Shown here: in pieces, positions 1 to 64,000 of the stretch
Numbering within the stretch: position 1 is the stretch's first letter
Layout of the letters: every line of letters begins with the position of its first letter
Assembly (NCBI GenBank): GCA_965603355.1
Contig: CBFDCQ010000001.1
Coordinates: 42,350-106,349 of the forward strand
From: an uncultured bacterium
GTDB lineage: Bacteria > Hydrogenedentota > CAZGCA01 > CBFDCQ01
DNA length: 64,000 nucleotides
Direction: 5' to 3'
Program-made: the position numbers and the translations under genes
Notes under the pieces: generated by a model
The model's database searches: none
What the model was told of the DNA's origin: nothing
The model's input: only the letters and a program-made list of their open reading frames with translations

Positions 1-420
1 TGCCAGGAATCCGGCCGACAGTACGAACCACCATTTGTGAGGTACCTCAGTCAATCCGAACCGTTGCCGCAACAACTCGAGCGCGAGCATACCAAGAACC
101 AGCCCGCCGAGCATAGGTTTCAACGTAGCGCTGTCGATTCGCGACAACGTTAATGCGCCGGCAGCTATGCCAACCGCCACGGCGGGGAACAATCCCCATA
201 GCCGATCCCATTGCGTATACTTCCGGTAATAGGTAACAGCGAACATATCGCCGACGATTAGCATCAGCAACAACGCACCGACAGACTGTTTCGCCGGGAA
301 CAACATCGCCATCAACGGCACGATCAGTATACCCAGACCCGGCACGCCCGTCTTCGTTAACCCGACGAACAATGCTGCGACTAGTCCTAGAAGTAAAGAC
401 GAGATTTCGAAATCCACCAT
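1..420 (-). CDS. TSUP-family (TauE/SafE-like) membrane permease, partial; N-terminus at 420, C-terminus runs off the window
   Basis: The reverse strand translates as MVDFEISSLLLGLVAALFVGLTKTGVPGLGILIVPLMAMLFPAKQSVGALLLMLIVGDMF..., hydrophobic helices with the TSUP 'GxGGG-like' N-terminus. It is absent from the ORF track only because it has no stop inside the window. Confidence 0.6.
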   Translation of the reverse strand, partial: MVDFEISSLLLGLVAALFVGLTKTGVPGLGILIVPLMAMLFPAKQSVGALLLMLIVGDMFAVTYYRKYTQWDRLWGLFPAVAVGIAAGALTLSRIDSATLKPMLGGLVLGMLALELLRQRFGLTEVPHKWWFVLSAGFLA

Positions 421-710
421 AGGATCGCGCTCACCATGTGTTCCTTACCAGTATTCGGATATGCCGACGATACGCACGATGAAGACATATTGTAACAGAA
501 TCAGCGTAAGGAATCGACAGAATGAGACCTCGAGGTTGAGAACTCATTACGGCAGTCCTGGTCAAGCATTGACAGCCAACGCCACCGCGCCTACAATAAC
601 TCAAGACCTGCCCGTGGTGGTCGCGGGCAGGTCCATAGGGGAAATCAGGGCTAACCAGGGTTGCGAGTATCGGGTTTTTCCAGGCATTGACAAGACGGGA
701 GGATTGAACC

Positions 711-1127
711 ATGAGTAAACGTGAAATGAAGAAGCTACTGGCCGTTGTGATGACTGTGACACTTCTTTGCGGTTGTGCCACGCTTCTGGGGGGTCCGTCT
801 GATGAGGAGTCGATTCAGACCATGCTCAGCGATTGGAAAGCCGCGCTGGAATCAGAGAATCTCGACGACATTATGGCGTTTTATTCCGAAGACTATAAGG
901 ATGAGCAAATCGAGAGCAAGGATGAGCTCCAAAATTTCATAGGTCGTGCCATCGACCAGGGCTACCTGGCGAGCGTCGACATATTCATAGAAGACGCGAT
1001 TATCGAGGTAGACGGCGATACGGCGACGGCCGGACCGGTGCAGCTCGCAGTATCCATGTCGGTCAAGTACCAACTCAAGAAGGAAGGGAAGAGCTGGCGT
1101 ATCGTCGGCGCCGAGCAGGACTACTAG
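711..1127 (+). CDS. small secreted lipoprotein, possibly with a SnoaL/NTF2-like fold
   Basis: RBS GGGAGG before the ATG. The N-terminus MSKREMKKLLAVVMTVTLLCGCATLL is a type II signal peptide with a lipobox Cys. No overlap with a better ORF. Confidence 0.55.
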   Translation: MSKREMKKLLAVVMTVTLLCGCATLLGGPSDEESIQTMLSDWKAALESENLDDIMAFYSEDYKDEQIESKDELQNFIGRAIDQGYLASVDIFIEDAIIEVDGDTATAGPVQLAVSMSVKYQLKKEGKSWRIVGAEQDY

Positions 1128-1341
1128 CTTCACCCGTGTTCCTACCGTGATATCTGCCCTTGGCATTACCGGCGTCCTTGAAGGACGGGGGCGGTTTAGC
1201 GTATAATATGTTGCAGCACATAGGATTGTGCTGGGAGTTGGCGAGTCGTATCCGGCGTTAATTCGTTTGGGCCCGATAACATTGTTGATGCATCTTCTTC
1301 TTCACCATAACCGTACCGGCTGTCCCTCGTTAGGCCGCCGG

Positions 1342-2160
1342 ATGGTGCTTGCGAGCGTGTGGGTTGCCGCTCTGTCCATCACAACCGGCTTGTGTGAGGC
1401 TGCGCCGCGGTTGGACGTTCAGCTGCCTGCGCGCGATCCAATAATCGAGAGGTCTTTCCCGTTAAGAGTTATTGTGACGTGGGAAGGTAGCGCGGACGCT
1501 TACCGGTTCCTGCCGCTCCGACTGCCGGAAAGGGAAGATGTCACTGCCACGGATTCAGCGATGTCCTCCTCGACGAGCGGGCAGAGGAACCGTGTGCAGT
1601 ATGTGGTACATCTCACCGCTGCCAGAAAGGGCGAGATGACCCTGGGCAGCGTCACCGTGCCGTACCGTGTTGCGGGTTCCGATGAGGGCCAATCGTTGCA
1701 GTCCGATTCCGTCACATTCAACGTGCGTGGCAACCCTCTGCCGATGCAGATTCTCATGGGCGGTGTGTCGGCAGGGAGCGTCATCGGTCTGTTGCTGCTG
1801 TTGAGGAGCATCGCCGCGTCACGTCGCGAGCGGCGTAAAGAGCAGGAGTGGATTGACGAGGATGAGCGCGAGAGGGATTCGCTCGAGAAGCTTGAGGAAC
1901 TCAAATCGCTGCGAATAGCCGGCGATCTGGGCGAGTACCTGGTGGGTCTCGCGGATATCGCGTCGGGATGCGGTCGGCTGGTTTGCGAATCCGCCCGGTT
2001 CAAGGAACTTAAAGAGGTTGCCGAGAAGACCAAATTCAGCGGGTATCATCCGAGCGTCGAGGAGCTCGATTCGAGTTACAAGAGGGTGGAACGGTGGGTC
2101 AAGCGCAGTGCGGAACAGCCTGCAAGAGATGCAGGACCCATTTCAGCAACGAACGGTTGA
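1342..2160 (+). CDS. BatD-like short paralog: signal peptide, beta domain, one TM helix, cytoplasmic helical tail
   Basis: The internal Met gives the signal peptide MVLASVWVAALSITTGLCEAAP, followed by a TM helix (VSAGSVIGLLLLLRSIAA) and an RRERRK stop-transfer. It has the same architecture as the 4188..5210 protein and lies immediately upstream of moxR. Confidence 0.45.
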   Translation: MVLASVWVAALSITTGLCEAAPRLDVQLPARDPIIERSFPLRVIVTWEGSADAYRFLPLRLPEREDVTATDSAMSSSTSGQRNRVQYVVHLTAARKGEMTLGSVTVPYRVAGSDEGQSLQSDSVTFNVRGNPLPMQILMGGVSAGSVIGLLLLLRSIAASRRERRKEQEWIDEDERERDSLEKLEELKSLRIAGDLGEYLVGLADIASGCGRLVCESARFKELKEVAEKTKFSGYHPSVEELDSSYKRVERWVKRSAEQPARDAGPISATNG

Positions 2161-2172
2161 GGAGATAGCGCC

Positions 2173-3159
2173 ATGGCTTTTGACGTTAGAGAGATAACGG
2201 AACGCGTGCGGGAACAGAGCCGGTTCGTCAAGGCGATTACCGATGAGATCGGCAAGGTTATAGTCGGCCAGAAGTACATGATCGAGCGGTTGTTGATAGG
2301 TCTTCTCGCCGACGGACACGTTCTGGTGGAAGGCGTGCCGGGACTTGCCAAGACCACGGCGGTCAGGTGTCTGGCGGATGCGGTCAAGCTGAAGTTCCAG
2401 CGCCTGCAGTTCACCCCGGACCTTCTTCCGGCGGACCTGATCGGGACGCTGATCTACAATCCTAAGACCGGCGAGTTTACCACTCGTAAGGGCCCGCTCT
2501 TCGCCAACATAATCTTAGCGGACGAGATCAATCGCGCGCCCGCCAAGGTCCAGAGCGCGCTGCTCGAGGCAATGCAGGAAAGACAGGTGACCATCGGCGA
2601 GAACACGTTCCCGCTGGACGAGCCGTTTCTCGTCATGGCCACGCAGAACCCCATCGAGCAGGAGGGTACGTATCCGCTGCCGGAAGCGCAGGTCGACCGG
2701 TTCATGCTGAAGCTGCGAATCACTTATCCGAACAAGCAGGAAGAACGTCAGATAATGGAGCGGATAGAGGTTGGGCGGAAGTTCACACTCGAGCCGGTCA
2801 TCTCGCCCGAAGACATAGTCCAGGCCCGCAACATCGTCAATGAGGTCTACATCGACGACAAGATCAAGGATTACATTGTGGACATCGTCCTGGCTACGCG
2901 CGAGCCGAAGGAGTACGGGTTGGACCTGGAACACCTTATCGAGTACGGTGCATCGCCGCGCGCTTCGATCTACCTCAAACAGACAGCGCGCGCGTACGCT
3001 TTTCTTCAAGGACGAGGGTACGTGAGCCCGCAGGATGTGAAGTCCGTCGGGATGGATGTCCTGCGCCACCGTATCATCATCACCTACGAGGCGGAAGCGG
3101 AAGAGATGACAAGTGAGGACATAGTGCGGCGCGTTTTCGACGGGGTGGAAGTACCTTGA
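2173..3159 (+). CDS. MoxR-family AAA+ ATPase
   Basis: Walker A GVPGLAKT, Walker B ILADEINRA, and the MoxR signature LLEAMQERQVTIGENTFPLDEPFLVMATQNP. 328 aa. The next gene starts 4 nt before this one ends. Confidence 0.9.
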   Translation: MAFDVREITERVREQSRFVKAITDEIGKVIVGQKYMIERLLIGLLADGHVLVEGVPGLAKTTAVRCLADAVKLKFQRLQFTPDLLPADLIGTLIYNPKTGEFTTRKGPLFANIILADEINRAPAKVQSALLEAMQERQVTIGENTFPLDEPFLVMATQNPIEQEGTYPLPEAQVDRFMLKLRITYPNKQEERQIMERIEVGRKFTLEPVISPEDIVQARNIVNEVYIDDKIKDYIVDIVLATREPKEYGLDLEHLIEYGASPRASIYLKQTARAYAFLQGRGYVSPQDVKSVGMDVLRHRIIITYEAEAEEMTSEDIVRRVFDGVEVP

Positions 3160-4034
3160 TATCAAGAGAGCTGCTAAGAACAGTACGTAGAATACAGATC
3201 CGGACGAGCCGGCTTGTGAACGACGTTCTCGCGGGCCAGTACGAGAGCGTGTTCAAGGGCAGGGGTATGGAGTTCAAGGAGGTGCGCGAGTACCAGCCGG
3301 GCGACGAAATCCGGTTCATTGACTGGAACGTCACGGCGAGGATGGACCGCCCGTACGTGAAGCTCTTCGCGGAAGAGCGCGAGCTGACCGTGATGCTCGT
3401 GGTTGACATGAGCGGGTCCGGCATGTTCGGCACGGGCGACAAACTGAAGAACGAACTGGCTGCAGAACTGTGCGCGGTGCTGGCTTTTTCCGCCATCAAG
3501 AACAACGACAAGGTCGGACTCATAATGTTCACGGACGAGGTCGAGAAATATGTGCCGCCCAAGAAGGGCAGGACAAACGTGCTGCGGGTCGTGCGCGAAG
3601 TGTTGTATTTCAAGCCGCGCGGCACCGGCACCAACATACCTGCGGCGCTGGAGTTTCTCGACAGGGTAACGACACGACGGTGCGTGCTGTTCCTGGTTTC
3701 GGACTTCATGGCGGCAGGGTACGAACACGCGATGCGGATCGCTAACAAACGGCACGATCTTATCGGGGTCACCATTAACGATCCTCGAGAGAGGGAACTG
3801 CCGGATGTCGGCATGATCGAACTGAGAGACGCGGAAACCGGCCAGTACGTGTTTGTGGACACTCACGACCGGCGCGTACGTCAGGAGTACCGCAGCAAGA
3901 ACCTGAAGCGCATCGCAGAGCGCAATGGACTGTTCCGGTCAACGAGCGTGGATGTGATTGACGTGTTCACGGACAAGCCGTATGGAGAGGCGCTCTACAA
4001 GTTCTTCAGGATGCGCGAACGGCGGCTGGCGTGA
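3156..4034 (+). CDS. DUF58 (vWA-like) protein, the usual partner of MoxR
   Basis: Conserved DUF58 motifs YQPGDEIRFIDWNVTAR and LVVDMSGSGMFG (MIDAS-like), and it sits directly downstream of MoxR. Confidence 0.85.
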   Translation: MISRELLRTVRRIQIRTSRLVNDVLAGQYESVFKGRGMEFKEVREYQPGDEIRFIDWNVTARMDRPYVKLFAEERELTVMLVVDMSGSGMFGTGDKLKNELAAELCAVLAFSAIKNNDKVGLIMFTDEVEKYVPPKKGRTNVLRVVREVLYFKPRGTGTNIPAALEFLDRVTTRRCVLFLVSDFMAAGYEHAMRIANKRHDLIGVTINDPRERELPDVGMIELRDAETGQYVFVDTHDRRVRQEYRSKNLKRIAERNGLFRSTSVDVIDVFTDKPYGEALYKFFRMRERRLA

Positions 4035-4187
4035 CTCGGTATGCAGTAGACCGTAGACGGAATGCGGGAGAGGTAGGCCGGGCATCCTGCCCGGCGTTGC
4101 AGGTGAGCAAGAACCACTGTGTTGGGTGTCAATCGATCAAGACCAATGGAATCTAGGGCGCGGCAAACAGCGCCCCTACGGATTACG

Positions 4188-5210
4188 ATGTTGGACAAAA
4201 AACAGTTCGCTCTGATTCTCGGATCTTGCGCGGTGTTCCTGACCGCTTTCTGTTGGATTCAATCGTCATCCTCCAGCCAACCCGTGCGGAACGGGGCGGA
4301 AGAGGCAGCACCGATAAAGGTGACGGCTCAGCTCGACAGGAACGTCATCACTATCGGCGACAAGATCAAGTACGAGCTGATTGTCGAAGCACAGCCGGAC
4401 GTCGAGTATAGCTTTCCGGAGTTCGGCAGTAACCTCGGCGGCTTGGCAGTCAAAGATTTCGGGCACACGCCGGAACGAAGAGAGCGCGACGGAACCGTCC
4501 TGGCAAGCAGGTGGTACGTTTTGGACACCTACGTCACCGGCACTTACGAGATTCCTCCGGCGCCGTTCCGATACAAGCTGGAAGGCCAGGATACGGAACA
4601 GACCATCTACGCGCCCCAGCTCTCGGTGCTCGTGGAGAGCCTCCTCGAAAAGGAGGTAGATGCTACGGATATCCGCGACATAAAAGGCCCGGTGGAGTTG
4701 CCTGCTGACCGCACCAAGATCTACATTGCGGTCGGCTCAGTCCTCGCCGCCGTGATGGTTGGTCTCGTTACTATATTCCTGCTGAAACGGCGCCGGCGGC
4801 GTATAGAGATCGAGTCGGTCGAGATGCCGTGGGAGACCGCTTTGAGGCAGCTTGACGCGCTCAGGTCGTTCGATCCCCTGAAAGAGGGTCGTATCGAGGA
4901 GTTTTACGTTAGCCTTTCCGGCATAGTCAGACACTACCTGGAAAGGCGGTTCGGGCTCAGAGCGCCTGAGATGACCACGGAGGAGTTCCTTGACCTGATG
5001 TCGCGCGACGGTACCCTCGCGGGTGAGCATAAGCAGCTCATGCAGGAGTTCCTGGCACACTGTGACCTCGTCAAATTCGCGCGTTACGGACCGTCGCGTA
5101 ACGAGATAGAAGGAGCTTACGGGTCGGCAAGCCGTCTCGTCAAGGAGACGATCCCTCAGGAGACCGAGGAGCCGACGAAACGGGCGGATGGGGCAGAGGG
5201 GGCAGAATGA
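4188..5210 (+). CDS. BatD-like / DUF4381-type membrane protein (signal peptide, beta domain, TM helix, cytoplasmic domain)
   Basis: Signal peptide MLDKKQFALILGSCAVFLTAFCW, TM helix IYIAVGSVLAAVMVGLVTIFLL followed by KRRRRR. Position between DUF58 and batA is typical for Bat loci. The start was chosen at the internal Met. Confidence 0.5.
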   Translation: MLDKKQFALILGSCAVFLTAFCWIQSSSSSQPVRNGAEEAAPIKVTAQLDRNVITIGDKIKYELIVEAQPDVEYSFPEFGSNLGGLAVKDFGHTPERRERDGTVLASRWYVLDTYVTGTYEIPPAPFRYKLEGQDTEQTIYAPQLSVLVESLLEKEVDATDIRDIKGPVELPADRTKIYIAVGSVLAAVMVGLVTIFLLKRRRRRIEIESVEMPWETALRQLDALRSFDPLKEGRIEEFYVSLSGIVRHYLERRFGLRAPEMTTEEFLDLMSRDGTLAGEHKQLMQEFLAHCDLVKFARYGPSRNEIEGAYGSASRLVKETIPQETEEPTKRADGAEGAE

Positions 5211-6205
5211 CTTTCAGAGACCCGATATTCCTCTTGCTCCTGCTCACGGTGCCGGTGATCCTGGCAGGCCATTTTCTGCGCAGGTCGCGCGGGCACGTGC
5301 GGTTCTCATCCGTACGAGTGTTGCGGCAGATCAGGCAGCCGGCGTCCGTCAAGGCGCGGCGATTCATACCGGTATTCGCAGCGGCCGCCGTGGCCCTTTT
5401 TTCGCTCGCTCTCGCAAGACCGCAGAAGGGGATCGAGTACACGTCCATAACCACCGAGGGGATAGATATCGAGCTGGTAGTAGATGTTTCCGGCAGTATG
5501 CTCGCGCTCGACTTTGAGATCGACGGGGAGCGCAGAGACAGGCTTTACGTGGCGAAGGAGGTGCTGAAGGATTTCGTTCAGGGACGCATCGGTGACCGGA
5601 TAGGCCTGGTAGTTTTCGCCGGACTCCCGTACACGCAATGCCCGCTGACGCTGGATTATGATGTGCTTGTCTCTCTGCTGGACCGCGCACAGATCGGTAT
5701 GGTGCAGGACGGGACCGCTATCGGGTCAGCCATAGGAACCGGCGTAATGAGGCTCAAGGACTCGCAGGCCACGAGCCGCGTCATAATCCTGCTCACCGAC
5801 GGCATCAACAACAAGGGAAAAGTTAGCCCGGACACCGCCGCGAATCTCGCGAAGGAGTTGGGCATAAAAGTCTATGCAGTCGGTGTAGGCAGTAGGGGAC
5901 TTGTTCCTTACCCCTGGAGGAAGGACGTTTTCGGCAACATCATCTATCGCAACAGGGAACTGCCTGTTGATGACGAAGGGCTCACGCGTGTTGCCGAGAC
6001 GACCGGAGGAAAGTACTGGCGGGCAACCGATTCAGAGGCTTTGAGAGAAATCTACGCTGAAATAGACAAGTTGGAGAAAACCGAGGCTAAGATCGACAAG
6101 TACGCGGAATATGACGAGATGTTCTCGTACTTCGCGGTGCCGGGATTAGTTTTACTCGTTCTCGGCGCACTGCTCGAGAACACCAGGTTTGCTCGGATAC
6201 CATAA
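5207..6205 (+). CDS. batA: VWA-domain protein BatA
   Basis: N-terminal TM helices, vWA MIDAS DVSGSM with a later TDG element, and a C-terminal TM helix. Overlaps its neighbours by 4 nt (operon). Confidence 0.85.
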   Translation: MTFRDPIFLLLLLTVPVILAGHFLRRSRGHVRFSSVRVLRQIRQPASVKARRFIPVFAAAAVALFSLALARPQKGIEYTSITTEGIDIELVVDVSGSMLALDFEIDGERRDRLYVAKEVLKDFVQGRIGDRIGLVVFAGLPYTQCPLTLDYDVLVSLLDRAQIGMVQDGTAIGSAIGTGVMRLKDSQATSRVIILLTDGINNKGKVSPDTAANLAKELGIKVYAVGVGSRGLVPYPWRKDVFGNIIYRNRELPVDDEGLTRVAETTGGKYWRATDSEALREIYAEIDKLEKTEAKIDKYAEYDEMFSYFAVPGLVLLVLGALLENTRFARIP

Positions 6206-7250
6206 AGCAATGGAGATCACGTACGGTAACCTCAATTTCCTTTATCTGCTTTTCGCCGTAGCGGCTGTCGGCGCTCTGCTGCTCTGGTCCTTCATGCACA
6301 GACGCAGGCTCCTGGAGCGATTTACGGGCGAGGCGCTGGTCGGGAAGCTCGCGGTGGGGACCGACCCGCGCGGCTACAAGGTGAATGCTGTACTCCTTCT
6401 GGCGGGTATGACGTTTATTATATTGAGCCTGGTGGAGCCGAAATGGGGTTACCATATCGAACAAGTTCAGAGGCACGGTGTCGACATAGTGGTTGCCGTC
6501 GATACATCAAAGAGTATGCTGGCGGAAGACGTCAAGCCGAACAGGCTGGCTTATGCCAAGCGCGAGATCGAGGATCTTCTGAAGGTAATGCAAGGCGACA
6601 GAATAGCTATCGTCGCGTTCGCGGGGACGGCGTTCGCACAATGTCCGCTCACGCTCGATTACGCTTTTGCGCGGATGGTTCTCAACGACATCGACACCAG
6701 GTCCATTCCGCAGGGAGGCACTGCACTTGCAGAAGCGATACAGAAGTCGCTGGAGGCGTTTCAGGACCCTCTCAAGAAGCACAAGGCTATCATAGTCCTC
6801 ACGGACGGGGAGGACCACGAGGGATGGGTCGACACGGCGGCCCTGTTTGCCAAAGATGCGGGGGTGAACGTATATGTCGTAGGTATAGGCGAGCCTGAAG
6901 GTTCGCTTGTCCCTGTGCAGGACGAATCCGGTGCCCGGACGTATATCAAGGACGAGGGCGAACCGGTGCTCTCCAAGCTGAACGAGGAAATGCTTCACGA
7001 GATCGCCTTCGCGACCGGCGGGGCGTACGTTCACGGAGGAGGAGCGCGTTCCGCACTCCAGGACATATATGAGGAGTGGATTGTAGGGATGGAGAAGAAG
7101 GAACTGGCCAGCGGTGAGGTAAAGCGGTACGACAACCGTTATCAGATCCCTCTGGCGGCCGGTACCGTGCTTTTACTGTTGCAGCAGGGTTTTCTCGCAA
7201 GCCTGATAGAGGCAGGACGAAGGTCGCTGCGGTTGAAAAGAGCGGCGTAA
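6189..7250 (+). CDS. batB: VWA-domain protein BatB
   Basis: Two N-terminal TM helices and vWA motifs DTSKSM and LTDGEDHEG. Follows batA. Confidence 0.85.
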   Translation: MLGYHKAMEITYGNLNFLYLLFAVAAVGALLLWSFMHRRRLLERFTGEALVGKLAVGTDPRGYKVNAVLLLAGMTFIILSLVEPKWGYHIEQVQRHGVDIVVAVDTSKSMLAEDVKPNRLAYAKREIEDLLKVMQGDRIAIVAFAGTAFAQCPLTLDYAFARMVLNDIDTRSIPQGGTALAEAIQKSLEAFQDPLKKHKAIIVLTDGEDHEGWVDTAALFAKDAGVNVYVVGIGEPEGSLVPVQDESGARTYIKDEGEPVLSKLNEEMLHEIAFATGGAYVHGGGARSALQDIYEEWIVGMEKKELASGEVKRYDNRYQIPLAAGTVLLLLQQGFLASLIEAGRRSLRLKRAA

Positions 7251-7267
7251 CGAGGAGTTGGCAGGTT

Positions 7268-8173
7268 TTGGCTGGGAATCACCATAGCAGGGTGTTGAAT
7301 AGAAGGTGTTGGGCGGCGTGTATCGGCGCGATTGCGCTCCTGCACGCTGCGACGTGTGTCGGGGAATCTCTGCGCGCCAAGATCCACGAAGGCAATGCCC
7401 TCTATCATGAGGGGCTCTATGACGACGCGCTTGAAGTGTATACCGACGCGCAGATTGATGCGCCGGAATCGCCTGAGCTGCACTTCAACATAGGCAACGT
7501 GGGTTATCGTAAGGAAGATCATGAAAATGCAATAGAAACGTACGGGAAATCGTTCAATACTGATGATATACATCTGGAATCCAGGGCAGACTACAATATC
7601 GGCAACGCCACGTACAGACTGGGCGAGAAGGCCGGCAACGACGTAGCGCTGTTGCGGGAGGCGGTTGAACATTATAGAAAAGCCATAGAACTTGACCCAA
7701 CCGATGAGGATGCCAAGTTTAACTTTGAGTTTGTCGAGAAGAAGATTAAGGACGAAATGAACAAGCAGAAGGAAGAACAGGAACAAGAGCAGGAGCAGGA
7801 GCAGGAGCAACAGCAGCAAGAAGAACAGCAACCGCAGGACGAACAACAAGAGGCAGACGAGTCCTCCGAGCAGGAGAGGCAAGAGCAGGCCAGCGAACAA
7901 GAGCAGGAGGGGAAACCTGAAGAGGAAGAGGAAGAGGAAGAGGAACAGCAACAGGAACAAGGCGCCGAGCAAGAAGAGGGCGACCGATCCGAACCGGCGC
8001 CTCAGACCATTCCTGTGGCGCCTGGCCAGGAACAGGCCGGGCCTGCCCCGGAGGATGAGGGGCTTGCGGAACAGGAGATTTTTAGTATACTTCAGGGGGA
8101 GGAGAAGGCTGCACGGGAGCAGGCACCTGCTCTCATGGTGCCCTATACGGGGCGCGTTACAAAGGATTGGTGA
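7268..8173 (+). CDS. batC: TPR-repeat protein BatC with a long acidic E/Q-rich low-complexity region
   Basis: N-terminal TM or signal segment, TPR-like repeats (YHEGLYDDALEVY, HFNIGNVGY, DYNIGNATY, AVEHYRKAIELDP), then roughly 70 aa of QEQEQE/EEEEE. Confidence 0.75.
   Translation: MAGNHHSRVLNRRCWAACIGAIALLHAATCVGESLRAKIHEGNALYHEGLYDDALEVYTDAQIDAPESPELHFNIGNVGYRKEDHENAIETYGKSFNTDDIHLESRADYNIGNATYRLGEKAGNDVALLREAVEHYRKAIELDPTDEDAKFNFEFVEKKIKDEMNKQKEEQEQEQEQEQEQQQQEEQQPQDEQQEADESSEQERQEQASEQEQEGKPEEEEEEEEEQQQEQGAEQEEGDRSEPAPQTIPVAPGQEQAGPAPEDEGLAEQEIFSILQGEEKAAREQAPALMVPYTGRVTKDW
7768..7985 (+). repeat. imperfect GAR/CAG trinucleotide repeat tract encoding the E/Q-rich region of BatC
   Basis: Repeats of gaacag gagcag gagcag gagcaa cagcag..., then gaagaggaagaggaagaggaagag. 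Confidence 0.6.
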
Positions 8174-8239
8174 ATGAGGTGGCACCACGACGTCTGTAAC
8201 GGGCGTCGGGGATAGTCGAAGAGAAGGTATCGCATACAT

Positions 8240-10066
8240 ATGGCACGCAGGTTTCTAACGTTGGCTTTGCTGGCGGTGTCGGCGCTGCTATGCGCAAATG
8301 CCGCAGCCCAGATCACGTTCACCGCATCCGTCGACAAGAACGTGGTCGCCATTGGAGATACCATAGTCCTGACTCTGACGATGGGCGGTGCACCGCAATT
8401 TCCCGAACCCGAACTGCCTCCGCTTATCGGTTTTGACCTGCTACACGACCGCGCGACGAAAATCAGCAGCACGTTCATAAACGGCGTAAGGACCTCCTCG
8501 GTAGCCCGCCAGTATACACTCGCTCCCAGGGAGAAAGGCAAGTTCGTGATAGGCGCCGCAACGCTCAGGCATGACGGTGCAGTCTACCGCACCGAGCCCA
8601 TTCAGGTACAGGTTGTGACGACTCGTGAGCTGCCCCAGGAGGTACCTACCCAAGCCGAGAACTTGTTCACAACGCTCAGCGCGGACAAAGACGAGGCATT
8701 TCTGGGCGAACAGGTTAACCTGTATTTGCGATTGTACTTTCGACAAGTTCAGCCGGTTGGCGAACTGAAAGTCGAAGGCCCCGATACTGACGCGTTCGTG
8801 AGATACGACCTGTCTTCCAGGCGATTCCGAACCAGGCGAGACCGTTTCATATACGAGGTCGTGGAACTGCCTGTGGTGCTTTTTCCGCTAAAGACGGGCG
8901 AGATCACTATACCTCCGGTCGTCATAACAGGGCAGGTCAGGGTGCAAGCGCGCCGCAGGGGCAGGACCGTACCGCGCGGGTTCGACGACTTCTTCTTTGA
9001 CAGATACACGGAGAAGCAGTACAGAGTCTCCACGGACCCGGTAACCATCCTGGTGAAACCGCTGCCCGAGGACGACAAACCTGAAGATTTTTCCGGCAAT
9101 GTCGGAAGCTATTCCCTGGAAGCCTATGCAAAACCGTCACAGGTCAGGGTTGGCGAGCCGATCACGGTCACGATGAGGGTTACGGGCTCAGGCAATCTGG
9201 AGGCGGTGAACGCACCTGTCTTGAGCGACATAGAGCACTTCAAGACGTACGAGCCGGAGATTACCACCGACATTGAGGGAAAAGAACCGATATTCACGGG
9301 ACAGAGGAGTTTCGAGACGATACTGGTGCCTCAACGGTCCGGCAGACAGGTCATTCGTAACGTCAAGGTCAATTTCTTCGACCCGAAAAAAGAGAAGTAC
9401 GTGACGTTGGCGAAAGGTTCGTTCGAGTTCGATGTTTTGCCCGCGCCTGTCGAGCCTATGAGGCGCGTGGTACAGGTGGAGACCGGTTCCGGCAAGACGG
9501 AGATAAGGGTCGTCGGAGAGGATATCGGTCCGATTTTCACTGAAATCAGGCGTGCCGGGAACGTCGAGCCACCTGGCACAATAGCCTTCTCGTTCTCGTT
9601 GACCGTACCGCCTTTGGCGTATGCGATGTTGCTTGCATTGGTCACGCGGAAACGCCGGCTGGCTTCGGACGTCGCGTACGCAAGAAAACAGAGGGCGACC
9701 CGTGACGCCAGGAGAAGGCTGGCCGCTGCAACCAGAGCGCTCAACCGGGGAGAGGGGGCCAGCTTCTACGGAGAGGTGACGAAAGCGATGACCGGGTTTG
9801 TGGCTGACAGGACCGGTATGCCTCGCGCAGGGCTGACTGCGGGCGACGTCAGAGAGAAGCTGGAATCCGCCGGCGTCTCCGTGGATCTCGTGAACCGCGT
9901 TACGAGCATTCTGGAGGCATGCGATTACTGGCGGTTTGCGGCGTCCGCGCACAAGCCGGAGGAGATGAAATCCATGTTGGATAGCGCGAAGTACGTGCTC
10001 TCGGAACTCCAGAAGGTGCTCGGCCGCCCTGGACAGGCAGGGCGGGCATCACGCCCGGCAATGTAA
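8240..10066 (+). CDS. batD: BatD (oxygen-tolerance protein): multi beta-sandwich periplasmic domains, a C-terminal TM helix and a cytoplasmic tail
   Basis: Signal peptide MARRFLTLALLAVSALLCANAAAQ. 608 aa with a TM helix near residue 455 (IAFSFSLTVPPLAYAMLLALV) followed by RKRR. Typical BatD size and organisation. Confidence 0.8.
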   Translation: MARRFLTLALLAVSALLCANAAAQITFTASVDKNVVAIGDTIVLTLTMGGAPQFPEPELPPLIGFDLLHDRATKISSTFINGVRTSSVARQYTLAPREKGKFVIGAATLRHDGAVYRTEPIQVQVVTTRELPQEVPTQAENLFTTLSADKDEAFLGEQVNLYLRLYFRQVQPVGELKVEGPDTDAFVRYDLSSRRFRTRRDRFIYEVVELPVVLFPLKTGEITIPPVVITGQVRVQARRRGRTVPRGFDDFFFDRYTEKQYRVSTDPVTILVKPLPEDDKPEDFSGNVGSYSLEAYAKPSQVRVGEPITVTMRVTGSGNLEAVNAPVLSDIEHFKTYEPEITTDIEGKEPIFTGQRSFETILVPQRSGRQVIRNVKVNFFDPKKEKYVTLAKGSFEFDVLPAPVEPMRRVVQVETGSGKTEIRVVGEDIGPIFTEIRRAGNVEPPGTIAFSFSLTVPPLAYAMLLALVTRKRRLASDVAYARKQRATRDARRRLAAATRALNRGEGASFYGEVTKAMTGFVADRTGMPRAGLTAGDVREKLESAGVSVDLVNRVTSILEACDYWRFAASAHKPEEMKSMLDSAKYVLSELQKVLGRPGQAGRASRPAM

Positions 10067-10088
10067 GGCCCCGGAGGTACGGGAGCTG

Positions 10089-10889
10089 TTGGAAACGGAC
10101 ATGATTCGGAACAAAAGAAAAGAGGTTGTCGGGCTCGCGCTCTTGCTGACGGCCATCGTGACGGCCGGTGTGTTCTTACACACCGCGGACTGCGAACCGC
10201 TTTCTACCGCTGAGACAACCCTGTTTATCGAAGCAAACATGGCTTACGAGAAGAACGATTTTGCCACGGCGGCGCAGAAGTACGAACAGATCGTCGCCGC
10301 CGGACTCGAGCCCGGCGAGATACTTTACAATCTCGGCAACTGCTATTTCAGAATGGGCGAGCTGGGTATGTCGATAGTCTACTACGAGCGTGCCAGAACG
10401 GTAATGCCTAGAGATCAGAATCTGCTGACGAACATTCTCCTCGCAGACTCGCGAGCGCTGGACAAGATCACACCGCCGAAGGTATGGGCGGTCGCCCGGA
10501 AGCTCTTTGTCTGGTGCCGGATGCTGACGGCACGCGAGATTTCCTTGATCTTCATTGCGGCGAACGCGGCATTCTGGGCGAGCCTTGCCGCGTTTGCGAT
10601 CGCGAAGAACCGTTTTGTCAAGATAGCCGTCGTACTAGCCGGTATTATTCTTATACTGTCGGGGACCTCTTATGCACTCGGCTGGACTGAGCGTCGCGGT
10701 CTCGGCACAGCAGTCGTCGTGGCCGATGAGGCGGAGGTCCGGACAGGTCCCGGCAACTATGCGGTTACGTTCAAGCTGCATGACGGCACGCGGCTCAAGC
10801 TCGTTGATTCGCGTGAGGAGTGGTATCAGATCAGGTTGGCTGACGGCAAGAGAGGGTGGATACAAACCGGAGAAGTCGAGAGGATATAA
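10089..10889 (+). CDS. batE: BatE: TPR repeats, TM helices and a C-terminal SH3b domain
   Basis: TPR motifs (ANMAYEKNDFATAAQKYEQIV, LYNLGNCYFRMGE), TM helices, and the C-terminus VVVADEAEVRTGPGNYAVTFKLHDGTRLKLVDSREEWYQIRLADGKRGWIQTGEV resembles SH3b. Confidence 0.7.
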   Translation: METDMIRNKRKEVVGLALLLTAIVTAGVFLHTADCEPLSTAETTLFIEANMAYEKNDFATAAQKYEQIVAAGLEPGEILYNLGNCYFRMGELGMSIVYYERARTVMPRDQNLLTNILLADSRALDKITPPKVWAVARKLFVWCRMLTAREISLIFIAANAAFWASLAAFAIAKNRFVKIAVVLAGIILILSGTSYALGWTERRGLGTAVVVADEAEVRTGPGNYAVTFKLHDGTRLKLVDSREEWYQIRLADGKRGWIQTGEVERI

Positions 10890-10913
10890 GTCTGGCTGTT
10901 TGTGACGCAGCGA

Positions 10914-10945
10914 AGACGTCCCGACGGGACGTCTCTACTGTCTTT
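10914..10945 (+). terminator. putative intrinsic terminator after batE
   Basis: AGACGTCC-cgacg-GGACGTCT forms a perfect 8-bp stem with a 5-nt loop, followed by ctactgtcttta, 25 nt after the batE stop. Confidence 0.4.
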
Positions 10946-11035
10946 ACACCGCACGGAGGTTCTTGGTAAGATTATTGGTTCAATTGAGAGGATGCGCGCC
11001 GCATGGGCGGCGCGCCAAGAAGGGAGGTACCTGGA

Positions 11036-12505
11036 ATGACGAGAGGGATTGGGAAATCAACCGTGGTCCGCTGGATACTGGTTCTGGCGGTTTTGACCAC
11101 ACTGTTTGCGTTTGGGCTGCGCACGGGAGCGACGGCGCGGGCGGCAGCGCGAGGTGTCGACTTGCTGAAGCAGCTGGATGAAGCCTACGTGGAGATCTGG
11201 GAGAGGGTTGCGCCGGCTGTTGTTAATGTTGACACCAGCCGCGAGATAACTCTTCCCGGACCTTCCCCTAGTGTCAGGCGATTCTTCGATGATTTCGGCA
11301 TCGACCACCCCGATCAACCACGGACCATACCGAGGCTGGGACGGGGTTCAGGCTTCGTTATTGATAAGAAGGGATACGTTTTGACAAACCTTCATGTCGT
11401 CGAAGGGGCCGACAAGATCAAGGTCCGGTTCTCGAAAAAGGAGGAACCGTACAAGGCCAAGCTCGTCGGTACGGACAGTGATACAGAGATCGCGCTGATC
11501 AAGATAGAACCGAGGGGCGATCTGCCGGTTGTCGCGCTGGGCGATTCTGGCAAGCTTCGCGTTGGTCAGATAGTTATGGCAATAGGTAATCCGGCGGGAG
11601 TGCTTGAAAGGACCTTCACAGTGGGTCATGTCAGCGGGCTCGGTCGTTTCCTGCCGGAGTTCGCAGCACAAATGCGATTAGCGGCCAGCAATTTCATCCA
11701 GACGGATGCCGCAATCACCTTCGGCAACAGCGGCGGACCACTGGTCAACGTGGACGGCGAAGTTATCGGGATCAACACGGCATGGGCACCCGGCGGAGAG
11801 AATATCGGGTTCGCGGTGCCGATAAATTTCGCAAAGGAAATCCTGCCCGACCTCAAGAAAAGGGGAAAAGCTTTCCGAGGGCATCTCGGCGTTGAGGTCA
11901 AGCCGATAAAACCTGGTGCGGGAAAGTTGCTTGGTCTGCCGGATGATGGAGGAGCGCTCGTTCAGAGGGTGGTACCTGGTTCTCCCGCGGATAAAGCCGG
12001 ACTCCAGCAATACGACGTGATCACCGAGGTAAACCGGCAGAAGATCAGCTCATCGCCGGACCTTGTTGAAGTGGTAACGCATCTGCGACCGGGAACCACC
12101 GTGCGCGTGACATTCTTCAGGAACAGCAGGCGGAGCAGTGTCCGGGTGAGACTCACCGACCGGTCAGATGAAACAACCGAAAAGGAAGTAATCGCTGAGG
12201 CAAAGACCGAAGAGACGCTAGGCATGACGGTTGAGGAGATAACAAGCGACGCAGCGCGGCGCTTCGACATAAAGGAGGAAAAGGGCGTTGTCGTTACGGA
12301 CGTTGACTTGTCGGGTCCTGCAGCGGAACAAGGCGTAAGACCGGGTGACGTCATACTGGAAGTCAATCGCAAGCCCGTGGAAAGCGTGGCGGAGTTCCGC
12401 AAGGCTGTCGGAGAAATCGAGCCGGGTGACTGGGTCATGCTGCTCCTGAGCCGTAAGGGAGAAACGTCGATCGTGTTCGTCCGGAAACCCCAGGCTGACA
12501 AGTAG
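11036..12505 (+). CDS. degP: periplasmic serine endoprotease DegP/HtrA (trypsin domain plus two PDZ domains)
   Basis: RBS AAGGGAGG lies 9 nt before the ATG at 11036. Signal-anchor RWILVLAVLTTLFAFG, catalytic motifs including TNLHVV (His), IALIKI (Asp) and GNSGGPL (Ser), and two PDZ-like C-terminal repeats. Confidence 0.9.
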   Translation: MTRGIGKSTVVRWILVLAVLTTLFAFGLRTGATARAAARGVDLLKQLDEAYVEIWERVAPAVVNVDTSREITLPGPSPSVRRFFDDFGIDHPDQPRTIPRLGRGSGFVIDKKGYVLTNLHVVEGADKIKVRFSKKEEPYKAKLVGTDSDTEIALIKIEPRGDLPVVALGDSGKLRVGQIVMAIGNPAGVLERTFTVGHVSGLGRFLPEFAAQMRLAASNFIQTDAAITFGNSGGPLVNVDGEVIGINTAWAPGGENIGFAVPINFAKEILPDLKKRGKAFRGHLGVEVKPIKPGAGKLLGLPDDGGALVQRVVPGSPADKAGLQQYDVITEVNRQKISSSPDLVEVVTHLRPGTTVRVTFFRNSRRSSVRVRLTDRSDETTEKEVIAEAKTEETLGMTVEEITSDAARRFDIKEEKGVVVTDVDLSGPAAEQGVRPGDVILEVNRKPVESVAEFRKAVGEIEPGDWVMLLLSRKGETSIVFVRKPQADK

Positions 12506-12544
12506 CACGGCGTTCCGCTCGGCGCAAGTGAAAGTCGAAAAGGT

Positions 12545-12564
12545 AGGGCGGGCGTCTCGCCCGC
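12545..12564 (+). other. GC-rich stem-loop between degP and rarA
   Basis: GGGCGGGCG-tct-CGCCCGCC, followed by the purine-rich run GGGGAGGGAGAGGAGC directly before the in-frame GTG at 12588. Confidence 0.4.
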
Positions 12565-12587
12565 CGGACGAGGGGAGGGAGAGGAGC

Positions 12588-13925
12588 GTGGCGGACCTGT
12601 TTGAGGAGGAGGAGCGCGTATCGGCGGCGGACTTCCCGCTTGCGCGGCGGATGACTCCCCGTGACCTGTCGGAGTTCGTCGGGCAGGAGCACCTGCTGGG
12701 CAAAGGCAAGATACTGCGCCGCGCTATCGAGTCCGACCGGATACGTTCGCTGATCCTTTGCGGCCCGCCCGGCAGTGGCAAGACAGCGCTCGCCAGAATC
12801 GTCGCCAGACGAACGAAATCCGCCTTTGAGACTCTCAACGCAGTGACTTCCGGCGTGAAGGAGCTCAGAGATCTCATATCCGCCGCAAAGCAGCGGAAAC
12901 GTGCCGCCGGCAAGAGAACCATCGTCTTCATAGACGAGATACACCGGTTCAACCGCGCGCAGCAGGACGCGCTGCTACCGGACGTCGAGATGGGCTCGAT
13001 CACGCTAATCGGCGCCACGACGCAGAATCCCTTTTTCTCCATTGTAGCTCCGCTCTTGTCGAGGTCGCAGATCTTCGAGCTTGAACCGCTGACGGAAGAA
13101 CAGGTCGGGACGATCCTTCGTCGCGCAGTCGGGGACAAGCAACGCGGCTTCCCAGACGCGGAGGTCGATCTCACACCTGAGGCTTTGGACCATCTCGCGC
13201 GTTACGCCAACGGGGATGCGCGCGTCGCGCTGAACGGCCTGGAGATAGCGGTTCTTACCACGCCGCCGGACAAACGCGGCAAGATCATGATAACGCGCGA
13301 GGTAGCGGAGGAGTCCATCCAGAAGAAGGCGGTCGTCTACGACGGCACAGGCGACGACCATTACGATACCGCCTCAGCTTTCATCAAGAGCTTGCGCGGT
13401 TCGGATCCGGACTCCGCGCTTTACTGGCTTGCGAAGATGCTTGATGCCGGGGAAGATCCTCGGTTCATCGCCAGGCGCATAGCGATTGCCGCCGCCGAGG
13501 ATGTTGGCAATGCCGACCCTCAGGCGCTGGTCGTCGCCAACGCGGCCTGGCAGGTGTGCGAGTTCATCGGCATGCCGGAAGCCCAGATACCGCTCGCTCA
13601 AGCCACCGTCTACGTCGCGACCGCACCGAAAAGCAACGCCTCGTACATTGCTCTCGGCAAGGCAAGGAAAGAGGTACAGGAGGAAGGGACTGTTCCCGTG
13701 CCGCGCCACCTGAAGGATGCCAACTATCCCGGTTCCAAACGACTCGAACGCGGGAAGGGGTACCTGTATCCGCACAACCACGAGGGAGGGATTGTGGAGC
13801 AGTTCTACGGTGTCGAACAGGGGCGATACTACTCGCCGACGGGCCGAGGGTATGAGGCGGAAATTGCAAAGAGATTAGAGGAAATTAGAGAGAGTATCAG
13901 GAAGAACAAGCCTGAGACTCCCTGA
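12588..13925 (+). CDS. rarA: replication-associated recombination protein A (RarA/MgsA, AAA+)
   Basis: N-terminus VADLFEE...PLARRMTPRDLSEFVGQEHLLGKGK parallels the E. coli RarA N-terminus. Walker A GPPGSGKT, Walker B VFIDEIHRFNRAQQDALL, and a MgsA_C-like C-terminal domain. The start was moved to the GTG after the hairpin and RBS; the track ORF begins at 12528. Confidence 0.85.
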   Translation: MADLFEEEERVSAADFPLARRMTPRDLSEFVGQEHLLGKGKILRRAIESDRIRSLILCGPPGSGKTALARIVARRTKSAFETLNAVTSGVKELRDLISAAKQRKRAAGKRTIVFIDEIHRFNRAQQDALLPDVEMGSITLIGATTQNPFFSIVAPLLSRSQIFELEPLTEEQVGTILRRAVGDKQRGFPDAEVDLTPEALDHLARYANGDARVALNGLEIAVLTTPPDKRGKIMITREVAEESIQKKAVVYDGTGDDHYDTASAFIKSLRGSDPDSALYWLAKMLDAGEDPRFIARRIAIAAAEDVGNADPQALVVANAAWQVCEFIGMPEAQIPLAQATVYVATAPKSNASYIALGKARKEVQEEGTVPVPRHLKDANYPGSKRLERGKGYLYPHNHEGGIVEQFYGVEQGRYYSPTGRGYEAEIAKRLEEIRESIRKNKPETP

Positions 13926-14246
13926 TTACCGTCGGCGGTTCTTCCTCTTCTTCGGCCTGTAAGATAGCTGCAAGCCGATTACGATCAGCAGCAGACCCAC
14001 CACGTCGGCCACCGTCCATATGTTCGTCAGAAGGTAGAAGAGGTCCTCGAAATCCGGACCCAGCACGAGGTATCGGGCCAGACCGTCGCCGATAAGGCTT
14101 ATTAGCGAACCAAGCATTATCACGACGAAGCCGAACGTGGCGAACAGCATAGGCTTCGACTCGACACCTCTTCTAGCAGTGACGAGCGCGCCCCACGTAC
14201 ACAGGCACATCTGCAAGAGCCACAGGCAAAAATAGTAGCGCGCCAT
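13926..14246 (-). CDS. small hypothetical membrane protein (3 predicted TM helices, basic C-terminal tail)
   Basis: Hydrophobic segments ARYYFCLWLLQMCLCTWGALV, MLFATFGFVVIMLGSLISLI and VVGLLLIVIGL, ending KKRKNRRR. Convergent with rarA and occupies an otherwise empty interval. Confidence 0.4.
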   Translation of the reverse strand: MARYYFCLWLLQMCLCTWGALVTARRGVESKPMLFATFGFVVIMLGSLISLIGDGLARYLVLGPDFEDLFYLLTNIWTVADVVGLLLIVIGLQLSYRPKKRKNRRR

Positions 14247-14487
14247 CGGGATGATCCCCCTCGTTTCTGCGCGAAAGACGACCCGGTCGCAGATTATACC
14301 ACCTCACTGCGCACCTCGCAACACCAAATACGCGAGGGACAGGGCGCGCGCCTTGAAATATGTCATCGCAGGGCTTACAATCTTCACAGACGGTGGGTGG
14401 AGTCTGATCGTTTGCGCGATTCAGAGTGATGGATGACCTGGGTGCGAGGTTCGGATCGCTACTGATCTTCTCTGGAGGTGGATAAAC

Positions 14488-16095
14488 ATGGTGGTGACGC
14501 GAAGAATTCATTACGCTGCGGCGTTGGCTCTCGCCGTACTGACGTGTCATGCGTGTACAGGCCGGCCCGAGCAGGAACGTGACGTGACAACCTTGCGGTA
14601 CGGCACCTTCGCCGATCCGGCGACGCTCGACCCGGCTCATTCCACGGACACGGGGTCGGGCATTGTCGTTCTCAAGGTCTTCGACGGACTGGTGCAGTTT
14701 GAACCGGAGACTATGGAGATCGCCCCTGACATTGCCGAGAGTTACGACGTTTCCGCCGATGGTACGACGTACACCTTCCGGTTGCGCAAGGGAGTTCTCT
14801 TTCACAATGGCAGGGAGGTAACAGCGGAGGACTTCCGGTACTCTCTCGAGCGGATCCTTGATCCGAAGACCCGGTCTGAGCGGAGATGGGTGCTGGCGGA
14901 GATCGACGGTGCGGAGGAGTTCTCGAAAGACGAAGCCGACTCGGTCAGAGGTATAGAGGTGCTGGACAAGTACGTTTTGCGCATCCGGCTGCGCCGACCG
15001 TTGGGGCCTTTCCTGGCGCAACTGTGCATGGAGGCAGCCAGCGCAGTCCCGCGCGAGGAGGTTGAGAGGTGGGGTGAGAATTTCACGTCTCATCCCGTTG
15101 GGTGCGGACCGTACAAGTTCGTGTCGTGGAAGCACGATGTTGACCTCGTGCTCGAAGCGTTCGACAGGTACTACGGCGGTTCGCCCAAGATTCCCCGGAT
15201 CCGGATCCGCATCCTGCCCGATCTGAACGTCATGTTGGAGGAATACCTTGCCGGTGGGCTTGATTTCGTCGACGAATTGCCTCCGGGCAGGGTCAAGGGC
15301 CTTCGCGAGCAAAGGCCCGATGAGTTGAAGATCTGGCCGATACTCGCAACCTACTACTGCGGATTCAACCATCAGAAACCGCCTTTCAAGGGCAATCTGA
15401 AGCTGCGTCAGGCGTTCAATTACGCGATAGACCGCCAGGGTATCTGTGAAAGCATAAGAGAGGGCATTCCAATACCTGCGTCCGGAATATTACCTCCGGG
15501 CATTCCCGGGCACAACCCGGACCTTAAGGTGTATGACTACGCTCCTGAGAAGGCAAAGAGACTTCTCGCCGAAGCAGGGTACCCGAACGGCGAGGGGCTG
15601 CCGGAAATAGCCTTGTGGTACAACACGCAGATCGGCCACAAACGCATCTGCGAGTACATACAGCATTGTCTTAGACAGATTGGCGTGCAGATAAAACTGA
15701 AGAACCTCGATACAGCAGCGTACTGGCTGGCAATGTACGATGGCGAGCCGGCCTTCTTCCGCAACGGCTGGATAGCGGATATTCCGGACCCGGATAATTT
15801 CCTGTACACATTGCTTCACAGCAGCCAGTTCGGTGCAGCGGGAAACACGTCCAGGTACAGCAACCCGAAGTTGGACGAGCTGGTCGAGCGCGCTCGCCTT
15901 CTCACCGACTGGTCTGAACGGGAACCTCTTTACCGGGAGGCGGAGCGGATCGCCGTGGAGGACGCCGTCTGGCTGTCCATTTACTATTATCGCGACCAGG
16001 CATTGGTGAAACCGTACGTGAAAGGTATCCGATACTCGGTGCAGGGCGATTTTGCCATCCCCTGGCATGAGGCATATATCGAAAGTGGCGAGTAA
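14488..16095 (+). CDS. ABC transporter substrate-binding protein, family 5 (peptide/nickel, OppA/DppA-like)
   Basis: Signal or lipoprotein N-terminus (LALAVLTCHAC). 535 aa, with SBP_bac_5 features visible to me: an N-terminal signal or lipoprotein motif and family-5 length. Directly upstream of two OppBC-type permeases. Confidence 0.85.
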   Translation: MVVTRRIHYAAALALAVLTCHACTGRPEQERDVTTLRYGTFADPATLDPAHSTDTGSGIVVLKVFDGLVQFEPETMEIAPDIAESYDVSADGTTYTFRLRKGVLFHNGREVTAEDFRYSLERILDPKTRSERRWVLAEIDGAEEFSKDEADSVRGIEVLDKYVLRIRLRRPLGPFLAQLCMEAASAVPREEVERWGENFTSHPVGCGPYKFVSWKHDVDLVLEAFDRYYGGSPKIPRIRIRILPDLNVMLEEYLAGGLDFVDELPPGRVKGLREQRPDELKIWPILATYYCGFNHQKPPFKGNLKLRQAFNYAIDRQGICESIREGIPIPASGILPPGIPGHNPDLKVYDYAPEKAKRLLAEAGYPNGEGLPEIALWYNTQIGHKRICEYIQHCLRQIGVQIKLKNLDTAAYWLAMYDGEPAFFRNGWIADIPDPDNFLYTLLHSSQFGAAGNTSRYSNPKLDELVERARLLTDWSEREPLYREAERIAVEDAVWLSIYYYRDQALVKPYVKGIRYSVQGDFAIPWHEAYIESGE

Positions 16096-16173
16096 GACGG
16101 CACAGGTTTCATCCTGTGAAACAAACAACACACGATACATCCTATGTCACCAAGGGGTAGGGGGTGGCTCTGA

Positions 16174-17106
16174 ATGTACGGATTCATTCTGAAAAGATTG
16201 GCGTTGGCAGTACCGGTGATGCTCGGCATAGCGACCATCATCTTCCTTCTCATGTTCTTCATACCCGGCGACCCGGTACGCATGCTGATGGGTCAACACG
16301 GGGATCCGGAGACGGAGGCGGAGATACGCGCCGACCTGGGTCTTGACAAACCTCTGCACGTTCAGTACTTTCGGTTCCTCGGAAGACTGCTCAAAGGCGA
16401 CCTCGGCAGGTCCTATCGCCAACGCAGACCCGTCAAAGAGATACTCCTCGAACGGTTGCCCGCGACGCTCAAGCTGGGAACCGCCGCGTTGTGTCTCGCA
16501 GTGTTCTTTGGAGTAACCGCGGGCATCATAGCTGCGCTGAACAGGAACAAGCCCCTGGACGGTGCAGTTATGGTAGCGTCGCTCGTCGGAATATCGACGC
16601 CCGTGTTCTGGCTCGGGCTGATGCTCATGTTGGTATTTGCGTCACGTCTGAAATGGCTTCCCGTGGCTGGCTACGGTACCAACGGCGACCTTCGTCATCT
16701 CGTGCTTCCAGCCGTCTCGCTATCGCTTGTCTATCTCGGCTATATTGCGCGGATAACCAGGTCTAGCCTGCTCGAGGTCATAGGAATGGAGTTTTTGAGG
16801 ACGGCCAGGGCTAAGGGTCTGGGAAAGCGCGTCGCGGCAATCAAGCACGGCCTCAGAAACGCACTTATCCCCATCGTGACGGTAATTGGGCTGAACTTCG
16901 CCGGTCTCCTGGGCGGTGCGGTCGCCACCGAGACCGTGTTCGCATGGCCGGGTATAGGTCGCACTATGGTTCTCGCCATCGGCATGCGCGACGTGCCTGT
17001 GATAGAAGGAGGGGTGATCATCCTGTCGCTGTCGTTCGTGTTGATCAACTTGCTCGTTGACGTTTCTTACTCGTTTATAGACCCGAGGATCAGGCTTGAA
17101 AGTTAG
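16174..17106 (+). CDS. ABC transporter permease (OppB/DppB-like)
   Basis: Begins MYGFILKRLALAVPVMLGIATIIFLLMFFIPGDPV (classic DppB N-terminus) and contains the ABC-type permease EAA loop region. Confidence 0.9.
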   Translation: MYGFILKRLALAVPVMLGIATIIFLLMFFIPGDPVRMLMGQHGDPETEAEIRADLGLDKPLHVQYFRFLGRLLKGDLGRSYRQRRPVKEILLERLPATLKLGTAALCLAVFFGVTAGIIAALNRNKPLDGAVMVASLVGISTPVFWLGLMLMLVFASRLKWLPVAGYGTNGDLRHLVLPAVSLSLVYLGYIARITRSSLLEVIGMEFLRTARAKGLGKRVAAIKHGLRNALIPIVTVIGLNFAGLLGGAVATETVFAWPGIGRTMVLAIGMRDVPVIEGGVIILSLSFVLINLLVDVSYSFIDPRIRLES

Positions 17107-17141
17107 GAACGGAACACACGCTTGCCGCATATTGGCCGATT

Positions 17142-17993
17142 ATGAGATTGATTAGAGAGAGTTGGACGCAGCTACGGCGCAGCAAACACGCAACCGTCGG
17201 CGTGTCAATTGTCCTTGTGCTGGTTCTGGCGGCGATACTTGCGCCTGTCATAGCGCCGTACGACCCGTATTACGCAAACCTGGACGAGGCTCTTGAACCG
17301 CCGTCGTCTCGCCACTTGATGGGCACGGACGATCTCGGACGGGACATCTTCAGCAGGGTGCTCTACGGTGCGCGGATCTCGCTGCAGGTGGGCGTACTCG
17401 CCGAGGTGATATCGCTCGCAATCGGCATAGCCGCAGGTGCATTAGCGGCCCATTATGGCGGCTGGGTCGACATGACGCTCATGCGCGTCGCCGACATGTT
17501 CTTCGCGTTCCCGACGGCGCTCTTCGCGATGGCGGTCATAGCTGTGTTTGAGGAGCCGAGCGTCACCAAGATCTTCGTTGTCCTCGGTATAGTGAACTGG
17601 GCAGGCATAGCCAGGCTAGTCCGCGGCAGCCTTCTGTCCATCAAAGAGCGTGAGTTCGCTGAAGCGGCGCGGGCTCTGGGTGTCGGCTCGCCCCGGCTCA
17701 TGGTAAGACACCTGCTTCCCAACGCGCTGGCGCCGATACTCGTCGTCGCGACCATAGGCATCGCGGGCAACATCCTTACGGAAGCGTGGCTCAGCTTTCT
17801 GGGTTTGGGCGCCCAGGCACCGCTGGCAAGTTGGGGCTCGATGATCACGGCCGCCCAATCCTTCATCTACACTCAACCGTGGATCTGCCTCTGTCCGGGT
17901 CTGGCTATCGTCATCACTGTGCTCGGCTTTAATCTCCTCGGAGACGGCCTGCGCGACATACTCGATCCGCGCCTGACGCGCTCACGCCTGTGA
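17142..17993 (+). CDS. ABC transporter permease (OppC/DppC-like)
   Basis: N-terminal periplasmic segment with LMGTDDLGRDIFSRVLYGARISL (DppC hallmark) and six TM helices. Confidence 0.9.
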   Translation: MRLIRESWTQLRRSKHATVGVSIVLVLVLAAILAPVIAPYDPYYANLDEALEPPSSRHLMGTDDLGRDIFSRVLYGARISLQVGVLAEVISLAIGIAAGALAAHYGGWVDMTLMRVADMFFAFPTALFAMAVIAVFEEPSVTKIFVVLGIVNWAGIARLVRGSLLSIKEREFAEAARALGVGSPRLMVRHLLPNALAPILVVATIGIAGNILTEAWLSFLGLGAQAPLASWGSMITAAQSFIYTQPWICLCPGLAIVITVLGFNLLGDGLRDILDPRLTRSRL

Positions 17994-18019
17994 GCGCAAA
18001 TTCCGACTTCCGGCATCGG

Positions 18020-18049
18020 TTGCAAACGCATTGCCCCCTGGTATAGAAT
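18020..18049 (+). promoter_or_regulatory. candidate sigma-70 promoter upstream of the HAMP protein gene
   Basis: TTGCAA, a 16-18 nt spacer, then TATAGAAT (TATAGA/TAGAAT), about 90 nt upstream of the 18134 start. Confidence 0.35.
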
Positions 18050-18133
18050 CTGGAATGTGGGTAACGGGCCGGGATTCATTGCACGACTATTTACTGTCCT
18101 CGGCCGGGACTGGAAGGAGATGGTTCTTCGCGA

Positions 18134-18748
18134 TTGAGGGAGGCGAAAATGAGGTCTAGACCGAAGAGACGCCGCTATTTTGTTGATCCGAAATTCCAGC
18201 TATCGCATCTTGCTGGCTACGCGGTCTCTACAATAGTGATAGCTGTAGTGGTCGGTGGAGTCGTCGCTAATCTGTTTCTGCCCAAATTGCCCAAGACGAG
18301 GGTGGAAGAGGGGCTCTGGAGGCCGGAGTTCTTATCGCATCTGATGTGGGTGATACTGGCAGCGACGGTCGCTGCATGCGTGCGCGCGGTCTTCGTCTCG
18401 CACAAGATCGTTGGCCCGCTGTTCAGGTTGAAGAATGTCATGCAGGCGGTCGGTGAGGGCGATCTGTCCTACCGAATGCAGTTCCGCGCCCGCGACCGCC
18501 TCCAGGACGTTGGTGTGGCGTTCGACGGGATGGTTCAGGGACTCAGGACTCTTGTGCACCTGGACCGTACTTTAGCGGGACAAGTGGCCGATACGGCCAA
18601 ACGAGCCGGCCAAATGCTCGAAAGCGGGGATCTCACACCGGACCGCGTGCAGGAGTTACGCAACCTGCTTGACCAGATTACCCGCAAGGCGGAGAGTATA
18701 GCCGCCGCGTTCAAGACCGAGGACAACATGTATGATGCTACATTATAA
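18134..18748 (+). CDS. small membrane protein with two TM helices and a HAMP-like domain
   Basis: TM1 AGYAVSTIVIAVVVGGVVANLFL, TM2 LMWVILAATVAACV, then a HAMP-like stretch PLFRLKNVMQAVGEGDLSYRMQFRARDRLQDVGVAFDGMVQGL. No output domain. Confidence 0.5.
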   Translation: MREAKMRSRPKRRRYFVDPKFQLSHLAGYAVSTIVIAVVVGGVVANLFLPKLPKTRVEEGLWRPEFLSHLMWVILAATVAACVRAVFVSHKIVGPLFRLKNVMQAVGEGDLSYRMQFRARDRLQDVGVAFDGMVQGLRTLVHLDRTLAGQVADTAKRAGQMLESGDLTPDRVQELRNLLDQITRKAESIAAAFKTEDNMYDATL

Positions 18749-19826
18749 ACGCCATGGAGATGTTCTGCATCTTTGGGCACACGTTCACGGGAACCGTGCT
18801 TTGATTGCGGCGTTGTGCATGGCACTTCTATGCTCCTGCGGCAAGAGGGAGACCGCTCCTTCGGATCTCCCACCTTCTGCAACGGCACCTGTGCGTGTCG
18901 GTATAGTCTTCGACGCCGGCGGTAAGGATGACAAGTCGTTCAATACCGCCTGCTGGCAAGGCGCGTTAAGGGCCAGGGATGAGTTTGGGATCGAGCTGAG
19001 AGATGTCGAGCCGGATAACCCTTCTGTCGTCGAATCCGCCATACGAGGGTACGCTGAACAGGGGTTCGACCTGGTCATAGGAATAGGCTTTGCAGCGGCA
19101 CCGTACATCAACGATGTTGCGAGTGAGTTTCCGGAAAAGAAGTTCGCCGTCGTTGACGATACGGGAAAGGTCGTCGATCAACCGAACGCGGTTTCTCTGA
19201 CGTTCGACGAACACGAGGGCTCGTATCTCGTAGGTGTGATCGCCGCCGCCAAAAGCCAGACCGGTACCATAGGATTCATAGGGGGGATGGACATCCCGCT
19301 GATCCGAAAGTTCGAGCTCGGTTATGAGCTTGGTGCTAAATCGGTCAACCCGGATGTCAAGGTGCTGCAGAACTATGCCGGTGTGACTCTCGCAGCGTGG
19401 AGCGATAGGACACGCGGCAGGGAATTGGCCATGTCCCAGTACGACCGTGGCGCCGACATCATCTTTGCCGCCGCAGGCGTCACCGGCCTGGGGGCATTCG
19501 ACGCGGCGGAGGAAAAGGGCAAGTTCGTTATCGGCGTCGATGCGAACCAGAACTATATCAGGCCGGGACGCGTCCTGACAAGCATGCTGAAACGGTCCGA
19601 CCTTGCCGTGTACGAGACCGTCAAGGCAGTCGTGGACGGCACGTTCAGCGGTGGACGACGCGTCATGGGCCTCGAGAACGACGGCGTGGGGTACGCCGTT
19701 GACGACTACAACCGCGACCTCCTGACGCCGGAAATCATCGAGAAGGCGGAGGAAGCGAAACGCAACATCCTGGAGGGCACAATCGTCGTGCCGGACTATG
19801 CGGAGCAAGAGATCGAGACGGAATAA
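18732..19826 (+). CDS. BMP-family (PnrA/Med-like) ABC substrate-binding lipoprotein
   Basis: Lipobox ALLCSCGK. BMP hallmarks: RVGIVFDAGGKDDKSFN, GFIGGMDIPLI, and the ANQNYIRPG region. Confidence 0.8.
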   Translation: MMLHYKRHGDVLHLWAHVHGNRALIAALCMALLCSCGKRETAPSDLPPSATAPVRVGIVFDAGGKDDKSFNTACWQGALRARDEFGIELRDVEPDNPSVVESAIRGYAEQGFDLVIGIGFAAAPYINDVASEFPEKKFAVVDDTGKVVDQPNAVSLTFDEHEGSYLVGVIAAAKSQTGTIGFIGGMDIPLIRKFELGYELGAKSVNPDVKVLQNYAGVTLAAWSDRTRGRELAMSQYDRGADIIFAAAGVTGLGAFDAAEEKGKFVIGVDANQNYIRPGRVLTSMLKRSDLAVYETVKAVVDGTFSGGRRVMGLENDGVGYAVDDYNRDLLTPEIIEKAEEAKRNILEGTIVVPDYAEQEIETE

Positions 19827-19911
19827 GGGCCGTTGGCGAACGACGGCTCATGAGTCGGGTTTTCATCTTTTTTGGCCGCGCATGACCGTACGAGGTGGAG
19901 CATTATCTGTC

Positions 19912-21429
19912 ATGAAACGCGTCGTAATGAAGGGGATAACCAAGCGATTTGGCCACGTCGTGGCCAATGACTGGGTGGAATTCAGCGCTTCTTCCGGCGA
20001 AATTCACGGGTTGATCGGTGAGAACGGCGCCGGCAAATCCACTCTGATGAAGATTCTCGCTGGAATGTATCGTGCAGACCACGGCGAAATCCGTGTTGAC
20101 GGAAAACCAGCGGCCATCACGTCGCCACGTGCCGCCAGACAACTCGGCATCGCCATGGTTCACCAGCAATTCAGTCTCGTGGACGCTCTTACGGCACTCG
20201 AGAACGTGATCCTGGGCTCAGAACTGGGCGGTTTCTTTCTGCGCGACCTCGCTGAAGCGGAGAAGTCGGTACGCGATCTTTGCCGAAAGTTCAACTTCAC
20301 ACTCGATATGTCTAGCAGGGTGAGCGACATGACGGTCGGTGAAAAACAGCAACTGGAGATCGTGAAGGCTCTGGTCAAAGGTGCTGAACTGCTTATCCTC
20401 GATGAACCAACGTCATTACTGGCCCCGCCTGAGGTGGAACCTCTGTTCGACGTGATACGCACCCTGAGGACAGAAGGGACGATCGTAGTTTTCATAAGTC
20501 ACAAGCTCGAGGAGGTAATGCACGTCGCTGACCGCATAACGGTGATGCGGGAAGGTTGTGTGGTGGCATCAGGGCTGAAGAGGGTCTTCTCTCAAGACAC
20601 CTTGGCCGAGCTGATAATAGGAGCCAGGCTGGAGCACAAGGAGGGGCGGGCTCGCCGGAGACCTCCGCCTCGCCGCAGGCGCCCCAAGCTCAGCGTCGAG
20701 CGGTTATGTCTCGCAAAGAACGGCCGCCAAGTGTTGAAGGACGTGACCTTCTCGCTGCGGCCAGGTGAAATCCTTGGTGTAGCCGGCGTGTCGGGCAACG
20801 GTCAAAGCGAGCTTGCCGAAGTTCTGGCGGGACTTGCAGTACCGACGAGCGGGAAGGTGATCATTAACGGCACTGCTTTCGCCAGACTATCTCCCGCGCA
20901 AGCGCGCCGAGCCGGTATAGCCCACATACCCGAAAACACACGAGAACGAGCGTTGGTGCCGGAAATGACTGTCGCTGAAAACGCGTTTCTGGGTAGGTGC
21001 GAAGCCCCCGGACAGCATTGTCCAGCCCTTCTGAGGTCGAAGGAACTGAAGGATACGGCTTCTCTCCTCATTCGGCGGTACAATATTAAACCGCCAAATC
21101 CCAACGCGCCTGTCGGGGACCTGTCAGGAGGCAACCAACAGAAGGTTGTGCTCGCTCGCGAGCTATCCTGGGTACCGAGTATAGTCGTTGCGGCATATCC
21201 GACGCGCGGACTGGACCTGCGAACGCGGCTCTTTCTCCACGAGCAGTTCTTGCGGTTGCGGCGGAAAGGTGCGGCTGTACTCCTCATCTCGGCTGACCTG
21301 CCGGAAGTGCTCGAGTTGAGCGACAGAGTCCTGGTCTTCTACGCGGGGGAGACTCGCGGCCCGTTCGATTTGAAGGAGCTCGATGAACGGCGTCTTGGGC
21401 TGCTTATGACAGGTTCGCGCGGCGAGTAG
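19912..21429 (+). CDS. ABC transporter ATP-binding protein with tandem ATPase domains (nucleoside/sugar type)
   Basis: Domain 1 has Walker A GENGAGKST, signature LTVGEKQQLEI and Walker B LLILDEPT. Domain 2 has GVAGVSGNGQSELAEV, LSGGNQQKVVLAREL and GAAVLLISADL. The start was chosen at MKRVVMKGITKRFG. Confidence 0.85.
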   Translation: MKRVVMKGITKRFGHVVANDWVEFSASSGEIHGLIGENGAGKSTLMKILAGMYRADHGEIRVDGKPAAITSPRAARQLGIAMVHQQFSLVDALTALENVILGSELGGFFLRDLAEAEKSVRDLCRKFNFTLDMSSRVSDMTVGEKQQLEIVKALVKGAELLILDEPTSLLAPPEVEPLFDVIRTLRTEGTIVVFISHKLEEVMHVADRITVMREGCVVASGLKRVFSQDTLAELIIGARLEHKEGRARRRPPPRRRRPKLSVERLCLAKNGRQVLKDVTFSLRPGEILGVAGVSGNGQSELAEVLAGLAVPTSGKVIINGTAFARLSPAQARRAGIAHIPENTRERALVPEMTVAENAFLGRCEAPGQHCPALLRSKELKDTASLLIRRYNIKPPNPNAPVGDLSGGNQQKVVLARELSWVPSIVVAAYPTRGLDLRTRLFLHEQFLRLRRKGAAVLLISADLPEVLELSDRVLVFYAGETRGPFDLKELDERRLGLLMTGSRGE

Positions 21430-21452
21430 CGCCCGAACCGGGACGTTTCTTG

Positions 21453-21482
21453 TTGACAGGTCGTGGTTGACGATGCTAGTAT
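21453..21482 (+). promoter_or_regulatory. candidate strong sigma-70 promoter for the peptidase gene
   Basis: TTGACA, an 18 nt spacer, then TAGTAT. This leaves a roughly 285 nt leader before the ATG at 21775. Confidence 0.4.
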
Positions 21483-21774
21483 CAACTCGACGTCGAGAAC
21501 CCCGTTGGGGGGATTGGGAGGGTCCAAATAGCTTCTCCGTTATCCAGAGCGGACGCCTACCGTGGAGAACGCTGTGGGGCAAGCTGATGATGGAGTCCGG
21601 CAGTCTCAGTACAGCCCGCGATGAATTCAGTACGCACTCGGCGCGTGGCAAGCGCAAAGAACAGTCATTTCCGCAAGAGTGCGCTTCTTCGAGAGATCTC
21701 TTTCTTGCATCGCGATTCCCGCGTGATCTTCTGATGATCGGTCGAGGGACGATACAGAATTGAGGAGAATAGCC

Positions 21775-24315
21775 ATGACGAGGGGGATACCGTTCAGCGT
21801 CCGTTTTGTTCCTGCGATTTCCGTTCTGATGCTGGTTATATTGTCGCTTGGCGTTGCCGAAGCTCAGGAACCTCCGGCCAAGTGGACGTTCATGGTTTAC
21901 ATGGACGGGGACAACAACCTTGAAACGGACGCTATCCAGGACTTCCTCGAGATGGCGCAGGTCGGCTCGAGTGACGACATTGACATAGTGGTTCTTTTCG
22001 ACCGAATAGACGGGTATGACTGGACCCACGGGGACTGGACCGCCGCGAGGTTGTTCCATATAGAGCAGAACGAGCTGCCTGAGGCCACCGAGGGGGTCAG
22101 TTGGGGAGAAGTTAACATGGGGGACCCGCAGACGCTGGTCCAGTTTGTTACTTCGGCGGCGGCAGACTACCCGGCCGACAACTATGCACTTGTGCTGTGG
22201 AACCATGGAGGCGGGTGGCGTAACCGCGCAGAGCAAAAAGCGGGAAACGCACCTTTCAAAGACGTATGCTGGGACGATACGAGCATGGACGTCCTTCATA
22301 CGTATGAACTCCGACAAGCCCTCGAGGAAATCCAGACGACCGTGGGCACGATCGACCTCATCGGGTTCGACGCCTGTCTGATGGCGATGCTCGAGGTCGC
22401 GTACGAGCTCCGGAATCACGGCGATGTTATGGTTGCGTCCGAAGAGGTTGAACCGGTTGCCGGTTGGGCGTACGACGACGTGCTCCGCGACCTTGCCGCT
22501 GACCCGCTGATGACGGCAGCCCAGCTGGGACAAGTTATAGTGAACCGGTACGCCCAAGAGATGGCGTGGTTCTCAGGACACACAGTTTCCACGATCGACC
22601 TCAGCGAGGTACAGGATCTCGCTGACCGGGTGGACACGCTTGCGGAAACGCTCAGCGCTCACTGGGAGGACGATCAGGACGCAGTCAAAAGCGCGGCAAC
22701 TGATGTAATGACCCAGGTCGAGCAGACGGTCATTCACGAGCTCCACGGAAGCTCGTCGCCGGGCAGCCACGGTCTGGCGATCTACTTCCCTGAAGTGCAG
22801 TACATGTTCGACCCGAGCTACACTGGAACGACGATCTTGTTCGCGCTGGACACGCAATGGGACGATTTTCTCTCGAGCTTTTACGGTACGATGCAGCGCT
22901 CATGGGTGAGAACCGCAAGAGTCCTTGCGCAATTCTACGAGTGCCTGTACTACGAGCATGTCGACCTGTACGATTTCTGCTCTCAGCTCGTGAACTACGC
23001 TCCACCGACCATCGAGTACGAGGAGTCGCTCGTCACAAACGAGTTCATCGGGGGCGGCGAGCCACAATTATGGTGCGACGATGAGTGGTGCTGGCGTTAC
23101 GTTCTCCCCTTTCCGTTCCCGTTCTTTGGGGAGGAGGAAACAGCCGTATGGATTTGCTCCAACGGATACCTCGATTTCACAAGCAGTGAGTCTGAATGGG
23201 TAAACTGGGCTCGTGGATTAGTCGAGAATAAGCGCATTGCACCATTATGGACGGACCTTGATACGACGTCTTGGGGTGATATTTACATTCATCAGCCTAC
23301 ACCGGACTCGGTCTGCATTCGTTGGGAAACGGAGGAATATGGTGCCTTCGGTCTCGTCAACGTGGAGGTTGTGCTTTACCGCAACGGGACTATCAAGTTC
23401 AACTATGGGTCTGACAACACGACTCTGGGCGAATCGTTCGTCTGGACGTGGGGTGCCTACTGGGCGCCAACCATAGGGCTCTCAAACGGCGATGGCCTTA
23501 ATATGCACTATTCCGAGTACGACTCCCGCTCCAATCTAACAGGAGTCGACACCGTGGTATGGACGCCCCCTATAGTGGATTCAGATGGCGACGGTCTGCT
23601 CGACTCGGTGGAAACCAACACTGGCGTGTACGTCGACGAGAACGACACCGGCACGGATCCTGACGAGCCGGACACCGACGGCGACGGTCTTACCGATTGG
23701 GATGAGGTGCACACTTATCCCTGCGACCCGAACGACGCGGACACCGACAACGACGACCTTGAGGACGGCGAGGAGATTAACACGCACGGGACCGACCCGG
23801 ACGACGACGACTCGGACGACGACACTTACACTGACGGAGAGGAAGTCGCAGCGAACACGGACCCTCTTGACGCGAGTTCGATGCCTTCCGGCAGACGCGC
23901 CGCGCCACCGCCGCCGCCGCCCGCACCGGTACGTGGTCATCACAGCGACAGCGGAATAGAAAAGCTGAATCCGTGCTTCATCGCCACGGCGGCGTACGGC
24001 ACACCGACGGCCGACCAGGTGCGCACGCTCCTAGAGTTCAGGGACACTTATCTGTTGACCAACCGCGCAGGTTGCGCTCTTGTGAGAACATACTATAGGC
24101 TAAGTCCACCGGTGGCAAGATTCATAGAAGGTTGGCCGTCAGGCAAGAAGCTGGTACGCGCCGCTCTGACACCGGTTGTCCTGGTGGCACGCGTGGCACT
24201 CAATTCACCAGTCGCTTGCGCGGCAGCCTTCGCGGCGGCGGTCGCGCTGTCCTTCTCGCTGACGGCATTCCCGGTTTCGCGCGTCCGGCGCCGGCGACGT
24301 ATACGACGCAGTTGA
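21775..24315 (+). CDS. secreted clostripain-like cysteine peptidase (C11 family) with Ca-binding TSP3-like repeats and a C-terminal CFIATAAYG sorting-like domain
   Basis: RBS GAGGAG before the ATG at 21775. Signal peptide. C11 hallmarks: FMVYMDGDNNLE, catalytic His in LVLWNHGGGW and catalytic Cys in IGFDACLMAM. Aspartate-rich DxDxDG repeats (DSDGDGLLD, DTDGDGLTDWDE, DADTDNDDLEDGEE). The C-terminus has PCFIATAAYGTP...LLEFRDTYLL, then a hydrophobic helix and RRRRRIRRS. Confidence 0.8.
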   Translation: MTRGIPFSVRFVPAISVLMLVILSLGVAEAQEPPAKWTFMVYMDGDNNLETDAIQDFLEMAQVGSSDDIDIVVLFDRIDGYDWTHGDWTAARLFHIEQNELPEATEGVSWGEVNMGDPQTLVQFVTSAAADYPADNYALVLWNHGGGWRNRAEQKAGNAPFKDVCWDDTSMDVLHTYELRQALEEIQTTVGTIDLIGFDACLMAMLEVAYELRNHGDVMVASEEVEPVAGWAYDDVLRDLAADPLMTAAQLGQVIVNRYAQEMAWFSGHTVSTIDLSEVQDLADRVDTLAETLSAHWEDDQDAVKSAATDVMTQVEQTVIHELHGSSSPGSHGLAIYFPEVQYMFDPSYTGTTILFALDTQWDDFLSSFYGTMQRSWVRTARVLAQFYECLYYEHVDLYDFCSQLVNYAPPTIEYEESLVTNEFIGGGEPQLWCDDEWCWRYVLPFPFPFFGEEETAVWICSNGYLDFTSSESEWVNWARGLVENKRIAPLWTDLDTTSWGDIYIHQPTPDSVCIRWETEEYGAFGLVNVEVVLYRNGTIKFNYGSDNTTLGESFVWTWGAYWAPTIGLSNGDGLNMHYSEYDSRSNLTGVDTVVWTPPIVDSDGDGLLDSVETNTGVYVDENDTGTDPDEPDTDGDGLTDWDEVHTYPCDPNDADTDNDDLEDGEEINTHGTDPDDDDSDDDTYTDGEEVAANTDPLDASSMPSGRRAAPPPPPPAPVRGHHSDSGIEKLNPCFIATAAYGTPTADQVRTLLEFRDTYLLTNRAGCALVRTYYRLSPPVARFIEGWPSGKKLVRAALTPVVLVARVALNSPVACAAAFAAAVALSFSLTAFPVSRVRRRRRIRRS

Positions 24316-24598
24316 CCAACCGCGCCTCTCCCGACTCTCATCGGGGGATCGCGATAAACAGGAGTGTTGTCGAAGACTCGATGGGGAAAGCCTGAGTAGA
24401 GCCAGCGTAGCATTGATATGCGGGTGGGAACACCGGAGTGTCCTATTGCGCCCCGCATCCGTTCCGGCTCTCCGCGTGGCTTCGTAGTCAACCCTGCACG
24501 GTGTATAGTTGTGTTAGCGGGCCTTGCACGTTCTTAACTGAAGCTTAAGTGCCCGAAGCCCAGACATAAGGAGTGACCTCCGGAGACTGTCAAACAGA

Positions 24599-26536
24599 AT
24601 GAGACTTGCGCTCGTTAGAATGTCCCTCCGCGCGAAGCTGGTGGCAAGCTTCCTCATCGTCGTGCTGATTACCGGGACTACCGCGATATTGGTGGGCGTC
24701 AGCCTAATCGCCAACGGCGTCATCAGGCAAGCTGAAGATAACGTGCGTCTCGATCTGAACTCGGCCCGCGAGGTCTATCAGGAAAGAGTACGCCAAATCG
24801 ACACCGTCCTGCATTTCACTGCGATCCGTTCCGTCATGGTGCGAGACGCGCTCATCAACAAAGACAGAAAGACACTTGGAACGACGCTCGAAGAAGTGCG
24901 GCAGGCCAGTGCGATGGACATCCTGACCATAACCGACGGTGAAGGGCGCGTCCTCCATCGATGTCAAAACCCTCAGGTTTATGCTGATGATCTAAGCCAA
25001 GACGAGTTCGTGAAACGGGTCCTGCGCGACCGGGAATGTGCAATGGGAACCACCCTTGTGCCCGCAGAGCAACTGGTGAAAGAGAGCCCGGAACTCGCGG
25101 AACGAGCGCGGGTCAAGTTCGTCCAAACCGAGAAGGCGAAACCCAGACCTGGAACTGAAGAGACGACAGGTATGATGATGAAAGCGGCAGTCCCCATCTT
25201 TGGCGACAGCGGCGATGTTGTGGGGGTGCTTTATGGCGGAGACCTGCTCAACAAGGATAACGAGATCGTGGACCGGGTCAAAGCCATCGTGTATCGGGGC
25301 GAACGGTACAAGGGCAAAGAGACCGGTACCACGACGATCTTCCAGGGAGACTTGCGCATATCCACTAACGTCAGGAACGATGACGGTAAGCGGGCGATTG
25401 GAACGCGGGTGTCGGCGGAAGTCAACGATACCGTGCTCGTGAAAGGTTTGCCCTGGGTCGGGCGGGCGTTCGTCGTGAACGACTGGTACATCGCGGCGTA
25501 CGAGCCGATACGGAACGTAAACGACGAGATCATCGGTATGCTCTATGTCGGTGTGCTCGAAGAGAAGTTCGCGGACATGAAGAAGAGGACGCTGTGGATA
25601 TTTGTAGGCATAACGATAGCGGGCGCGGTGGCCGCTCTGGCGGTGTCGTACCTGCTTGAGCTGAGCATTCTTAAGCCGATCAGGGAACTGGCCCGAGGCG
25701 CCCATGAGCTCGCCGGAGGAAATCTCGAGTACCGGGTTAAAACGGCCTCAAAAGACGAGATGGGTGAACTGGGGAAAACATTCAACCTCATGGCCGAGAG
25801 CATCAAACAAAGGGACAGGGAGCTTAAAGATAGGACGCGGATGATGGTCGAATCGAAGCGGCTGGCAACGCTCGGCCAGCTCGCCGCCGGCGTGGCTCAC
25901 GAGATAAACAACCCGCTCGGAGGCATATTGGTGTACGCACATCTTCTGCTCGAAGACACGGGCATCGACGATCCCAGACGCGAGAATATGTCGAGGATCG
26001 TTAGGGAGACCACCAGGTGCCGTGACATAGTGAGGAACCTGCTCGATTTTTCGCGGCAAACCAGCCCCCGAGTCGAGGAGGCGGATATTAACGGAATAGT
26101 CGAAGAGGCGCTCGCTATGACGGTCCAGCGGCCGCGGTTCAGGGACGTCAGAGTCGAGTTGGACTTGTGCAGGACGCTGCCGCATGTTATGGTAGATGTA
26201 TCGCAGATCGAACAGGTCTTCAGGAATATCATTCAGAATGCCGCCGAAGCTATGGACGGTGAAGGCAGCATAAGCGTGAGCAGCAGGCTGTCCCGTGAGG
26301 ATGGCATGGTGGAAGTCTCGATAAGCGATACGGGACCAGGCATAGAGATCGAGCATATGGAAAGGTTGTTTGACCCGTTCTTCACCACCAAGGAGGTGGG
26401 GCACGGTACGGGTCTTGGTCTCGCTGTCAGTTATGGTATAGTGGAGAGGCACGGGGGGCGAATCAAGGTCGAGAGCGAGCCGGGAGCAGGTGCTGGTTTT
26501 ATCGTGCAGCTGCCTGTCAAACAGGGGGGTAAGTAG
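24599..26536 (+). CDS. sensor histidine kinase (periplasmic or Cache-like sensor, HAMP, HisKA, HATPase_c)
   Basis: TM1 LVASFLIVVLITGTTAILVGVSL, a roughly 280 aa extracytoplasmic domain, TM2, HAMP (LKPIRELARGAHELAGGNLEYRV), H-box LAAGVAHEINNPLGGI, N-box QNAAEAM, and G-boxes DTGPGI and GTGLGLAV. Confidence 0.85.
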   Translation: MRLALVRMSLRAKLVASFLIVVLITGTTAILVGVSLIANGVIRQAEDNVRLDLNSAREVYQERVRQIDTVLHFTAIRSVMVRDALINKDRKTLGTTLEEVRQASAMDILTITDGEGRVLHRCQNPQVYADDLSQDEFVKRVLRDRECAMGTTLVPAEQLVKESPELAERARVKFVQTEKAKPRPGTEETTGMMMKAAVPIFGDSGDVVGVLYGGDLLNKDNEIVDRVKAIVYRGERYKGKETGTTTIFQGDLRISTNVRNDDGKRAIGTRVSAEVNDTVLVKGLPWVGRAFVVNDWYIAAYEPIRNVNDEIIGMLYVGVLEEKFADMKKRTLWIFVGITIAGAVAALAVSYLLELSILKPIRELARGAHELAGGNLEYRVKTASKDEMGELGKTFNLMAESIKQRDRELKDRTRMMVESKRLATLGQLAAGVAHEINNPLGGILVYAHLLLEDTGIDDPRRENMSRIVRETTRCRDIVRNLLDFSRQTSPRVEEADINGIVEEALAMTVQRPRFRDVRVELDLCRTLPHVMVDVSQIEQVFRNIIQNAAEAMDGEGSISVSSRLSREDGMVEVSISDTGPGIEIEHMERLFDPFFTTKEVGHGTGLGLAVSYGIVERHGGRIKVESEPGAGAGFIVQLPVKQGGK

Positions 26537-27898
26537 ATGTCAGCATCGTTTTCTATCCTTGTAGTAGATGATGAGGAGGTTATGCGCGACTGTTGCGTGC
26601 AGATCCTGTCCCGAGACGGATGCCGCGTTGAGGTGGCCCACGACGGACTTTCCGGGCTTGAGAGAATAAGGAAGGAGCCGTTTGACGTAGTCATACTGGA
26701 TTGGAAAATGCCGGGCCTGAACGGACTGGACCTGCTTGACCGGATCGCGCAAACAAGCGCGGATACTGTTGTGATAGTAATGACGGGTTACGCTTCAGTC
26801 GAATTTGCAGTAGAGGCAATGAGGCACGGCGCGTACGACTTCATACCGAAACCGTTCCCGCCACGGGTACTTCGCGGGATAGTGGCGCGCGCTCTGGAAA
26901 AGCGCGGCTTCGCCAGGGATACGGTTTGTCCACCGAGCGAGCTTGAGACGTTGCGCGGCGTAGACTCTCTTGTTGGAGAGAGCGTCGTCATGAAAGCTAC
27001 AAAACAGCTCGTTAAACGCGCCGCTGCCACCGACAGTACTGTGCTGATCGCCGGCGAGAGCGGTACGGGCAAGGAACTGGTTGCGCGCGCACTGCACCAT
27101 CACAGTGCGCGCAGAGATGGTTCGTTTGTCACGGTCGATTCCGGCGGGTTGGTCGAGAACCTTATCGAGAGCGAACTCTTTGGTCACGTCAGAGGAGCTT
27201 TCACCGGGGCCACGTCTACTCGACAGGGCAGGTTCGAACTCGCTCATGGCGGAACACTGTTCCTGGATGACGTATCCACCCTTGGCTGGTCCGTCCAAGG
27301 AAAGCTCTTGCGCGCCTTACAGGAACGTGAGATTACAAGAGTCGGCAGCGGCCAGGTCATCAAGGTGGACGTGCGAATTATCGCCGCGACAAACAGCGAC
27401 CTGCTCTCCGACGTGGCCGCGGGAGGATTCAGAGAGGACCTTTTCTACCGGCTAAGTGTAATCCCGATCAATCTGCCGCCACTACGGGAGCGCAAGGAGG
27501 ATATTCCTCATCTCGCCAGCTTCTTCCTGAGAAAGTACAACGCCAAGCGTGCCGCAACCAAGGTCAGGAGCATCTCGGAAGAGGCGCTCAGGATGCTTGC
27601 TGACTACGATTGGCCCGGCAACGTGAGGGAGCTCGAAAATGTCATAGAGCGCGCGGTGGTAATGGCCGATAGCGAGACGGTCCGACCGCTCGACCTCGTC
27701 TGGCACCAGTTCTCATCCGCGGTTAGCCTCCGCGGCGCGCGGTCGGCCGGCGCGCGCCTTGAGGATATCGAAAAAGAACATATCAAGAGAACCTTGGCAA
27801 CGTTCAACAGGCACAAGGCCAAGACGGCTGACGCTCTCGGTATTGACCGCAAAACGCTCCGGAACAAGATGCGACGGTACAATATTGAGGAAGATTAG
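26537..27898 (+). CDS. sigma-54-dependent response regulator (NtrC family: REC, AAA+ sigma-54 activator, Fis-type HTH)
   Basis: REC segment ILVVDDEEVMRD...VILDWKMPGLNG, Walker A GESGTGKE, GAFTGA motif (RGAFTGATS), Walker B LFLDDV, and a C-terminal HTH (KTADALGIDRKTLRNKMRRY). Confidence 0.9.
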   Translation: MSASFSILVVDDEEVMRDCCVQILSRDGCRVEVAHDGLSGLERIRKEPFDVVILDWKMPGLNGLDLLDRIAQTSADTVVIVMTGYASVEFAVEAMRHGAYDFIPKPFPPRVLRGIVARALEKRGFARDTVCPPSELETLRGVDSLVGESVVMKATKQLVKRAAATDSTVLIAGESGTGKELVARALHHHSARRDGSFVTVDSGGLVENLIESELFGHVRGAFTGATSTRQGRFELAHGGTLFLDDVSTLGWSVQGKLLRALQEREITRVGSGQVIKVDVRIIAATNSDLLSDVAAGGFREDLFYRLSVIPINLPPLRERKEDIPHLASFFLRKYNAKRAATKVRSISEEALRMLADYDWPGNVRELENVIERAVVMADSETVRPLDLVWHQFSSAVSLRGARSAGARLEDIEKEHIKRTLATFNRHKAKTADALGIDRKTLRNKMRRYNIEED

Positions 27899-27913
27899 CC
27901 TTCTGGCGTAGCG

Positions 27914-27936
27914 TTTTTCCCCGCCAAGGGGAAAAA
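27914..27936 (+). promoter_or_regulatory. inverted repeat: candidate enhancer (UAS) for the NtrC-type activator, or a terminator hairpin
   Basis: TTTTTCCCC-gccaa-GGGGAAAAA (9-bp arms) lies 16 nt after the regulator stop and about 125-140 bp upstream of the sigma-54 -24/-12 element. Confidence 0.35.
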
Positions 27937-28056
27937 CTCCCCCAAAAACCTCCCCTTGTCAACCTTCGCAGGAAACTCATCCCGGGCATTGAGATCCGAC
28001 GTTAGGGCTTGTCCTGAGCCGATTTGGCCCGATGCCCACATTGCTCCAGCACCCTG

Positions 28057-28075
28057 CTGGCACAAAAAATGCTAA
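28057..28075 (+). promoter_or_regulatory. candidate sigma-54 (-24/-12) promoter
   Basis: cTGGCAC-aaaaa-aTGCt compared with the consensus TGGCAC-N5-TTGCW. The GG and GC are correctly spaced and sit about 55 nt upstream of the 28127 start. Confidence 0.5.
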
Positions 28076-28126
28076 TACTGATGAAACGAGAGGCCACAAG
28101 GACAGGATGCAAACGTTGGGGACCCA

Positions 28127-29278
28127 ATGGAGATTAGTGGTGCAACTGTCCTCGTCATTGACGACGAGGAATCGATGCGCGATTCCTGTTATCAGGCGCT
28201 GACGAAGGAGGGGTATCGTGTCGAGACGGCGGTGGACGCGGAGAGCGGCTTGCGCAAGGTGCGCGAGTTATCTCCCGACATCGTGCTCGTGGACCTCAAG
28301 ATGCCCCGCGTTGGTGGAACGGAAGTGTTGAAAGAGATAACCGCAATAGACCCGACGATCGTTGCAGTAGTGATCACGGGTTACGCAACGGTCGAATCGG
28401 CGGTCGAGGCCATGAAATGCGGCGCATACGATTTCCTTCCCAAACCTTTCACTCCGGACGAGCTCCGAATCGTCACGAAAAGAGGCCTGGAAAAGCGACG
28501 GCTGAGTGTCGAAATGGAGGCTCTTCGCAGGGAAAATGAGAGGATGAGAGAGAACTTCGTGACGGTTGTCACGCACGAAATGAGAGCGCCGCTGGTCGCG
28601 GTCGAACAGTACCTTGAAGTGATGCTGAAAGAGATGGCGGGCGATGTCACCGAGAAGCAGAAGGAGATACTCGAGCACAGTCGCAAACGAGTCGAGTGGC
28701 TGCTTACGCTGGTGAACGAATGGCTGAGCATGTCTCGCATCCAGCGGGGGAAAATAGTCGAGAGCCTCGAGACGGTAAAGATGCGGGAACTGCTCGAAGA
28801 ATCGGCCGCCCTGGTCAAGCCCCAAGCTGACGAGAAGGATATCAATATAGAGATCGAGGTGGCGAACGGAGCCGAGTCAATTGAAGGCGACATGGACGCT
28901 CTGAGCCACGTTTTCATGAATCTGGTGAGCAATGCGGTTAAGTACAACCACGAGGAAGGTTCTGTTTGCGTCAGAGCGATTGACAAGGACGATAGCATTG
29001 CCGTGGAGGTTGAGGACACGGGCGTGGGGATTCCCGAAGGTAGCTTGCCGTTCATTTTCGATGAGTTCTTCCGGGTAAAAACCGACGAAGGGCGGCGCGT
29101 GACGGGCACGGGTCTGGGATTAACGGTTGTCAAGAGGATTGTCGAGGCCCATCGCGGTCATGTGACCGTCAAGAGCGCTGTAGGACAAGGCACCACGTTT
29201 GTTGTGTTCTTACCGAAGAAGCAAACGATAGCGGAGCCGGGCATGGCAGAGAAGACCGGCAGCGTGAGTGAATCATAA
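28127..29278 (+). CDS. hybrid response-regulator/histidine kinase (REC, HisKA, HATPase_c) with no sensor or TM domain
   Basis: REC segment VLVIDDEESMRD...VLVDLKMPRVGG, a coiled coil, H-box VVTHEMRAPLVAVEQY, N-box NLVSNAVKYN, and G-boxes DTGVGI and GTGLGLTVV. Its stop overlaps the start of the next gene (TAATG). Confidence 0.85.
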   Translation: MEISGATVLVIDDEESMRDSCYQALTKEGYRVETAVDAESGLRKVRELSPDIVLVDLKMPRVGGTEVLKEITAIDPTIVAVVITGYATVESAVEAMKCGAYDFLPKPFTPDELRIVTKRGLEKRRLSVEMEALRRENERMRENFVTVVTHEMRAPLVAVEQYLEVMLKEMAGDVTEKQKEILEHSRKRVEWLLTLVNEWLSMSRIQRGKIVESLETVKMRELLEESAALVKPQADEKDINIEIEVANGAESIEGDMDALSHVFMNLVSNAVKYNHEEGSVCVRAIDKDDSIAVEVEDTGVGIPEGSLPFIFDEFFRVKTDEGRRVTGTGLGLTVVKRIVEAHRGHVTVKSAVGQGTTFVVFLPKKQTIAEPGMAEKTGSVSES

Positions 29279-30333
29279 TGAATACGCGGTTCATCTCTGA
29301 AGGCAATTTTGTCAGACTACTGGATCATCTGGCCGAACGCGGTCGAGTGTTCGTGGCGGAGCCGGTCGAGGACACCGGAAAGATAGCTTTTCGCGCCCGT
29401 CAAGAGGGTGAGGGTTTCGATTACACCGGTTTTCGCGCGACCCAGTCGCTCAAACCGTTCTTGTTTGTTGCGAGAGAGAAGGTGGCGGAATATCCCTGCG
29501 CGGCTGGGTCCGAGACGGTTCCTGCTGCGGAGCACGTGACCGTGGTAGGGGCGGCGGCGTGCGACCTTGCGGCGTTGAAGACCCTCGACGCAGTCTTCAT
29601 CTCTGAGGATTTTACGGACTGTTTCTATGCGGAGCGGAGGGCAAACACGCTGATCATCAGCATGGAGTGCACGGATCCACGCGACAGCTGTTTTTGCACG
29701 CTCATCGGCAATAAGCCGTATCCGGAAGCCGGATATGACCTGAACCTGGCGAAGGCCGGTGCCGGATATGTCGTCGAGGTGGGGTCCGAGAAGGGAGAAA
29801 GCCTCATCGGTGAACAGGCGTCTCTGTTTAAAGATGCCTCTAAGGAAACGCTCGCCGCGCGGGACAAGGCTCGCGAAGAGGCGGCGCGTCGAGTCGAGGA
29901 TATCAATCGCGGCGTTGAAGTGAGCAGGTCGCGACAAGAGATCCTGAAGCACGCTCCGGAAGATGAGGAATGGCACTCTCACGTGCAAACCTGCGTCGAG
30001 TGTGCAGCCTGCCTCTTCTGCTGTCCGACGTGTCACTGCTTCTTGCTTTACGACCAGAAGGGCGCGGAGAACTTCGAGCGGTTGAAGGTCTGGGACGCCT
30101 GTGTGTATGCAGGATACTCGCGCATGGCGGGTGGCGGGACGCCTAGAGCGTTTCTCGTGGAACGGTTCAGACACCGCTACGCGCACAAGTTCGACCAGAT
30201 TGTCGAGAGGCACGGTATTGAAGGTTGTTCGGGCTGCGGCAGGTGCATAGAAGCCTGTCCCGGCAACATTGACATGCGCAAAGTGTTCAAAGCCCTTGAC
30301 TCTGCGGCGTTAACCGAGAAGGTTGCGAGATGA
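29278..30333 (+). CDS. HydB/AsrA-like 4Fe-4S protein (sulfhydrogenase beta / anaerobic sulfite reductase A family)
   Basis: Cys clusters CVECAACLFCCPTCHCF and CSGCGRCIEACPG. The N-terminal 'ratio' domain and the 351 aa length fit HydB/AsrA-type subunits. Confidence 0.7.
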   Translation: MNTRFISEGNFVRLLDHLAERGRVFVAEPVEDTGKIAFRARQEGEGFDYTGFRATQSLKPFLFVAREKVAEYPCAAGSETVPAAEHVTVVGAAACDLAALKTLDAVFISEDFTDCFYAERRANTLIISMECTDPRDSCFCTLIGNKPYPEAGYDLNLAKAGAGYVVEVGSEKGESLIGEQASLFKDASKETLAARDKAREEAARRVEDINRGVEVSRSRQEILKHAPEDEEWHSHVQTCVECAACLFCCPTCHCFLLYDQKGAENFERLKVWDACVYAGYSRMAGGGTPRAFLVERFRHRYAHKFDQIVERHGIEGCSGCGRCIEACPGNIDMRKVFKALDSAALTEKVAR

Positions 30334-31145
30334 ACAATCTGTATTCCCCGATTCAGGCGCAAATCGAGGAAATCATAAAAGAGACGCCGACCAACAAGAC
30401 GTTCGTCATTCGGCCGGAAGCGCCGATACGTTTCAAGGCGGGCCAGTTCATGCAGCTCACGGTACCAGGCATGGGCGAGGCGCCGTTCACCCCCTCATCG
30501 TCGCCGGCCGTGACCGAGAAGATGGAGATCACCATACTCAAGACCGGCACGGTGACCGATGTGCTCCACACGATGCAAGCGGGAGATAACGTCGGATTGC
30601 GCGGCCCGTTCGGGAAAGGCTACCCGCTGGACAAGTTCGAGAACAAGGAGGTCCTGGTGGTCGGTGGCGGAGTGGGACTGGCCCCTCTGAGATCACTGAT
30701 TCTGGCTATGTTCGAGGATATGGGAAAGTATAAGCGGCTCTCGATAAAATATGGTGCGAAGACGCCGGAGGAGCTGCTTTTCAGGACGAGTTTCGACGAA
30801 TGGTCCAAGAAGCCGCAAACGGATCTTACCGTAACCATCGACGTTCCGGCGCCCGGATGGGAGGGCAAGGTAGGGCTCGTCACGAGCCTGCTGGACGATG
30901 TCGACGTGGACAAGCCCAACAGCTATGTCGTCTCCTGCGGGCCGGGCATCATGCTGCGGTTCGTGACGTATAAGCTTCTCGAAATCGGATTCGAGCCGGA
31001 ACAGATATACTTGTCGATGAACAGGAAAATGAGCTGCGGTGTCGGCAAGTGCGGCAGATGCGAGGTCGGACCGTACTATCTATGCAAAGACGGTCCGGAT
31101 ATGAACTACGCGAAGATTAAGGACGTGCCAAACGTTTTCAGTTGA
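30330..31145 (+). CDS. HydG/AsrB/PyrK-like FAD/NAD(P)H-binding oxidoreductase with a C-terminal [2Fe-2S] site
   Basis: FAD-binding barrel (RFKAGQFMQLTVPGMGEAPFTPSS), nucleotide-binding GGGVGLAPL, and a C-terminal C..CGVGKCGRCEV cluster motif. 4-nt overlap with the upstream gene. Confidence 0.8.
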   Translation: MNNLYSPIQAQIEEIIKETPTNKTFVIRPEAPIRFKAGQFMQLTVPGMGEAPFTPSSSPAVTEKMEITILKTGTVTDVLHTMQAGDNVGLRGPFGKGYPLDKFENKEVLVVGGGVGLAPLRSLILAMFEDMGKYKRLSIKYGAKTPEELLFRTSFDEWSKKPQTDLTVTIDVPAPGWEGKVGLVTSLLDDVDVDKPNSYVVSCGPGIMLRFVTYKLLEIGFEPEQIYLSMNRKMSCGVGKCGRCEVGPYYLCKDGPDMNYAKIKDVPNVFS

Positions 31146-31169
31146 GGGAACCTCGAACAGGTAGTTGAG

Positions 31170-32588
31170 ATGGTTGAGTCAAGAAAAAACATTTGCCTTC
31201 TCTGCTCGCTCGGTTGCGGCCTGATAGTTGATCTGGAATGCGACGAGCCGGTCAACCTCGAGTATGACACGGAAAATGGCGTGAACCGAGGCAAACTGTG
31301 CGCGAAAGGTAATTACATTCTGGAGCTGCTGAACGACCCCTTGCGTCTTGATGTGCCCAAGAAAGACGGCAAACCGATCAGGTGGGAACAGGCGGCAGAT
31401 GAGGTGGCGGATGCCCTGCGTGCCGTTCAGGGCGGCAAGACTGCGGCCGTCGTGCTCTCCGGTGATGCGTCGTGCGAGGACGTCGGGTTGGCCTTTGCGT
31501 TTGCAGCCGATTGCACCGGAGCCGGCAAAGCTGCGATAAGTCTCCCCACCGGCGACGATAAGGTGGTGTCAGCACTCGCGGAAACGTCCGGCGGCGTTGC
31601 GCAGGCCACTCTGGACGATGTCGAGAACTCCGTGTGCACGATCGCCGTGGGGGATCCGTTTGCCAGATGTCCCGTTATAGCCGGGAGAGTTCTTGCCGCG
31701 CGAAATGCGGCCCGCGAGAACTCTCTCAACGTGGTCTCTCGAGAGAGCAACATGACGTCGCGGTTCGCTGCGACCCACCTCCTTGGACCCGAGCGAGATA
31801 GCATGCTGGATCTTGTTGCCGCAGTGGTGGAGGCGCGGGGCGGCGCGAAGGAAAAGTGGTTGAATCAACTGGTCAAGGGCGTGGATGCCGGTTCGGACGC
31901 GCAGAAATTGGCGAAGAGCTTCGTTGAGTCCGAGCGGGCGGTAGTGGTGTTGTCCACGGACGATCCGGTGGTCGCACAACTGGCGAACGCTCTCGTCAAG
32001 GCTGCCGGCGACACGAAGGGACTTTTCGCGCTGCACGATTACGGTAACGCGCGCAGTATTGCGGAGATTTCATCCGGTGACGTTTCGGCCGAGGACGTGA
32101 TCAAGTCTGCGGCCCGTGGGGAGATAGAGGTTCTGCTCGTACTGGGGGCAGATCTCGTGTCGTCATATCCGAACCTGGATGTGAACGGAGCGCTGTCTGA
32201 AGTGCAACTGCTTGTTGCGGGAGCACCGTTTCCGAACAAGACGACATCTCTGGCCGGCATGGTTCTGCCGACTGCGCTGTGGATCGAGCAGGATGGCACG
32301 TTCAATGGTGCTCAATGCCAGCGGGTCGTCGCCCCACCTGGAGGTGCAATGTCGTATGGCGACATACTGAAGGCCGTCGCCAAAGCGACGGGCGTTGAGT
32401 TGCGTGCACACGAAGCGCCAGAAGCGCTCGCGGAAGCGGCCCTTGACGAGGGCAAGGCGGCGGCAATTGCTAAAGCGGCTCGCGAGGAGGCAGTGACATC
32501 ACCCGTCGTGTCGACGGCAACGTGTTTTGCGGACGGTTCCCTAACGGACAGAGTGAGTTGGGTTAAGATGGTAGAAAGAGTTCCGTGA
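31170..32588 (+). CDS. FdhA/NuoG-like molybdopterin-oxidoreductase-family protein, short form (472 aa)
   Basis: N-terminal 4Fe-4S motif CLLCSLGCGL...C-x3-C (CAKGNY) typical of the MopB Fe4S4 domain, then the start of a MopB-like domain (PIRWEQAADEVADAL). About 250 aa shorter than catalytic FdhH/FdhA. Confidence 0.6.
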   Translation: MVESRKNICLLCSLGCGLIVDLECDEPVNLEYDTENGVNRGKLCAKGNYILELLNDPLRLDVPKKDGKPIRWEQAADEVADALRAVQGGKTAAVVLSGDASCEDVGLAFAFAADCTGAGKAAISLPTGDDKVVSALAETSGGVAQATLDDVENSVCTIAVGDPFARCPVIAGRVLAARNAARENSLNVVSRESNMTSRFAATHLLGPERDSMLDLVAAVVEARGGAKEKWLNQLVKGVDAGSDAQKLAKSFVESERAVVVLSTDDPVVAQLANALVKAAGDTKGLFALHDYGNARSIAEISSGDVSAEDVIKSAARGEIEVLLVLGADLVSSYPNLDVNGALSEVQLLVAGAPFPNKTTSLAGMVLPTALWIEQDGTFNGAQCQRVVAPPGGAMSYGDILKAVAKATGVELRAHEAPEALAEAALDEGKAAAIAKAAREEAVTSPVVSTATCFADGSLTDRVSWVKMVERVP

Positions 32589-33077
32589 ATGAAGAAGCTG
32601 TTTGTAGATCTCGATCTCTGCATAGGATGTCAAGCACATAGCGTCGCCTGCAGTCGCGTAAACCACGACATCCTGACGATGCAGAGCGGCGAGATACCGG
32701 AGGAAGGCACGCTGCCTGTCGTGTGCAGACACTGCGAGACCGCCGCGTGCGTCGCTGCTTGTCCGAACGAGTCGATGAAGAAGCACGAGGACGGCATCGT
32801 TAGGAGAAACATGGCGACATGCACCGGCTGCATGAGCTGTACGCTGGCGTGCCCGTTCGGGACGCTGACTCGCGGCATGAGACTGGCCCGGCACTCGTCG
32901 AGCAAGTGCGACCTGTGCGCGCCGAGGGTAGAACGCGGGCTTGAACCCGCCTGCGTTGCGACGTGTCCCACAAGCGCGCTACAGTTTAGAGAGGTTGAAG
33001 AGGTCTACGAGGCGAAAGACGTTCTCGTGGTGGGAGCACATACAATCGGACATAGCCCGTACATAAGGAGAGCCTAG
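32589..33077 (+). CDS. HycB-like poly-ferredoxin (4x [4Fe-4S])
   Basis: CIGCQAHSVAC, CRHCETAACVAACP, CTGCMSCTLACP and CDLCAPR...CVATCP. Size and cysteine spacing match HycB/HyfA. The ATG overlaps the previous stop. Confidence 0.8.
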   Translation: MKKLFVDLDLCIGCQAHSVACSRVNHDILTMQSGEIPEEGTLPVVCRHCETAACVAACPNESMKKHEDGIVRRNMATCTGCMSCTLACPFGTLTRGMRLARHSSSKCDLCAPRVERGLEPACVATCPTSALQFREVEEVYEAKDVLVVGAHTIGHSPYIRRA

Positions 33078-33096
33078 CGGGAGAAGCCCGCGTGAA

Positions 33097-34035
33097 TTGG
33101 TGAGGATGATGAGTGCATTTGGCGTACCATATTTCCTGGCTGTGTTCGCCGTAACGGCTGTTGTAGGACTGGTGACGAGCTGGGTGGACAGAAAAGTCAC
33201 CGCGCGGGTGCAAGCGCGGGTTGGTCCGCCGTGGTTCCAACCGTTTGCGGATTTCGTGAAGCTGCTAGGCAAAGAGACGCTCGTGCCCGAAGGCAGCCGT
33301 CAGAAAGGCTTCCTCGTCGCGCCGCTGTTGGCACTCGTTGGCGTGTCGCTTGGCGCGGCGGCGCTCGTGTCAGGAGGTGTACTTGGCAAGGAAGGCTTTA
33401 TCGGAGACATAGTAGTTGTGCTGTACCTGCTCACGATACCGTCAGCGGCGCTGATACTCGGCGCGGCCTCGACCGGCAACCCTATGGCGTCTGTCGGGGC
33501 GAGTCGCGAGATGAAGCTCATACTCGCGTACGAGCTGCCGTTCCTTATCGTAGTGCTTACGGCCGTGTACAAAGCGCAGGCCGGTTTCATGATCGACAAG
33601 ATCGTGGACTACCAGGCTCAGAACGGCGCGTTCATATGGAGCATTTCGGGAGTCATCGGGTTCATCGTTGCGATACTGTGCATTCAGGGCAAGCTGGGGT
33701 TGGTGCCGTTTGACGCGCCGGAGGCTGAGCAGGAGTTGATGGGCGGTGTTCTTACAGAGTACTCCGGCGTCCCGCTGGCGCTGTTCAAGCTCAGCAAAGC
33801 GATGATGCTGAGCGTTCTGACAGTCTTTCTGGCGGTCATATTCTTTGGCGGAATGCAATTCAAGGGCATCGATATCCTGTGGAGTATCTTGAAGTATCTC
33901 GTGCCGGTAGTGCTGGTGGTCTTGATCAGAAACACGAACCCGAGGTTGAGGATTGACCAGATAATGAAGCTGTTCTGGGGTCCGCTTACGGTGCTGGCCC
34001 TGATCGCTCTGTTGCTGGCAAGGTTCAACCTCTGA
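33097..34035 (+). CDS. membrane subunit NuoH/HycD/MbhM-like
   Basis: Polytopic membrane protein, 312 aa, with a conserved NuoH-like segment (GLVPFDAPEAEQELMGGVLTEYSG). Confidence 0.85.
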   Translation: MVRMMSAFGVPYFLAVFAVTAVVGLVTSWVDRKVTARVQARVGPPWFQPFADFVKLLGKETLVPEGSRQKGFLVAPLLALVGVSLGAAALVSGGVLGKEGFIGDIVVVLYLLTIPSAALILGAASTGNPMASVGASREMKLILAYELPFLIVVLTAVYKAQAGFMIDKIVDYQAQNGAFIWSISGVIGFIVAILCIQGKLGLVPFDAPEAEQELMGGVLTEYSGVPLALFKLSKAMMLSVLTVFLAVIFFGGMQFKGIDILWSILKYLVPVVLVVLIRNTNPRLRIDQIMKLFWGPLTVLALIALLLARFNL

Positions 34036-34055
34036 TCTTTATGGAGTGAAGCGTT

Positions 34056-34487
34056 ATGAGCGTTAAGATGTGGGGACTGAAGAAGTCGCCCTGGGTGTAC
34101 CACGTAGCGCTGTCACCCTGCAATAACTGCGACATAGAGATACTCGACCTGCTGACTCCGAGATTCGATGTGGAACGTTTTGGAATAAAGCTCGTGGGCA
34201 GTCCCAGACACGCTGACGCCCTGCTTGTTACCGGATCCGTAAACCGGCACGTTCTCCCCAGGTTTGTCGAGCTATACAAGCAGACGGCGAAACCGTGCGT
34301 GGTGTTCGCGATAGGCTCCTGCGGTCTGTCATCGACTATGTTCAGAGATAACTACAACATCGTCGGCCCCATTGACAAGGTCGTGAGACAGATCGATCCT
34401 AACGCCATCATCGCGTACGTGCCGGGATGTCCGCCAAAACCGGAGGCGATGATCTCCGGAGTGGTCAAGGCGCTGAGCGTGTTATAG
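34056..34487 (+). CDS. [NiFe]-hydrogenase small subunit, NuoB-like (HycG/MbhJ/EchC-type)
   Basis: SPCNNCDIE (compare HycG SCNGCEIE), GSCG and GCPPKPE provide the four Cys of the proximal [4Fe-4S]. Confidence 0.85.
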   Translation: MSVKMWGLKKSPWVYHVALSPCNNCDIEILDLLTPRFDVERFGIKLVGSPRHADALLVTGSVNRHVLPRFVELYKQTAKPCVVFAIGSCGLSSTMFRDNYNIVGPIDKVVRQIDPNAIIAYVPGCPPKPEAMISGVVKALSVL

Positions 34488-34499
34488 GAGAGGTGAAGT

Positions 34500-34955
34500 A
34501 TGAGTGGTAGCGTCGCGCTGACAGCGGTCAAAGAGAGCATGCCGGCAAAGATTTTGGAAATCGTGGAGAGATCTCCCGCGCGCGCATACGTATACATTGC
34601 GCCGGAGGAGATAGTCGCAGCGTCGCGGTTCATGTTCGAGGAGTGCGGTGTGCGGCTCGCCACGGTGTCCGGTGTAGACACGAGGAGCGGCATCGAGCTG
34701 GTTTACCATTGGATGAGCGCGAAGGACCATCAGTTCATCATGATCAAGACAAAAGTCAAGAAACCGTTCCCGGAAATAGACTCGGTCGGCTCGTTTCTGC
34801 CGGCGGCGGTTTGGATTGAGAGGGAAATCCACGACATTCTGGGTGTGGTTTTCAGAGGGCACCCTGATTTCAGGAAACTCATTCTTTCAGATGATTGGCC
34901 TGAGGGAATCCACCCCTATAAGCGCGGCGTGAGATTCGGGGAGTTTAAGGCATGA
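34500..34955 (+). CDS. NuoC-like subunit (MbhK/EchD-type)
   Basis: 151 aa NuoC/30-kDa-subunit fold (LVYHWMSAKDH...WIEREIHDILGVVFRGHPD). Overlaps the large-subunit gene by 4 nt. Confidence 0.8.
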   Translation: MSGSVALTAVKESMPAKILEIVERSPARAYVYIAPEEIVAASRFMFEECGVRLATVSGVDTRSGIELVYHWMSAKDHQFIMIKTKVKKPFPEIDSVGSFLPAAVWIEREIHDILGVVFRGHPDFRKLILSDDWPEGIHPYKRGVRFGEFKA

Positions 34956-36184
34956 AAAGGACGATAGTACCGCTCGGCCCGTTTCACCCTCTGCTGGAGG
35001 AGGCGGAGCATTTTCAGCTTTACGTCGAGGGTGAAACTGTCGTTGACATAGACATGCGCATCGGCTACATGCACCGTGGAATTGAGAAGATGAGCCAGTA
35101 CAAGACGTTCGACCAAGTACCTTTCACCGTCGAGCGCATCTGCGGCATCTGCTCCACCTCCCACCCGATAGCCTATGTGAACGCCGTGGAGGACCTCGCG
35201 GGAATAGAGATCCCAGAGAGAGCGAAGTATATCAGGAACATCGTCGCCGAGCTTGAACGGTTGCATAGTCACATGTTATGGGTGGGACTCGCCGGTCACT
35301 TCATCGGGTACGATACGGTGTTCATGTGGGCCTGGAAATATCGGGAGCCGATTCTCGACATCTTCGAGCTAATAAGCGGCAATCGCAACCATTATGCTAT
35401 GATGAAGCCCGGCGGTGTCAGACGCGACATCAAGGAGGAGGATTTCCCTGCGATAATCTCGATGCTCGACACGCTGGCTAAGGGCAATGAGCTTTTCACC
35501 GGCGCGGTCGTGGATGACCCGGTAATTCACGCGAGGACAAAAGGCGTCGGAATCCTGAGTAAGGAGGATGCGATTTCCTACGGTACTGTCGGGCCCACTG
35601 TGCGAGGTTCGGACATATCTGATGATATTCGGACGGATGACCCGTACGCGGGTTACGACCTGGTCGATTGGGACGTGATCACGTACGAGGGAGGAGACGT
35701 GTTCGCCAAAGCGGCAGTAAGGTTGCTGGAGAACTTCGAGTCGATCAAGATCATAAGGCAAAGCCTCGAGAAGATGCCGCCCGGACCGATTGAGACGGAA
35801 GTCAGGGAAATACCGCCCGGCGAGGGCGTCGGTCACGCGGAAGCGCCGCGCGGCGAGGTGTTCCATTATGTGCGCAGCGACGGGTCGGCCTGTCCCGTGC
35901 GACACAAGATTCGCGCGCCAAGCTTCGTGAACATACCGTCGTTCAAAGCTACCTGCATCGGCGAGACTATAGCCGATGTCGCTCTTATCACGGCTTCGGT
36001 TGACCCGTGCTATTGCTGCACCGAACGGATGGCGGTGGTTGACCGACAAACTGAGGACGTTCTCATGTCCGGCGAAGAGTTGGTGCGCATGAGCCGGGAG
36101 AAGACCAAAGAGATCAAGGAGGGGCTTGGGCAGGAAACGCCCATTGACAAGCTTGCCCGTAAACTGCAGAGAGGAGAGTTGTAG
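34952..36184 (+). CDS. [NiFe]-hydrogenase large subunit, group 4 (NuoD-like; MbhL/EchE/HycE-type)
   Basis: N-terminal Ni-Fe ligand motif RICGICSTSH and C-terminal DPCYCCTER (DPCxxCxxR), both intact. 410 aa. Confidence 0.9.
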   Translation: MKRTIVPLGPFHPLLEEAEHFQLYVEGETVVDIDMRIGYMHRGIEKMSQYKTFDQVPFTVERICGICSTSHPIAYVNAVEDLAGIEIPERAKYIRNIVAELERLHSHMLWVGLAGHFIGYDTVFMWAWKYREPILDIFELISGNRNHYAMMKPGGVRRDIKEEDFPAIISMLDTLAKGNELFTGAVVDDPVIHARTKGVGILSKEDAISYGTVGPTVRGSDISDDIRTDDPYAGYDLVDWDVITYEGGDVFAKAAVRLLENFESIKIIRQSLEKMPPGPIETEVREIPPGEGVGHAEAPRGEVFHYVRSDGSACPVRHKIRAPSFVNIPSFKATCIGETIADVALITASVDPCYCCTERMAVVDRQTEDVLMSGEELVRMSREKTKEIKEGLGQETPIDKLARKLQRGEL

Positions 36185-36234
36185 GGGCGGTCGCCTCTGG
36201 CGACCTGCGCCCTCGCGAGGGTGGAACAAATAGA

Positions 36235-38064
36235 ATGAACTTGCTCCTTTATCCGATACTGGTTCCGCTTGCGGGCGGACTGTTGGCGCTACTGATGCCG
36301 CGTGCGCTCAAGGGGTTGAGAGAGCTGGTCTGCATTGTGGCGACCGGCGCGACAGTCTACCACGCCGCGCAGATAGTGAGGATAAGCAGCCTCGGCGAGC
36401 GCCTTGACTTCTCACGTCCCTGGTTGAGCATAGAGAACTTCGTGTTCTCGATTAGCCTGCGCGCGGACGCGCTTAGCCGGTTCATCGTCCTGGCTGCCTC
36501 CATATTCGGGCTGCTAATTGTCCTGTACTCCATAGGATATATGAGGAACAAGGACAGGCTCCCCGAGTATTACGCTTACATTGTCTGGACAGTCGCCGCG
36601 GCTAACGCCGCATTGCTGGCGGATAACCTCATACTGCTGCTCGTTTCGTGGGAAGTGGTCACCGTGCTGCTGTTCTTCCTAATCACGATAGCCGGCGAAG
36701 GGTCGCCGCCGGCCGCCGGGAAGACTTTTGTAATGATCGGTGCGGCGGACTGCGCCATGCTGCTCGGAATAGTCCTCATTTGGCGGGTGATGGGCACTCT
36801 CGAGATCAGTGCATTGAGACACGTACCGATGCAGACCGGTATGATGCATCTGATTTACGCGCTTCTGCTTGCCGGGGCAATTACAAAAGCGGGCGCTATG
36901 CCGGGCCATTCCTGGATACCGAAAGCGGCGGAGATTGCGCCGACATCTGTCATGGCGTTTCTGCCGGCGGCGCTCGACAAGCTGCTCGGCATCTATCTGC
37001 TCGCCCGCATGTCGCTATACATGTTCGCGCCCAGCGAGGCAATGAAGCTGGCGCTGCTTATCATAGGCGCTGTCACTATCATATTGGCAGTGATGGCGGC
37101 CCTCGTGCAACACGAGCTCAAGAAGCTTCTGTCCTGTCACGCAGTAAGCCAGGTCGGCTACATGGTAATGGGTATCGGAACCGGCGTCCCGCTCGGCATC
37201 ATTGGCGGCCTTTTCCACATGTTGAACAACGCAATCTACAAATGTTGCCTGTTCCTGACCGCCGGCGCCGTCGAACGTAAAGCGGGTACCACTGAGCTTG
37301 AGAAGCTCGGTGGACTTGCCTCGGCAATGCCCGTCACGTTCGGCGCATGCGTGATCGCGGCGTTAGCCATCTCCGGAGTGCCGCCGCTCAATGGGTTCGC
37401 GTCCAAATGGTTCGTCTACCAGGGGGTGCTCCAGGTTGGTCGTCCGGTGTTCGTCGTGGCGGCGATGTTCGGCAGCGCGCTGACGCTTGCGTCGTTTATA
37501 AAGGTCATCTATTCGGTGTTCCTCGGCAAGCGCCCGGAATCGCTCCGTTCCATCAAGCCGGTAGGTTTCTCGATGACTTTTCCGATGATCTTCCTCGCGC
37601 TATTGTGCATAGTATTCGGTGTATTCTACCATCTACCAGTCAAACAGTTCATAGCCCCCGCGCTCGGAAGTCAGGCGCTGGTATTACCGCAACTTGGATT
37701 GTGGGACTCGACTCTTGCTACCGGGCTGATCGTTATTGGGCTCGTGATCGGGATCATCATCTATCTGTTTGGGACGGCCTTCAAAGGGCGCACCACGTCT
37801 ATCTTCGTGGGCGGCGAGACACTGGACGAGGAAGAGAGCCGCGTACCTGGCACGGGCTTTTACGAGACGGTAACCTCCATGCGCGGTCTCGGCACGATCT
37901 ATCGGGACGCGGAACAGGGTGCGTACGACCTGTACGTGCTTGGGGCACGGTACGGACAGAAGATCGTTGACGTGTTCAGGGGAATGCATACGGGTATAGT
38001 GTCGACGTACGTCGCTTTTTGCGTGGCTGGACTTGGCATAATACTGTTCTTACTGTTGAGGTAA
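36235..38064 (+). CDS. Mrp/NuoL-family antiporter-like subunit (MrpA/MbhH-like), 609 aa
   Basis: About 16 TM helices and conserved NuoL/MrpA segments (WEVVTVLLFFLI, HAVSQVGYMVMGIG). Confidence 0.85.
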   Translation: MNLLLYPILVPLAGGLLALLMPRALKGLRELVCIVATGATVYHAAQIVRISSLGERLDFSRPWLSIENFVFSISLRADALSRFIVLAASIFGLLIVLYSIGYMRNKDRLPEYYAYIVWTVAAANAALLADNLILLLVSWEVVTVLLFFLITIAGEGSPPAAGKTFVMIGAADCAMLLGIVLIWRVMGTLEISALRHVPMQTGMMHLIYALLLAGAITKAGAMPGHSWIPKAAEIAPTSVMAFLPAALDKLLGIYLLARMSLYMFAPSEAMKLALLIIGAVTIILAVMAALVQHELKKLLSCHAVSQVGYMVMGIGTGVPLGIIGGLFHMLNNAIYKCCLFLTAGAVERKAGTTELEKLGGLASAMPVTFGACVIAALAISGVPPLNGFASKWFVYQGVLQVGRPVFVVAAMFGSALTLASFIKVIYSVFLGKRPESLRSIKPVGFSMTFPMIFLALLCIVFGVFYHLPVKQFIAPALGSQALVLPQLGLWDSTLATGLIVIGLVIGIIIYLFGTAFKGRTTSIFVGGETLDEEESRVPGTGFYETVTSMRGLGTIYRDAEQGAYDLYVLGARYGQKIVDVFRGMHTGIVSTYVAFCVAGLGIILFLLLR

Positions 38065-38072
38065 CGCAGACC

Positions 38073-38627
38073 ATGATATTCTTGCTATATTTGCTGCTCC
38101 TTTTCATGATCGCCGGCGCGATAATCGCCATTGAGACGAAAGACCTGCTCTCGAGCGTGATATGTGTAGGCGCGATCGGACTGGGACTGGCAATAATCTT
38201 TCTGTTGCTTGGCGCACCTGACCTCGCCATCGTACAAGTAGTCGTGGAGGTTCTCAGCCTCGTGTTGCTGCTGCGCGTGGTGGTTAAGCGTGAGGACGTT
38301 ACCATCGCTCACCGGTACAGGTATGGCGAGGTGTTCGCGACCGCGACCGCGCTCGTGTTTTTCGGCGTATTCATTGTGCTGGCCTCCATGGCCTACAAGG
38401 AAATGCCGGCGTTTGGTCAACCGATCCTCAATGTATCGCAGCGTTACATCGCGGAGGGTATGGACAAGGTGGGAGCGCCAAACCTCGTCACAGGGATCTT
38501 GCTGGATTACCGCGCCTACGATACCCTCGGTGAGGCAACAGTTATTTTCACAGCAATCATTGGCAGTTTGGTCATCCTGAGAAAGAGAGGCAGGATACGT
38601 CATGAAGGGGATGAGCCTCATAGTTAG
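38073..38627 (+). CDS. small Mrp-module membrane subunit (MbhD/MrpB-N-like)
   Basis: ATG with RBS GAGG directly after the MrpA-like stop. Hydrophobic 184 aa protein, and the only subunit type of the Mbh/Mrp set otherwise unassigned here. Confidence 0.55.
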   Translation: MIFLLYLLLLFMIAGAIIAIETKDLLSSVICVGAIGLGLAIIFLLLGAPDLAIVQVVVEVLSLVLLLRVVVKREDVTIAHRYRYGEVFATATALVFFGVFIVLASMAYKEMPAFGQPILNVSQRYIAEGMDKVGAPNLVTGILLDYRAYDTLGEATVIFTAIIGSLVILRKRGRIRHEGDEPHS

Positions 38628-39033
38628 GACTATAACCCGGCTGCTTGTCGGGTTCATTCTCGTGTACGGCGCCCACATCGTGCTGTACGGGCATCTGACG
38701 CCGGGCGGCGGTTTTGCCGGCGGCGTTATGCTGGCGTGTGCACTGATACTTCTCGTCCTGGCTTTCGGCAAGGAAGCGGCGCTGGATATCGTGAGCGAGA
38801 ATGCCGCATCGGCGTGGGACTGCATAGGAGCTCTTCTGTTCCTGCTTATAGCCCTGCTTGGGCTGACGGGAGGCTATTTCTTCAGGAACGTCCTCGACAA
38901 GGGCAAACCGTTCGACCTGCTCAGTGCAGGGACTCTTATGTGGAGCAATATCGCGATCGGGATCAAGGTAGGCGCGTGCTTGTTCCTGGTATTTCTGGTG
39001 CTGGCGGCCTTCAGGATACGCGACGAAGGGTAG
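38602..39033 (+). CDS. MnhB/MrpB-domain subunit (MbhE-like)
   Basis: MrpB hallmark HLTPGGGFAGGVMLA and four TM helices. Confidence 0.7.
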   Translation: MKGMSLIVRTITRLLVGFILVYGAHIVLYGHLTPGGGFAGGVMLACALILLVLAFGKEAALDIVSENAASAWDCIGALLFLLIALLGLTGGYFFRNVLDKGKPFDLLSAGTLMWSNIAIGIKVGACLFLVFLVLAAFRIRDEG

Positions 39034-39040
39034 GGAAGCG

Positions 39041-39385
39041 ATGGGACCGTATATTCTGTGTTCGATAATTCTCTTGCTCGGTGTGTACGCTGTCGTGGCG
39101 AAGAAGAACCTGATAAAGATCATCATTGGACTCCTTATCATCGAGTACGCCGTGAATCTTATGCTTGTGCTCATCGGATACAGGGCCGGCGGAGAAGCTC
39201 CGATACGTACGGAGGCAGCTCAGGATGCGGCCCGTATCTTGGTCGATCCGCTACCGCAGGCGCTGATCGTAACCTCGATAGTCATCGGTCTCGGATTGAC
39301 CGCGATGGTGGTGGCATTGTGCATTCGACTATACGAGAAGTACGGCACGTTTGACGTGCTTCTCATCAGAAGGTTGAGAGGATGA
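39041..39385 (+). CDS. MnhC/MrpC (NuoK-like) subunit
   Basis: 114 aa with three TM helices and a NuoK-like pattern (IIIGLLIIEYAVNLMLVLIGY). Confidence 0.8.
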   Translation: MGPYILCSIILLLGVYAVVAKKNLIKIIIGLLIIEYAVNLMLVLIGYRAGGEAPIRTEAAQDAARILVDPLPQALIVTSIVIGLGLTAMVVALCIRLYEKYGTFDVLLIRRLRG

Positions 39386-40881
39386 ATGATAATCACGTTC
39401 TGCCGTTGTTTGTAGCCCTGCCGTTAGGGGCAGCGTTTCTCATCGTGCTCGTTGGCAGGTTGCGTGAGTCGCTCTCGGATCTCCTGGGCACGCTGATTGC
39501 GGCGATTCTGGTGGTCTGCTCCCTGCAACTGGTCGGCGCACCGGAGCAGGTGTACCACATGGGAGGGTGGGAGCCGCCGCTGGGCATCAACCTGGTCTCA
39601 GACGCGCTGAGCACGCTCCTGCTGGTTATCGTCAGCAGCGTCAGCTTGCTCGTGTGCATCTATTCGATCACCTATATGAAGGGTTACACCAGCAAACCGA
39701 AGTACTACGGCCTTTTGATGCTGATGATAGCGGGTATGAACGGCGTAGTGCTGACCGGCGACCTGTTCAACATGTATGTGTTCCTTGAAATCGCTGCAAT
39801 CGCATCGTACGCGCTTGTGGCGTTCGGCACTGAGCATGAAGAACTAGAAGCTTCGTTCAAGTATCTCGTGCTCGGAAGTGTAGCCTCGAGTTTCATCCTT
39901 TTCGGAATAGCTTTAATGTATAGCGCAACAGGTACGTTGAATCTCGCTGACATCGCGAACACAATCGACAAGAACGGGCTCAACGCCGTCATGACTATGG
40001 CCTCGGCAATGTTCATAGCCGGTTTCGGGCTTAAGGCGGCCATGGTGCCGTTCCACGCCTGGTTGCCGGACGCACATCCATCTGCGCCCGCGCCCATATC
40101 GGCCATGCTTTCCGGGCTGCTGATCAAGGCGCTTGGCGTGTACGCTCTGGTAAGGCTGTTCTACAGCGTAATCGGCGTTGGCGGAATGTATACGAACATA
40201 CTGATCGGCCTTGGAATCCTGTCAATGGTGGTAGGGGTAATTCTTGCGGTAGGCCAGTGGGATTTCAAGCGGCTGCTCGCCTATCACAGCATAAGCCAGA
40301 TGGGATACGTCATGCTCGGCGTGGGCCTCGGCACTCCGCTCGCGTTGGCGGGAGCGTTGTTTCACCTGCTCAACCACAGCATGTTCAAATCCTTGCTGTT
40401 CCTGTGCTCCGGTGCGGTTGAGCACAGCACGGGTACGCGCCGACTGAAGGAACTTGGCGGGCTATGGTACAGAATGCCTGTGACCGGTACAACCTGTTCT
40501 GTTGCATCCCTATCGATTTCTGGAGTCCCGCCGTTCAACGGCTTCTGGAGCAAACTCCTGATCATCGCCGGGGCCGTACAAGCGGCGGACCGGTTTGGTC
40601 CTGTGGCATACGTACTCGCGGCCATCACTGTGCTCGTGAGTTTCCTTACGCTTGTATCCTTTGTCAAAGTGCAGCGTTACGTTCTCTTCGGAGCGTTGTC
40701 GGAGAAGCTGAAGAAGATACGGGAAGTTCCGGCGGCGATGTGTATCGCGCTTGTCGCGTTCGCGATACTGTGTCTCGCGCTGGGTGTTTTCTGTCCGTTC
40801 GTTCTGGAAAAGCTGATCTATCCCGCGCGGGACGTCGTGCTGGATAAAGCCGGTTATATAGGTCTGGTACTGGGGAAATAG
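39382..40881 (+). CDS. MnhD/MrpD (NuoM/N-like) antiporter subunit
   Basis: 499 aa polytopic protein with conserved MrpD/NuoN segments (FHAWLPDAHPSAPAPISAMLSG, LAYHSISQMGYVMLGVG). Confidence 0.85.
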   Translation: MNDNHVLPLFVALPLGAAFLIVLVGRLRESLSDLLGTLIAAILVVCSLQLVGAPEQVYHMGGWEPPLGINLVSDALSTLLLVIVSSVSLLVCIYSITYMKGYTSKPKYYGLLMLMIAGMNGVVLTGDLFNMYVFLEIAAIASYALVAFGTEHEELEASFKYLVLGSVASSFILFGIALMYSATGTLNLADIANTIDKNGLNAVMTMASAMFIAGFGLKAAMVPFHAWLPDAHPSAPAPISAMLSGLLIKALGVYALVRLFYSVIGVGGMYTNILIGLGILSMVVGVILAVGQWDFKRLLAYHSISQMGYVMLGVGLGTPLALAGALFHLLNHSMFKSLLFLCSGAVEHSTGTRRLKELGGLWYRMPVTGTTCSVASLSISGVPPFNGFWSKLLIIAGAVQAADRFGPVAYVLAAITVLVSFLTLVSFVKVQRYVLFGALSEKLKKIREVPAAMCIALVAFAILCLALGVFCPFVLEKLIYPARDVVLDKAGYIGLVLGK

Positions 40882-40897
40882 AACGAGGTTAGACCTG

Positions 40898-41383
40898 ATG
40901 AGACGGATCGTACATTTCATTGTAGCTCTGATTGTCTGGCTACTGCTCACGTGGAGCGTGACCGTCCAGAACGTGATTGCCGGCGTCATCGTCGCGGCCC
41001 TGAGCGCAGCGCTGTTCGGTCACTTTTTCCCGAGTGACTCGAGGCTCATGCTGAATTTCAGCCGAGTCTTGTGGTTCCTTTACTACATCCCCGTGTTTCT
41101 GATTCACTGCTTCAAAGCCAACCTGGATGTCGCGTACCGAGTGCTGCACGTGAACGTGCCTATACGCCCCGGCATTGTGAGGGTTAAAACGACGCTCAAG
41201 AGCGATATGGCGTTGACATTCCTGGCAAACTCCATAACGCTGACGCCCGGCACGCTGACGGTGGACATCATCGGTAATGACATGTACATCCACTGGATAA
41301 ACGTGGCCAGCGACGATCCGGAAGAACAGACGCTTATTATCGTGAAGAGGTTTGAGGATATTCTCAAGAGGGTGTTCGAGTAA
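40898..41383 (+). CDS. MnhE/MrpE (MbhA-like)
   Basis: 161 aa with two N-terminal TM helices and an MrpE-like C-terminal domain. Confidence 0.7.
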   Translation: MRRIVHFIVALIVWLLLTWSVTVQNVIAGVIVAALSAALFGHFFPSDSRLMLNFSRVLWFLYYIPVFLIHCFKANLDVAYRVLHVNVPIRPGIVRVKTTLKSDMALTFLANSITLTPGTLTVDIIGNDMYIHWINVASDDPEEQTLIIVKRFEDILKRVFE

Positions 41384-41652
41384 TGATGATTACCGCACCG
41401 CTGCTATTCATGGCCCTGCTCGTGTTCTCGTCCTTCCTGTGCCTTTACAGAATAGGTGCCGGACCCACTGCGCCCGACCGCACGGTAGCGATCGACATTC
41501 TCGGCACGCTCGTGGTGGGCTTCTGCGCGATCATGACGTGGCAAACAGGCAAGGCGTTCTACATGAACATAGCAATAACATGGGCGCTGCTCAGTTTCAT
41601 AGGCACAATAGCGCTGGCCAAATACCTGGAGGGGCGTGGATTCGATGAGTGA
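41383..41652 (+). CDS. MnhF/MrpF (MbhB-like)
   Basis: 89 aa with three TM helices (ALLVFSSFLCLYRI...). Overlaps its neighbours. Confidence 0.7.
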   Translation: MMITAPLLFMALLVFSSFLCLYRIGAGPTAPDRTVAIDILGTLVVGFCAIMTWQTGKAFYMNIAITWALLSFIGTIALAKYLEGRGFDE

Positions 41653-41998
41653 AACCGTGGGGTTGGTCATAATCGTCGTGGGCGTCCTGTTTGATCTGCT
41701 CGGTTGCATAGGACTGGTTCGTCTTCCAGACATATACAACAGGCTTCAGGCGGCCACAAAGTGCGTGACGCTCGGTACGTGCATGATACTTGTCGGTGTA
41801 GCGATCAAGATCGGGGTCGGGGAGGGCGGCGCTAAAGCGATCATCTGTGCCATCTTTGTTCTGCTCACGTCCCCAGTTGGAGCACACGCACTGGCGCGCG
41901 CGGCCCACAAGTCCGGGATAAGACTCTGGGAGGGCAGTGTGGTTGACAAGTACCTTGAAGTGGATTCCGGCAAGGAGGTCCCTGGAGCTAAGGTGTAA
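41636..41998 (+). CDS. MnhG/MrpG (MbhC-like)
   Basis: 120 aa with an MrpG N-terminus (GLVIIVVGVLFDLLGCIGLVRLPDIYNRLQA). Confidence 0.75.
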   Translation: MDSMSETVGLVIIVVGVLFDLLGCIGLVRLPDIYNRLQAATKCVTLGTCMILVGVAIKIGVGEGGAKAIICAIFVLLTSPVGAHALARAAHKSGIRLWEGSVVDKYLEVDSGKEVPGAKV

Positions 41999-42001
41999 CA
42001 T

Positions 42002-42613
42002 ATGAAGAAACCGAAGTTAAGAGAGCTTGGCGAAGCGTTAAAGGTCTTATTCATTGAAGGACCGTATACTTCCAAGTTTCCGAAAGAACCATACATACCA
42101 CCGGAGACATTCAAAGGCAAACCGCAGTATGACGAGGAGAAGTGTATCGGTTGCGGAGCCTGCGCCCAGGTGTGTCCGGCGCGCGCGATAGAGATCATTG
42201 ACGACACGGAAACCGGCAAACGAAAGCTGGCGCTGCGTTATGACATCTGCATCTTCTGCGGTCAGTGTCAAGCGTATTGCACGACCAAGGACGGGATAAC
42301 GCTCAGCAACGAGTACGATCTGGCAACCCTGGACCGGAGCGGTACCGTGGAGACCGTCGAGAAAGACCTTGTCATGTGCGAGGTGTGCGGTTCAGTTGTC
42401 GGCGCGCTCGACCATCTATGTTGGATTAGCAATAGGCTGGGCACATTGGCCTACGCGAATCCCTCGTTGATTCTCGCCTCGTTGAGCAAGTTGTCCCTGG
42501 CAGAAACAGGTACCCCACGCAGTAAGGAGGTAATACCGGCCAGGTCTGACTTGCTCAGGGTTCTGTGCCCAACGTGTAGGCGCGATATTTACCTCAAGGA
42601 GGAATGGAAATAG
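42002..42613 (+). CDS. NuoI-like 2x[4Fe-4S] ferredoxin subunit (MbhN/HycF-type)
   Basis: CIGCGACAQVCP and CIFCGQCQAYC, plus a C-terminal Cys-rich extension (CEVCGS...CPTC). Confidence 0.8.
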   Translation: MKKPKLRELGEALKVLFIEGPYTSKFPKEPYIPPETFKGKPQYDEEKCIGCGACAQVCPARAIEIIDDTETGKRKLALRYDICIFCGQCQAYCTTKDGITLSNEYDLATLDRSGTVETVEKDLVMCEVCGSVVGALDHLCWISNRLGTLAYANPSLILASLSKLSLAETGTPRSKEVIPARSDLLRVLCPTCRRDIYLKEEWK

Positions 42614-42706
42614 CGGCGTCTCGTTCTCGATCGAATGGAGTTGTGCGGGAAAACCATCGGCGGTTCTTTCCGCAGGGAGTTTTGCAGCCAAGAGGGGGTG
42701 TTTGAA

Positions 42707-43105
42707 GTGAGCGCGAACCCGAAAAGAATCCTAATCGTTGATGACGATCAGGATATAGTAGATTCCGTAACCATCATGCTCCAGTCTGAGGGATATGATG
42801 TGGTCGCCGCAAGGGGCGGCGAGGACTGCATGAAGATTGTCGGGGAGAAACGTCCCGACCTTATCCTGCTCGATATAATGATGGAAAAACTCACGACGGG
42901 ACTCCACGTCGGATACGAGTTGCGGAAGCATCCCGAGTATAAGTCGATCCCGATCATCATCATGTCTGGCATCGGAGAAGCGACGGGTCTCGATCTCGCC
43001 GCTGAAAAGGAAACCGACTATATCGCCGCGGATGAATTTCTCGAAAAACCGGTCAACCCGGAAGTCCTGCTGAAACGAGTCGCCGAGTTGACACAGGCAA
43101 GCTGA
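42707..43105 (+). CDS. stand-alone response-regulator receiver (CheY-like)
   Basis: GTG start with RBS AGAGGGGG. Receiver segment ILIVDDDQDIVD...LILLDIMMEKLTTG, plus a conserved Ser and Lys. Confidence 0.7.
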   Translation: MSANPKRILIVDDDQDIVDSVTIMLQSEGYDVVAARGGEDCMKIVGEKRPDLILLDIMMEKLTTGLHVGYELRKHPEYKSIPIIIMSGIGEATGLDLAAEKETDYIAADEFLEKPVNPEVLLKRVAELTQAS

Positions 43106-43145
43106 GTATCCTGAACAGCTTGCGACGTCGCGTCAGACCAGCCAC

Positions 43146-45236
43146 TCAACGGTACAACTGAAGATAGTTGCCGTACGTACCGAGCACTTTCTTAATGTAG
43201 TTTCGGGTTTCATCGAGTGGGATGCTCTCAATGAACGCGTCAACGTCTCCGGAAACGTTTTCCGCATTGAGCCACCGCCTGACGTTGCCCGGCCCTCCAT
43301 TGTATGCCGCGAGCACGTAGATGAGATTGCCGTCAAACTCGTTCCATAGATAGCCTAGATACCAAGTACCAAGTCTCAGGTTGACATCCCGGTCGAACAG
43401 CGAGCCGTCGTCGTAGTCCCCCAGGGCAAGCCGAGATGCTATCCACCGGCCGGTTGAAGGCATGACCTGCATCAACCCCACCGCACCCGCGCTCGACACG
43501 AGCCCGCCGCTGAAGTGGCTCTCTTCCCTCATGACAGCATGTACGAGAAGCGGATCCAGGCCGGCGGTTGAGGCTAGCTTATCCACGCGTTGAGCGTGGG
43601 CGAGCGGATAAAGGTGCGGCAGCAGGTTCGCGACCCGCGATTGCCCGCCGGCGCTTGGTGTCAGGCCGACCGCCGCGTTCACGCATCTGTCGAAAGCTCC
43701 GACATGAAGAAACAACTGCGCCAACCCGTGCACGTCAGAGGCAGGGTTCATCACCCCCAGCTTATCCAGATCCCAATCCGCTTCCGGCAGTTGATGTTCA
43801 AGGAGAAACGCCGCCCGTCTGGCGAGTTTAACCGCCGGTTCGCCTAACCCGGTCGGGGGAGACGCGGCGAAAACCGCTTTCTGGCGGGCGGAAGCCGTCG
43901 ACAGTTTTGCCGGCAATATCATCAGCCACCTGTCGCCGAGCGGCACTCGGTGCGCGCGTTTGAAGCCAATCATGCTCATCTCGCGCAGCGCTGCCCACGC
44001 CCGGTAGCTATAGAAACCGGCCGGCCGGACCTGCGCCGAGCGGGATAGATAGTGTGCAGCGATGTGACTCTTGCCCAACGCCAGGTGCGCCTTGCCGGCC
44101 CAATAGGAGGCGTCATCCGTCAGCCTGTCTGAAGCTACGTTGGTTGCTTCCACAAGGAGTTCAGCGGCCCGAACGTAGTCGCCGGAAAGGTACGATCGTA
44201 CTCCTGCTCGAAACAACGCGTCGTCCGCCAGGAACGATGTCGGATGGTCCCGGGCGAACTTCGCGTACTGTGCTATCGCCCCTTCAAGTACCCCGTTTCT
44301 GTCGTAAGATCGCGCCAGTTCCCATTGCGCCTGGACGGCCTGTGGCGTGCCGGAATACTCGTTTCGAAGGCGCTGCCACATCCAGACAGCGTCCTCGAGA
44401 TACCTTTGCCGTGCACTTAACCTCGCTGATTCAAGAAGGGCCCGCGCAGCGAATGAGGAGTCCGCAAACTGTTCGGCGACAACTGCGTAGGTTTCGAGCG
44501 CGTCCGAGGGGCGTTTTGCGCCGGTATACGCCCTTGCCAACTCCAGCAACGCCTGAGCTCGGTGCACGCTGTCGGCTCCTGCATCGTCGCAAACCCGCTC
44601 GCAGACATCTATAGCCGTCTCCCATTCTCTTTGCGCCACGTAGACGCCGGCGGCTTCAAGTTTCTCAGAGACGCCTCCGGTTTCCGCAAGGTATTCGGCG
44701 CCGGACAACGCCTCGTCGGTTCGCGCGGCCGTCCTGCATATCCGCTTGAATGCCTTGAGCGCGTCTTCCTGCCTACCGATTTTCAGGTATGTTGAGGCCA
44801 GTAGTTCCAACACTTCCGGTTTGTTGATAGAAGACGGTTGGACTCCCAGCGCCCGTTCAAGTTGCACCACGGCCTCATTGAGCACACCCAGGTCGGCAAG
44901 CGTTCCGCCCAATTCAACGCGCGCATACGGTACAGCCGGACTCTGGGGAAAGTCGTCGAGCAGCTTCTCGAGCGCGACCCTCGCTTGCTCCGGCTTCCCG
45001 AGCTGCCTGTAACAGCGCGCCATCCCAAACAAAGCGTAATCGGCGAACTCAGCCCGCGAGGAGGTCAATCGCTCGAACATCTCGAGCGAATCCGCCCATT
45101 CAGCAGCCTGCTCGAGCTTGCGCGCCTCCAGATATGGTCTGCCTTCCCGCGCGTCAAAAGTAGCGCTTCGCAGAGACAGTGCCGAGAACAGGCTTACTGA
45201 ACAGACGAACGAAACGATTAAAGTCAGAACGCTCAC
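43146..45236 (-). CDS. slt: soluble lytic murein transglycosylase (Slt: superhelical TPR-like domain plus a C-terminal SLT domain)
   Basis: Signal peptide, long alpha-superhelical region, and C-terminal SLT motifs EESHFSGGLVSSAGAVGLMQVMPSTG and AAYNGGPGNVRRW. Confidence 0.85.
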   Translation of the reverse strand: MSVLTLIVSFVCSVSLFSALSLRSATFDAREGRPYLEARKLEQAAEWADSLEMFERLTSSRAEFADYALFGMARCYRQLGKPEQARVALEKLLDDFPQSPAVPYARVELGGTLADLGVLNEAVVQLERALGVQPSSINKPEVLELLASTYLKIGRQEDALKAFKRICRTAARTDEALSGAEYLAETGGVSEKLEAAGVYVAQREWETAIDVCERVCDDAGADSVHRAQALLELARAYTGAKRPSDALETYAVVAEQFADSSFAARALLESARLSARQRYLEDAVWMWQRLRNEYSGTPQAVQAQWELARSYDRNGVLEGAIAQYAKFARDHPTSFLADDALFRAGVRSYLSGDYVRAAELLVEATNVASDRLTDDASYWAGKAHLALGKSHIAAHYLSRSAQVRPAGFYSYRAWAALREMSMIGFKRAHRVPLGDRWLMILPAKLSTASARQKAVFAASPPTGLGEPAVKLARRAAFLLEHQLPEADWDLDKLGVMNPASDVHGLAQLFLHVGAFDRCVNAAVGLTPSAGGQSRVANLLPHLYPLAHAQRVDKLASTAGLDPLLVHAVMREESHFSGGLVSSAGAVGLMQVMPSTGRWIASRLALGDYDDGSLFDRDVNLRLGTWYLGYLWNEFDGNLIYVLAAYNGGPGNVRRWLNAENVSGDVDAFIESIPLDETRNYIKKVLGTYGNYLQLYR

Positions 45237-45242
45237 TTTGTA

Positions 45243-45662
45243 TCAGATACCCTTCACTTCTATACCGTGTCGTGCAAGAAGGGCGGTGGTCACCCCCGTG
45301 CCCTCCGCCAAGCCGGCCTCGCAATGAACCTGCGTCACGCCGCACGAGGGACTCCTATCCTTGAAGACCGCTCTATGCGCACCCAACGAGCGTGCCAGAC
45401 GCAAGACCTCTTCAGCGCCTCGCAGAAAATGCTGCGTAACATCTCTGCCATCTTCCGTGACGACAAATGCGTTGCCGTCGAGCACGTCCATTCCGTCACC
45501 GCCCACCAGGTGAGCTGTCTCACGCGGTGTGGGCAGACCGCCGAGCTGTTCCGGACAGACGGGCACACATGCGCTTTCCTTGCAGACAACGTTGTCCTCA
45601 GGCGCCGCGCTTCCGTCGTACCGGCAGCGAACCCCGAGAAGACAAGCGCTAACGAGTAACAT
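45243..45662 (-). CDS. DUF523 family protein (related to 2-thiouracil desulfurase TudS)
   Basis: DUF523 N-terminal signature MLLVSACLLGVRCRYDG with conserved Cys residues (CKESACVPVCPEQLGGLPTPR). The start was chosen at an internal Met. Confidence 0.6.
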   Translation of the reverse strand: MLLVSACLLGVRCRYDGSAAPEDNVVCKESACVPVCPEQLGGLPTPRETAHLVGGDGMDVLDGNAFVVTEDGRDVTQHFLRGAEEVLRLARSLGAHRAVFKDRSPSCGVTQVHCEAGLAEGTGVTTALLARHGIEVKGI

Positions 45663-46125
45663 CGTCTGACATCTCTCCATGCTTACTGCGCAATTGCGCG
45701 CGGATGAACCCTGCCTGAACAGATACTGCTCCGAAAGCATCCGCGACGATATCGCCCGGGTCACAGCTGCGGTACGATACAAGCTTCTGGACAATCTCGT
45801 TAAATGTGCCAAAGGCTACTGAGAAAACGACAGGAACAACAATAAGTTTCACGGCACGATACGGGCGCTCGGCCTTTCTGAGGCTCATCGCGGCCAGCCA
45901 GCACAGCAGCGCGTAGCCGCAAAAATGGACTATCTTGTCGGCAAAAGGGATGTCAAACAGCCGGTCGCCCGGCACCTCCGCAGCCAGCGACGCCCAGAAA
46001 ATGATTCCAGCCCACACGATGGTGGCAAAGCCGTAACGCGGTTCGAAAATTCTAATCGCCAGTGTCCCTTTTTTTGCGTTCGTGTATGAATCCTTCCCGC
46101 CGCGACGCACACGCCCCGTGCACAT
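45649..46125 (-). CDS. VanZ-like family membrane protein
   Basis: TM pattern and conserved VanZ segments (IVWAGIIFWASL, DKIVHFCGYALL, GTFNEIVQ, DIVADAFGA). The start is uncertain. Confidence 0.5.
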   Translation of the reverse strand: MCTGRVRRGGKDSYTNAKKGTLAIRIFEPRYGFATIVWAGIIFWASLAAEVPGDRLFDIPFADKIVHFCGYALLCWLAAMSLRKAERPYRAVKLIVVPVVFSVAFGTFNEIVQKLVSYRSCDPGDIVADAFGAVSVQAGFIRAQLRSKHGEMSDDVTR

Positions 46126-46183
46126 TTGAGAATCGGACCTGAAGGACCAGTCCGCAACGTGGCTCTCGAGCGAGATATCGTGG

Positions 46184-47101
46184 TTACTCTTTCCACATCG
46201 GGAAGAAGGTCGCAAATTGTCCCGGATGAGCGCCCACATATTTCTCGCACACTTTCGCGTAAGCGCGGGTAAGCTCGCTTACGAGCTCGTTTCTATCGCC
46301 GCCCTGCCGTGGGTGAATCGGTTCCTCGAATATCAGTTCAAACGTGTTATCGGGCTGCCTGATCATAAACCCGGGCACAATGGGAGCGCCCGTCGCAATG
46401 GAGAATCTTGCGGGCCCCACCGGGAACTTCGCACGCTTGCCGAAATACTCGATCTCAATGCCGGTCCCCGTGGGGTCCCTGTCTCCCACAAGACAAATCA
46501 GCTCGTTACGTCTTAGTGCTTCCAGACAGTGCCGTCCACCGCGCGTCAGCGAGTACATCTTGACCCCTTTCCGGGCACGCTGCCTGTTGAACAATCTGTT
46601 GACGCTGTGGTTGTCGTGATCAAGCGCCAGACCCGTCACCGGGTACCCGGCGTCAACCATCTTAACCCCGCCAAGCTCCGTGTTACTCAGATGAGCGCTG
46701 GTTAAGATGACTCCTCTTCCAAGGCTTCTCGCCTCGTCAACATTTTCTAAGCCCAGTACCTTCACACGATCTTCGAGAAAACGTCTGTCTATCCGCGAGT
46801 AACCGAAGAACTCCAGGATGGATTTCCCAAAGTTATTAAACGTCTCCCTTGCAACCTTGTCGATCTCCTCCTCGCTGGCTCCCTCGCCGAGGATGACACG
46901 CAAATTCGCTCTGATCCCCGCTTTGGACGCACGGCTGAGACGGTAGTTCAACCACGCAACCCTGATCGCCAACCAGTATAAGGCCGGCCACGGCAAGGTT
47001 ATCGCAATGAGTTTGACCACAATAAGAGTGAGATACTCAACCATTAAGCGCCGCCACCAAGGTCGATCATTCCGTCCCGAAAAAGAATTCTCCTCTACCA
47101 T
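46184..47101 (-). CDS. lysophospholipid/lipid A acyltransferase, LpxL/HtrB family
   Basis: N-terminal membrane anchor and an LPLAT_LABLAT-like core (GVILTSAHLSNTELGG, PTGTGIEIEYFG...PVGPARFS). Confidence 0.7.
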   Translation of the reverse strand: MVEENSFSGRNDRPWWRRLMVEYLTLIVVKLIAITLPWPALYWLAIRVAWLNYRLSRASKAGIRANLRVILGEGASEEEIDKVARETFNNFGKSILEFFGYSRIDRRFLEDRVKVLGLENVDEARSLGRGVILTSAHLSNTELGGVKMVDAGYPVTGLALDHDNHSVNRLFNRQRARKGVKMYSLTRGGRHCLEALRRNELICLVGDRDPTGTGIEIEYFGKRAKFPVGPARFSIATGAPIVPGFMIRQPDNTFELIFEEPIHPRQGGDRNELVSELTRAYAKVCEKYVGAHPGQFATFFPMWKE

Positions 47102-47333
47102 TTATCTTACCAGAAGTAGGCAAAAAACGCCAGACTATGGAACGTATCGTCGAGGCCATGGCCGAGAGCTACGGAGAGAACGGGACCCGAGATGGCGGCG
47201 CGAATGCAGGTGACTTGTGGAACTTGTCATGAAGAAAGTAGCGTTGGCGCGCTCGCGAGCGTGAGCCGAACTGACTCGGATTCGTTTCCGTCTTCCGGAC
47301 TACATCCGGTCGGGATGTCTTCTTGCGCCTGGC

Positions 47334-50219
47334 CTATTTCGGACCGGCTTTGTCCTCGACTATGTCGCGCAGCGGTTGCCAATCCTTCGTGGTCTTGAGG
47401 CCTTCAGCAATCTCCCGGGTAGCGACCAGGTCGTCCTCCGAGCTTCTGAGGACGGTGGGCGTGATGAAGACGACGAGTTCCACTGTTTCGTGTATGGAAT
47501 CCTTCTTTCTGAACGGTATGCCGAGCACCGGGATATGGCCGAGTATCGGAACCCGCCGGATTTGCTCGGTGTCGGTATTTCGTACGATTCCACCGACGAC
47601 CATCGTGTCACCGCTCTTGACAGCCAGCTCCGTGTTGAACAGTCGCTTATCGATGACCGGGGCGCCTCCGATGTCCTCGCCCGCCCGAATCTGAGATGCT
47701 TCGAGTTCCACCTTCATTACCGCTTTGTCTATGTCGTTTATGTTCGGAGTGATTTTCAGCTTGGTCCCGGCCTCCTTCGGCGAGAACGACTGAGTCACGC
47801 CACCCTGTGGAGTCGCCTGACTGGTCGTGGGGTACAGGAACTCGGTCCCCGCAAATATGTCGCCCGGCTCGTTGTTGTTCATGACAAGAGTCGGCACTGC
47901 GAGGACGCGTGTATCAGAGTGGCGTTGCAGAAACTGAACCAGCAAGTTAACGCTGACATCGCCCCTGAGGATGGCGTTTCCGCGGATGTCCTCCCACGTT
48001 ACACCGAACGTGGACATCAGACCGTTATCAAAGTCGCTGCTCGAAAAGGCGCCCTGGCTCGAGCTGAACCGAGTGCCGATCCGAGATTCCCTGGTTGTTG
48101 TAATTTCGACCAGACGCACCCGGACCTGGACCTTCGGCGATTCGACATCAAGTTTCTGGATCAGTTCCTTCAGCAGTTCGAAATTCTGGACCGCGGTTGT
48201 AACGAGAAGAGAGTTGGTGCGCGTATCGGGTACGACACGGACCTGTCCGATCAGATTACTGATTGCGCGCTCCTCCTTCTTCTGCGGAGAGCCGTAGAGC
48301 CAGGCGAACTGCGTGCTTCGCGCCTCTTCCTCCTCAGTCTGACGTCTTTCGGGCATGCGAGCGCCCTCACGGGCAAACAGGCCATTCAGTTGGTCGGCGA
48401 CAGCGCTCGCCTTGGCGTTCTTCAGAGTCACAACCATCGTGTTGGCGGCATCGGGACTGAACTTGTCCAGATCCGTGATGAACTTACCAATTATCTTGAA
48501 GTTTTCCTTGTTATTCGTCGTCACAATGATCGAGTTGGTTGTGGTTTCAGGCACGAAACGCACTTTACCGTACAGCCTGCCCACCTCCTCCTTTGTGCCT
48601 CCGTACCGCCCGAACATATAGTCGTAATACCCACTGGTACCCGCCGTATCTTCCGCACCGAATATCTTATTCAAGACGTCGGTCATCTCCTTGGCGTCGA
48701 CGTAGCGTATCCGGAAGATGCGTGGAGCCACCTGCTCCGCATCGATCGGCTGATCGAGCTTTTCAATCAACTTGCTGATCTTCTCGAACTCGCTCGGCTT
48801 AGCTATTGCGATGACCGAGTTGGTACGACGTTCCGGGACAAACCGGGTCTTCGCCTGCTGCTGCCGCCGCGGGTAGTAAAACATCATGGAGTAATAGTCC
48901 TGCTGCATGCCGCTATAGAGGCTGTTCATCTGCTCGGAGATATCCTCGGCATCGGCGTATTCCAGCGGGTACGTCTTGGTCATAGTCTGGACCGACTCCT
49001 CGGTGTCCAGCTCGTCAACGACATCCTTGATCAGCGCGAAGTTCTCTGCCGAACTCAGCACCAGCAGAGAGCCCGAGCGGTCGTCGGCCGTGATCTCGAC
49101 CATATCCCGCACACGTTTTTCAGGGCGCCTCCTGAAGAGAGACGTTAGTTGCGACGCCAGGTCCCTGGCATCGGCGTACTTGAGCATCAGGGACCGCATC
49201 TGCAACTCCTGCGGTCGCGCTCTGTCGAGCTCATCGACAAGGCTCTTCGCTTTGCCGGTCAGCTCTTTCGGGACGACCACGACAAGCCAGTTCGCGGCCT
49301 TATACGGCACGACTTCCACCCCGCCGCCGCCCGGCGGCGCACCGCCCGGTTTGCCTGGCTGGGGTCTTCCGTCCGGCGGCTTGCCTTGTTTGGGCTTGCC
49401 CGGCTGTGCACCACCGGCCTTCTGCGCGAGCGCGCCGAGCACGGACTTAAGGATTGGCGCAATGGCTTCGGCATCGGCCTGCTTCAGCTCGAATATCTGC
49501 ACCTGCCTCTGATCGCTGGTCAGGACGTCCAGTTGCGCAACCACAGCTTCGATGTTAGCGACACGATTGGCGCTGTCAGTAACGATGATCTGTTTCGATG
49601 ACGGATGTGCCAACATCGACCCGGTCCCGCTCAAGAGCTCTTTGACGAGTTTCTCGATCTCCGCGACATCCGCGAATCGAATCGGTATGGATTTCCTGAC
49701 TATTCCCCCCGGCAGCTCTTCGACTCCTGCCGGCAGAAGTTCAACGACAGTCTCTTTGAGGAGCTCGGCGGGTATTAGTTTGATGGTGTCGTTGCTCGCG
49801 ACGACCGCCACCTTCTCCAGGAGCAATGCCTCACAAATCAGCGCAAACGCTTTCTCCTTGCTCACCTTCTCCGGGCTGAAGACGTTTAGTTGCGCCTTGA
49901 CGTCCTTATGTTTCACGACGAACTTGCCGGTGATCTCGGCTATGAATTTCACCACCTGGTCGACGGGTACGTTATTGAGATTCACTGGAACCTTGTCAGG
50001 GTCCGTCTCTTCAGCGGCGGCTTCCTCGGCCTCCGGGCTCTCCGGCAGGGCGGTTTCCGGGGTTTCCCCAGTCTCGTCGGCGGCAACCGCCTCGCTCTCA
50101 ACCTCACTCACCTCCTGAGCGAAGATAAGTGTGGGCGAAAGTGACAAGAACCAGGCCATTATCACGAACAGCACGCCAAATCGGTGGATGTTTCTTCTGG
50201 CACGTTTCATTGTTATCAC
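47334..50219 (-). CDS. gspD: type II secretion system secretin GspD
   Basis: 961 aa. Signal peptide, N0/N1-like repeats, a Pro/Gly-rich linker (PGKPKQGKPPDGRPQPGKPGGAPPGGGG), and the C-terminal secretin domain (VMVVGGIVRNTDTEQIRRVPILGHIPVLGIPFRKKD...VVFITPTVL). Confidence 0.9.
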   Translation of the reverse strand: MITMKRARRNIHRFGVLFVIMAWFLSLSPTLIFAQEVSEVESEAVAADETGETPETALPESPEAEEAAAEETDPDKVPVNLNNVPVDQVVKFIAEITGKFVVKHKDVKAQLNVFSPEKVSKEKAFALICEALLLEKVAVVASNDTIKLIPAELLKETVVELLPAGVEELPGGIVRKSIPIRFADVAEIEKLVKELLSGTGSMLAHPSSKQIIVTDSANRVANIEAVVAQLDVLTSDQRQVQIFELKQADAEAIAPILKSVLGALAQKAGGAQPGKPKQGKPPDGRPQPGKPGGAPPGGGGVEVVPYKAANWLVVVVPKELTGKAKSLVDELDRARPQELQMRSLMLKYADARDLASQLTSLFRRRPEKRVRDMVEITADDRSGSLLVLSSAENFALIKDVVDELDTEESVQTMTKTYPLEYADAEDISEQMNSLYSGMQQDYYSMMFYYPRRQQQAKTRFVPERRTNSVIAIAKPSEFEKISKLIEKLDQPIDAEQVAPRIFRIRYVDAKEMTDVLNKIFGAEDTAGTSGYYDYMFGRYGGTKEEVGRLYGKVRFVPETTTNSIIVTTNNKENFKIIGKFITDLDKFSPDAANTMVVTLKNAKASAVADQLNGLFAREGARMPERRQTEEEEARSTQFAWLYGSPQKKEERAISNLIGQVRVVPDTRTNSLLVTTAVQNFELLKELIQKLDVESPKVQVRVRLVEITTTRESRIGTRFSSSQGAFSSSDFDNGLMSTFGVTWEDIRGNAILRGDVSVNLLVQFLQRHSDTRVLAVPTLVMNNNEPGDIFAGTEFLYPTTSQATPQGGVTQSFSPKEAGTKLKITPNINDIDKAVMKVELEASQIRAGEDIGGAPVIDKRLFNTELAVKSGDTMVVGGIVRNTDTEQIRRVPILGHIPVLGIPFRKKDSIHETVELVVFITPTVLRSSEDDLVATREIAEGLKTTKDWQPLRDIVEDKAGPK

Positions 50220-50241
50220 CCCTCTTGCTTGCTCTCTGCCA

Positions 50242-50955
50242 TCATTCCTCTATGGTAGAATACCTTCTCAAGGATCTTAGACCAACCGATCCGCCGCGCC
50301 TGGGCTGGACCGGTTCCGTACTCGCCGCGTCCGGCGAAGTTTGTTGTTGCACCTCAGCGCCCGGGGGACTTTGTTGCGGCGGCTCAGCGACGGCTGGCCT
50401 CGGACCTCCGGGTCCGGGTACCGGCCCCGGTCCGGGCATCCCACGCGGTCCCGGCGCCCCGGGCGGCCCTCCTTGTTGCCCCGGCGCCCCCTGCTTGAGT
50501 TCCGGAAAGACCGTTATAGTTTTCTGCTTGCCCTCGATCTCGACGACCACCTTATCACTGCCGATCTCGACGAGCTTGCCCCCTTGAGGAAGCTGCGTTC
50601 CGACCTCATACAATTTCGCGTCTTTCGGCGAAGTGCCGAGCAGCGCGCGGTTGCCCATCACGCCCATCAGCATCAATTTTGGCGGCCGCGCCTGCACCTT
50701 TGTCCCTATGACACCTTTCTCGAAGATGACATCGTATGCCTCGATGGTCCTCGCTACATTTCTCTCCGGCGGCGCACCGCTGCTACTTCTCAAGTACTGC
50801 GCCAGCCTCCTTCCAAGAGGCAGCGTGAGGCCGAAACGCACGCCCTGAACAAGCAGCAGGACCGCCATAACAGCGGCGAGCGCCAGCAAACACTTGTCCG
50901 GGCCCCATTCTCGCAACTTCGCTAATGCTCGTGCAGCAACGTCCCTCATGATCAC
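50242..50955 (-). CDS. T2SS-associated bitopic protein, GspC/GspN/PilP-like
   Basis: One TM helix (CLLALAAVMAVLLLV), a beta-rich periplasmic domain, and a Pro/Gly-rich C-terminus. Located between the gspM-like gene and gspD. Confidence 0.45.
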   Translation of the reverse strand: MIMRDVAARALAKLREWGPDKCLLALAAVMAVLLLVQGVRFGLTLPLGRRLAQYLRSSSGAPPERNVARTIEAYDVIFEKGVIGTKVQARPPKLMLMGVMGNRALLGTSPKDAKLYEVGTQLPQGGKLVEIGSDKVVVEIEGKQKTITVFPELKQGAPGQQGGPPGAPGPRGMPGPGPVPGPGGPRPAVAEPPQQSPPGAEVQQQTSPDAASTEPVQPRRGGSVGLRSLRRYSTIEE

Positions 50956-51665
50956 CCCGCTATTGCCTCATATCCCACGACATCGAGGGTGGTCGCGACG
51001 TTACCACCCTTCTTAAGATCACGACGCAACTGGATACTCTCGACTCGGATGAGTCGTTCCCCCTTCTCGATCGCGTACAGCAGTTTGATTAGGTTCTCGA
51101 TGTTGCTCTCGATATTGACCTTCAGCGCTACCGCACCAAAATGCTTGTTGCTTTTCCCGGCGCTGGCACGTTTCCTGGGCGAAATCCGTTTGATATTCAC
51201 TCCGGATGTCTTGGCAATTCGTTCAAGATGCGCGGCCAGACAAACGCCGCTCGATCCCGTCCCGGAGTTCTGTTCTACGGCCACTGCCGCAGGATCGGCA
51301 GTCTCCTCGGCTGGAGAAGGTTCTTTCTCGGTTTCTCCGGGGTTGCCGCCTTCGGCGTCCGCAGCCGACTCCCCTGACCCGGGCATCGCCGCGTCAGGAC
51401 GCTTTTGAACCGCCAAGTCCTCCGGGCAGGTCAACGCGCCGAGCCTGCTGACCAGAACGTTCCGCGTCCTCACGAGAGAACCCTGTCGGCGCGCACGCTC
51501 GCGAAGCTCTGTTATTTGCCGAAGTCTTGGTTTGAGGTCGTTTCCCCTCCAGGACCATGCTCGTGCCAGCGGCGCAACAACATACGCGTATAGAACGACC
51601 AATCCTACAATTATTGCTCCGATAACAGCCGCCTTCTTCTCTCTACCCGTGAGATTCATCGTCAC
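50952..51665 (-). CDS. GspM/PilO-like bitopic protein
   Basis: N-terminal TM helix (AAVIGAIIVGLVVLYAYVV), a coiled-coil segment, and a C-terminal periplasmic domain. 4-nt overlaps on both sides. Confidence 0.45.
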   Translation of the reverse strand: MTMNLTGREKKAAVIGAIIVGLVVLYAYVVAPLARAWSWRGNDLKPRLRQITELRERARRQGSLVRTRNVLVSRLGALTCPEDLAVQKRPDAAMPGSGESAADAEGGNPGETEKEPSPAEETADPAAVAVEQNSGTGSSGVCLAAHLERIAKTSGVNIKRISPRKRASAGKSNKHFGAVALKVNIESNIENLIKLLYAIEKGERLIRVESIQLRRDLKKGGNVATTLDVVGYEAIAG

Positions 51666-53095
51666 CTACCTCCCAAGCCCCCTCTCAACTCGCACGTAAT
51701 CTGAAAATTGAACTCTTTTTCTCCCCGCGTCGCTCCCCGGAAGCTCGGGTTTGCCAGCAACTTCGATGCGCGCATTGCGGATATCGCTTTGTCCGACGCC
51801 TCCTCCACGGATTTCGTTTTTCCCGCAATCGTCACCTCTCCCTTTGCAGTGATCTTCAATATTTCAACCTTAATACCACCCGGCAGCGCCTCCGTGATGG
51901 GAATGAGCGCATCCAGGATCGATCGCTGACGCCTGCTCTCGTACTGGAGGATGTCCACCTCGTCCTCCACGCTTGTCAGGTCTTGCAGGAGGGGGCGGCT
52001 ATCTTCGATGGTACGTTTGGCAGCACTCATCTGAGCAGCCCGCACACCGAACGCCGCCGCAATCAGTTCCACAAGAAGCAGAGCGTTTGCGCATATAAGC
52101 GCGACCCTCTTATTGCGCAGGTTAACCTCTCTGAATCTCCTCGCCTGCCGACGCAGCGCAGGGGCAGCCGCTCGCTCACCACGCAACCTGTGGTGCGCCG
52201 CGATCAGCGCACCGACGCACTCGGGGTATCTTTCAAGCAGCTCACCACCCACAGTCGCAGATTCGGGTACGTGCACGATTTCAGGAAGAGCGGCCTGTTC
52301 AACGGGTCGCTTCAGACGTGCCCCCAGTGCGTCAACGAACCCTTCGACACCCATCCCCTCACCGGCGACAAGAACGCGTTCAGGCCCATCTCCTCCCGTG
52401 CGCAGCAGATAATCGTATAGGGACTGGTCCAGCTCATTGACCAGCCCGGAAACCCACGTGGCGTCCGGGCGTCCGTCTCCAGTCGGCGCCATGTCCAACG
52501 AAATACGGCGCACGTAGCGCAGCTTGCCCGCATGCGCTATCGCCAGGGTAGCTCTCTTTGCTCCGACACTGACCAAGGCGACGGTATCGACCGCCGGGCC
52601 ACACGCGACGGCCAACTCAGCCAGGCACGTCCCATCGAACTCGACGCTGGTGCAGCGCTTCTTTTTCGCGCGCAGTTCTCCCTCTGCCTCCTCAATCTCG
52701 GCGTTGCGGGTAGCGATCACCAGGACGGTTCCGGCGTCTGTACCCCCGTTGTCCTGTCGCTCCCACACCCACGTGCTTTCTGCGACAGGGTAGGGGAGTT
52801 CTGTTTCGAGACGCAAAGCCACCATCCGGCGCATCTCGTCGGACGACGCATCCGGCACTTCGATCGATCGGCAGACCGCCGTGTCGGAACTCGACACGAG
52901 AACCACGTCGCCGTTGTTTGCAAACTCCGCGAAATCCGGCCCCGAGGAGGCGGCACTCGCTTCGTCAGCGCTTTTCAGGATCTCGGCTCGCGATACGGTG
53001 ACGCGGTCGCCGCCTACCTCGGCCTCAACCGCTTTCCACTCCTTACCACTGGTCCGTTCCAGGACCAGTACGCGGCGATTCTTCACAGTCTGCAA
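51662..53095 (-). CDS. GspL-like (or PilM-PilN fusion) inner-membrane assembly protein
   Basis: Cytoplasmic domain of about 330 aa, one TM helix (VALICANALLLVELIAAAFGV), and a periplasmic domain of about 120 aa. Correct position for gspL. Confidence 0.55.
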   Translation of the reverse strand: MQTVKNRRVLVLERTSGKEWKAVEAEVGGDRVTVSRAEILKSADEASAASSGPDFAEFANNGDVVLVSSSDTAVCRSIEVPDASSDEMRRMVALRLETELPYPVAESTWVWERQDNGGTDAGTVLVIATRNAEIEEAEGELRAKKKRCTSVEFDGTCLAELAVACGPAVDTVALVSVGAKRATLAIAHAGKLRYVRRISLDMAPTGDGRPDATWVSGLVNELDQSLYDYLLRTGGDGPERVLVAGEGMGVEGFVDALGARLKRPVEQAALPEIVHVPESATVGGELLERYPECVGALIAAHHRLRGERAAAPALRRQARRFREVNLRNKRVALICANALLLVELIAAAFGVRAAQMSAAKRTIEDSRPLLQDLTSVEDEVDILQYESRRQRSILDALIPITEALPGGIKVEILKITAKGEVTIAGKTKSVEEASDKAISAMRASKLLANPSFRGATRGEKEFNFQITCELRGGLGGR

Positions 53096-53135
53096 AGCTC
53101 ACCCCTCTCGGTTCGTCCCGTCGATTCTCCTCGGA

Positions 53136-54659
53136 CTATTCCAGTTCACGCCAATACCCAATCTTCACCTGATTCTCAGTTCGGTCAATAACGGCGCTAA
53201 CACAGCAGTACGTATTTCCGGTCCCAACAACGCCGAACGATCGGACATTGAATACGTCCGATCTGGCGCTAATGTGCGGCCATACCTCCTTGAATACCTC
53301 CAACGTTATCCCATCAACATCGAGCAGCTCTGCCTCCGTCTGGAAACCGGTCTTGCGCCCTTGTCGCGACTGTACAATCTGCCGCGCGAGAGCATCATCA
53401 AGCCCGGGCAGGCAAGCGAGCACTTCGCGGGGTGCGGTGTTGATGTTGACAACGCCTTTTCGCACTTCGCCCTCTGCCGTCGTTACCAGGTCGGCGATCT
53501 GCCGGAACTTTCCCATGTCGAAAGCTTTCTGGCCGGTTCCTTGCGTGGCCGTCTGCTGTTGTCTCTGTTCGCCGCGCCCAGCGCGTTCCGACTCATCCGG
53601 TTGCTCTGGCCTCGGCCGGCCGGGCTCCGACCGACTCTCAGGTTCCCCCTCGGTCTCCTCCTCCTCGTCGCCATTGCCCTCGGGCTTTTCCTCTTCTCCC
53701 CCAGCCTGAGGAGGCCCACCCCTCGGCCCTTCCCGTTCCGGCCCTCCCTCTCTTCTTTCTCTCCCGTCCGGCCTGTCCGGCTGCTCCTCGGGCTTTTTCT
53801 CCACGAGTTCGACATCCAGCAAGTCCACAATTGCGGCGAACTTGTTCTTCTCACGATGCGCCACGATGGACTCGGCTTCCTGAGAGGATATGCCGGTTAC
53901 CGATTTGGCGATATCCTCCGCGCCGGCGCTATTCAGGTCGACACGTTTGTTTCCGTCGGCGGTGACGTTGCGTGCCGCGGACCACGTCGTGAGATACGCC
54001 GTAAGGCCCTCGTCGAGCACGCCGTCAGCGTCGTCCGGCGGCCAACTCTGGTCACCGTCATTCTCGTTCGGGTCAAGAAGACCGTTACTGTTCTGATCCT
54101 CACCATACAATACAAGAAAGTCAACGTTCTCAAGCAGGAGCAAGTCATTCAAATCGTGAAGCTCTTCCTGCTTTCTCAGGGCCAATATCCCGGCCACAAG
54201 ATCCGCATCCATCCTGGGCACCACGTCCAATATCGACTCCTCTGCGGTATTCACATTGATCTTCGCCGCTTCGTCCCCAATACCATAGACCGGCTCGCCG
54301 GCAGTATCCATTCCCACGTAAAGAGTGTACGATCCGTCGCCAAGCTCGACGTTCTGGTAGACGCGCGTCTGGCTTTCCCGGAGGTCCGCCTGTGCTTGCA
54401 CCTTGTTCCTCCCTTCAACCAACTCGGCGATAGTCCTCTCCACGCCTGCTCGAGCCAGGAATAGGGCCTTTGCAGCACCGCTCGTGCTTGCCGTCACCTG
54501 CATGCGGAGGTGCGACGAGAACTTCAGCTCCAGGGCCACCGCGCAAAGGATCGCCATAATCCAGAGCACGAACACCAACGCCATACCGCGCTCGGACGGC
54601 CCTCTATTGAGCCATGATCGGGACCGTTGTATTGAACACCATCGGGTTTTCGATCTCAT
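53136..54659 (-). CDS. gspK: T2SS minor pseudopilin GspK
   Basis: GspK N-terminus ERGMALVFVLWIMAILCAVALEL, large periplasmic domain, and C-terminal helix-hairpin-helix-like segments (NINTAPREVLACLPGL). The start was trimmed to an internal Met. Confidence 0.65.
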   Translation of the reverse strand: MRSKTRWCSIQRSRSWLNRGPSERGMALVFVLWIMAILCAVALELKFSSHLRMQVTASTSGAAKALFLARAGVERTIAELVEGRNKVQAQADLRESQTRVYQNVELGDGSYTLYVGMDTAGEPVYGIGDEAAKINVNTAEESILDVVPRMDADLVAGILALRKQEELHDLNDLLLLENVDFLVLYGEDQNSNGLLDPNENDGDQSWPPDDADGVLDEGLTAYLTTWSAARNVTADGNKRVDLNSAGAEDIAKSVTGISSQEAESIVAHREKNKFAAIVDLLDVELVEKKPEEQPDRPDGRERREGGPEREGPRGGPPQAGGEEEKPEGNGDEEEETEGEPESRSEPGRPRPEQPDESERAGRGEQRQQQTATQGTGQKAFDMGKFRQIADLVTTAEGEVRKGVVNINTAPREVLACLPGLDDALARQIVQSRQGRKTGFQTEAELLDVDGITLEVFKEVWPHISARSDVFNVRSFGVVGTGNTYCCVSAVIDRTENQVKIGYWRELE

Positions 54660-55218
54660 CTTCGTCCACCACAACAATCTGAATGCGCACTGCTTTGGGA
54701 AAACCCGGTTTCTCTTGCCAACCGGACTCCCAATACAGCCCGTCATAGAATTCCAGGTTAAGCTCGGACACTTGCGGGCCGGCGAGCGAGACCGCACCTC
54801 CCTCAAGCGGGTCGTCGTCAAGCGAGCCGTCCTCCCGGCGCAGCAACCACTGTGCGTCGGTTTTGGAATCGTTCTCAACATAATAGCCTATCTCGCAACG
54901 GCCGCTCACGCCGGGTTCCCCCTTGGCCAGTCGTACCCGGTCGGCGGCGACAAAATCAAGCGTATCGGCGGTCAGGCCTTCGAACTCGGCATCAAGTGAG
55001 GTCATTTGAGTATTGCCGTGTTCGACGGCCGCGCGGATGTCGGTAGCCATCGCCTGGAGCGCCGCCTGTCCGTGGGTTATCATAGCGCCGTAACGCCTGG
55101 CTTTCGCCGCCGATCGAGTCCCCGTAGTAAGGGCTGCGAATCCAGCTGCCGCCAGGAGCGCCAACATGCTCGTAGTGACGAGTAATTCAACAAGTGTAAA
55201 GCCGCGTCGAAACCTCAT
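54604..55218 (-). CDS. gspJ: T2SS minor pseudopilin GspJ-like
   Basis: Prepilin motif MRFRRGFTLVELLVTTSMLALL. Its ATG overlaps the gspI stop (ATGA). The track ORF is longer because it lacks an upstream stop. Confidence 0.65.
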   Translation of the reverse strand: MRFRRGFTLVELLVTTSMLALLAAAGFAALTTGTRSAAKARRYGAMITHGQAALQAMATDIRAAVEHGNTQMTSLDAEFEGLTADTLDFVAADRVRLAKGEPGVSGRCEIGYYVENDSKTDAQWLLRREDGSLDDDPLEGGAVSLAGPQVSELNLEFYDGLYWESGWQEKPGFPKAVRIQIVVVDEDEIENPMVFNTTVPIMAQ

Positions 55219-55598
55219 AGTTGAAGCCGCTCCGCGACGAGCGTCGTCAGCACGTACTCCTTCTCGCGCCCGCGCTCGTTCCAGGTAACCAGAATACGCA
55301 ATAACATCAACCCAACCTGATCCGTGTCCTCGATATCGTAGCTCCACGAGTGACGTGGGTACTCCTGGCCGAAGTCGCCGCTGTCGCTGCTCGCGTAAAG
55401 CTCTCCCTCGGCGATCACCTCCTCGACAAGCCCTTGCGCCAGGTAGACGGCCTGCGTGTGGGCGAGCGATGCCGAGGTGGATTGCAGGCACGTCGTGAAC
55501 AGCTCCATCGTGCCCAGCACACCGATTCCGAAGATGGTCAGCGCAGCAACCATTTCGACCAGTGAATATCCTCCCGACCGGCGCCTGCGCATCATCAT
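55215..55598 (-). CDS. gspI: T2SS minor pseudopilin GspI-like
   Basis: MMMRRRRSGGYSLVEMVAALTIFGIGVL prepilin-type N-terminus. 127 aa. Confidence 0.7.
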   Translation of the reverse strand: MMMRRRRSGGYSLVEMVAALTIFGIGVLGTMELFTTCLQSTSASLAHTQAVYLAQGLVEEVIAEGELYASSDSGDFGQEYPRHSWSYDIEDTDQVGLMLLRILVTWNERGREKEYVLTTLVAERLQL

Positions 55599-56167
55599 AA
55601 GAGCACCTCTCTGCCGCGTACCTCGCCGGTGGCACCGAGAATATTGATCTCAAAACGCTCGCCACGCATACTCGTCAGCTCAATCAGTGCATCTTCCGTT
55701 CCACCGTCGCTCCGGAACGTTATTACCTCCCAGGGTTGGGACTCAGCGGTACTGAAGGGAGATGCCTCTCCGCGGGTGACGATCAGTTGGGTTCCCTCCG
55801 GCAGTTCCATAGTCGCCAGGGTTTGCGTCTCCGACTCATTTGGCTCAGCCAACCACGGCAACGAGCTCCTGTACGCCGAAACCCAACACAATCTCCGGCC
55901 GGCATCGAGATTAACAACCACAGGTCGGTGCCGTGTCACGGCGGACATGTACGCGAAGTTCAGAACCTCACAAACCTGATTGCCCGTTCTCCTGAATCCG
56001 GTCCCTCGCAAAGCGGCAGCAATCGAAGGCACGATCATGGCGGAAAACATCGATATGATGACCAGCACCACCATCAACTCGATGAGCGTGAAACCGCGCA
56101 CCGGTCTTGCTCCATTTCCGCAGCCGTCGGTCCGGATTTCGAAACGACTAATACTCTTCACCTTCAA
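55595..56167 (-). CDS. gspH: T2SS minor pseudopilin GspH-like
   Basis: RGFTLIELMVVLVIISMF prepilin motif. The start codon is uncertain (TTG or GTG alternatives). Confidence 0.65.
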   Translation of the reverse strand: MKVKSISRFEIRTDGCGNGARPVRGFTLIELMVVLVIISMFSAMIVPSIAAALRGTGFRRTGNQVCEVLNFAYMSAVTRHRPVVVNLDAGRRLCWVSAYRSSLPWLAEPNESETQTLATMELPEGTQLIVTRGEASPFSTAESQPWEVITFRSDGGTEDALIELTSMRGERFEINILGATGEVRGREVLL

Positions 56168-56612
56168 TCTCCACCCAGCTGACTACATCGGCGTTCTCGC
56201 CCTCTCCGCCTTCTTCGCCGTCCCTGCCACACGACATGACCTCGTACGGCAGCGCCGAATGCGTGCCGGGACTATCGTAGATGTAAGGATTGCCCCATGG
56301 ATCGTTCGGTATCGGTTTCTTCGAATACGGTCCCTTCCACTTCTCCGTTTCTTCATCGGGCCTAAAATAGAGGACTCGCAAGCCCTCCTCCGGGCTCGGG
56401 TATCGGTCCATATCAAGATAGTACTGATCGAGTAGGCTCTCGATCATAGCTATGTCGGTTTGCGCCTTGGTCCGCATGGCACCTTCCTTCTTCCCGACAA
56501 CGTTGGGGAGAATTGTCACCGCAAGTATGGCGAGTATTGCCAGAACGACCAAGAGCTCGATCAACGTAAACGCGCTTTCTGCCCGACGTCTTTCTCTTCT
56601 CATAGTTTTCAC
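56148..56612 (-). CDS. gspG: T2SS major pseudopilin GspG
   Basis: FTLIELLVVLAILAILA N-terminus and the GspG C-terminal signature DPWGNPYIYDSPG...CGRDGEEGGEGENADVVSW. Residue -1 of the cleavage site is Ala (ESA|FTLIE). Confidence 0.9.
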   Translation of the reverse strand: MKTMRRERRRAESAFTLIELLVVLAILAILAVTILPNVVGKKEGAMRTKAQTDIAMIESLLDQYYLDMDRYPSPEEGLRVLYFRPDEETEKWKGPYSKKPIPNDPWGNPYIYDSPGTHSALPYEVMSCGRDGEEGGEGENADVVSWVEIEGEEY

Positions 56613-56614
56613 TC

Positions 56615-57829
56615 CTATCTAATCACCGTGCTCAACTGGAATATCGGAAGCAGCATCGAGATAACGATAAAGCCCACAATGCCCGCCACGAACAGGATCA
56701 TGGCAGGAGCGAGCAGCGAAGTCATCACCTTGGTTGAAGCCGTTGTTTCCCGATCATAAGCGTCCGCCACGCGCAGCAGCATCTGGTCCAGGTGCCCCGT
56801 CTCCTCACCGACTGCAACCATCTGCACCGGCAGCGGTGGGAAAATCTGCGTCTCCTTCATGAGAGCCGCAAGCGACTCGCCTGTGCGGATGCGCTTGGTC
56901 ATGTTCCTGACACTCTCCGCAATCGCCTCATTAGCCACCGCGGGCCCCACGATGTCGAGCGCTTCGACAATAGTTATGCCTCCGTGCGTTAGCGTGCCGA
57001 GCAAACGCGTGAAACGCGCGATCTCCAGATTGCGGACTAATGTGCCTAACCACGGGATGCGCAGTTTGTACTGATCGATAAAAAGGCGTACCTCTTTGTT
57101 TCGCGCAGCAAACTTCACCGCCGCGACTGCCACCAGGACGCCCACCATGAGACCCCAGCCATGTCCCGTTAAGAAATGGGAAATCCCCAACAGTATCCGC
57201 GTCGGTGCCGGCAGATCTTGTCCCACGTCCGCGAAAAGACTCTCGAGCCTCGGTATCAGAAACGCAACGAGTACGACGGCAGACGCCACCCCCAACAAAA
57301 GGACCAGCATCGGGTAGGCGAGTGCGGCACGTATTTCTCCCTTGCGGGATTCCTCTTTCTCGTAGAGATCCGAGAGCTCCAGCAACTCCTCGTCGAGCGT
57401 GCCGCCCATCTCTCCGACGCGCACCATGCTGGTCATGAGCTTTGGGAACACCCGAGGATGTTTGCCAAGCGCGTCCGCGAACGTACTGCCGCCCTGGACG
57501 GACCCCCGAATATCAGTGAGTATTTGCCGGGCTCGCGGATCCTGCAACTGTTCTATGAGGACGTTGAGGCTTCTAACGATCGGTACGCCGGACGCCGAGA
57601 GCGTGGCAAGTTGGCGCGTGAAAGTGGCAAGTCGGATAGACTGTCTCTGGAACTGGAACCGGAACCCGGTAGCACCCGCGCCATCCTCCGCCCCGCGCTG
57701 GCTCAGATCCAGCGGATGCTGTCCGCCGTCTATGAGCCGCTGAAGGGCCTCACGGCGGCTCGCAGCGACAATCGTCCCTTCCGTAGGCCGGTTTTCCACG
57801 CCGAGCGCTCTATACCAGTAAGTCGGCAC
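56615..57829 (-). CDS. gspF: T2SS inner-membrane platform protein GspF
   Basis: 404 aa with two GspF repeats and three TM helices, and the conserved LATLSASGVPIVRSL segment. Confidence 0.9.
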   Translation of the reverse strand: MPTYWYRALGVENRPTEGTIVAASRREALQRLIDGGQHPLDLSQRGAEDGAGATGFRFQFQRQSIRLATFTRQLATLSASGVPIVRSLNVLIEQLQDPRARQILTDIRGSVQGGSTFADALGKHPRVFPKLMTSMVRVGEMGGTLDEELLELSDLYEKEESRKGEIRAALAYPMLVLLLGVASAVVLVAFLIPRLESLFADVGQDLPAPTRILLGISHFLTGHGWGLMVGVLVAVAAVKFAARNKEVRLFIDQYKLRIPWLGTLVRNLEIARFTRLLGTLTHGGITIVEALDIVGPAVANEAIAESVRNMTKRIRTGESLAALMKETQIFPPLPVQMVAVGEETGHLDQMLLRVADAYDRETTASTKVMTSLLAPAMILFVAGIVGFIVISMLLPIFQLSTVIR

Positions 57830-57947
57830 TTGCTGTCTCCACTAGTAGGCCTTGTAGATATGAATCAGACCGTCCCCCATACAGTTGCGCGCGTCACACG
57901 CCAGGCGGTTCACGGCGAAGTTCTGCACGCTGCTCCGCCGCACATGC

Positions 57948-59618
57948 CTACCGTCCGTCGTCAAAATCGTCGAACTGCTCCTCCATTTGAGTAGCCCGTA
58001 TTACCTCCTCCGGGGTTGTGATGCCCCGAACGACCTTCAGCCAGCCAGCCTCACGCATGCTCTGCATTTTGCCGGCCACCTGCTGGCGAATAGCCGACGC
58101 CGACGCCCGTTGCAGGACAAGGTCCCGAAGGTTATCATCAACGAGCAGTAACTCCAGGATAGCCGTTCGGCCGCGATAGCCTGTACCGTTGCAGTCAGAG
58201 CAGCCCTCGCCGCGATACAGGATCACCTCCTCCTCTGCATTCAGTTCGCGCCTGATCTGCGCGAGTTGTGCTTCGCTTGGCTCGACTCTCTCACCGCAGG
58301 CAGAGCACACTTTGCGCACGAGCCGCTGCCCCAGGATGCCGCGCACCGCCGAGGCGATTAGATACGGCTGCACGCCCATATCCAGAAGTCGCGCGATCGA
58401 CTCGGGGGCGTCATTGGTGTGCAGAGAGCTGAGTACAAGGTGGCCGGTCAGCGCGGAGCGAATGGCGATCTCCGCCGTCTCGCTGTCGCGTATCTCCCCG
58501 ACCATGATGACATCGGGGTCCTGCCGGACGATCGAGCGTATCCCGGTCGCAAAGGTTAAACCTCTCTTGGGCCTCACCGGAATCTGGTTGACACCCACCA
58601 GCTCGTACTCAACCGGATCCTCGATGGTGATGAACTTGCGCTCAGTCGTGAAGATCGCGGTTAGCGACGCGTAGAGAGTTGTGGTCTTGCCGCAGCCGGT
58701 CGGTCCGCACACAAGCACTATACCGTGCGGGTTTCGCAGGAGACGACTGAACCGCGCGAGCGTCCCTTCCTCGAATCCCAACCCCTCCAACCCGAAAAGG
58801 AACGATGTCTTATCCAAGAGGCGGAGCACGATACACTCGCCGTATATTGTCGGGATCGTGGCGACACGCACATCTACCTCGCGTCCCTCGAAGTTGAGCT
58901 CAATGTGCCCGTCCTGAGGAATATAACGTTCCGCGATGTTCATGTCGGCCATGATCTTGACGCGTGAGATAATAGCGTCCTGCAAGTGTTTCGGCGGAGC
59001 GGGCATCTCGTGCAGCACACCGTCGATGCGGTACTTGACTTTCAGCATGTTTTCGAACGGTTCGAGGTGAATGTCGCTCGCCCGGTCGCGGATGGCCCTC
59101 ACGACAATGAGGTTGACCAGGTTGACGACCGTGGGCTCGCTCGCGATCTCCCGGAGGTGACCGACCTGCGCATTGTCCGCGGCGTCCTCCTCGGGTACCT
59201 CGAGGTGCTTTATCATCCTCTCCACCGAGAAACCGTAGAAGGTCTGCATCGCGGCCTCCATATCGCTCTCGGTACAGATGGCACGGTCGATATCCTTGCC
59301 GGTGAGTATATGAATGTGGTCCACGGTTTGGAAGTCGAACGGGTTCTCCATAGCCAGAAGAAGATTGCCGTCAATCTGAGCGACAGGTATGACGCGCGCT
59401 TTGTGGATGAGTTCGGAAGGTATGTCGGTCGCGGCCGTCCGGTCAATCTCCGTCTCGGACAGCTCCAGGAAACGGATCTGCAGGGTCTCCGCGAGCGCCT
59501 CCAGGGCGCTCTTCTCGTCCGGCCAGCCCAGCGCCGTCAGACACCGCCCGAGACTCTCACCGGTGCGGCGAAAACGATCCAGCGCCTTATGAAGCACCTC
59601 CTCGGAAAGCTTGCTCAA
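57948..59618 (-). CDS. gspE: T2SS ATPase GspE
   Basis: N1 and N2 domains, Walker A GPTGCGKTT, Asp and His boxes, and a C-terminal tetracysteine (CSACG...CSDCNGTG). TTG start. Confidence 0.9.
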   Translation of the reverse strand: MSKLSEEVLHKALDRFRRTGESLGRCLTALGWPDEKSALEALAETLQIRFLELSETEIDRTAATDIPSELIHKARVIPVAQIDGNLLLAMENPFDFQTVDHIHILTGKDIDRAICTESDMEAAMQTFYGFSVERMIKHLEVPEEDAADNAQVGHLREIASEPTVVNLVNLIVVRAIRDRASDIHLEPFENMLKVKYRIDGVLHEMPAPPKHLQDAIISRVKIMADMNIAERYIPQDGHIELNFEGREVDVRVATIPTIYGECIVLRLLDKTSFLFGLEGLGFEEGTLARFSRLLRNPHGIVLVCGPTGCGKTTTLYASLTAIFTTERKFITIEDPVEYELVGVNQIPVRPKRGLTFATGIRSIVRQDPDVIMVGEIRDSETAEIAIRSALTGHLVLSSLHTNDAPESIARLLDMGVQPYLIASAVRGILGQRLVRKVCSACGERVEPSEAQLAQIRRELNAEEEVILYRGEGCSDCNGTGYRGRTAILELLLVDDNLRDLVLQRASASAIRQQVAGKMQSMREAGWLKVVRGITTPEEVIRATQMEEQFDDFDDGR

Positions 59619-60168
59619 GACACGTTCTCCCGGCCCTCCCCCGTGTTGCGGCTAAGTCCCTTGGCGCGTCTTAAGGCGACGTTTGCAGCGCGGAACGCGG
59701 AAGACCACTCGCGAGCCGCCCTGACAACATCCCCCCATTATATGTATAACGTCCGAGCCGGCGATTTCTTGGCACTAATGTACTATTCCGTCGGTTATGG
59801 CAGTACCGACGGCGAAACTGCCAAATCCAGCAGGTCGCACATATCCCGGAACTGTACTATAGCACCAGCACAGCGCCCTGTCAACAGTAAAAGGAGCACT
59901 GCTCTGTCAAAAAAAACCCTCGGTATAGGGTATCTGTATATAGTAACGCCAGTAAGTGCCCTTATGTTTACACGTTAGAGCTTTCTTTGCCATCGTACCT
60001 CAGCAATATCTTCTGCGCCGCTGCGCTCCGTCGACGCTTGAAGGTCTACACCACTCTATACTACGCACACCTTCTCCATAAGTTCATATGACATATATGG
60101 GATCGAACGATCAAAAGAAAAGTTCCGCGTCGCGGGTCACGGGCAGTATCCTGTGCCACATCCGGGAG

Positions 60169-61587
60169 TCAGCGGCTGGAACGCCAGACGATATCTCCCT
60201 CGCGCGCATCCGGTTTGCCACCGTCGTCAACCAGGTTGACGGACACACTGTACAAGACGAAGCCCTCGCTCTCCTTGCGGTAAAGATAGGGTGCGCCGGT
60301 GAAAGGGTCGACAGGCAATTCTTGAATGTACTCGGGCACGATCGCGTCGAGCTTTTCCGGGTATGAGCCGGTCTTCTTCTTTAACTGCTTCAAGTATATC
60401 GCCATTTCAGCAAGGTCGCACTGAACTACGATCCTATCCTGTGCAGGCAGCGCCCGCGAGAAAGCCGGTACGGTTGTGCGGGTAGCTACCTTGAGTTTTG
60501 AGATTGTGCTGACCTCATCCCCCAGCTCTTTGAGGGCAAGTCGCGATTCATACGATGGTACAGCCGCAAACTCTATTACTCTCGGCATGTACTTCAAATA
60601 TGCCTCCTCGTCCACAAGACGAAACGGCCGCCCTACATAGCTTGCGCCCATGAGCTGGCGGTCGCGCGCCAGGAAAAAGCACAATTCGCCTTGCAGACCC
60701 CCTGCAAAGGGCCTTCTGTCGCGCAGTTCATCGAGCTCCGCGATAATCTCGCGCAAACGTTCGTCGGGTAGATAACCTTCCTCCAGCGTCTCGTACATGG
60801 CGCCGATAGCAATTCCCCCTATCGCCATCCGGACTAACTGGGTAATGAGCAGCGGTTCCCTCTTGAGAGCGTTTGCTATATGGAGTCCCGCAGAAATCAG
60901 CTCGGAAGCTTCTTTCATATTGCCCTCGCGCGCTTCAAGAATCGCCGCGTCTCCCACGTACCGCGCAAGGGCACGCATTCTCGCCAGATGGGGCAGAATT
61001 GACCGCGAGGCTGCGTCCACTCCGATGTCATAGTCCACGAGCATCTGTGCCTGGTCCAACGCACGAGCATCCTTAACCACCTGGAGGCCAGGTTCCATCT
61101 TCGTGAATATGTGCCGGGCGGCAATCTCGATTTCTCTGCCGTCCACCTCGACACCCGACTGGACCTTCTCGAGATACTTTGTCGCTGCCTCAACTCCACG
61201 CTCGTACTCATGTCCTACAGCCCGTGACCGCTCCCTCTCCGACATCATGGAACTCCTCGGCAAGGTGTGAAACGCGGTGTAGACATCGTACCCCAGACCG
61301 TCGTATTCTGCCAGAACGGGCCCCATGATTGACAGAGCGTACGAGTAATGTATCATGGCATTCTTCTGGTCGGACAAGAGTTCACCAACCAGCTCGGAAA
61401 ACGTCATGGCACCGCCCGCTTCCCTGATCTCGGCGATCTTGCTCTCGACACGTCTCTGCAGCACTAAGGTAAGTGCCGTATCTAAGATCAGAAGGACTAT
61501 CAGGACGACGACTACGATGAGGGCGCCTCGTTTCGCCCACCGCAGGAATGTCGGGAACGACCTCTTCACCCAGTTTCGTTGTTCCAT
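60169..61587 (-). CDS. membrane-anchored protein with a GspG-like (T2SS_G) C-terminal domain
   Basis: N-terminal TM helix (RGALIVVVVLIVLLILDTAL), about 380 aa of helical periplasmic region, and the C-terminus LPVDPFTGAPYLYRKESEGFVLYSVSVNLVDDGGKPDAREGDIVW, which parallels the GspG fold signature DPWGNPY.Y...G.DG..GG...DI..W. Confidence 0.55.
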   Translation of the reverse strand: MEQRNWVKRSFPTFLRWAKRGALIVVVVLIVLLILDTALTLVLQRRVESKIAEIREAGGAMTFSELVGELLSDQKNAMIHYSYALSIMGPVLAEYDGLGYDVYTAFHTLPRSSMMSERERSRAVGHEYERGVEAATKYLEKVQSGVEVDGREIEIAARHIFTKMEPGLQVVKDARALDQAQMLVDYDIGVDAASRSILPHLARMRALARYVGDAAILEAREGNMKEASELISAGLHIANALKREPLLITQLVRMAIGGIAIGAMYETLEEGYLPDERLREIIAELDELRDRRPFAGGLQGELCFFLARDRQLMGASYVGRPFRLVDEEAYLKYMPRVIEFAAVPSYESRLALKELGDEVSTISKLKVATRTTVPAFSRALPAQDRIVVQCDLAEMAIYLKQLKKKTGSYPEKLDAIVPEYIQELPVDPFTGAPYLYRKESEGFVLYSVSVNLVDDGGKPDAREGDIVWRSSR

Positions 61588-62027
61588 GGGTTCTTATTCT
61601 CCATAAGGCCCTCGATCCACACGTCTCGGTTCTGTCGGGCTGTGCTCGTGGCCCTGAACGACGACCCGGCACCCGACCGGCTCAGCGACCGGGCGAAGTA
61701 CTCTTCAATTTCTACTGTATAATCACCGTCCAGCGTCTCGGCAAGTTCTCGCGCCAGTTCCCTCGCCGTGGCATCGACCTCGCGAGCCGCTGCGGGTGAG
61801 TGAATCATCCGCTGGAGCCGTTTGGACGAGGCTCGGTCCGCCCCGAACGCGATAATGACGACAACCCCCAGAGCTGCAAAGGCGACCTTCAGTGCAGGAT
61901 TGTACCTCTGGTGTGCCCAACGCTCCGCTCTCTCCGGTGCGGCGGCCAGCAAACGCTCACGAACCGCATGAGCCGGTTTTGGCAGCGCGAACCTTTTGAG
62001 CAGTTCCTCCATCCGTTCGTTCTTCAC
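61566..62027 (-). CDS. putative anti-sigma factor (single TM helix, no zinc motif)
   Basis: Immediately downstream of the ECF sigma gene with a 4-nt overlap. Cytoplasmic N-terminal segment, then TM helix VAFAALGVVVIIAFG. Confidence 0.45.
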   Translation of the reverse strand: MKNERMEELLKRFALPKPAHAVRERLLAAAPERAERWAHQRYNPALKVAFAALGVVVIIAFGADRASSKRLQRMIHSPAAAREVDATARELARELAETLDGDYTVEIEEYFARSLSRSGAGSSFRATSTARQNRDVWIEGLMENKNPWNNETG

Positions 62028-62569
62028 CTTTCGTCACCTAATAGCAGCTTAAGTTTATCCAGCGCGTACCTGTACCGGCTGGCGGCGGTATTCGGAGACG
62101 CACGGACCACCGTTCCAATCTCCCTGAACGTCATTCCATGGAAGATCTTCAGTACTACAACCTCCCTCTGCTTCGTAGGCAGTTCTTGCAGCGCTGCATT
62201 CACCCGGTCAACATCCTCTCTCTCGATCTCCTCTCCCGATGCCGGGTTCAGCAGACTTGCCTGTTGGCTCAGTACCTCCCCAGCACGCTCCCGAACGTTT
62301 CGGCGACGCAGTCGGCTGAACGCCTCGTTGCGCGCCGCGCGGAACAGGTACGCCTCCGCGTTTCTCAATTGCGAGTACTTCCTCCGCTTCGACAGGAGCC
62401 TCGCAAACAGTTCTTGCAGCGCGTCTTCAGCCTCTTCGGGCGAGCAAAGCAGTGCGAACAGGTAGCCGTAAAGCGCACTCCCGTACGCATCGTAAAACGT
62501 TCTCAGCTCTTCCATCCACTTATCGTCGACTAACCGACGCTGCGGAGGTCCCGCCCGTCCACTGCTCAA
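62024..62569 (-). CDS. ECF-type RNA polymerase sigma factor (sigma-70 family group 4)
   Basis: Region 2 (ALYGYLFALLCSPEEAEDALQELFARL) and region 4 HTH (ELPTKQREVVVLKIFHGMTFREIGTVV). 181 aa. Confidence 0.85.
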   Translation of the reverse strand: MSSGRAGPPQRRLVDDKWMEELRTFYDAYGSALYGYLFALLCSPEEAEDALQELFARLLSKRRKYSQLRNAEAYLFRAARNEAFSRLRRRNVRERAGEVLSQQASLLNPASGEEIEREDVDRVNAALQELPTKQREVVVLKIFHGMTFREIGTVVRASPNTAASRYRYALDKLKLLLGDER

Positions 62570-62915
62570 ATTTCCCCTGCCTCCATAGGAAAAGACGCAT
62601 CTGGTCGCGGAATTTGTCTGAAAAAGTGTTCGATCCCCCTAGATCACGTGAAAAAAGCGCTGAGAACAAGAGTGCTGAGGCCCCCCAGTCACGTCATTCT
62701 GAGCGCAGCGAAGAATCTCACTCTTCCCATGACATAACTGATGGTAGTGTGGATTGACCGGCAGTGTCAAGGAACCGCGCTCTCCGCATCGGGTGTCCCA
62801 AGAGGTCATGCCTCGACCACGGAAGCGGCCGCCGGAACGTTAGCCCCCTGAGAACGCCGGGAACCGCGCTCTGGAGTAAACACATTGCTATTGATGAAAA
62901 AGTGCGAATATTCCC

Positions 62916-62944
62916 TTGACAAATGTCTGCGAACAGGTTAGAAT
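62916..62944 (+). promoter_or_regulatory. near-consensus sigma-70 promoter
   Basis: TTGACA, a 17 nt spacer, then TAGAAT, with an AT-rich UP-like stretch (attgatgaaaaagtgcgaatatt) just upstream. Points toward the recombinase remnant, which starts about 150 nt downstream. Confidence 0.5.
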
Positions 62945-63099
62945 ATTAGGGTTGCACCACGGAGGGCTTTCTCGTACGTCTCTCGGTGCGCATATCAAGG
63001 GGGGGAATTCGAGTTCGATAGATGGACCGCCGGGACAGTGCAGTTGGCTACTGCGAGTGGGATAAGTTAGCTGAGGCTTGATCGGGTTCGAGCGTAGGG

Positions 63100-63594
63100 G
63101 TGGAAACCATGGGCGTACAGACGAAGACAAGCGTTACCGAAGCGGCTGAGAGAGCGGCGAGAAGGGCGGCATCTCACGGGTTGAAAGTCAAGCGGGGGCA
63201 ACTCAACGCGGTTCAGCGCGGATGTTACGGGACCGGCCCGGCTCCGTTCGGGTATCGAAGGACCAAGGATGGCGAACGTTCTCTCGAACCTGACGACATA
63301 GAGTCCGGTATTGTAGAACGCATCTTCCGGGAGTACCTGAGGATGAAGAGCACCGGCAAGGTAGTCAAGCTGCTTAACTCGGAGAACATACCAACCCGCA
63401 AGGGAAACAAGTGGTCGCGCCAGGCTGTCTCAATTATCCTCACAAATCGCACGTACCGTGGACGTGTTCGTTACGGCGACCTCGATATTCGCGGGCAACA
63501 CGACCCTATAGTCGAGGCGTCCGTTTTCTATAAAGCGAATGCTCTTAAGCGGAAGAGGAGCCGAAGGCGAAAGCGCACCGAGGCCGCCACGTAG
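63100..63594 (+). pseudogene. large-serine-recombinase remnant (central 'Recombinase' domain only; catalytic resolvase domain and C-terminal zinc-ribbon region absent)
   Basis: PF07508-like region (GYRRTKDGE...IVERIFREYL...KVVKLLNSENIPTRKGNKWSRQAVSIILTNRTYRGRV). No upstream frame encodes a YxRVSTxxQ catalytic domain. Confidence 0.55.
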
Positions 63595-63697
63595 CCTGAG
63601 GAGTATTTGACGGCGCCGGCATTTAAGGGGTGGCAAAGACAGGCGTCTTTGCAGGGAAGCTGTGGCGCTCACGCGTCTGCCGCATGGAGAGGATTGC

Positions 63698-64000
63698 ATG
63701 GCGAAAGCCTCCCCGAACGAACGCGTCCTCCTTTATCTTAAGTCGCGACTGTGGGTAGAGGGGCGCGTACACATCCCGTCGAATCAAGGCGTGCTGGACT
63801 ACGCCAACGATCGAGATTGTCATTTCATCCCGCTGACCGACGTGACCGTATTTGGCGAAGCTGAAGCGGACACCGTGACGATAGATTTTCTTGCCGTGAA
63901 CGTCGAGGAAATCGGCCTGATGACAACCTATACCGGCAAGAGCGATCCGGTTTTCAGGGAACGGATAATGGAGATGGTCCTCCGGCAGCCGGAGCAGCCG
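63698..64000 (+). CDS. hypothetical protein, partial (runs off the window)
   Basis: Open frame from the ATG at 63698 to the window end (MAKASPNERVLLYLKSRLWVEG...). No recognisable motif. Confidence 0.3.
   Translation, partial: MAKASPNERVLLYLKSRLWVEGRVHIPSNQGVLDYANDRDCHFIPLTDVTVFGEAEADTVTIDFLAVNVEEIGLMTTYTGKSDPVFRERIMEMVLRQPEQP

Follow-up and report, generated by a model that had tools for sequence, protein, structure and literature searches.

Why are an ECF sigma factor, a small single-pass membrane protein and a 472-aa protein with a GspG-like C-terminus encoded directly beside a T2SS operon? The initial annotation of this locus, which lies in a 64,000-nt stretch of DNA analysed as a whole (the window), had proposed that the 472-aa protein senses pseudopilus assembly or that the trio regulates the adjacent secretion genes. 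The present study suggests that the trio probably functions as an autonomous and autoregulated ECF module, independent of the T2SS, its adjacency to the T2SS being lineage-specific. All three minus-strand ORFs were confirmed with unchanged coordinates. The features of the module and its surroundings, in the direction of transcription, are the following:

62741..62770, minus strand: promoter-like site of sigma-70 type, TTGACA-18-TACCAT, lying upstream of the sigma gene (consensus scan).
62588..62620, minus strand: conserved ECF-type promoter motif CAGACAAAT-N14-CGTC-TTTTCC, the presumed autoregulated promoter (nine-lineage conservation, PWM).
62024..62569, minus strand: ECF-type sigma factor, 181 aa, TTG start (Sigma70_r2 and Sigma70_r4_2, TIGR02937).
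61566..62027, minus strand: single-pass membrane protein of 153 aa, occupying the anti-sigma position (ORF, 4-nt overlap with the sigma gene).
60169..61587, minus strand: 472-aa protein with an N-terminal TM helix, an all-alpha solenoid and a C-terminal GspG-like domain (ORF, AF2, family profile).
61456..61527, minus strand: TM helix of the 472-aa protein, residues ~21-44, preceded by the predicted basic cytoplasmic tail MEQRNWVKRSFPTFLRWAKRG (sequence reading).
60172..60456, minus strand: C-terminal T2SSG-like (pseudopilin head) domain, residues 378-472 (profile, hhalign, AF2 and Foldseek).
60125..60142, minus strand: terminator-like hairpin, 27 nt past the stop codon of the 472-aa gene (consensus scan).
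59856..59884, minus strand: sigma-70-type promoter TTGACA-17-TATAGT with a TG extended -10, ~240 nt upstream of gspE and outside the module (consensus scan).

The identification of the first gene product as an ECF sigma factor was borne out. It matches Sigma70_r2 over residues 25-91 (E=4.9e-13) and Sigma70_r4_2 over residues 123-173 (E=1.4e-9), and scores 80.7 bits with TIGR02937 against a cutoff of 42.9. With the sigma2 and sigma4 regions only and a length of ~180 aa, it is a group 4 (ECF) sigma factor. At the sigma stop codon, the sigma gene and the start of the 153-aa gene have 4 nt in common, and the 153-aa and 472-aa genes share 22 nt. These overlaps, both of which are also kept in orthologues of the trio, suggest that the three genes are co-transcribed. 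ECF sigma/anti-sigma modules are a well-known kind of system. An Rfam search of 59500..63100 returned no matches, and none of the three proteins matched a defence system in PADLOC.

In at least nine lineages, whose labels span several phyla, the three genes are kept together as a unit; the trio was recovered from either starting point, the large protein or the sigma factor. Orthologues of the 472-aa protein at 55-60% protein identity occur with the trio in L002-L005. In L018 (labelled Aminicenantes), L020, L021 (Verrucomicrobiia) and L023, the sigma gene is followed by a gene for a 140-185-aa TM protein and then by a member of the large protein's family, with overlapping frames. For the reverse search three sigma homologues were chosen for their identity and the length of their contigs: P0179 (71%), P0193 (56%, from a 7.9-Mb genome) and P0185 (52%). 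In all three cases (3/3) the next two genes encode a protein of 130-161 aa and a family member. Across the other lineages, the sigma homologues heading the same trio show 40-71% identity. That the trio behaves as one unit is supported by these data.

In 9/9 lineages the motif AGACAAAT-N14-CGTC lies a short distance before the sigma gene; its cross-lineage form is A[GA]A[CT]AAAT-N14-[CA]GTC (~21 bits). In the window the site ends 19 nt before the sigma start codon, with the CGTC itself 25 nt before it. A PWM scan of the 64-kb window gave 33.5 bits for the real site as the sole strong match, the next best being 13.3 bits; the maximum in the shuffled-sequence control was 17.1 bits. As expected of an ECF sigma factor, a conserved predicted promoter precedes the factor's own gene in all nine lineages, and the motif is probably an autoregulated ECF promoter. 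The TTGACA-18-TACCAT site farther upstream is conserved in L002, L003 and L056. The three genes probably form a self-contained signalling cassette, which recurs, together with a promoter motif of its own, in several bacterial phyla. This -35/-10 pair is distinctive and cross-phylum, and we did not find it described in the searchable literature. With it, the regulon can be predicted wherever a complete genome contains the trio.

For the second gene, which the initial annotation had called a putative anti-sigma factor, the small single-pass protein is indeed in the right position, but an anti-sigma domain was not found. The protein has an N-terminus of ~45 aa, predicted to be cytoplasmic, a single TM helix spanning about residues 47-66, and ~90 aa past the membrane. 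It gave no significant match in Pfam or NCBIfam, anti-sigma domains included, the best being CU044_5270 at E=0.018. Class I anti-sigma factors carry an ASD, a helical bundle of ~80 aa, often with HxxxCxxC. The 153-aa protein does not conform to this class, because it has no zf-HC2/RskA-type match and its cytoplasmic segment of ~45 aa has no Cys/His motif. Nevertheless, its gene position directly 3' of the sigma gene, the overlap and the single TM helix are all conserved across lineages, and the middle proteins of L002, L003, L018, L021 and L023 share the same architecture and an N-terminal motif, E.LL.R..P.P....R..L..A. These features make the protein a putative anti-sigma factor. It would be an unusually short one, a feature we did not find described in the searchable literature.

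The N-terminus of the 472-aa protein is a single hydrophobic helix, reading MEQRNWVKRSFPTFLRWAKRGALIVVVV. The AF2 model (pLDDT 81, pTM 0.81) places a long helix over residues 11-56 and an alpha1C-like helix at 367-406, with ~310-330 residues of helical repeats between the latter and the TM helix. By the positive-inside rule the protein would have an N-in topology; it is the charge distribution only that suggests a periplasmic orientation. The basic tail, which would be cytoplasmic, is conserved among close orthologues. Against the PDB, full-length Foldseek gave weak helical-repeat matches only (14-3-3, TPR, designed repeats; E>=0.14), and whole-protein profile searches gave only GspG and TcpA, with weak E-values.

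This protein belongs to a very large family. An exhaustive profile search returned 51,364 clusters, defined at 50% identity, at E<=1e-3 and 6,723 at E<=1e-30, members being mostly ~450 aa long; it corrected a word-index homologue search, whose 13 relatives were a gross underestimate of family size. The 472-aa protein aligns over its full length with the family profile, shares the motifs LPHL..R..ARLL, EP.LISQLVR, LPYYE, PVDPFTG.PY.Y, DDGG and GDIVW, and is 23-32% identical, full length, to 39 family representatives. The family had no name in any source searched and no Pfam or NCBIfam model. Most members are without sigma linkage, and many stand in tandem arrays of 2-7 paralogues (up to 7 copies in L010; 4-5 in L006, L008, L009 and L012), which argues that the fold has a function of its own. 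The family carries a pseudopilin head domain outside any filament context; we did not find such a partner protein described in the searchable literature, and the family merits a curated domain model.

How might such a module work? In the arrangement we propose, the ECF sigma factor would be held at the inner membrane by the 153-aa protein, acting as an anti-sigma factor through its ~45-aa N-terminus. The 472-aa protein, anchored by its one N-terminal helix, would hold its alpha-solenoid and its non-polymerising GspG-type head in the periplasm, where it could work with the anti-sigma factor's periplasmic part as a partner or sensor. A periplasmic signal would then alter the contact between these two proteins and free the sigma factor, which would transcribe from AGACAAAT-N14-CGTC promoters, that of its own operon first. 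The sensor or partner role of the 472-aa protein specifically is put forward tentatively.

Two known systems offer analogies. In Cupriavidus metallidurans, CnrH/CnrY/CnrX form a three-component ECF system with a very short single-pass anti-sigma factor that has no class I domain and, in the same operon, a membrane-anchored periplasmic helical protein, CnrX, a 148-aa metal sensor. The present trio likewise combines an ECF sigma factor, a short single-pass putative anti-sigma factor and a membrane-anchored helical protein in one operon. However, no sequence or fold relationship with the Cnr proteins was found, the partner here is a 472-aa solenoid with a pilin-like head, and the gene order differs. 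With RpoE/RseA/RseB and class I modules, the trio shares an autoregulated operon, as predicted here, with a sigma factor, a single-pass (here putative) anti-sigma factor and a periplasmic accessory protein, whereas the 153-aa protein has no detectable zf-HC2/RskA domain and the third protein is unrelated to RseB and membrane-anchored. By analogy with CnrX-CnrY-CnrH or RseB-RseA-RpoE, the two membrane proteins may be in contact, and a sensor role for the 472-aa protein, rather than that of a regulated output, is suggested.

Two observations run against a three-component model: an anti-sigma domain was not detectable in the 153-aa protein, and most family members are not sigma-linked.

Since the fold appears to have its own function in a mostly sigma-free family, the 472-aa protein could equally be a regulated product: an envelope protein induced as third gene through the autoregulated operon promoter, while the sigma and anti-sigma factors sense something else. 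The huge family with its frequent tandem arrays agrees with this, as does the finding that the only cognate promoter match in the window drives the operon itself. On the other side, its reading frame tightly overlaps that of the anti-sigma-like gene, an arrangement kept across phyla, which fits co-production of both proteins, as for partners in one complex, and close orthologues keep the basic tail; neither point is decisive. We regard the regulated-output explanation as rather unlikely. A more speculative possibility is that the thousands of tethered GspG-head proteins are a so far unrecognised class of periplasmic receptors of the state of pilin/pseudopilin fibres or of free subunits, and that the sigma-linked subfamily relays this to an ECF factor acting on AGACAAAT-N14-CGTC sites. 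We consider it a long shot; if true, transcription would be linked to the assembly of T2SS or type IV filaments even without gene adjacency.

The model of the initial annotation, in which the GspG-like head monitors T2SS pseudopilus assembly and the ECF sigma factor regulates the adjacent T2SS, is very unlikely. Two of its starting points are sound: a complete gspE-F-G-H-I-J-K-L-M-C-D-type operon does lie beyond the trio, after a 550-nt gap (59619..60168), and the C-terminal domain is homologous to GspG. However, the trio adjoins a T2SS only in the window, in L058 (the same organism) and in a contig ~91% identical in DNA (L056/L057), that is, in one of about nine trio lineages. There is no T2SS adjacency in L002-L005, nor in L062, L059 and L060, which carry the 71%, 56% and 52% sigma homologues, nor in L018, L020 and L023; in L021, a further point in favour, only a gspF-like gene lies 1.6 kb away, on the opposite strand. 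Conservation of the trio beside T2SS genes in related genomes did not hold up beyond contigs ~91% identical in DNA. The T2SS-regulation link is therefore not supported, and the trio seems to have come to lie beside secretion genes by chance in this lineage.

The gap itself speaks against the monitoring model as well. The conserved motif of the sigma gene is absent from it, the best PWM score being -4.9 bits against 33.5 at the real site. The gap has its own TTGACA-17-TATAGT promoter, which agrees with the consensus at 11/12 positions; L056 has almost the same site, differing at one spacer position, in a contig ~91% identical throughout. Between the 472-aa gene and this gspE-side promoter there are two hairpins that resemble terminators; since the terminator-like scan found 4 sites against 3.2 expected, the hairpin at 60125..60142 is weak evidence by itself. 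The GAAC/CGTC-type -35/-10 element that the initial annotation had proposed to look for in the gap came down to a single GAAC-N16-CGTA at 60085. It can be counted for the monitoring model, but such a match is within chance (0.06-0.15 expected per gap), its distance to gspE is 470 nt and it bears no resemblance to the conserved motif. The generic ECF consensus GAAC-N15-18-CGT[CA] was set aside as uninformative, with 1 match in the gap and 34 in the window. The gap upstream of gspE was also considered as a constrained non-coding element and dropped, the whole region being 90-92% identical between the window and L056. The ECF factor should thus not be assigned to T2SS regulation from adjacency. 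An autonomous module is favoured by the conserved trio, the motif in all nine lineages, the kept overlaps, the T2SS having its own sigma-70-like promoter and the lineage-limited adjacency, and also by the common architecture and N-terminal motif of the middle proteins.

The resemblance of the C-terminus to GspG is genuine, as the initial annotation had claimed, but it extends over ~90 residues and not 45. On sequence comparison, the single-sequence match is weak: BLASTP against the window's true GspG (TIGR01710 at 1.4e-41) gave 7/15 identities only (E=0.068), Pfam T2SSG (PF08334) gave E=0.053 and 14 bits, below its 21-bit cutoff, and phmmer against the PDB had GspG 2kep as its top match (E=0.031). 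Family profiles raise the match to significance over ~70-90 residues, the long helix among them. For 2kep, the family profile gave E=3.8e-6 (chain residues 10-104), GspG being the sole PDB match below 0.4, and hhalign with the window's GspG gave E=1.5e-4 over 67 columns. A C-terminal HMM, built with the window protein left out, was run against 534 stop-to-stop segments of the window and found the 472-aa ORF (3.3e-36) and GspG (4.5e-4) and nothing further, the next best being 1.3. T2SSG is also the sole recurrent Pfam match in the family (9/11 and 18/40 members). The head domain, modelled by AF2 at pLDDT 86, is made up of a long helix, an alpha-beta loop and a sheet of three strands, and carries the motifs PVDPFTGxPYxY and N..DDGG......GDIVW. 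Its top four Foldseek matches in the PDB were all pilins (among them the type IV pilins 4d40, prob 0.96, TM 0.55-0.58, and 6t8s), at E ~0.1. That the resemblance is a chance short motif (DPxxGxPYxY) without a common fold is highly improbable: the BLASTP, Pfam and Foldseek scores would allow it, but the profile matches are significant and specific, the alignment takes in the helix and the C-terminal D..W segment, and the four best structural matches are all pilins. The head domain is thus homologous to the GspG domain, yet the curated threshold would not annotate it.

In detail, the last ~90 residues align with the soluble domain of T2SS GspG (XcpT 2kep; PulG/OutG) through an alpha1C-type helix, the YP..L loop, the P.DPxG.PY.Y and LYS.G strands, the acidic Gly-rich loop and the terminal D-[IV]-x-W. 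The acidic loop is ~3 residues longer than in GspG. In PulG/OutG, the calcium-binding Asp pair is D117 and D125 of the beta2-beta3 loop (PMC13081927). In the 2kep profile alignment, N451 and D465, kept in the family, align with the two calcium-binding Asp of GspG; N451, D454, D455 and D465, 78-90% conserved in the family, align to the calcium loop, where the AF2 pLDDT is 37.

In contrast to GspG, the 472-aa protein has no prepilin leader, Glu5 or alpha1N, and its head ends a 380-residue TM and solenoid protein, so it cannot polymerise in the usual way. The statement of the initial annotation that it is not a pseudopilin and has no GFTLIE-type leader agrees with our results: no N_methyl (PF07963) or TIGR02532 match was found at E<=1, the sequence has no G|FTLIE leader, Gly(-1) or Glu5 motif, and the AF2 model does not show the alpha1N continuous with alpha1C on which polymerisation depends. 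Its T2SSG-like head and hydrophobic N-terminal helix might suggest a pseudopilin in aberrant or fused form that is processed and incorporated into the pseudopilus. This is scarcely credible, being already contradicted by these sequence features, by the long solenoid that parts the TM helix from the alpha1C-like helix and by the conservation of this architecture in thousands of clusters. The gene should therefore not be named a pseudopilin or T2SS component.

Pilin-derived domains also occur in the prepilin-type DUF1559 (SBP_bac_10)/H-X9-DG proteins. Those proteins have a true prepilin N-terminus and a DUF1559 body, whereas the 472-aa family has neither. Genes with N_methyl and SBP_bac_10 lie on the same contigs as family members in L002 and L006.

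The coordinates and gene calls that the initial annotation gave for the sigma trio proved correct. A complete type II secretion system (T2SS) operon lies downstream of the trio, across a 550-nt gap, with H, I, J, K, L-like, M and C-like genes, in that order, between gspG and the secretin gene.

Trio, promoter-like sites and T2SS landmarks in the window
62770..62741, minus strand: sigma-70-type promoter-like site, TTGACA-18-TACCAT, in a conserved island upstream of the sigma gene
62620..62594, minus strand: window copy of the motif from the nine-lineage comparison, CAGACAAAT-TCCGCGACCAGATG-CGTC
62569..62024, minus strand: ECF-type sigma factor, 181 aa, with Sigma70_r2 and Sigma70_r4_2 domains, passing the ECF superfamily model TIGR02937
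62027..61566, minus strand: 153-aa ORF with GTG start, overlapping the sigma stop codon by 4 nt
61587..60169, minus strand: 472-aa ORF, overlapping the 153-aa ORF by 22 nt
59884..59856, minus strand: near-consensus promoter, TTGACA-17-TATAGT, extended -10, in the gap before gspE
59618..57948: gspE, first gene of the T2SS operon
56612..56148: gspG, after gspF
50219..47334: secretin gene, last of the T2SS operon

The trio is a conserved module, present in at least nine lineages. Around the close orthologues P0002-P0007 (53-62% identity), it is kept with the same overlaps, as sigma, ~150-aa gene and ~500-aa gene. At four further loci (L018, L020, L021, and L023), an ECF sigma with 40-50% identity to that of the window stands two genes upstream of a more distant member of the 472-aa family; where ORFs were listed (L018, L021, and L023), a 140-185-aa single-pass protein stands between the two. 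An independent test from the sigma side used three homologues, chosen for their identity and the length of their contigs: P0179 (71% identity), P0193 (56%, in a 7.9-Mb NCBI genome), and P0185 (52%), and in all three a 130-161-aa gene comes next, followed by a family member. The middle proteins of the trios can be aligned; N-terminal and C-terminal motifs are common to them, as is the single TM helix.

Two conserved islands lie upstream of the sigma gene among orthologues, one carrying the sigma-70-type site and the other directly ahead of the sigma ribosome-binding site. Comparison of the second island across nine lineages yielded the common motif A[GA]A[CT]AAAT-N14-[CA]GTC (~21 bits; chance probability in 220 nt of ~1e-4 per locus). 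Its layout is that of an ECF promoter with CGTC as the -10 element, and we interpret it as a candidate autoregulated cognate promoter of the sigma. The PWM derived from these nine sites scored 33.5 bits at the sigma-upstream site, at most 13.3 elsewhere in the 64-kb window, and up to 17.1 in shuffled sequence.

The best-supported reading, which we hold to be fairly probable, is an autonomous, autoregulated three-component ECF module with no relation to the T2SS. The initial annotation had proposed that the 472-aa protein senses T2SS pilus assembly or regulates the adjoining secretion genes. Binding of pseudopilin partners by a GspG-type head is conceivable in principle, and adjacency in one lineage is the sole positive evidence for such a sensor; the link to the secretion genes is unsupported. 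The cognate motif was not found in the gap upstream of gspE (59619..60168; best PWM score -4.9), and the single generic GAAC-N16-CGTA there, at 60085, is no more than chance would give (0.06-0.15 expected per gap; the window has 34 such sites). Two terminator-like hairpins separate the 472-aa gene from the near-consensus promoter. The initial annotation had itself suggested this promoter check, and its outcome is negative for direct control of the T2SS operon. No T2SS lies beside the trio in L002-L005, where sugar-nucleotide genes and a convergent enolase-superfamily gene flank it, nor near the P0179, P0193, and P0185 sigma loci (0/3). Adjacency is limited to the window, the identical contig L058, and L056/L057 (90-92% DNA identity throughout), and thus reflects synteny by recent descent. 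In L021, a gspF-like gene occurs 1.6 kb downstream on the opposite strand.

The 153-aa protein is a putative anti-sigma, having the right position and topology. Pfam and NCBIfam searches found no class I anti-sigma domain in it, so it would be of a short type, which we take to resemble CnrY. For the 472-aa protein, we tentatively propose a membrane-anchored periplasmic partner or sensor; this role is favored because, across phyla, its reading frame keeps the overlap with the anti-sigma-like gene. Its main rival, that the protein is a mere regulated product of the operon, draws on the occurrence of most of the family without a sigma, and we regard it as rather unlikely.

No Pfam or NCBIfam family was assigned to the 472-aa protein, and neither search found a prepilin/N-methylation motif. 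AlphaFold2, with a 12-sequence alignment as input, gave a confident model (pLDDT 81, pTM 0.81). In it, residues 11-56 form a long helix at the N-terminus, hydrophobic from ~21 to 44; an all-alpha repeat domain follows, up to ~residue 360, and a long helix (367-406) then packs on three short strands. From the basic tail ahead of the TM helix, the predicted topology is N-in, placing most of the protein in the periplasm. Residues 1-20 (61528..61587, minus strand) include a tail, MEQxNWVKRSFPTF(I/L)R, nearly invariant among the sigma-linked close orthologues and missing from distant members, which have just a short basic stretch at the start; one possible role is as a cytoplasmic contact site particular to the sigma-linked subfamily.

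The GspG resemblance of the C-terminus, observed in the initial annotation, is real at the profile level, and extends over ~90 residues, twice the length first given. Single-sequence matches were weak: BLASTP against the window GspG gave E=0.068, Pfam T2SSG E=0.053 (under cutoff), and phmmer against PDB ranked GspG 2kep first at E=0.031. A C-terminal profile of 11 sequences matched XcpT/GspG 2kep at E=3.8e-6 (next match 0.47), from the alpha1C helix through the acidic loop, and hhalign against the window GspG gave E=1.5e-4 over 67 columns. Of the window's 534 stop-to-stop segments, a C-terminal HMM from 128 other family members matched only the 472-aa ORF (3.3e-36) and GspG (4.5e-4). T2SSG was also the sole recurrent Pfam family among members (9/11 and 18/40). 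Residues 378-472, modeled separately with AF2 (pLDDT 86), had type IV pilins as the four best PDB matches: 4d40 (prob 0.96, TM 0.55-0.58) and three chains of 6t8s, with E-values of only ~0.1, as expected for 95 residues. Two aspartates are calcium ligands in PulG and OutG (PMC13081927). N451 and D465, conserved across the family, align with them as a putative site in a low-confidence loop of the AF2 model.

A word-index search returned only 13 relatives, whereas 1.84 billion representatives, searched exhaustively with a profile, gave 51,364 clusters at E<=1e-3, 33,527 at E<=1e-10, and 6,723 at E<=1e-30; some in the weakest tier may be true pseudopilins matched through the C-terminal part only. 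Nearly all of the best 150 matches are 430-490 aa and aligned end to end. The consensus carries LPHL..R..ARLL, EP.LISQLVR.A, LPYYEA, and AQARHEA.LDL...GLALE.Y....G.YP..LD...P.....PVDPFTG.PY.Y.....F.LYSVG.N..DDGG......GDIVWR. Members examined had no name beyond "hypothetical protein" and no Pfam match except sub-threshold T2SSG; genome-derived relatives come from MAGs labeled Hydrogenedentota, Planctomycetota, Verrucomicrobiia, Aminicenantes, and others. A literature search found no paper on the family, nor on an ECF module whose partner is pilin-like. An ECF sigma with anti-sigma and accessory protein is an already known kind of system; for the partner family, the short anti-sigma-like protein, and the promoter motif here, there appears to be no earlier description.

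In the sampled loci, most other family members lack sigma linkage, and many stand in tandem arrays of 2-7 paralogues. Head-to-tail arrays of 3-7 paralogues (450-aa family) without any sigma gene occur in L010 (2047..12055), L006, L008, L009, L012, and L035; several are in one MAG (CAZGCA01), which has no fewer than five loci. The arrays suggest diversification of a binding module. P0125 (836 aa) is fused to a C-terminal 7-bladed lactonase beta-propeller, and the fused or much longer members include P0038, P0054, P0055, and P0092 (861-924 aa), with several matched stretches; hence, the GspG-like head is not always C-terminal.

The gap before gspE also holds a 28-aa ORF (MAKKALTCKHKGTYWRYYIQIPYTEGFF; 59907..59993, minus strand) with a GAGG ribosome-binding site, the GAAC-N16-CGTA match ahead (60062..60085, minus strand), and a hairpin plus T8 run behind (59916..59931, minus strand). 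In L056 the hairpin is weaker and the ORF end different; the region may give rise to a small transcript or be of no significance. Directly after the 472-aa stop codon, L056 has a 210-nt insertion (6480..6690), missing from the window, with two strong hairpins, both GC-rich (GGGGAGACC...GGTCTCCC and GGGAGGGT...ACCCTCCC); it resembles a small repeat or an element of the MITE type.

Just past the right end of the window, the same contig carries a second sigma trio (L001 5191..7281). Its ECF sigma shares 32% identity with the first, its anti-sigma (216 aa) is of the zf-HC2 type, and its third product, a coiled-coil-like protein of 276 aa, has no relation to the 472-aa family. Directly upstream of the first trio, adjoining a DUF6812 gene, an isolated 161-164-aa ORF (63100..63594, plus strand; L001 7994..8479) has 'Recombinase' (PF07508) as its sole domain; it looks like a serine recombinase remnant and is the point where synteny with orthologous trios stops. 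Within the T2SS operon, the GspK-like protein (53136..54881, minus strand; HHH_3 and T2SSK) has a long low-complexity insert of ~90 aa, rich in E/R/P/G (...EKKPEEQPDRPDGRERREGGPEREGPRGGPPQAGGEEEKPEG...), which is unusual for GspK.
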